Source: a virus. From it: 19,357 nt of DNA. The notes below the pieces were generated by a model. The model searched no databases. It was not told where the DNA came from and worked only from the letters and a program-made list of their open reading frames with translations. Positions 1 to 19,357 of the stretch are shown piece by piece. Every line of letters begins with the position of its first letter. The stretch's first letter is position 1. The DNA lies in IMG/VR virus record IMGVR_UViG_3300029235_000124, positions 1 through 19,357 of that record. The stretch is one strand, 5' to 3'. The position numbers were made by a program, and so were the translations under genes.

Positions 1-6554: not shown

Positions 6555-6738
6555 GATGTTGGACATTATTAAAAAGCCCTTTTTTTTCAAAATATAAAAG
6601 TATTTCTGAAAGTTCTGAACGCGGAATACCAAGATAATCAAGTTCTTGAATAGCAATGAAATGACTGGTTTTAGACAATTCAATGAGAGCTTTATAAACA
6701 ATTTTTTGATTATCTGTAATGCAAAAATCGTAAAACAT
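6520..6738 (-). CDS. Small winged-helix-like DNA-binding protein (72 aa), opposite in orientation to the early operon
   Basis: AAAGGAGAA lies 8 nt before ATG 6738. The sequence KIVYKALIELSKTSHFIAIQELDYLGIPRSELSEILLYFEKKGLF resembles a wHTH. A TTGCCT-17-TATACT promoter candidate lies upstream on the minus strand. The 3' end overlaps the convergent 6327-6554 ORF by 35 nt. Confidence 0.55.
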   Translation of the reverse strand: MFYDFCITDNQKIVYKALIELSKTSHFIAIQELDYLGIPRSELSEILLYFEKKGLFNNVQHLSNAYPTLFSL

Positions 6739-6837
6739 AACAAGTTCTCCTTTCTTCTGTACTCGGCTCTGGCGGGGCCTGTGAGTACAGTATAGGACGG
6801 AGAAAACGGAAAGGCAACAAAGAGTTGATTATTTAGG

Positions 6838-6876
6838 AGTACCCATTGAGAAGTTGTTGGAGTAGGAGGTGAGAGA
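6838..6876 (+). repeat. Copy 2 of the roughly 40-nt leader repeat
   Basis: AGTACCCATTGAGAAG-T-TGTTGGA-GTAGGAGG-TGAGAGA, located immediately before ATG 6880. Confidence 0.8.
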
Positions 6877-6879
6877 CAT

Positions 6880-7101
6880 ATGCAGTATCCGAAAAAAGTA
6901 ATGAAGCTCACTGAGCTGGTAAAGGAAATGGGGTTCCCAGAAGAATATCTACAGAGGGCCTATCGACTTCCAACGCAGAGGTTTGCTGGAAAAATGAACC
7001 CGATGAAGAAAAATAGCCCAATCATATTTGATACAGAAGAGTTTGAAAAGTGGAGACTGCGTCAGATAGAGGCAGAGTCCCGGGCAATGATCAGGGGATA
7101 G
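6880..7101 (+). CDS. Small DNA-binding-like protein (candidate excisionase/MerR-type HTH; function tentative)
   Basis: 73 aa with GTAGGAGGTGA upstream. MKLTELVKEMGFPEEYLQRAYR resembles Xis-type HTH proteins. Stop is TAG. Confidence 0.6.
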   Translation: MQYPKKVMKLTELVKEMGFPEEYLQRAYRLPTQRFAGKMNPMKKNSPIIFDTEEFEKWRLRQIEAESRAMIRG

Positions 7102-7117
7102 AAGGGAGGTAGAAGTA

Positions 7118-7303
7118 ATGGCAAAGATCAAGAACTATGACGGTCAGACAGACATGGAGCTGTCCTATGTGGCAGTGCAGGCAACCAGGCCAAAGAAGAA
7201 AACTGTGGACTGGGTAGGCATCACGGAGACATTTATAGCCGGTGGCATGTGGGTGATAGTCTTCATGATGCTTGGGGCTGCGCTTGCGGTCCAGGTGCTG
7301 TGA
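7118..7303 (+). CDS. Small membrane protein (61 aa, one C-terminal TM helix)
   Basis: GGGAGGTAGAAG lies upstream. The hydrophobic tail is FIAGGMWVIVFMMLGAALAVQVL. Confidence 0.6.
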   Translation: MAKIKNYDGQTDMELSYVAVQATRPKKKTVDWVGITETFIAGGMWVIVFMMLGAALAVQVL

Positions 7304-7470
7304 TGACTAGTGCGGTACCTGCATCAGGAAGAACCGGTGCATGGAGAGAAGCCGCTTACAGGCATGCAGAGGCTACATAAAAAAGGACCCAGGCAGCGGC
7401 AACTGCGGAAGGTCCGGTAACAAAAACATTTTACACCCTCATTATACGGAGGGAGAAGGAGAATTGCAAG

Positions 7471-8736
7471 ATGGCAATGAAAATTAACAAGCTTGAGATT
7501 GAGAACGTCAAGCGTGTAAAGGCAGTAAAGATCGAACCGACAGCAAATGGGCTTACGATCATTGGTGGAAACAACAACCAGGGCAAGACTTCTGTCCTGG
7601 ATGCGATCGCCTGGGCTTTAGGCGGGGACAAATACCGTCCGTCCCAGGCTCAGAGGGAAGGCTCCGTGATCCCGCCAAACCTTCATATAGTCATGAGCAA
7701 TGGTCTGGTAGTGGAACGCAAGGGTAAGAACAGCACGTTAAAGGTAACAGATCCACAGGGACAGAAGGCCGGGCAGCAGCTTTTGAATGAGTTTGTGGAA
7801 CAGCTGGCACTGGATCTTCCGAAATTTATGGAGGCTTCTGACAGGGAAAAGGCAGGTATCCTGTTAAACATCATCGGTGTGGGAGACCAGCTGTCCCAGT
7901 TGGAAAAGGAAGAAAAGGAACTTTACAGTGAGCGTACCTATGTGGGGCGCACGGCAGACCAGAAAGAGAAGTATGCAAAAGAACAGCCTTATTATCCGGA
8001 TGTCCCAACAGTCCCAGTCTCAGCAGCGGAACTGATCCGCAAACAGCAGGAGATCCTGGCATAGAACGGGGAAAACCAGAGAAAGCGTGAAAGACGCCAC
8101 CAGCTGGAGCAGGAGATGCAGCGTGTCACGGATCAGATCCAGGAGCTTTTAAGGAAGCAGGCAGAGCTGGAAGCGGATCTTAAGATCGCCCGGTCGACCA
8201 GTGAGAACCTGCAGGATGAGTCTACCGCAGAACTGGAACAAAACATTGCAGAAGTGGAAGAGACCAACCGGAAAGTACGGGCCAACCTGGACAAAGACAA
8301 GGCAGAAGAAGATGCCAGGGGATACCGGGAACAGTACAATGCACTGACCGGAAAGATCCAGGAGGTACGGGATAAAAAGCTGGAACTGTTAAAGAAAGCA
8401 GATCTGCCGCTTCCAGGACTGACGGTTGAGGATGGGGAACTGGTCTACAATGGTCAGAAATGGGACAACATGTCCGGATCCGAACAGCTTAAGGTATCTA
8501 CCGCGATCGTACGCCGGTTAAATCCAAACTGTGGCTTTGTGCTCATGGACAAGCTGGAACAGATGGACCTGCATACCCTTCAGGAGTTTGGAAAGTGGCT
8601 GGAGGCAGAAGGTCTCCAGGCGATCGCTACCAGGGTATCTACGGGGGACGAGTGCAGCATTATCATCGAAGACGGGTATGTGGTAGGACAGCCGCACACC
8701 GAAGAAAAGAAAGAATGGAAAGCAGGTGTTTTTTAA
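7471..8736 (+). pseudogene. SMC/RecF/SbcC-like AAA ATPase (AAA_23 type) interrupted by one in-frame TAG at 8062-8064
   Basis: ORFs 7471-8064 and 8116-8736 are in the same frame, with 17 sense codons between the TAG and the next ATG. The N-terminal part has Walker A (GGNNNQGKTS). The C-terminal part has the ABC signature (SGSEQ) and Walker B (FVLMDKLEQMD). The coiled-coil sequence continues across the stop. Confidence 0.8.
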
Positions 8737-9906
8737 ATGGAGATCATCAGAGGAAAACAGCCGGGAGCAAAGAAGACCGTGATCTACGGTCCGGAAGGGA
8801 TCGGGAAGTCCACGCTGGCTTCCTGCTTCCCGGATCCGCTGTTCATTGATACAGAAGGTTCCACCAGGGATATGGATATCGCGCGTACCAAAGAGCCAAG
8901 CAGCTGGATGATGCTCATGGAGCAGGTCATGTATGTAAAGAACCATCCGGATATCTGCAAGACCCTGGTCATTGATACGGCGGACTGGGCTGAGATGCTC
9001 TGCATTTCCCAGATATGTGATAAGAACCACAAGAGCAGCATTGAGGAGTTTGGATATGGAAAAGGGTATACCTATGTCCAGGAAGAATTTGGGCGTCTTT
9101 TAAACCTGCTCACAGAAGTAATCAAGGTGGGGGTAAACGTGGTCCTTACAGCCCATGCAAAGATGCGCAAGTTTGAACAGCCGGATGAGCTGGGAGCTTA
9201 TGACCGCTGGGAGATGAAGCTGAGTAAAGGCGTAGCGCCCATGGTAAAAGAGTGGGCAGACATGGTACTGTTTGCGAATTATAAGACCATGGTGGTGAAC
9301 GTGGACGGCCAGGGAGCCCAGAAGGGGAAAAACAAAGCCCAGGGCGGAAAACGTGTCATGTATACCACCCACCACAGCTGCTGGGACGCAAAGAACCGCT
9401 ACAGCCTTCCGGATGAAGTGCCTTTTACATATGAGAGCATCCGGCAGATCCTGGAACCGGGAGCAGCCCGGGCAGAGGAGAGGCAGGAGGTAAAACAGCC
9501 AGGCCCTATACAGGAGACACAGCCAGCACCACCTGTCAGACCGGTAGAAACGGTAAAACATCCGGAGACAGCCAGTAGTAACAAGGGCAATGAAAAACCT
9601 GCAGAAGAAAAGAAAGGCATTGCGCCTGTGGAGGGCAGCAAAGGGGATGTAAAGCCGGATGGAAGATCGGCACTGGATCCACGTCTCCCAAAGAGACTGC
9701 GGGACCTGATGATCGCCAATGATGTGTGCGAATGGGATATACAGAACGTATGTGAAGCCAAGGGATATGTACCGGTGGATACGCCCCTTTACATGTATGA
9801 AGAGGTCAATCCGGGCTTTGTGGACGGCGTTCTGGTAGGTGCCTGGGACCAGGTGTATGCGGCGATCAGGGAAATGAAAGAAAAGGATTCTTTAGTATTT
9901 AATTAA
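8737..9906 (+). CDS. AAA_24-type RecA-like ATPase (Sak4-like recombination protein) with a linker and an extra C-terminal domain
   Basis: Walker A is VIYGPEGIGKST. Walker B-like is LVIDTADW. VVLTAHAK and a Pro/Lys/Glu-rich linker are also present. The TAA-ATG junction links it to the upstream gene. Confidence 0.8.
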   Translation: MEIIRGKQPGAKKTVIYGPEGIGKSTLASCFPDPLFIDTEGSTRDMDIARTKEPSSWMMLMEQVMYVKNHPDICKTLVIDTADWAEMLCISQICDKNHKSSIEEFGYGKGYTYVQEEFGRLLNLLTEVIKVGVNVVLTAHAKMRKFEQPDELGAYDRWEMKLSKGVAPMVKEWADMVLFANYKTMVVNVDGQGAQKGKNKAQGGKRVMYTTHHSCWDAKNRYSLPDEVPFTYESIRQILEPGAARAEERQEVKQPGPIQETQPAPPVRPVETVKHPETASSNKGNEKPAEEKKGIAPVEGSKGDVKPDGRSALDPRLPKRLRDLMIANDVCEWDIQNVCEAKGYVPVDTPLYMYEEVNPGFVDGVLVGAWDQVYAAIREMKEKDSLVFN

Positions 9907-9923
9907 TGAGGAGGATGAAAGAA

Positions 9924-10373
9924 ATGGCAGATTTAGGAAAAGAGATCGGCTGGGATGATGCGATCGAGAATGAAGGGACTGAGTTTGAGCCCCTTCCGGA
10001 AGGGACTTATGAATTTACAGTGGCATCCATGGAACGCGCCCATTTCGGAGGAAGCGAGAAGATGGCACCCTGTAACATGGCGAACCTGGACCTTCTGATC
10101 AAGGATAAGGACGGCAAGGAACACCATGTATTTGACAGCCTGTACCTGAACTCAAAGGCAGAGTGGAGACTGAGCCAGTTCTTCTTATGCATTGGACAGA
10201 AGAAGAAAGGGGAAGCACTGCGGCCTAACTGGAATGAAGTGCCATGCTCTACCGGCAAGGTGGAAGTCATGATCAATGAATATGTGGACAAGAACGGCAA
10301 TAAGCGCAGGAATAACCGTGTCAGCCGTTATCTGGAGTATGAACCAAAGCAGTTTAAGGCGGGTGTGTTCTAA
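9924..10373 (+). CDS. DUF669-family phage protein
   Basis: FEPLPEGTYEFTV is a typical DUF669 start. It sits between the AAA_24 and helicase genes, as in many Firmicutes phages. ATG 9924 is preferred (GAGGAGGA 8 nt upstream); the ORF track starts at 9906. Confidence 0.75.
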   Translation: MADLGKEIGWDDAIENEGTEFEPLPEGTYEFTVASMERAHFGGSEKMAPCNMANLDLLIKDKDGKEHHVFDSLYLNSKAEWRLSQFFLCIGQKKKGEALRPNWNEVPCSTGKVEVMINEYVDKNGNKRRNNRVSRYLEYEPKQFKAGVF

Positions 10374-11366
10374 ATGGAATTGAGACCGTATCAGGCAGAA
10401 GCGAAAGCAGCCGTATTTGAGCAGTGGGATAAGGGTACATTGAAGACCCTTTTGGTACTGCCGACCGGCTGCGGAAAGACCATCGTGTTTGCAAAAGTCG
10501 CAGAAGACTGTGTGCGTCAAGGATACAGGGTACTGATCCTGGCGCACCGGGGCGAGCTCCTGGAACAGGCTGCGGATAAGATCAAGAAGAGCACGAACCT
10601 GGGATGTGCGACAGAAAAAGCAGAGCAGACCTGTCTGGGGAGCTGGTTCCGGATCACAGTAGGCTCTGTACAGTCCATGCAGCGTGAAAAACGCCTGTCC
10701 CAGTTTTCAGAGAATTATTTCAATGTGATCATCATTGATGAGGCCCATCACTGCATATCAGACGGATACCAGAAGGTGCTGCAGCATTTCCCGTCTGCAA
10801 AAGTACTGGGAGTGACTGCAACGCCTGACCGTGGCGATATGCGTAACCTGGGAGAATTTTTTGAGAGCCTGGCTTATGAATATACCCTTCCGAAAGCGAT
10901 CCGGGAGGGTTATCTATCCCCGATCAAGGCCATGACGATCCCGCTGCAGCTGGATCTGTCCGGGGTATCCATCCAGTCCGGTGATTTTAAAGCCGGTGAC
11001 ATTGCAACAGCCCTGGATCCGTATCTGCACCAGATCGCGGACGAGATGATGAAATACTGCAGGGACCGAAAGACGGTCGTGTTCCTTCCACTGGTAAAGA
11101 CCAGCCAGAAGTTCAAAGAGATCCTGAATGAAAAGGGATTTAAAGCTGCGGAAGTCAATGGTGAGAGCAAAGACCGCGCAGAAGTCCTGGAAGCCTTTGA
11201 TAAAGGAGAATACAACGTCCTGTGCAATTCCATGCTGCTGACGGAAGGCTGGGACTGCCCGTCCGTTGATTGTGTGATCGTGCTGCGTCCAACAAAGGTG
11301 CGCAGCCTTTACAGCCAGATGGTAGGACGCGGGACCAGACTGTGTGAAGGAAAGAGCCATCTATTA
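10374..11366 (+). pseudogene. SF2 DEAD/DEAH-box helicase, 3'-truncated by deletion
   Basis: Motifs I PTGCGKT, II DEAH (IIIDEAHH), III TAT (VTATPDR) and VI QMVGRGTR are present. Helicase-like sequence ends about 10 codons after motif VI, and the frame then reads through into the tail-tube gene. Confidence 0.75.
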
Positions 11367-11393
11367 TCTATCAAAGAAAGTGAGGAATGTGTA

Positions 11394-11849
11394 ATGAGTG
11401 AAGTAGGAGGAAAAGTATATCCTGTACACAATAACGTGTTTAAATTTGGTACAAAGGGTATGGACAGCGTGGACGGCGATATGGTAATGCCTGCGGATCT
11501 GGAGAACTTTGCGCCAACCATTGACGGTACCACAGAAGAATGGTATGCCATGGACGCAGAAGGCTGGGCCAAATCTGCTATGACTGGCAAAAAACTCAGC
11601 TTTGCTTTTAAGGGAAAGCGTTCCGTAGGTGATGCCGGAAATGATTATATCGCAGGCCTTGCATGGAAATTTGGCCAGGATGTAATGACCAAGTTTGAGT
11701 GGACCATGACATCCGGGGCTAAGCTGGCTTGTGATGTAGTAGTAAATGTGACTACCCCAGGAGGCGGTGATACAACGAATATCGATGCCCTGGAGTTTGA
11801 GGTTACTTGTTATGGAAAACCAACCTATACACCGGTAGTGGCAGCGTAA
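11394..11849 (+). CDS. Major tail (tail tube) protein, SPP1 gp17.1-like
   Basis: Own ribosome-binding site GTGAGGAA before ATG 11394. FKGKRSVGDAGNDYIAGLA resembles the YYGKRGDAGQKAIEDA region of SPP1 gp17.1. It is followed by the chaperone pair and tape measure. Confidence 0.7.
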   Translation: MSEVGGKVYPVHNNVFKFGTKGMDSVDGDMVMPADLENFAPTIDGTTEEWYAMDAEGWAKSAMTGKKLSFAFKGKRSVGDAGNDYIAGLAWKFGQDVMTKFEWTMTSGAKLACDVVVNVTTPGGGDTTNIDALEFEVTCYGKPTYTPVVAA

Positions 11850-11865
11850 AAGGAGACAATGAGCA

Positions 11866-12165
11866 ATGGCAAAAGTAGTAGATATTACAGATAAGCTTAC
11901 ATTTGATGGGAATCCATGCCTGATGATCAATGGAGAAAAACTGGAGGTAAATGCAGATGCTCCTACCATGATGAAAGTAATTAATGTTACAAGAAATGGT
12001 GGAACTTCAGAAGAAAATATGAATGAATTATACGAACTGGTATTTCCAGAAAAATCCAGAAAGGTAATTGATTCGTTGAAACTGCTGGTTCCAGATTGGA
12101 TGACTGTCATTCAGGAGGCCATAAAGCTGATCACAGGAGATATCACAGGCCAGGGAGAGCGCTGA
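11866..12165 (+). CDS. Tail assembly chaperone (gpG position)
   Basis: 99 aa with AAAGGAGA upstream. It lies between the tail tube and tape measure genes. Stop is TGA. Confidence 0.7.
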   Translation: MAKVVDITDKLTFDGNPCLMINGEKLEVNADAPTMMKVINVTRNGGTSEENMNELYELVFPEKSRKVIDSLKLLVPDWMTVIQEAIKLITGDITGQGER

Positions 12166-12214
12166 CCCGTACTACGACCTGTTTGAAGACTGGGACCTGA
12201 TCATTTCCAGTTTC

Positions 12215-12499
12215 ATGACGCAGTACGGGTTGCGTATAAGGACGAAAGAGTTTGAAACGGTCAGCTGGGATGAGTTCCGTTCCCTGCTGGTCGGACTTGG
12301 ACCGGAAACTCCCCTGGGACGGGTGGTGGCGATACGTTCTGAAACAGATGATAATGTGATCAAACATTTTACCACTGATCAGCGAAGAATCCATGACAGC
12401 TGGCGTAAACATCAGATGGAGCAGATGACTCCGGAGGCTTATGACAGGGAAATGGAAGGTCTGGAAAGGATGTTCGCTGCATTATGCGGAGGTGGTTGA
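12215..12499 (+). CDS. Gp15-like/gpT-position tail chaperone segment; conserved sequence extends upstream to 12131 without a start codon
   Basis: TQYGLRIRTKEF..VSWDEFRSLLVGLGPETPLGRVVAIRSE resembles Gp15-family tail proteins. The same frame is open from 12131 (..DPYYDLFEDWDLIISSF..). There is no ribosome-binding site before ATG 12215. Confidence 0.6.
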   Translation: MTQYGLRIRTKEFETVSWDEFRSLLVGLGPETPLGRVVAIRSETDDNVIKHFTTDQRRIHDSWRKHQMEQMTPEAYDREMEGLERMFAALCGGG

Positions 12500-12647
12500 A
12501 ATTGAAAAAGTAAAGCATGAAAAAGTCCGGTGCCCGTATTGCGGGCATCCGGTCAATGCCATGAAGTCAGAAGATGCCAAATGCAAGGGCATCTTTTTTA
12601 AATGTAAAAATAAGGAATGCAGGAAAATATTTGAGTTAAAGATCTAA
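12441..12647 (+). CDS. Small Com-like zinc-ribbon protein
   Basis: CPYCGHPVNAMKSEDAKCKGIFFKCKNKECRKIF has a CxxC...CxxxxC layout like Mu Com. The start is uncertain: ATG 12441 with GGAGG 3 nt upstream, or the alternatives GTG 12492 and ATT 12501. Confidence 0.5.
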   Translation: MTGKWKVWKGCSLHYAEVVEIEKVKHEKVRCPYCGHPVNAMKSEDAKCKGIFFKCKNKECRKIFELKI

Positions 12648-12695
12648 GACGCTGTGCCGATGTGCCTGTCTTAACGAAAAGGGCAGGTGATATAT

Positions 12696-15600
12696 ATGGC
12701 AGCAGACAGCGTAGGCCAGATTGGGCTTGATCTGGTAGTAAATAAAAATGAGTTTGACAGTCAGATGCTGGGGATACAGAATCTGGCAAAAAAAGCTGGC
12801 AAAGCACTTGCAGCTGCTTTTGCAGTCAAAAAAGTATTTGACTTTGGAAAGTCCTGTATAGAATTAGGCTCTGATCTGGCAGAAGTCCAGAACGTAGTTG
12901 ATGTTACATTTTCCCAGATGAGCAAACAGGTAGATAAGTTTGCCCAGAATGCAGCCACTCAGTTTGGATTGTCTGAGACCATGGCAAAGCGGTTTACCGG
13001 TACTTTTGGAGCTATGGCAAAGGCATTTGGCTTCAGTGAGAAGGCTGCATATGACATGTCCACAATTCTTACTGGTCTTGCCGGAGATGTGGCATCTTTC
13101 TACAACATCAGCCAGGATGAGGCATATACGAAGTTAAAGTCTGTATTCACTGGTGAAACAGAAAGCTTGAAAGACCTGGGCATTGTTATGACCCAGACGG
13201 CTCTTGACAGCTATGCTATGGTAAATGGCTTCAGAAAGACTACAGCAAAGATGTCGGAAATGGAAAAGGTTGCCCTGCGGTATAAGTTTGTACAGGATCA
13301 GCTGACAACGGCAGCAGGTGACTTCTCCAGGACATCCACTGGCTGGGCGAACCAGGTCCGTATCTTACAGCTGCAGTTTGACAGCTTAAAGGCAACCATA
13401 GGACAGGGGCTTATAGCTGCATTATCCCCGGTCATCCAGGTGATCAACGCAGTCATTGGTAAAATACTCAGCCTGGTGAATGCATTTAAAGCTTTTTTTG
13501 CCTTGATGTCTGGTGGTAAAGATTCAGGAGCATCCGCAACTGCAGCGGGTATGGAAGCTGTAGCTGTCGCAGCAGATAAAGCTGGAACGGCTGCTTCCGG
13601 TGCTGGGAATGCTGCAAAGAAAGCTGCTAAGGATATCAAAACGGCTACCACTGGTATTGATGAGCTTAATATCTTAAACCCGGATAGTGGTTCAGATAGC
13701 GGAAGCGGATCTGGCGGTAGTGGAGCAGGCGGCTACAATGCAGATGACTTTGATATGGGAACACTTCCGGAACAGGAAGATATAGTCAGTGGTAAGCTGC
13801 GGAAGATAGCTGGCCTGCTGAACCAGTTAAAAGATTCTTTTACAAGTGGTTTTTGGGATGCTTTTGGCGACACATCTGTATTTGATTCGATCCAAAGCAG
13901 CATCCAGTCCATAAAAGACAGCCTTGGGAATATTTTTACTGATTCTGATGTGCAGACAGCGGCTTTAGGTTTTGCCAATACACTGGCCCAGTCATTAGGA
14001 CAGGTTACAGGTTCCATTGCAAGCATCGGTGCGAGTATTGCAGATAATCTTCTGGGAGGTATCAGCAGGTATCTTGAACAGAATAAGGACCGTATTAAAG
14101 ATTATCTGATCCAGATGTTTAATATTGGCGGTGAGATTGCGACATTAGTTGGAAATTTCACAAGTTCCATTGCAGGGATCTTTACTGTATTTCGCAGTGA
14201 CTCAGCGAAACAGATCACAGCTGATATAATAGGTATTTTCAGTAGTTCCTTTATGGGAGTTACAAAATTAGGCAGTAAATTTGTCCGGGATCTGATGCAG
14301 GTTATAACAAAGCCTATAACCGATAATGCTGGTCAGATCAAAGAACGGATACAGGGGCTATTAGACGAACTGCAGCCTATATTTGATAAGCTGAAAGAAT
14401 TAATTGATAAGATATGGGATGGCCTGAATACAGCTTATGATACTGTTGCAAAGCCAGTATTTGATGCATTTACAGAAGCGATATCTTCAGTTGTGGACTG
14501 GATAACAGAAACTCAGACACGCTTTGACGGAGCTATTGGAGTTGTTGCTGCTTTCTTTGGGGCATGGGAAGTTGTAAAACTTGGTGAATTCATCATTAAT
14601 GCTGGTGGCGTCGTATCAATGCTTTCTGGAATGGTAGCTGGTTTTGTAGCAAATGCGGCTGCTATTGCAACACATACAGCAGCGCTTATAGCAGATAAGC
14701 TGGAGACAGCCGCTATTGTTGCTATGTATGCCAAAGATTTTGTAGTAAACCTGGCGCAAGGAACAGCGGCCCTGGTGCAGCAGGCGGCCCAGTTTGTTAT
14801 CAATACAGCAGCAAAGATAGCAGATACCGCAGCTCAGATTGCCATGACTGCAGCTACAGTGGCTTGGAATGCTGTATGTGCGATCGCAACAACGGTTACT
14901 ACTGCTTTAGGTGCGGCTATTGCATTCCTTACCAGTCCGATCGGTTTTGTTATCATTGCTATAACAGCGCTGATTACGGCTGGAGTTCTTCTGTATCAGC
15001 ATTGGGATGAAGTCAAAAAGTTTGCAGCCGAAGCCTGGGAAGCAATTAAAAAGACAATAAATAATGCCATCGATGCGGTTAAGGTGTTCATATCCAGTAC
15101 GCTTGAACTGATAAAAACAGCCTGGGAAACTAAGTGGAACCAGATCAAGGCATTTGCATCTAATCTATGGAATACGATCAAAGCTCTTGCGACATCTATT
15201 TTCGAAGCGATCAGAGACAAGCTTTCCGAGATCTGGGACAGTGTAAAAAGGACTATTGAAGAAAAATGGAACGCTATCAAGGATTGGTTTGAAGATATCT
15301 GGAAAAAGATCAAAGAAGTGTTTAAACCGGATGCAATGATCGAGGTCGGAAAGAGCATCATGAACAAACTCTGGGACGGCTTAAAATCCGTCTGGGGTTC
15401 CATTGCCGGATGGCTACAGGGCTGTGCTGATTTTGTTGGTGGTGTCTGGGATGGCATTGTAGAAGGTGCAAAGAGTATTTTCAAGAGTGCTAAAGAAGAT
15501 GCAGAAGATGATGAGGAAGCAGATGACAGTGATGATTGGGATTATGGTACCAATTCACCGGTATCAGGTCATGCTTCCGGTGGCTTCCCTAAATCTGGTC

Positions 15601-16043
15601 AGATGTTCGTAGCCCGTGAAGACGGTATCCCAGAGATGGTTGGAAGCTGGGGCGGCCGTGCAGCAGTTGCCAATAACCAGCAGATCACCCAGGGCATTAC
15701 CCAGGCAGTCCAGAACGGCATGCGTTCCTGTATGGCTCCGCTTGTATCCATGATGTCAAGTGTAGCAGGTAATGCAGCACCGCCGCTGGCAGTAACAGGC
15801 CGTGCGGCTGTTTATGAAAATGATGATGACAGGCTTATGAACCTGGTAAGCCGCGCCATGGCGTTATCACAGAATGGTACTGGTATGGATGATTCACGTA
15901 TCGTGCGCATCCAGGAACTTTTGGAGCGCATTGTGGATCTGATCGAGGCCATGGACCTGACAGTGAGCATTGATATCCGAGATGTAAAGAAGAAATTGAC
16001 GGATCTGGAAAAGAGAAGCGGTTACACGTTAAGGACAACGTAA
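12696..16043 (+). CDS. Tail tape measure protein
   Basis: About 1115 aa. TP901-type core (LGSDLAEVQNVVD...LKSVFTGETESLKDLGIVMTQ), a GSDSGSGSGGSGAGG linker, an Ala-rich hydrophobic segment, and Trp residues recurring every 11 residues (WDEVKKFAAEAW.., WDSVKRTIEEKW..). ATG 12696 with AGGTGA 5 nt upstream. Confidence 0.92.
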   Translation: MAADSVGQIGLDLVVNKNEFDSQMLGIQNLAKKAGKALAAAFAVKKVFDFGKSCIELGSDLAEVQNVVDVTFSQMSKQVDKFAQNAATQFGLSETMAKRFTGTFGAMAKAFGFSEKAAYDMSTILTGLAGDVASFYNISQDEAYTKLKSVFTGETESLKDLGIVMTQTALDSYAMVNGFRKTTAKMSEMEKVALRYKFVQDQLTTAAGDFSRTSTGWANQVRILQLQFDSLKATIGQGLIAALSPVIQVINAVIGKILSLVNAFKAFFALMSGGKDSGASATAAGMEAVAVAADKAGTAASGAGNAAKKAAKDIKTATTGIDELNILNPDSGSDSGSGSGGSGAGGYNADDFDMGTLPEQEDIVSGKLRKIAGLLNQLKDSFTSGFWDAFGDTSVFDSIQSSIQSIKDSLGNIFTDSDVQTAALGFANTLAQSLGQVTGSIASIGASIADNLLGGISRYLEQNKDRIKDYLIQMFNIGGEIATLVGNFTSSIAGIFTVFRSDSAKQITADIIGIFSSSFMGVTKLGSKFVRDLMQVITKPITDNAGQIKERIQGLLDELQPIFDKLKELIDKIWDGLNTAYDTVAKPVFDAFTEAISSVVDWITETQTRFDGAIGVVAAFFGAWEVVKLGEFIINAGGVVSMLSGMVAGFVANAAAIATHTAALIADKLETAAIVAMYAKDFVVNLAQGTAALVQQAAQFVINTAAKIADTAAQIAMTAATVAWNAVCAIATTVTTALGAAIAFLTSPIGFVIIAITALITAGVLLYQHWDEVKKFAAEAWEAIKKTINNAIDAVKVFISSTLELIKTAWETKWNQIKAFASNLWNTIKALATSIFEAIRDKLSEIWDSVKRTIEEKWNAIKDWFEDIWKKIKEVFKPDAMIEVGKSIMNKLWDGLKSVWGSIAGWLQGCADFVGGVWDGIVEGAKSIFKSAKEDAEDDEEADDSDDWDYGTNSPVSGHASGGFPKSGQMFVAREDGIPEMVGSWGGRAAVANNQQITQGITQAVQNGMRSCMAPLVSMMSSVAGNAAPPLAVTGRAAVYENDDDRLMNLVSRAMALSQNGTGMDDSRIVRIQELLERIVDLIEAMDLTVSIDIRDVKKKLTDLEKRSGYTLRTT

Positions 16044-16057
16044 GGAGGCGGTAACAA

Positions 16058-16435
16058 ATGGCAGTAATAACGATCAATGGCCGGGAGTTCCCGGCTCCTG
16101 ATGTAGGTGGAAATCTTGTAGTTGCAACCAATGTTAGTTCCGGAAAAAATGCAAATGGCGAATTTGTTGGACAGAAGGTTGGCAGGGATCAATATAAATT
16201 CGATGCATTGCAGTGGAAATTCCTGGATGCAGCTACCTGGTCAGCTATGTTGCAGGAATTTGACAAATTTGTAGTGACCGCCCGGATCCCGGATATGGTA
16301 AACAATCGTTTCCAGACGATCCGCATGTATCCGGGAAACCGTACAGCCACGCCGGTCGAATTTAATGGATCAGGGCTTCCTACAAAGTACCGGGACTGTA
16401 AGGTCAACATCATAGACTGCGGGGTGATAGAATAA
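16058..16435 (+). CDS. Small tail protein directly after the tape measure (distal-tail position)
   Basis: AAGGAGG upstream. 125 aa starting MAVITINGREFPAP, resembling small post-TMP proteins of Clostridia phages. Function is inferred from position. Confidence 0.6.
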   Translation: MAVITINGREFPAPDVGGNLVVATNVSSGKNANGEFVGQKVGRDQYKFDALQWKFLDAATWSAMLQEFDKFVVTARIPDMVNNRFQTIRMYPGNRTATPVEFNGSGLPTKYRDCKVNIIDCGVIE

Positions 16436-18666
16436 TGCAAGCTGTAAGCAATGCATATAAACAGGAAATGAAAAAGCAGTATCGTGATCATTCCTATATG
16501 CGCGTCAGTATTGGCCTGATCAATCAGGAGGCCCAGGCATCTGCTTATATACCTGACCAGGAGAAATATGCTTATTATAGCAATCTGACCTGGCCACTCA
16601 ACAACTATGAGGTTTCGGAACTGTATGAAACCTGTGACCAGGATTACAGTACCGTAGATGGGAGTATGTATTTTTTGCCAAGGGAACGTCAGGATGCGGT
16701 CCTTAACCAGGGGATCATTACAGATGATCTTTTAGGTGAGGTTGAGATCCGTTTTCCGGTGCAGCACGATATAAAAGGTCTCACAGTAGAATTTGGCAAA
16801 GCGTATCCTGTGGATTTTTCCATTGTATCAGATGAACATACGGTTGAGATCACAGGGAATGATACAGGGCATTTTGTGACGGAAGAGATCTTTCCTGGTG
16901 CAACATTTCTCCGGTTTGTGCCAAAGGATATGGTCAATGGGCAAAGCCGGCTGCGGATCCACCGTATCACGATGGGAATCGGTATCTACTTTGATAACCA
17001 GAAGATATTGTCAGCCACAAAGAAAGAGCGGATCAGTCCTGTTATGGAAGATCTGCCATCCATTGATCTGAACATAACCATTGATAATAAAAACCGTGCA
17101 TATGACATTGAAAATGAAGAGAGTACGGTAAATTTCCTGGAAAATGGCCAGGAGATCAATGTAATTTACGGTCAGGAGTTGGATGATGGAAATGTGGAGT
17201 GGATGCCCGGTACCACGGTATATCTGCGGGAATGGTCTGCAGATGATGAAGAAATGAGTTTTACTGCTACGGATCGTTTTGATGGCATGGATGGAACTTA
17301 CCGCCGCGGAAAATATTATCCTGATGGAATAAGCCTGTATGATCTTGCAGTTGATGTCTTTGGCGATGCCGGAATAGACAGCCGTACCTATTGGCTTGAT
17401 AATTATCTAAAAGATGTTATGGTTTATAATCCAATGCCAGTAGTATCCCATAAAGAAGCACTGCAGCTGATCGCAAATGCCGGACGCTGTATTCTTTACC
17501 AGGACCGGAATGGAAATATATTTATGAAGTCCAGTTTTATACCGGACATGCAGGCAAGTTCAGCAAATGAAACTTACTTTTCTAATACGGCTTCAGTACT
17601 GGATGCAACAGAAAAAAGCACTTATGCCACACCGGAAAAGGATCACACAGAAGCATCAGCTGTACAGTTCTTTTTGCCATATCAGGATAAAAACTATCTG
17701 GATGTGGGATATGTATCGGAAGCAGTAGCGGATGAAGATGGGACATTTACAGAAGATCCATTGGTGACTATCGTTCTGGAAGCGCGGTACAAGTGCTTTG
17801 GCCTTACATTGGAATTTGGAGGTAATCATCCGTCTGGTATGGTATTCCGTTCCTATTTGGGAGAGGAACTGGTGGAAGAGTATAAAATATCTTCTCTTTC
17901 TGAAGTTACTGTGGTCAATCATGAATTCCCGGAATTTGATAAGCTGCAGATTGAATTTTCAAAGGGAGTACCGTTTAACAGGGTAAACCTGAAACAGATC
18001 ACATTTGGGGACGGTACTGATTATGAACTGTCTTATGGCAAAGAACTGAAAAAAACTCCCAAAGGCACCCAGCTGGCAAAAGTCCGTGAACTGCAGATGA
18101 CCAGGACGATCTATGCATCAGGAACTGAGAAAAGGCAACTGGTCAAGGAAACTGTACTGGCAGATGAAACCAGGCATACATTTTATCTTAATGCAGCGGC
18201 TTATGATTATGAAGTAGATGCAGCTGGTGGCACAAATGTCCAGATCATTGATAGCAGTGCATATTACGTTACGGTAGAGGTTGCCGGTGGAGCAGATACG
18301 GAAGTGACCATAAATGGATATGAATACAATGTAACACAGGCGCTTGTGACCAGACAGTTAAATCCCACAGGGACTGTTGAAACGTGGGAAAATCCGCTTG
18401 TATCTACGTTAAAGCATGCGTCAGATCTTGCTGAATGGATAGGAGATTATCTGCGTTCCGACCGGGAATATGATTTGGAATATCGTGGAGAGCCGCGTAT
18501 TGATGCAAATGATATTGCATTCCTGGAAAATAAATACGTTCCAGATCTGCTGCTGCGGATATATGAACATACATTGAAGTTTAATGGGGCATTGTCCGGC
18601 ACCCTAAAGGCAAGGAGGGATATGAGCAATGTGGCAACAGCCAAAAACAGACTGGCAGGCCAGTGA
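16435..18666 (+). CDS. Large tail tip/baseplate protein (Tal position)
   Basis: 743 aa, joined to the upstream gene by a TAATG overlap. The call rests on position and size. No enzymatic motif was recognised. Confidence 0.6.
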   Translation: MQAVSNAYKQEMKKQYRDHSYMRVSIGLINQEAQASAYIPDQEKYAYYSNLTWPLNNYEVSELYETCDQDYSTVDGSMYFLPRERQDAVLNQGIITDDLLGEVEIRFPVQHDIKGLTVEFGKAYPVDFSIVSDEHTVEITGNDTGHFVTEEIFPGATFLRFVPKDMVNGQSRLRIHRITMGIGIYFDNQKILSATKKERISPVMEDLPSIDLNITIDNKNRAYDIENEESTVNFLENGQEINVIYGQELDDGNVEWMPGTTVYLREWSADDEEMSFTATDRFDGMDGTYRRGKYYPDGISLYDLAVDVFGDAGIDSRTYWLDNYLKDVMVYNPMPVVSHKEALQLIANAGRCILYQDRNGNIFMKSSFIPDMQASSANETYFSNTASVLDATEKSTYATPEKDHTEASAVQFFLPYQDKNYLDVGYVSEAVADEDGTFTEDPLVTIVLEARYKCFGLTLEFGGNHPSGMVFRSYLGEELVEEYKISSLSEVTVVNHEFPEFDKLQIEFSKGVPFNRVNLKQITFGDGTDYELSYGKELKKTPKGTQLAKVRELQMTRTIYASGTEKRQLVKETVLADETRHTFYLNAAAYDYEVDAAGGTNVQIIDSSAYYVTVEVAGGADTEVTINGYEYNVTQALVTRQLNPTGTVETWENPLVSTLKHASDLAEWIGDYLRSDREYDLEYRGEPRIDANDIAFLENKYVPDLLLRIYEHTLKFNGALSGTLKARRDMSNVATAKNRLAGQ

Positions 18667-19030
18667 TTATTTTAATATCAAGGATTATAACCGCATAAAA
18701 GGAAATCTGAATGAGATCCGGCGTCAGGCGCTTATCCTGTGGCCGGATTTTACGTTTGAAGATATGGGCGGGGATAAAGCCTATACGGATTATGGCTTTT
18801 ATGCAGATGAGATCAACCGGTTTGAAGCCAATGTGGAACATATCTGTGTAGGTGTGTTCCCTTTTAAGGTAGGTGAACGGAAGACGTTTTACGAGAACCA
18901 GCTTTTTATTGACTGGAAGGAACTGAACCGTATCGAAGAGGCCTGCAGACTGATGTACAGTAATATCCAGAGCCGGATCACAGGGAGGCGTAAGCTTGCA
19001 TTTACCCTAAACGGAGGAGAGATATGTTAA
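18629..19030 (+). CDS. Tail-fibre-associated protein (hypothetical)
   Basis: AAGGAGGG lies 9 nt before ATG 18629. WQQPKTDWQASDYFNIKDYNRIKGNLNEI is a motif common in Firmicutes phage fibre-region proteins. Confidence 0.6.
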   Translation: MWQQPKTDWQASDYFNIKDYNRIKGNLNEIRRQALILWPDFTFEDMGGDKAYTDYGFYADEINRFEANVEHICVGVFPFKVGERKTFYENQLFIDWKELNRIEEACRLMYSNIQSRITGRRKLAFTLNGGEIC

Positions 19031-19357
19031 AAACGGATTATAAAGATGCCATGTATGATGGCGCACGGAAATATAAGATCACATCGAATGCCGATGGGAC
19101 TTCCGGTATTACAGATGAAACAGTCTATACGCAGGAAGGGGATCCCTTTGGAGCAAACGATATCAATTCCACAAACAAAGCTATCAACCGTATAAATGGT
19201 GAACCTGCTAATGTCACTCTTACAGCAAGCGGCTGGACGGGAGATACAGCTCCGTATAGCCAGACAGTTGAGGTAGAAGGTGTTACAGCAGAAGATAATC
19301 CCATCTTTGTAAGTCTGCTGGAAGATGGGGCTCCTGCAGAAACCCAGAAAGCATATA
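19024..19357 (+). CDS. Tail fibre/receptor-binding-like protein, 3' end beyond the window
   Basis: GGAGGAGAGAT precedes ATG 19024, which overlaps the previous stop. The frame is open to the window end (MLKTDYKDAMYDGARKYKITSNADGTSGITDETVYTQEGDPFGANDINSTNKAINRI...). Confidence 0.6.
   Translation, partial: MLKTDYKDAMYDGARKYKITSNADGTSGITDETVYTQEGDPFGANDINSTNKAINRINGEPANVTLTASGWTGDTAPYSQTVEVEGVTAEDNPIFVSLLEDGAPAETQKAY

Follow-up and report, generated by a model that had tools for sequence, protein, structure and literature searches.

The closest described relatives of the gene considered here are found in phages that encode proteins of the family phrog_1499, among them the Paenibacillus phages Dragolir and Vegas, in which the product is annotated as "chromosome segregation protein SMC", the Javan prophages of Streptococcus, and Dulem virus 35. 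The family consists of single genes for proteins of about 420-430 aa, and the gene order in these phages runs from the ATPase to an AAA_24/Sak4 protein, a DUF669 protein, an SF2 helicase and a primase. The PHROGs entry for phrog_1499 reads "unknown function", and the protein, whose gene precedes sak4, is described as an "AAA family ATPase" of the SbcC/SMC-like type. In some streptococcal phages, sak4 occurs together with an sbcC gene (PMC8093625), and the role of the DUF669 product as an SSB-like partner of Sak4 has been documented (PMC5928155, PMC13687109). With regard to stop codons, the human gut also harbours recoded phages, in which TAG is translated as Gln (code 15) and which carry many in-frame recoded stops, suppressor tRNAs being discussed alongside (10.1101/2021.08.26.457843, PMC9523058).

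The window, i.e., the whole stretch of 19,357 nucleotides of viral DNA that was analysed, encodes an ATPase sharing 64-74% amino acid identity with the proteins of the phrog_1499 phages, and its lineage has the same gene order, but an amber codon at residue 198 breaks the gene in two. On the plus strand, the frame opened by the ATG at 7471 extends over 421 codons, and the in-frame TAG at 8062-8064 is its sole interruption. This TAG occupies codon 198 and replaces Gln198, which is encoded by CAG in the nearest alleles. Two ORFs in one common frame result, the first (7471-8064) encoding a 197-aa N-terminal fragment of the SMC/Rad50-like ATPase (7471..8061) with matches to the Pfam families AAA_23, AAA_15 and SMC_N, and the second (8116-8736) encoding a C-terminal part of 206 aa. 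Between them, the 17 codons of 8065-8115 (NGENQRKRERRHQLEQE) contain no stop and are missing from both possible products. The proposal of the sequence-only reading that a lone TAG splits one intact frame, followed by 17 sense codons in the same frame, proved to be true, since the 421-aa readthrough product matches phrog_1499 from end to end (residues 1-407 against positions 1-426 of the 427-position profile), with an E-value of 1.9e-168 that puts the readthrough frame far beyond chance. The separate halves match profile positions 1-199 (E 2.4e-85) and 232-426 (E 1.3e-75), respectively.

The genes located downstream on the same strand reproduce the synteny of the family. The ATG of a Sak4-like AAA_24 recombinase gene (8737..9906; phrog_124, E 3.9e-73; PF13479, E 2.7e-65) directly abuts the TAA of the ATPase gene (TAAATG, 8734-8739), and is followed by the gene for a DUF669-type, SSB-like partner of Sak4 (9906..10373; phrog_2698, E 4.3e-53; PF05037) and by an SF2 helicase gene (10374..11849) that continues in frame into the C-terminal part of a tail-tube protein. 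Two proteins of 386-389 aa (P0122 and P0123), considered as shorter variants of the ATPase, were rejected as copies of the neighbouring Sak4-like protein that had been mis-clustered.

Motifs and candidate motifs of this class of ATPases are distributed on both sides of the amber codon. The Walker A motif GGNNNQGKT (residues 32-40, nt 7564-7590) occurs upstream, whereas SGSEQ (residues 335-339, nt 8473-8487) and FVLMD (residues 356-360, nt 8536-8550) occur downstream, as previously stated, although the labels "ABC signature" and "Walker B" then given to the last two come from motif inspection only. Among 51 sequences sharing 67-84% identity, K39, S335, D360, E363 and D366 are invariant, the three acidic residues with an ABC-like spacing, T40 and G336 are conserved in at least 90%, and the WKAGxF tail of the C-terminal half is invariant among the homologues. 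The candidate Walker B reads hhhhD-K instead of hhhhD-E, residue 361 being a Lys. In the same 51 sequences, N199, G200 and R206 are invariant and E201, N202, Q203, R204 and K205 are at least 90% conserved, so that no motif in the predicted helical centre of the protein is better conserved than that of the 17 orphaned codons.

With respect to the SMC, Rad50, SbcC, RecN and RecF types of ATPases, the Walker A region of the N-terminal half matches the SbcC, RecF, Rad50 and SMC models, all with scores far below the family cut-offs; the same half scores 49.9 bits against PF13476 (cut-off 27) and 35-39.7 bits against SMC_N, just short of the cut-off of 40. The LmuB protein of the Lamassu system matches the ATPase over residues 1-300. 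The predicted succession of an N-terminal head, a helical insert and a C-terminal head would resemble that of the SMC/Rad50/SbcC proteins, but at 421 aa the protein falls well short of them in length, its insert comprises about 170 residues, its C-terminal half has no significant match in Pfam, NCBIfam or PDB sequences and displays FVLMD-K, with the acidic E363 three positions on, and no gene for an Mre11/SbcD-like nuclease adjoins it. An AlphaFold2 model, built from an alignment without annotated GenBank rows, is of low confidence (mean pLDDT 66, pTM 0.42) and serves only to assign secondary structure and to compare the fold roughly. It predicts helices at residues 138-171, 186-220, 227-245 and 253-309, the second of which would contain the amber codon, and Foldseek places it closest to SMC and Rad50/SbcC heads that bear coiled coils (E 8.5e-7), at TM values of only 0.2-0.3.

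The comparison with related loci identifies the origin of the TAG. In about 110 of them, as well as in the annotated phages, the ATPase is encoded by one uninterrupted gene of about 420-430 aa, and no homologue naturally organized as two genes split at this point was found. Codon 198, compared in 69 loci matched by motif, is CAG (14 of the 69), CGG, AAG, AGG, AGA, AAA, CAA, CGA, GAG, CGC or CGT, corresponding to Gln, Arg, Lys or Glu, and is a stop in none. Every allele differing by 1-4 nt from the window gene, including those of loci L003, L004 and L005, carries CAG at this codon, and six alleles differ from it solely by the C/T at 8062. The TAG alleles compared are either 100% identical to each other or 2 nt apart. 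A C-to-T transition converted CAG into TAG, in agreement with the recent nonsense mutation that had been offered as one explanation. Programmed readthrough, offered as another, lost its support because the stop is conserved in no relative, a sense codon being present in 69 of the 69 loci.

Other splits in the ATPase family consist exclusively of independent point mutations or frameshifts. Independent knock-outs comprise a CAG-to-TAG change at Q203, in an allele diverged by 8.6%, and an AAG-to-TAG change at K375, and the neighbouring DUF669 and primase genes are also knocked out in some relatives. The TAG at Q203, five codons away from the one in the window, leaves the same restart ORF downstream. 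In a set of 5.8 billion proteins, the N-terminal fragments of the family range in length from 173 to 345 aa, with an even distribution and no clustering at 198-203, and many of these fragments are frameshift tails or contig ends, which indicates that no split point is preferred.

Two points would fit an error of sequencing or assembly in the window contig, namely the single base that separates its gene from intact alleles and the mosaic structure of the contig at about 7.1 kb. The probability of such an error is nevertheless next to nil, because the identical products recur on contigs from four independent sources (NCBI, JGI, Logan and ENA) and many cohorts: the exact 197-aa fragment is found on 550 contigs (1066 index blocks) and the exact 206-aa fragment, called as an ORF by gene callers, on 697. 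In addition, the ATPase genes of L083-L086 are 100% identical to that of the window. The amber allele is genuine and common in human-gut metagenomes, and, as the intact but otherwise identical protein is found on 102 contigs, the TAG haplotype is approximately five times commoner than its intact twin.

A partial reassignment of TAG to Gln resembling code 15, which the sequence-only reading had listed as a third explanation, would agree with the human-gut origin of the phage, with the Gln encoded at this site by the parent allele and by relatives, and with the fact that no window gene from 7118 rightwards terminates in TAG. However, the genomes with this allele also use TAG as a regular stop, for early as well as late genes, which deprives reassignment of support. 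It terminates five other genes of the window, eight other genes of L083, including the primase and the beta subunit of the host fumarase, 4 of the 27 genes of L139, among which those of TerS and of the major capsid protein, and 3 of the 12 genes of L134, these being tail/lysis genes located just past the end of the window; the full-length prophages of the TAG lineage thus end their primase, TerS and major capsid genes with the codon supposedly reassigned. At a TAG share of about 15-25%, chance alone accounts for 11 window genes without a TAG stop. Furthermore, a single in-frame TAG occurs in about 45 kb of TAG-bearing prophage, and the other called genes of L083, L125 and L139 contain no internal stop, unlike the genomes of recoded phages with their many in-frame stops (10.1101/2021.08.26.457843, PMC9523058). 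Reassignment is accordingly scarcely credible, and the window phage is not a member of the code-15 group.

The search for a decoding apparatus points in the same direction. No tRNA with a CUA anticodon was detected by ARAGORN in the window, L083-86, L125, L130 and L134-135, or in about 45 kb of TAG-bearing prophage, the TAG-bearing contig being covered as far as L139, some 4 kb short of its end, and no PylS scored above the cut-off in five genomes carrying related prophages, while a Methanosarcina control genome was positive; the reading had suggested a search for a suppressor tRNA or pyl genes. A tRNA-like gene at L125:11538-11608, examined as a possible suppressor, was rejected, owing to its shortened anticodon loop devoid of CUA and its occurrence in CAG phages as well.

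Gln is commonly inserted at UAG by near-cognate decoding. Leaky termination, in which an amber suppressor tRNA from host or phage, or a context-dependent readthrough, would yield some full-length protein, is compatible with the Gln of the parent allele, with the 17 open, in-frame codons after the TAG and with the tolerance of the allele in apparently viable phages. Nonetheless, a change of only one base would leave the frame past the stop open in any case, the stop is absent from the site in all 69 relative loci, and TAG ends many genes, including host genes, at their expected lengths. Since neither the window nor the TAG-bearing prophage sequence examined contains a CUA tRNA, and since the L125 tRNA-like gene lacks CUA and is shared with CAG phages, leaky termination seems very improbable.

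The downstream ORF deserves particular attention, because GGAGCAGGAG (8106-8115) immediately precedes the ATG at 8116 and thereby places a GGAG (8106-8109) 6 nt upstream of this codon, which corresponds to Met216. On the basis of this fortuitous Shine-Dalgarno-like arrangement (8106..8118), reinitiation and a separate translation of the C-terminal half may occur, as the sequence-only reading had cautioned. In more distant homologues, Tyr or His stands in place of Met216, so this site has not been shaped as a start by evolution.

Should reinitiation occur, the 197-aa and 206-aa pieces might reassemble as a functional two-chain SMC/Rad50-like head. In SMC/Rad50-type ATPases, both halves, linked by the coiled coil, fold as one head; the best structural matches of the model are SMC, Rad50 and SbcC heads with coiled coils, and the break falls in the predicted central helical insert, outside the head. 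The frequency of the allele in intact-looking, apparently mobile prophages, and the independent TAG at codon 203 that leaves the same downstream ORF, are likewise in keeping with a split but functional protein. Yet the 17 residues lost include N199, G200, R206 and the conserved positions 201-205, the GGAG and Met216 come from normal coding sequence and are not retained in more distant homologues, and no naturally split homologue exists among the relatives compared. The even spread of fragment lengths, the truncations located elsewhere, e.g., at K375, and the weakness of the structural model also weigh against such a protein, which we consider unlikely.

The genomic context of the allele shows that the amber mutation is older than the defect of the window. 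The same TAG allele occurs in complete-looking prophages of about 40 kb, in which the helicase, primase, terminase, portal, capsid and tail genes are intact; the TAG-bearing FENG16 scaffold_674, for example, possesses full sets of replication, packaging, head and tail genes. In the window, the product of 10374..11849 matches the phrog_16 helicase over residues 1-331 and the phrog_820 major tail protein over residues 347-489, and homology to the full-length relatives stops at 11365, near which the deletion junction lies. The exact helicase::tail-tube fusion protein is found on 6 contigs only, and those listed all carry the split ATPase. The 19-kb deletion is an event that arose after the TAG, inside the TAG lineage, so that the link previously drawn between the nonsense mutation and the "defective state" of the element does not hold.

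The TAG-bearing replication module of 6.8 kb is the same to within 0-1 nt in hosts with chromosomal flanks that differ at 13 positions in 3300 nt (0.4%), and this near-identity suggests a recent horizontal spread of the module. The allele thus presents a counter-pattern, being commoner than its twin, in functional-looking prophages and on a near-identical module, which also fits a neutral or advantageous allele or a functional two-piece protein. One may assume that the amber allele is favoured and does not simply reflect neutral decay, either through a working two-chain head or because the loss of the ATPase helps the phage, e.g., to evade sensing by host defences. This assumption would explain the excess of TAG over the intact twin, its travel across host backgrounds in intact-looking prophages and the second TAG five codons off, but has in our opinion a low probability.

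It is more realistic, and in our view quite likely, that the TAG represents an ordinary CAG-to-TAG knock-out, in which the codon acts as a normal stop, the full-length ATPase is lost and the phage tolerates the loss of an accessory gene. The mutation affects Gln198 of a phage SbcC/SMC/Rad50-like ATPase, encoded by the first gene of a putative recombination/replication module (ATPase, Sak4, DUF669 and SF2 helicase). It would have arisen in a temperate phage that was complete in other respects and had human-gut Lachnospiraceae (Enterocloster-like) as hosts; the allele then became a common haplotype, to which the 19-kb deletion was added later in a small sub-lineage including the window. With the TAG read as an ordinary stop, a 197-aa Walker-A fragment would be produced instead of the 421-aa ATPase, accompanied at best by a 206-aa C-terminal piece arising from chance reinitiation at ATG 8116, and the invariant NGENxRKR segment would be missing from both. 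We infer from this arrangement that the ATPase has lost its function and is dispensable; the amber mutation is probably tolerated, and the persistence of the allele may reflect an accessory role of the ATPase, which phage and prophage alike could spare. Such a history resembles ordinary prophage decay by the one-base stop in an accessory gene beside intact alleles, the further stops and frameshifts nearby and the later deletion in a sub-lineage, but differs from it in that the broken allele is the commoner of two near-identical haplotypes and resides in apparently intact and recently mobile prophages.

For the annotation of gut phages, a lone in-frame TAG should not be taken as a sign of code 15, and where hundreds of metagenomic contigs show separate "genes" of 197 and 206 aa, a single gene has been annotated in two parts. 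For testing the function of the ATPase, nature has provided a matched pair in the CAG and TAG haplotypes. As to the family, a widespread natural knock-out in apparently intact and recently mobile prophages suggests that the SMC/SbcC-like ATPase of Sak4-DUF669 modules is dispensable for the phage.

The TAG at 8062-8064 of the window lies in frame with the ATG at 7471 and separates two ORFs of one common frame, 7471-8064 (197 aa) and 8116-8736 (206 aa), between which stand 17 sense codons, NGENQRKRERRHQLEQE. The 421-aa read-through product (P0001) matches phrog_1499 alone among the PHROG profiles, its residues 1-407 covering positions 1-426 of 427 (E 1.9e-168); searched separately, the N-terminal piece covers positions 1-199 and the C-terminal piece positions 232-426. 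Owing to this end-to-end match and to the separate coverage of the two pieces, the profile comparison confirms, far above chance, the sequence-only reading of a single in-frame TAG splitting an otherwise intact ATPase gene. By its sequence, the product is a P-loop protein of the SMC/Rad50/SbcC/RecF type. Pfam matches (AAA_23, AAA_15, SMC_N) are confined to the N-terminal P-loop region, and the placement of Walker A upstream of the TAG stands. The C-terminal half has no significant match in Pfam, NCBIfam or PDB sequences, and its "signature" (SGSEQ, 335-339) and "Walker B" (FVLMD, 356-360) are labels drawn from motif inspection and column conservation, S335, D360, E363 and D366 being invariant in 51 sequences. 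D-K (D360-K361, window 8548-8553) closes the Walker B-like strand, where the canonical ending is D-E; K361 is invariant across the ATPase family and is followed by the invariant E363.

With respect to its relatives, the protein is covered over at least 80% by 106 GenBank phage records (tblastn). Two of them were examined, those of Dulem virus 35 (428 aa) and Streptococcus phage Javan377 (426 aa), and in each the matched region is one annotated CDS; in Paenibacillus phages a single "chromosome segregation protein SMC" is annotated under it. Some 110 fetched loci from species genomes, IMG/VR and metagenomes likewise carry an uninterrupted gene, and a naturally split gene was thus rejected. In 69 loci, the codon facing the TAG in the alignment is CAG (14), CGG, AAG, AGG, AGA, AAA, CAA, CGA, GAG, CGC or CGT, encoding Gln, Arg, Lys or Glu, and none has a stop there. 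The nearest intact alleles (loci L088, L090, L091, L094, L095 and L120) differ from the 1266-nt gene of the window at exactly one base, C/T at 8062, which identifies the event as one C-to-T transition, of very recent date, in a glutamine codon (CAG). Comparison with homologues thereby bears out the first of three explanations proposed earlier, a recent nonsense mutation.

The second, programmed readthrough, was rejected because the stop is conserved in no relative. The third, a partial reassignment of TAG, conflicts with the ordinary use of this codon as a terminator of early, late and host genes. TAG ends five other genes of the window, eight other genes of L083, a TAG-bearing locus (among them those for the 763-aa primase and for the fumarase beta subunit of the host), the small terminase and major capsid protein genes further right on the same contig (L139), and three tail/lysis genes just past the right end of the window (L134). 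Right of 7.1 kb, none of the window's genes is terminated by TAG, which the full-length relatives show to be a small-sample effect. No internal stop occurs in the other called genes of the TAG-lineage prophage (about 45 kb). The tRNAs found by ARAGORN in the window are restricted to tRNA-Met, -Phe and -Lys on the host side (130-393), and none of the TAG-bearing loci yielded a tRNA with a CUA anticodon. A search for PylS gave nothing above cut-off, with a positive control, in five genomes carrying related prophages, a set distinct from the TAG-lineage host itself. With a single internal TAG and no CUA tRNA in the loci searched, recoding was rejected, and the TAG is read as an ordinary stop.

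A conserved, 71-nt tRNA-like gene (L125:11538-11608; Rfam tRNA, 49 bits) sits between the early and terminase genes of the full-length relatives, in the region deleted from the window, with other copies in L130 and at L128:11685-11755, L087:20851-20921, L088:21167-21236 and L092:16386-16456. ARAGORN assigns it an "anticodon" of two bases, its anticodon loop lacking about 3 nt. It was discarded as an amber suppressor on account of this short loop, the lack of CUA and its occurrence in both CAG and TAG phages.

Exact-sequence look-up in NCBI, JGI/IMG, Logan and ENA recovered the 197-aa N-terminal fragment from 550 contigs (1066 index blocks) and the 206-aa C-terminal fragment from 697 contigs, and the ATPase genes of four different cohort assemblies (L083-L086) are 100% identical to that of the window; a sequencing or assembly error was rejected on these grounds. 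The intact, otherwise identical protein with Gln198 was found on 102 contigs (212 blocks). In two independent pattern scans, TAG occupied 1 of 28 near-identical sites (0 of 7 in IMG/VR, 1 of 21 metagenome contigs), the surrounding population being represented by a 90%-identity protein cluster of 1119 distinct members. Given this low share despite hundreds of contigs, the TAG haplotype is a common single haplotype in a larger, mostly intact population.

The TAG had also been connected with the defective state of the element, a link that the complete gene sets of other TAG-bearing prophages do not support. In the window, the ORF 10374-11849 fuses the helicase N-terminus to the tail-tube C-terminus, and homology to full-length relatives ends at 11365. 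The TAG allele also occurs in fumarase-adjacent prophages with an intact 529-aa helicase, 763-aa primase, RusA, TerS and TerL, together with SPP1-type portal, minor capsid, scaffold, major capsid and connector genes, followed by tail terminator, tail tube, chaperone, tape measure and distal tail genes (gene content from three overlapping pieces of contig FENG16 scaffold_674). The exact 491-aa fusion protein is found on 6 contigs only, with the split ATPase in all three of those shown. The TAG therefore preceded the deletion: it appeared in a phage that was still complete, and only a small sub-lineage was affected by the deletion afterwards.

In its right 12.3 kb, the window matches L135 at 100% identity over 7444-19284, and L134 at 99.83% over 7101-19357. 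Both are deleted prophages whose left arm, a fumarase-site lysogeny module carried by L134, differs from that of the window. The left 7.1 kb of the window is a different lysogeny module adjoining the tRNA cluster (1-7100; tRNA-site integrase, NYN gene, ImmA with zinc ribbons, and Ant; L088-type), 95% identical to L088 over 1-1855. Since its two parts match different prophage types, the window is a mosaic at about 7101, produced either by natural recombination or by chimeric assembly at shared sequence.

Three TAG loci (L083, L084, L085) were aligned over 1-16800 with the CAG locus L090, which occupies the same fumarase-adjacent integration site. Between L083 and either L084 or L085, the chromosomal flank differs at 13 of 3300 nt and the ATPase-to-primase block at 0-1 of 6810 nt (Fisher p = 5e-7 and 5e-6). 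The host flank of L090 is close to those of L084 and L085 (1-3 differences) and its ATPase gene departs from that of the TAG loci at the TAG alone, whereas its Sak4-to-primase block differs from theirs at 67-68 of 5530 nt (1.2%). L084 has, in addition, a divergent integrase-proximal stretch at positions 3304-4043. Because the flanks differ while the block is nearly identical, and because L090 is mosaic, the replication module is much younger than its host backgrounds and recombines on a fine scale. The three loci are consistent with a recent horizontal spread of the TAG-carrying phage or its replication block, and would argue that the mutation is tolerated.

The ATPase gene opens a module that continues with an SSB-like protein of the DUF669 type, preceded by a Sak4-like AAA_24 protein and followed by an SF2 helicase. 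Sak4, a RecA-like protein, carries out single-strand annealing under stimulation by its cognate SSB (PMC5928155), a DUF669 protein and a Sak4-like AAA protein mediate recombinational repair in a Pseudomonas phage (PMC13687109), and an sbcC-like gene is sometimes found beside sak4 in streptococcal phages (PMC8093625); the ATPase itself is tested in none of the papers found. A low-confidence AlphaFold model (pLDDT 66) consists of an N-head, helices 138-171, 186-220, 227-245 and 253-309, and a C-head; structural comparison places it closest to coiled-coil-bearing heads of SMC and Rad50/SbcC (E 8.5e-7, TM 0.2-0.3). In this model, the TAG falls inside the predicted helix 186-220, some 25 residues ahead of a likely hairpin turn at about 221-226. 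The best-conserved motif of the central region is contained in the 17 residues that separate the TAG from Met216, with N199, G200 and R206 invariant and 201-205 at least 90% conserved (51 sequences, 67-84% identity).

Termination at the TAG would most likely create a loss-of-function ATPase allele. A GGAG at 8106-8109, spaced 6 nt from the ATG at 8116, could conceivably allow a two-chain protein keeping head activity, but the conserved 199-206 motif would be missing from both chains, and Met216 and GGAG are ordinary coding sequence, the residue being Tyr or His in more distant homologues. Since the ATPase TAA abuts the Sak4 ATG (TAAATG, 8734-8739), an early stop might reduce the translation of Sak4 as well, unless ribosomes load again at 8116. 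The ATPase ends in a W-K-A-G-x-F tail (window 8716-8733; W416, G419 and F421 invariant in 51 homologues of 67-84% identity), and the DUF669 protein has the same KAGVF ending (window 10353-10370). A shared docking peptide is plausible; in the TAG allele it would be present on a C-terminal product only.

Other knock-outs occur in the same module. A second independent amber, at Q203 (CAG to TAG), lies in an allele differing at 109 of 1266 nt (8.6%; L137:3980-5245 and L138:375-1640), which is present on 4 contigs representing at least two cohorts; the prophage has another backbone and lysogeny module, and its helicase is intact. A third independent in-frame TAG replaces the AAG of K375, past the Walker B region (L110:2392-3654). 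That the stops are TAG is expected, this being the only stop that a single base change yields from CAG or AAG. That codons 198 and 203 are so close is most readily put down to the way the second allele was found, within the 90% cluster of the 197-aa fragments; truncated N-terminal fragments of the family are evenly spread between 173 and 345 aa, many with frameshift tails. A stop interrupts the DUF669 gene at codon 10 in two loci, L100 and L118, and the L089 primase (14508-16685) is truncated to 725 aa. Such sporadic damage in neighbouring replication genes gives the baseline decay of the module.

In this accessory phage ATPase, the TAG is accordingly an amber mutation that is real, recent and common; it predates the deletion in the window copy and represents a further example of a well-known type of event. 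It is rather improbable that the ATPase works in its split form or that its loss is favoured; the remaining novelty would reside in that chance, if true.

Follow-up and report, generated by a model that had tools for sequence, protein, structure and literature searches.

How does a single open reading frame come to begin as a DNA helicase and to end as the tail tube protein of a virus particle? The question is raised by positions 10374–11849 of a viral DNA in IMG/VR (record IMGVR_UViG_3300029235_000124), the whole of which, 19,357 nucleotides, was analysed and is referred to here as the window. A sequence-only reading of this DNA had proposed that the 491-aa ORF is a chimera, and that it marks a deletion which removed the packaging and head modules from what is now either a recently crippled prophage or a headless, tail-only element retained by its host. 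Comparison with intact relatives favours the crippled prophage: the locus is very probably a defective prophage which arose when illegitimate recombination at a TT microhomology of 2 nt deleted 19,288 bp in one recent event and, by accident, fused two genes in frame.

Of the prophage, which is that of a temperate siphovirus and adjoins a tRNA-Lys gene, the window covers the left two-thirds (Table 1). Its prophage nature is evident from a tRNA cluster, an integrase gene and repressor, Cro and antirepressor genes, which together lie at a chromosomal attachment site; an NYN protein gene is also found among the upstream genes. L020, which has other flanks, begins to match at window position 418, and the intact prophage L018 at 231; the host flank of the window is common to L019, L025 and L026. 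The left attachment site, attL, would accordingly be placed between about 394 and 418. The host is probably a human-gut bacterium of the Lachnospiraceae or Clostridia, as suggested solely by the source names on related proteins (Clostridium sp., Lachnospiraceae); a spacer from the tRNA cluster had no match in GTDB.

Table 1. Features of the window, with their coordinates, strands and the basis of each assignment
Feature	Position	Strand	Basis and remarks
Host tRNA-Lys	321..393	+	ARAGORN; last of a tRNA-Met/Phe/Lys cluster at 130-393
Tyrosine integrase	571..1731	-	PF00589, PF14659
Immunity region	3496..4978	-	M78 (ImmA-like) peptidase with zinc ribbon 3496-4602; HTH repressor 4556-4978; Pfam; 100% identical to intact L018
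Start of early rightward operon	5075..6273	+	Cro-like HTH 5075-5275; AntA/KilAC antirepressor 5500-6273; Pfam
AAA_23/SbcC-like ATPase gene, split	7471..8736	+	In-frame TAG at 8062-8064 gives 197-aa and 206-aa ORFs
Sak4-like AAA_24 annealing protein (8737-9906) and DUF669/SSB-like protein (9906-10373)	8737..10373	+	Pfam/PHROG profile matches
Truncated SF2 helicase gene	10374..11365	+	Codons 1-331 of 529; motifs I-VI retained; C-terminal 198 aa gone; equal to L018 and L004 up to 11365
Deletion junction	11364..11365		TT dinucleotide common to both parental sequences; 19,288 bp missing
Tail terminator / head-tail connector remnant	11366..11383	+	PF12691, phrog_2595; last 5 codons (IYQRK) and TGA; gene calls in intact L010-L017, alignment, translation, PHROG
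Complete major tail (tube) protein gene	11394..11849	+	151 aa, in frame with helicase remnant; phrog_820, E 3e-41; identical protein called in intact phages
Two small ORFs, 99 aa and 94 aa	11866..12499	+	phrog_8300, phrog_8355, weak Phage_Gp15 match
Tape measure protein, 1115 aa from ATG	12696..16043	+	phrog_1535, E 2e-143; same length in intact L013, L014, L017
Distal tail genes, 125 aa, 743 aa and 133 aa	16058..19030	+	phrog_1194, phrog_13879, phrog_18725 (PHROG annotation 'unknown function'); lengths identical in intact phages

In some relatives the split ATPase gene is single, encodes 421 aa and has CAG at the site of the TAG. The TAG allele is found in the otherwise intact L004, L008, L009, L018 and L020, and is therefore independent of the deletion. 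A suppressor tRNA that might read the in-frame TAG was considered and set aside; the only phage-borne tRNA-like gene (L004, 18906–18974) has a defective anticodon loop, and it sits in the segment that the window has lost. Downstream of the junction, the tail ORFs are uninterrupted, as had been noted from the letters alone, and the predicted tape measure of about 1115 aa has exactly that length when read from its ATG. The pair of small ORFs that separates the tube gene from the tape measure gene is presumed, from its position, to encode the tail assembly chaperones, and synteny suggests that the three genes beyond the tape measure encode distal-tail and tail-tip proteins. Searches of PDB sequences with the 125-aa and 743-aa proteins returned noise only.

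The chimeric nature of the 491-aa ORF is borne out by profile searches and by intact relatives: it consists of helicase codons 1–331 followed, in one frame, by a complete major tail (tube) gene. Pfam places ResIII at residues 1–153 and Helicase_C at residues 227–322. PHROG profiles divide the protein in the same way, with phrog_16 (DNA helicase) at residues 1–331 (E 3e-97) and phrog_820 (major tail protein) at residues 347–489. The SF2 motifs that had been reported can be read directly in the translation (I, LPTGCGKT; II, DEAH; III, TATP; VI, QMVGRGTR), so that motifs I–VI of a phrog_16-type helicase, in its two RecA-like domains, are all present, while the 198-aa C-terminal region has been replaced. 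A protein search with the chimera found that the helicase of intact relatives is 529 aa long and identical to the chimera over residues 1–330; the possibility that full-length helicases of this family simply end at this point is thereby removed. The same search found the exact fusion protein (P0001) on a handful of contigs and the 529-aa helicase on very many.

The second half of the ORF is equally well defined. Gene calls in intact phages start the 151-aa tube protein at the very ATG that had been proposed, 11394, and assignment as a siphovirus tube protein rests on the profile match together with the position of the gene, in intact loci, between the terminator gene and the chaperone and tape-measure genes. 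A likeness to SPP1 gp17.1 was sought by comparing the tube protein with PDB sequences, in which no chain matched at E values up to 10, and a single-sequence AlphaFold model had a pLDDT of 35, too low for a fold search. In the helicase frame, no stop occurs in the 28 bases that precede ATG 11394. Because the frames of the two genes coincide and these intervening bases are open, the helicase ORF overruns the ribosome-binding site and ATG of the tube gene to give the 491-aa chimera; the fusion is an accident of phase. It also holds a caution for annotation, since pipelines would label the whole chimera 'helicase'.

The endpoints of the deletion can be set to the nucleotide. By alignment, the window is the same as intact helicase DNA up to and including base 11365 and diverges after it, and from base 11364 onwards it equals the 3' end of a tail terminator gene and the tube DNA that follows. 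The sequence-only reading had the helicase-like sequence stopping near 11366, which proves to be exact. Over positions 231–11365 the window is 100.000% identical to L018 (0 differences in 11,135 nt), an intact prophage with the same integrase and immunity module, which runs on into a full helicase and the primase. Over positions 11364–19357 it is 99.99% identical to the intact L014 (1 difference in 7,994 nt), in which terminator, connector, capsid, portal and terminase genes precede the tube gene. As the match to L018 ends at 11365 and that to L014 starts at 11364, the breakpoint is a 2-nt (TT) microhomology. The size of the missing segment was obtained from a parental composite of L004 and L013, which overlap by 1,282 nt at 100% identity; removal of composite positions 10993–30280 (19,288 bp) reproduces the junction found in contig L001. 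The inferred deletion scar is upheld by this reconstruction and by the alignment to intact prophages that had been proposed as its test.

One detail of the earlier interpretation has to be corrected. The TAATG at 11392–11396 had been taken for the stop/start overlap of the lost upstream gene. It sits in a third frame, and the lost gene, the tail terminator, instead ends at a TGA at 11381–11383; the terminator remnant overlaps the ribosome-binding site of the tube gene (GAGGAA, 11382–11387), and its stop lies inside that site.

Intact relatives also reveal what has been lost. Loci with the full helicase continue into a 763-aa PriCT_2/AAA_25 primase-helicase, RusA, small genes, a 141-aa phrog_36 transcriptional regulator, which in the intact phage is located just upstream of the packaging genes, and the terminase genes TerS and TerL. 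Loci with the identical tube protein carry upstream of it TerS, TerL, an SPP1-type portal, Phage_min_cap2, scaffold, major capsid and connector genes, with a 134-aa PF12691 tail terminator gene directly before the tube ATG. The deletion has removed the helicase C-terminus, the primase-helicase, RusA, several small genes, the phrog_36 regulator, TerS, TerL, the portal, the minor and major capsid proteins, the scaffold, the connectors and all but the last 18 nt of the terminator gene. No recombinase is encoded in this segment. The absence of head and packaging genes between the replication and tail modules, which had been noted at the outset, was confirmed for primase, terminase, portal, capsid and connector genes in the ORFs of the window and in their Pfam and PHROG matches. 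Head genes do not lie further downstream either in L001, the sole carrier of the junction with enough sequence beyond it, where the genes after the junction are tail and holin genes only. By general phage biology, such genes are essential for virion production. The window lacks TerS, TerL, portal, capsid, connectors and primase and has a truncated helicase, and near-identical intact relatives carry the missing genes as one contiguous block with definable endpoints.

The deletion thus spans everything from helicase codon 331 up to the last 18 nt of the terminator gene. An element of this kind should no longer be able to replicate autonomously or to make heads, which makes it a defective prophage. 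With the late-gene regulator and its promoter region gone, read-through out of the early operon on derepression would be the sole route to expression of the tail and lysis genes; on the plus strand between 6500 and 13000, one weak terminator-like site was found, and it lies inside the helicase gene. The tube protein itself could be produced in two forms, as the 491-aa fusion and from the internal start codon with its own ribosome-binding site.

The window is an assembled metagenomic sequence, and wrong joining of helicase and tube regions by the assembler would produce the same chimera. The probability of such an artefact is negligible. The parental sequences share just 2 nt at the join, far short of any k-mer overlap. 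Moreover, the same junction is found in L001 (a 32.9-kb scaffold that starts at a host fumarase gene, takes in the integrase and reaches as far as a holin gene), in L002 (a Logan contig) and in L003 (a MEGAHIT contig). These are three different assembly pipelines or records, and SNPs and a 13-nt indel at 7104–7321 set L001 and L003 apart from the window. With the junction present in three other assemblies, a misassembly is very unlikely.

The junction is nevertheless rare, and the idea that it might be conserved among relatives found no backing. The fusion protein is present on 6 contigs, compared with 1,131 index blocks of the collection for the 529-aa helicase; the identical 151-aa tube protein is indexed in 6,881 blocks, and the junction accounts for under 1% of the contigs of this phage. 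A terminator gene precedes the tube gene in all 27 IMG/VR loci that include the tube 5' region, and the fusion is present in none of them (0/27). The exact junction, searched as a 44-mer and as a 21-mer, had no match in IMG/VR, in JGI metagenome contigs or in GTDB genomes, and megablast of window positions 9000–13500 against GenBank phages gave no match. Between positions 7355 and 19349 there are no variable sites among the carriers, and carriers differ from intact phages at 0–1 sites. With essentially no divergence in its flanks, the deletion must be very recent, and the substitutions are too few for dN/dS. The deletion, then, is both rare and very recent, in agreement with the suggestion of a recently crippled prophage, towards which the occurrence of other, independent deletions also points.

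Such deletions are found both in this family and in its relatives. On 12 contigs (L028–L031) the helicase gene breaks off at about 11384 and the sequence resumes 25 nt ahead of the regulator gene, with loss of about 6.9 kb and CAA microhomology. In L032 the break in the helicase gene is at 11391, the other end lies midway through the capsid gene, and the microhomology is AT. In L070 (protein P0121) a loss of 577 nt starts in a connector gene and stops 10 nt short of the tube ATG, and in P0204, known from its protein sequence, another connector is fused to tube residue 15. L025 is a different phage which shares with the window only the lysogeny module; its helicase of 460 aa, just past the Walker A motif, is joined at most 30 nt upstream of a PhiTE-type tube gene. 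The L025 deletion removes the tail sheath, and therefore no functional contractile tailocin is possible there. At the DNA junctions (L028–L031, L032, L025 and L070) these independent events have microhomologies of 2–5 nt. Deletions at short microhomologies thus arise again and again in this very abundant phage group, and their right-hand ends are varied.

Right-hand breakpoints cluster shortly before tube genes; a mechanistic meaning was weighed for this and largely rejected in favour of ascertainment, since no more than 14 codons (42 nt) of open tube frame precede the ATG, and any fusion to the tube protein must break within those 42 nt. Clustering on the helicase side is likewise largely a matter of ascertainment, because a search with the helicase N-terminus finds only helicase-side breakpoints. 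Two oddities are recorded here without a claim being attached to them: GGAAAG lies 4–17 nt before all four of the helicase breakpoints, and the L028 and L032 deletions start 7 nt apart in a hairpin (z −3.1) of the helicase gene.

The observation that fits least easily with simple decay, and that was counted against it, is the presence of one identical junction on two integrase and immunity backgrounds. The A-type background is that of the window, at tRNA-Lys and equal to the intact L018; the B-type background is that of L001 and L003, which are integrated at the fumarase locus, with L001 99.98% identical to the intact L004. A single dead-end deletion needs an added step of recombination or gene conversion if A- and B-type prophages are to share it. 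Since 12 kb around the junction are identical in carriers of both types, the simplest account would be a single event, after which gene conversion carried the junction from one related prophage to another. The alternative is that the 19.3-kb segment is repeatedly lost at the same nucleotides in different prophages, by a structure- or enzyme-directed break. Each carrier type is indeed near-identical to its own intact parent, as such recurrence would predict, and the hairpin and the GGAAAG motif noted above would also suit it (5–9% of positions are expected to qualify for the motif), as would a 2-nt crossover that resembles the core of a serine recombinase, in resemblance only. However, the breakpoint of the window itself has no significant DNA structure (z −1.0 and −0.85), the motif was picked after the data had been seen and with n=4, and the clustering on both sides is forced by the helicase N-terminal query and by the 14 open codons of the tube frame. 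The reciprocal junction of an excised circle is absent from IMG/VR, and the lost segment has no recombinase of its own. With 12 kb identical in both backgrounds, one event and gene conversion explain the data. A recurrent or hot-spot deletion is judged very unlikely.

The remaining possibility is that the deletion made a producer of headless, non-contractile tail particles, driven by an SOS-derepressed early operon and retained by the host as an F-type bacteriocin-like weapon. The gene content goes some way to meet this description. There is a complete non-contractile tail set (tube, two ORFs in the chaperone position, tape measure and three distal genes) without head or packaging genes; all downstream tail ORFs are intact and have the lengths seen in intact phages, and the first gene of the retained set is precisely that of the tube, its ribosome-binding site and ATG preserved, a layout like that of F-type pyocins. 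No convincing terminator separates the early operon from the tube gene. A downstream holin gene, one of the lysis functions to be looked for, is still present in L001, and a lysozyme gene follows the holin in the intact relative L016. The occurrence of the junction on two prophage backgrounds might be counted here as well. An argument that the missing terminator gene by itself refutes a tailocin was rejected, because F-type pyocin clusters lack a tail terminator, which was judged dispensable by the authors of that study (bioRxiv 10.1101/2021.02.16.431561); the monocin particle, on the other hand, is capped by a terminator protein, FtbF (PMC11830787). Against a tailocin stand the retained genes of an ordinary prophage (integrase, repressor, antirepressor and the Sak4-like and DUF669 recombination genes), which a conserved dedicated locus would lack, the rarity of the junction, and the loss of the phrog_36 regulator upstream of the late genes. 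The flanks are 0–1 substitutions from intact phages and hold no sign of retention by selection. The end points of other deletions in the family have nothing in common (25 nt before the regulator start, in mid-capsid, inside the tube gene, or with the sheath removed), which fits random decay. A proto-tailocin of this kind is very unlikely, and the bolder version, in which a tailocin is caught at birth, with an intact tail and lysis module from the tube gene on, as in F-type pyocins, behind an SOS-controlled early operon, and the headless element is already spreading between related prophages through benefit to the host, is very unlikely too. A tail-only weapon kept by the host has no positive support.

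What is left is ordinary prophage decay, a further instance of a known phenomenon. Its value lies in its resolution: here the decay of a prophage, an abundant one in human-gut Clostridia, can be read to the nucleotide at its first step, with both parents known and no secondary mutations. The junction is useful in addition as a marker for strain tracking. If carriers were to release active tail particles, or if the junction were to recur by a directed event, the locus would bear on the origins of tailocins.

Comparison with established tail-only systems brings out the distance between them and the window. The F-type pyocins of Pseudomonas aeruginosa are also non-contractile sets which start at the tube gene, have no terminator, and continue with chaperones, tape measure and tip, with a lysis cassette nearby (bioRxiv 10.1101/2021.02.16.431561). 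Unlike the window, they occupy a conserved chromosomal locus in most strains, are controlled by regulators of their own, do without genes for integrase, immunity and replication, and have a demonstrated killing activity. The monocin of Listeria monocytogenes (ftb cluster) resembles the window in being a Gram-positive tail module of siphovirus origin that has a holin-lysin cassette and lacks head genes (PMC11830787). It is, in contrast, a dedicated cluster of 18 genes with regulators and the FtbF cap, the counterpart of which is deleted from the window, and its activity is experimentally established.

The closer likeness is to cryptic and defective prophages, which similarly lie beside a tRNA gene, retain integrase and immunity genes and have lost replication, packaging and head genes while the tail is kept, with the block still in place in intact relatives. 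Incomplete prophages in general preferentially lose genes for replication, packaging and release, and keep the integrase and tail-fibre genes (PMC7744054). The window differs from typical cryptic prophages in being caught very early, with one lesion and 0–1 substitutions, in having an in-frame helicase–tube ORF, and in sharing the same lesion across two lysogeny modules.

The window's phage family holds more independent deletions (L028–L031, L032 and L070; proteins P0006, P0004, P0121 and P0204, the last known as a fusion from its protein sequence). One of ~6.9 kb, found in 12 contigs, joins the helicase gene to a point 25 nt before the start of a regulator gene, another runs from the helicase gene to mid-capsid, and two small deletions in the neck region create fusions of connector genes with the tube gene. 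The microhomology at these family deletions amounts to 2–5 nt.

Another independent helicase-to-tube deletion is present in L025 (contig ERZ19696786 k141_52473), a different phage that has its lysogeny module in common with the window's phage. A 460-aa DEAD helicase is broken off directly after the Walker A motif, and the right side of the join lies 30 nt or less upstream of a PhiTE-type tube gene; the head genes and tail sheath have been lost. At the join, 17 nt are without a match in either parent compared (L026, L033). The motif GGAAAG, encoding Gly-Lys, is located 4–17 nt upstream of all four helicase-side breakpoints (intact relative L004, 10976–10992 and 11375–11391; L026, 13992–14014), and two of the four are 7 nt apart inside one hairpin which folds better than shuffled sequences (z −3.1), a pattern recognised post hoc with n = 4.

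Coordinates of the features discussed
Feature	Sequence	Position	Strand	Remarks
Host tRNA cluster	Window	1–420		Partial tRNA 1–75, then tRNA-Met, tRNA-Phe, tRNA-Lys
ATPase gene	Window	7471–8736		In-frame TAG at 8062–8064
68-aa ORF	Window	12441–12647	+	Two CxxC pairs (zinc-ribbon-like)
Helicase-to-tube join	L025	14000–14143
tRNA-like gene	L004	18906–18974		Rfam tRNA, 49 bits
Inverted segment	L001 (carrier of the window's junction)	19428–20132		Just past the window's right end
Inverted segment	L014 (intact relative)	18417–19103

The prophage appears to start directly after tRNA-Lys. Its lysogeny module occurs in other contigs with different flanks (a sigma-54 gene, an IS transposase) and is elsewhere paired with entirely different replication modules; mosaicism is thus strong.

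In the AAA_23/SbcC-like ATPase gene, the in-frame stop yields ORFs of 197 and 206 aa, whereas in relatives L005–L007 and L028 the codon is CAG and the 421-aa gene is undivided. This is a widespread CAG/TAG polymorphism with no relation to the window's deletion, because TAG is also carried by many otherwise intact prophages (L004, L008, L009, L018, L020). The split could be one tolerated in the coiled-coil region, or the codon could be read through.

The segment missing from the window includes a tRNA-like gene, which in intact phage is preceded by the phrog_36 regulator and followed by the packaging genes. Its anticodon loop in L004 is shortened and defective, and no anticodon could be assigned by ARAGORN. 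Within the window, the 68-aa ORF sits in the gap that separates the second chaperone-position ORF from the tape measure gene, where no other gene is called.

A ~690-bp segment, bounded by imperfect inverted repeats of 66 nt, is found in opposite orientations among relatives; no invertase for it was identified. Inversion alters the C-terminus of the adjoining gene at the tail-fibre position (235 or 216 aa), as well as the length of an ORF on the reverse strand (90 or 109 aa). The segment looks like an invertible host-range switch.
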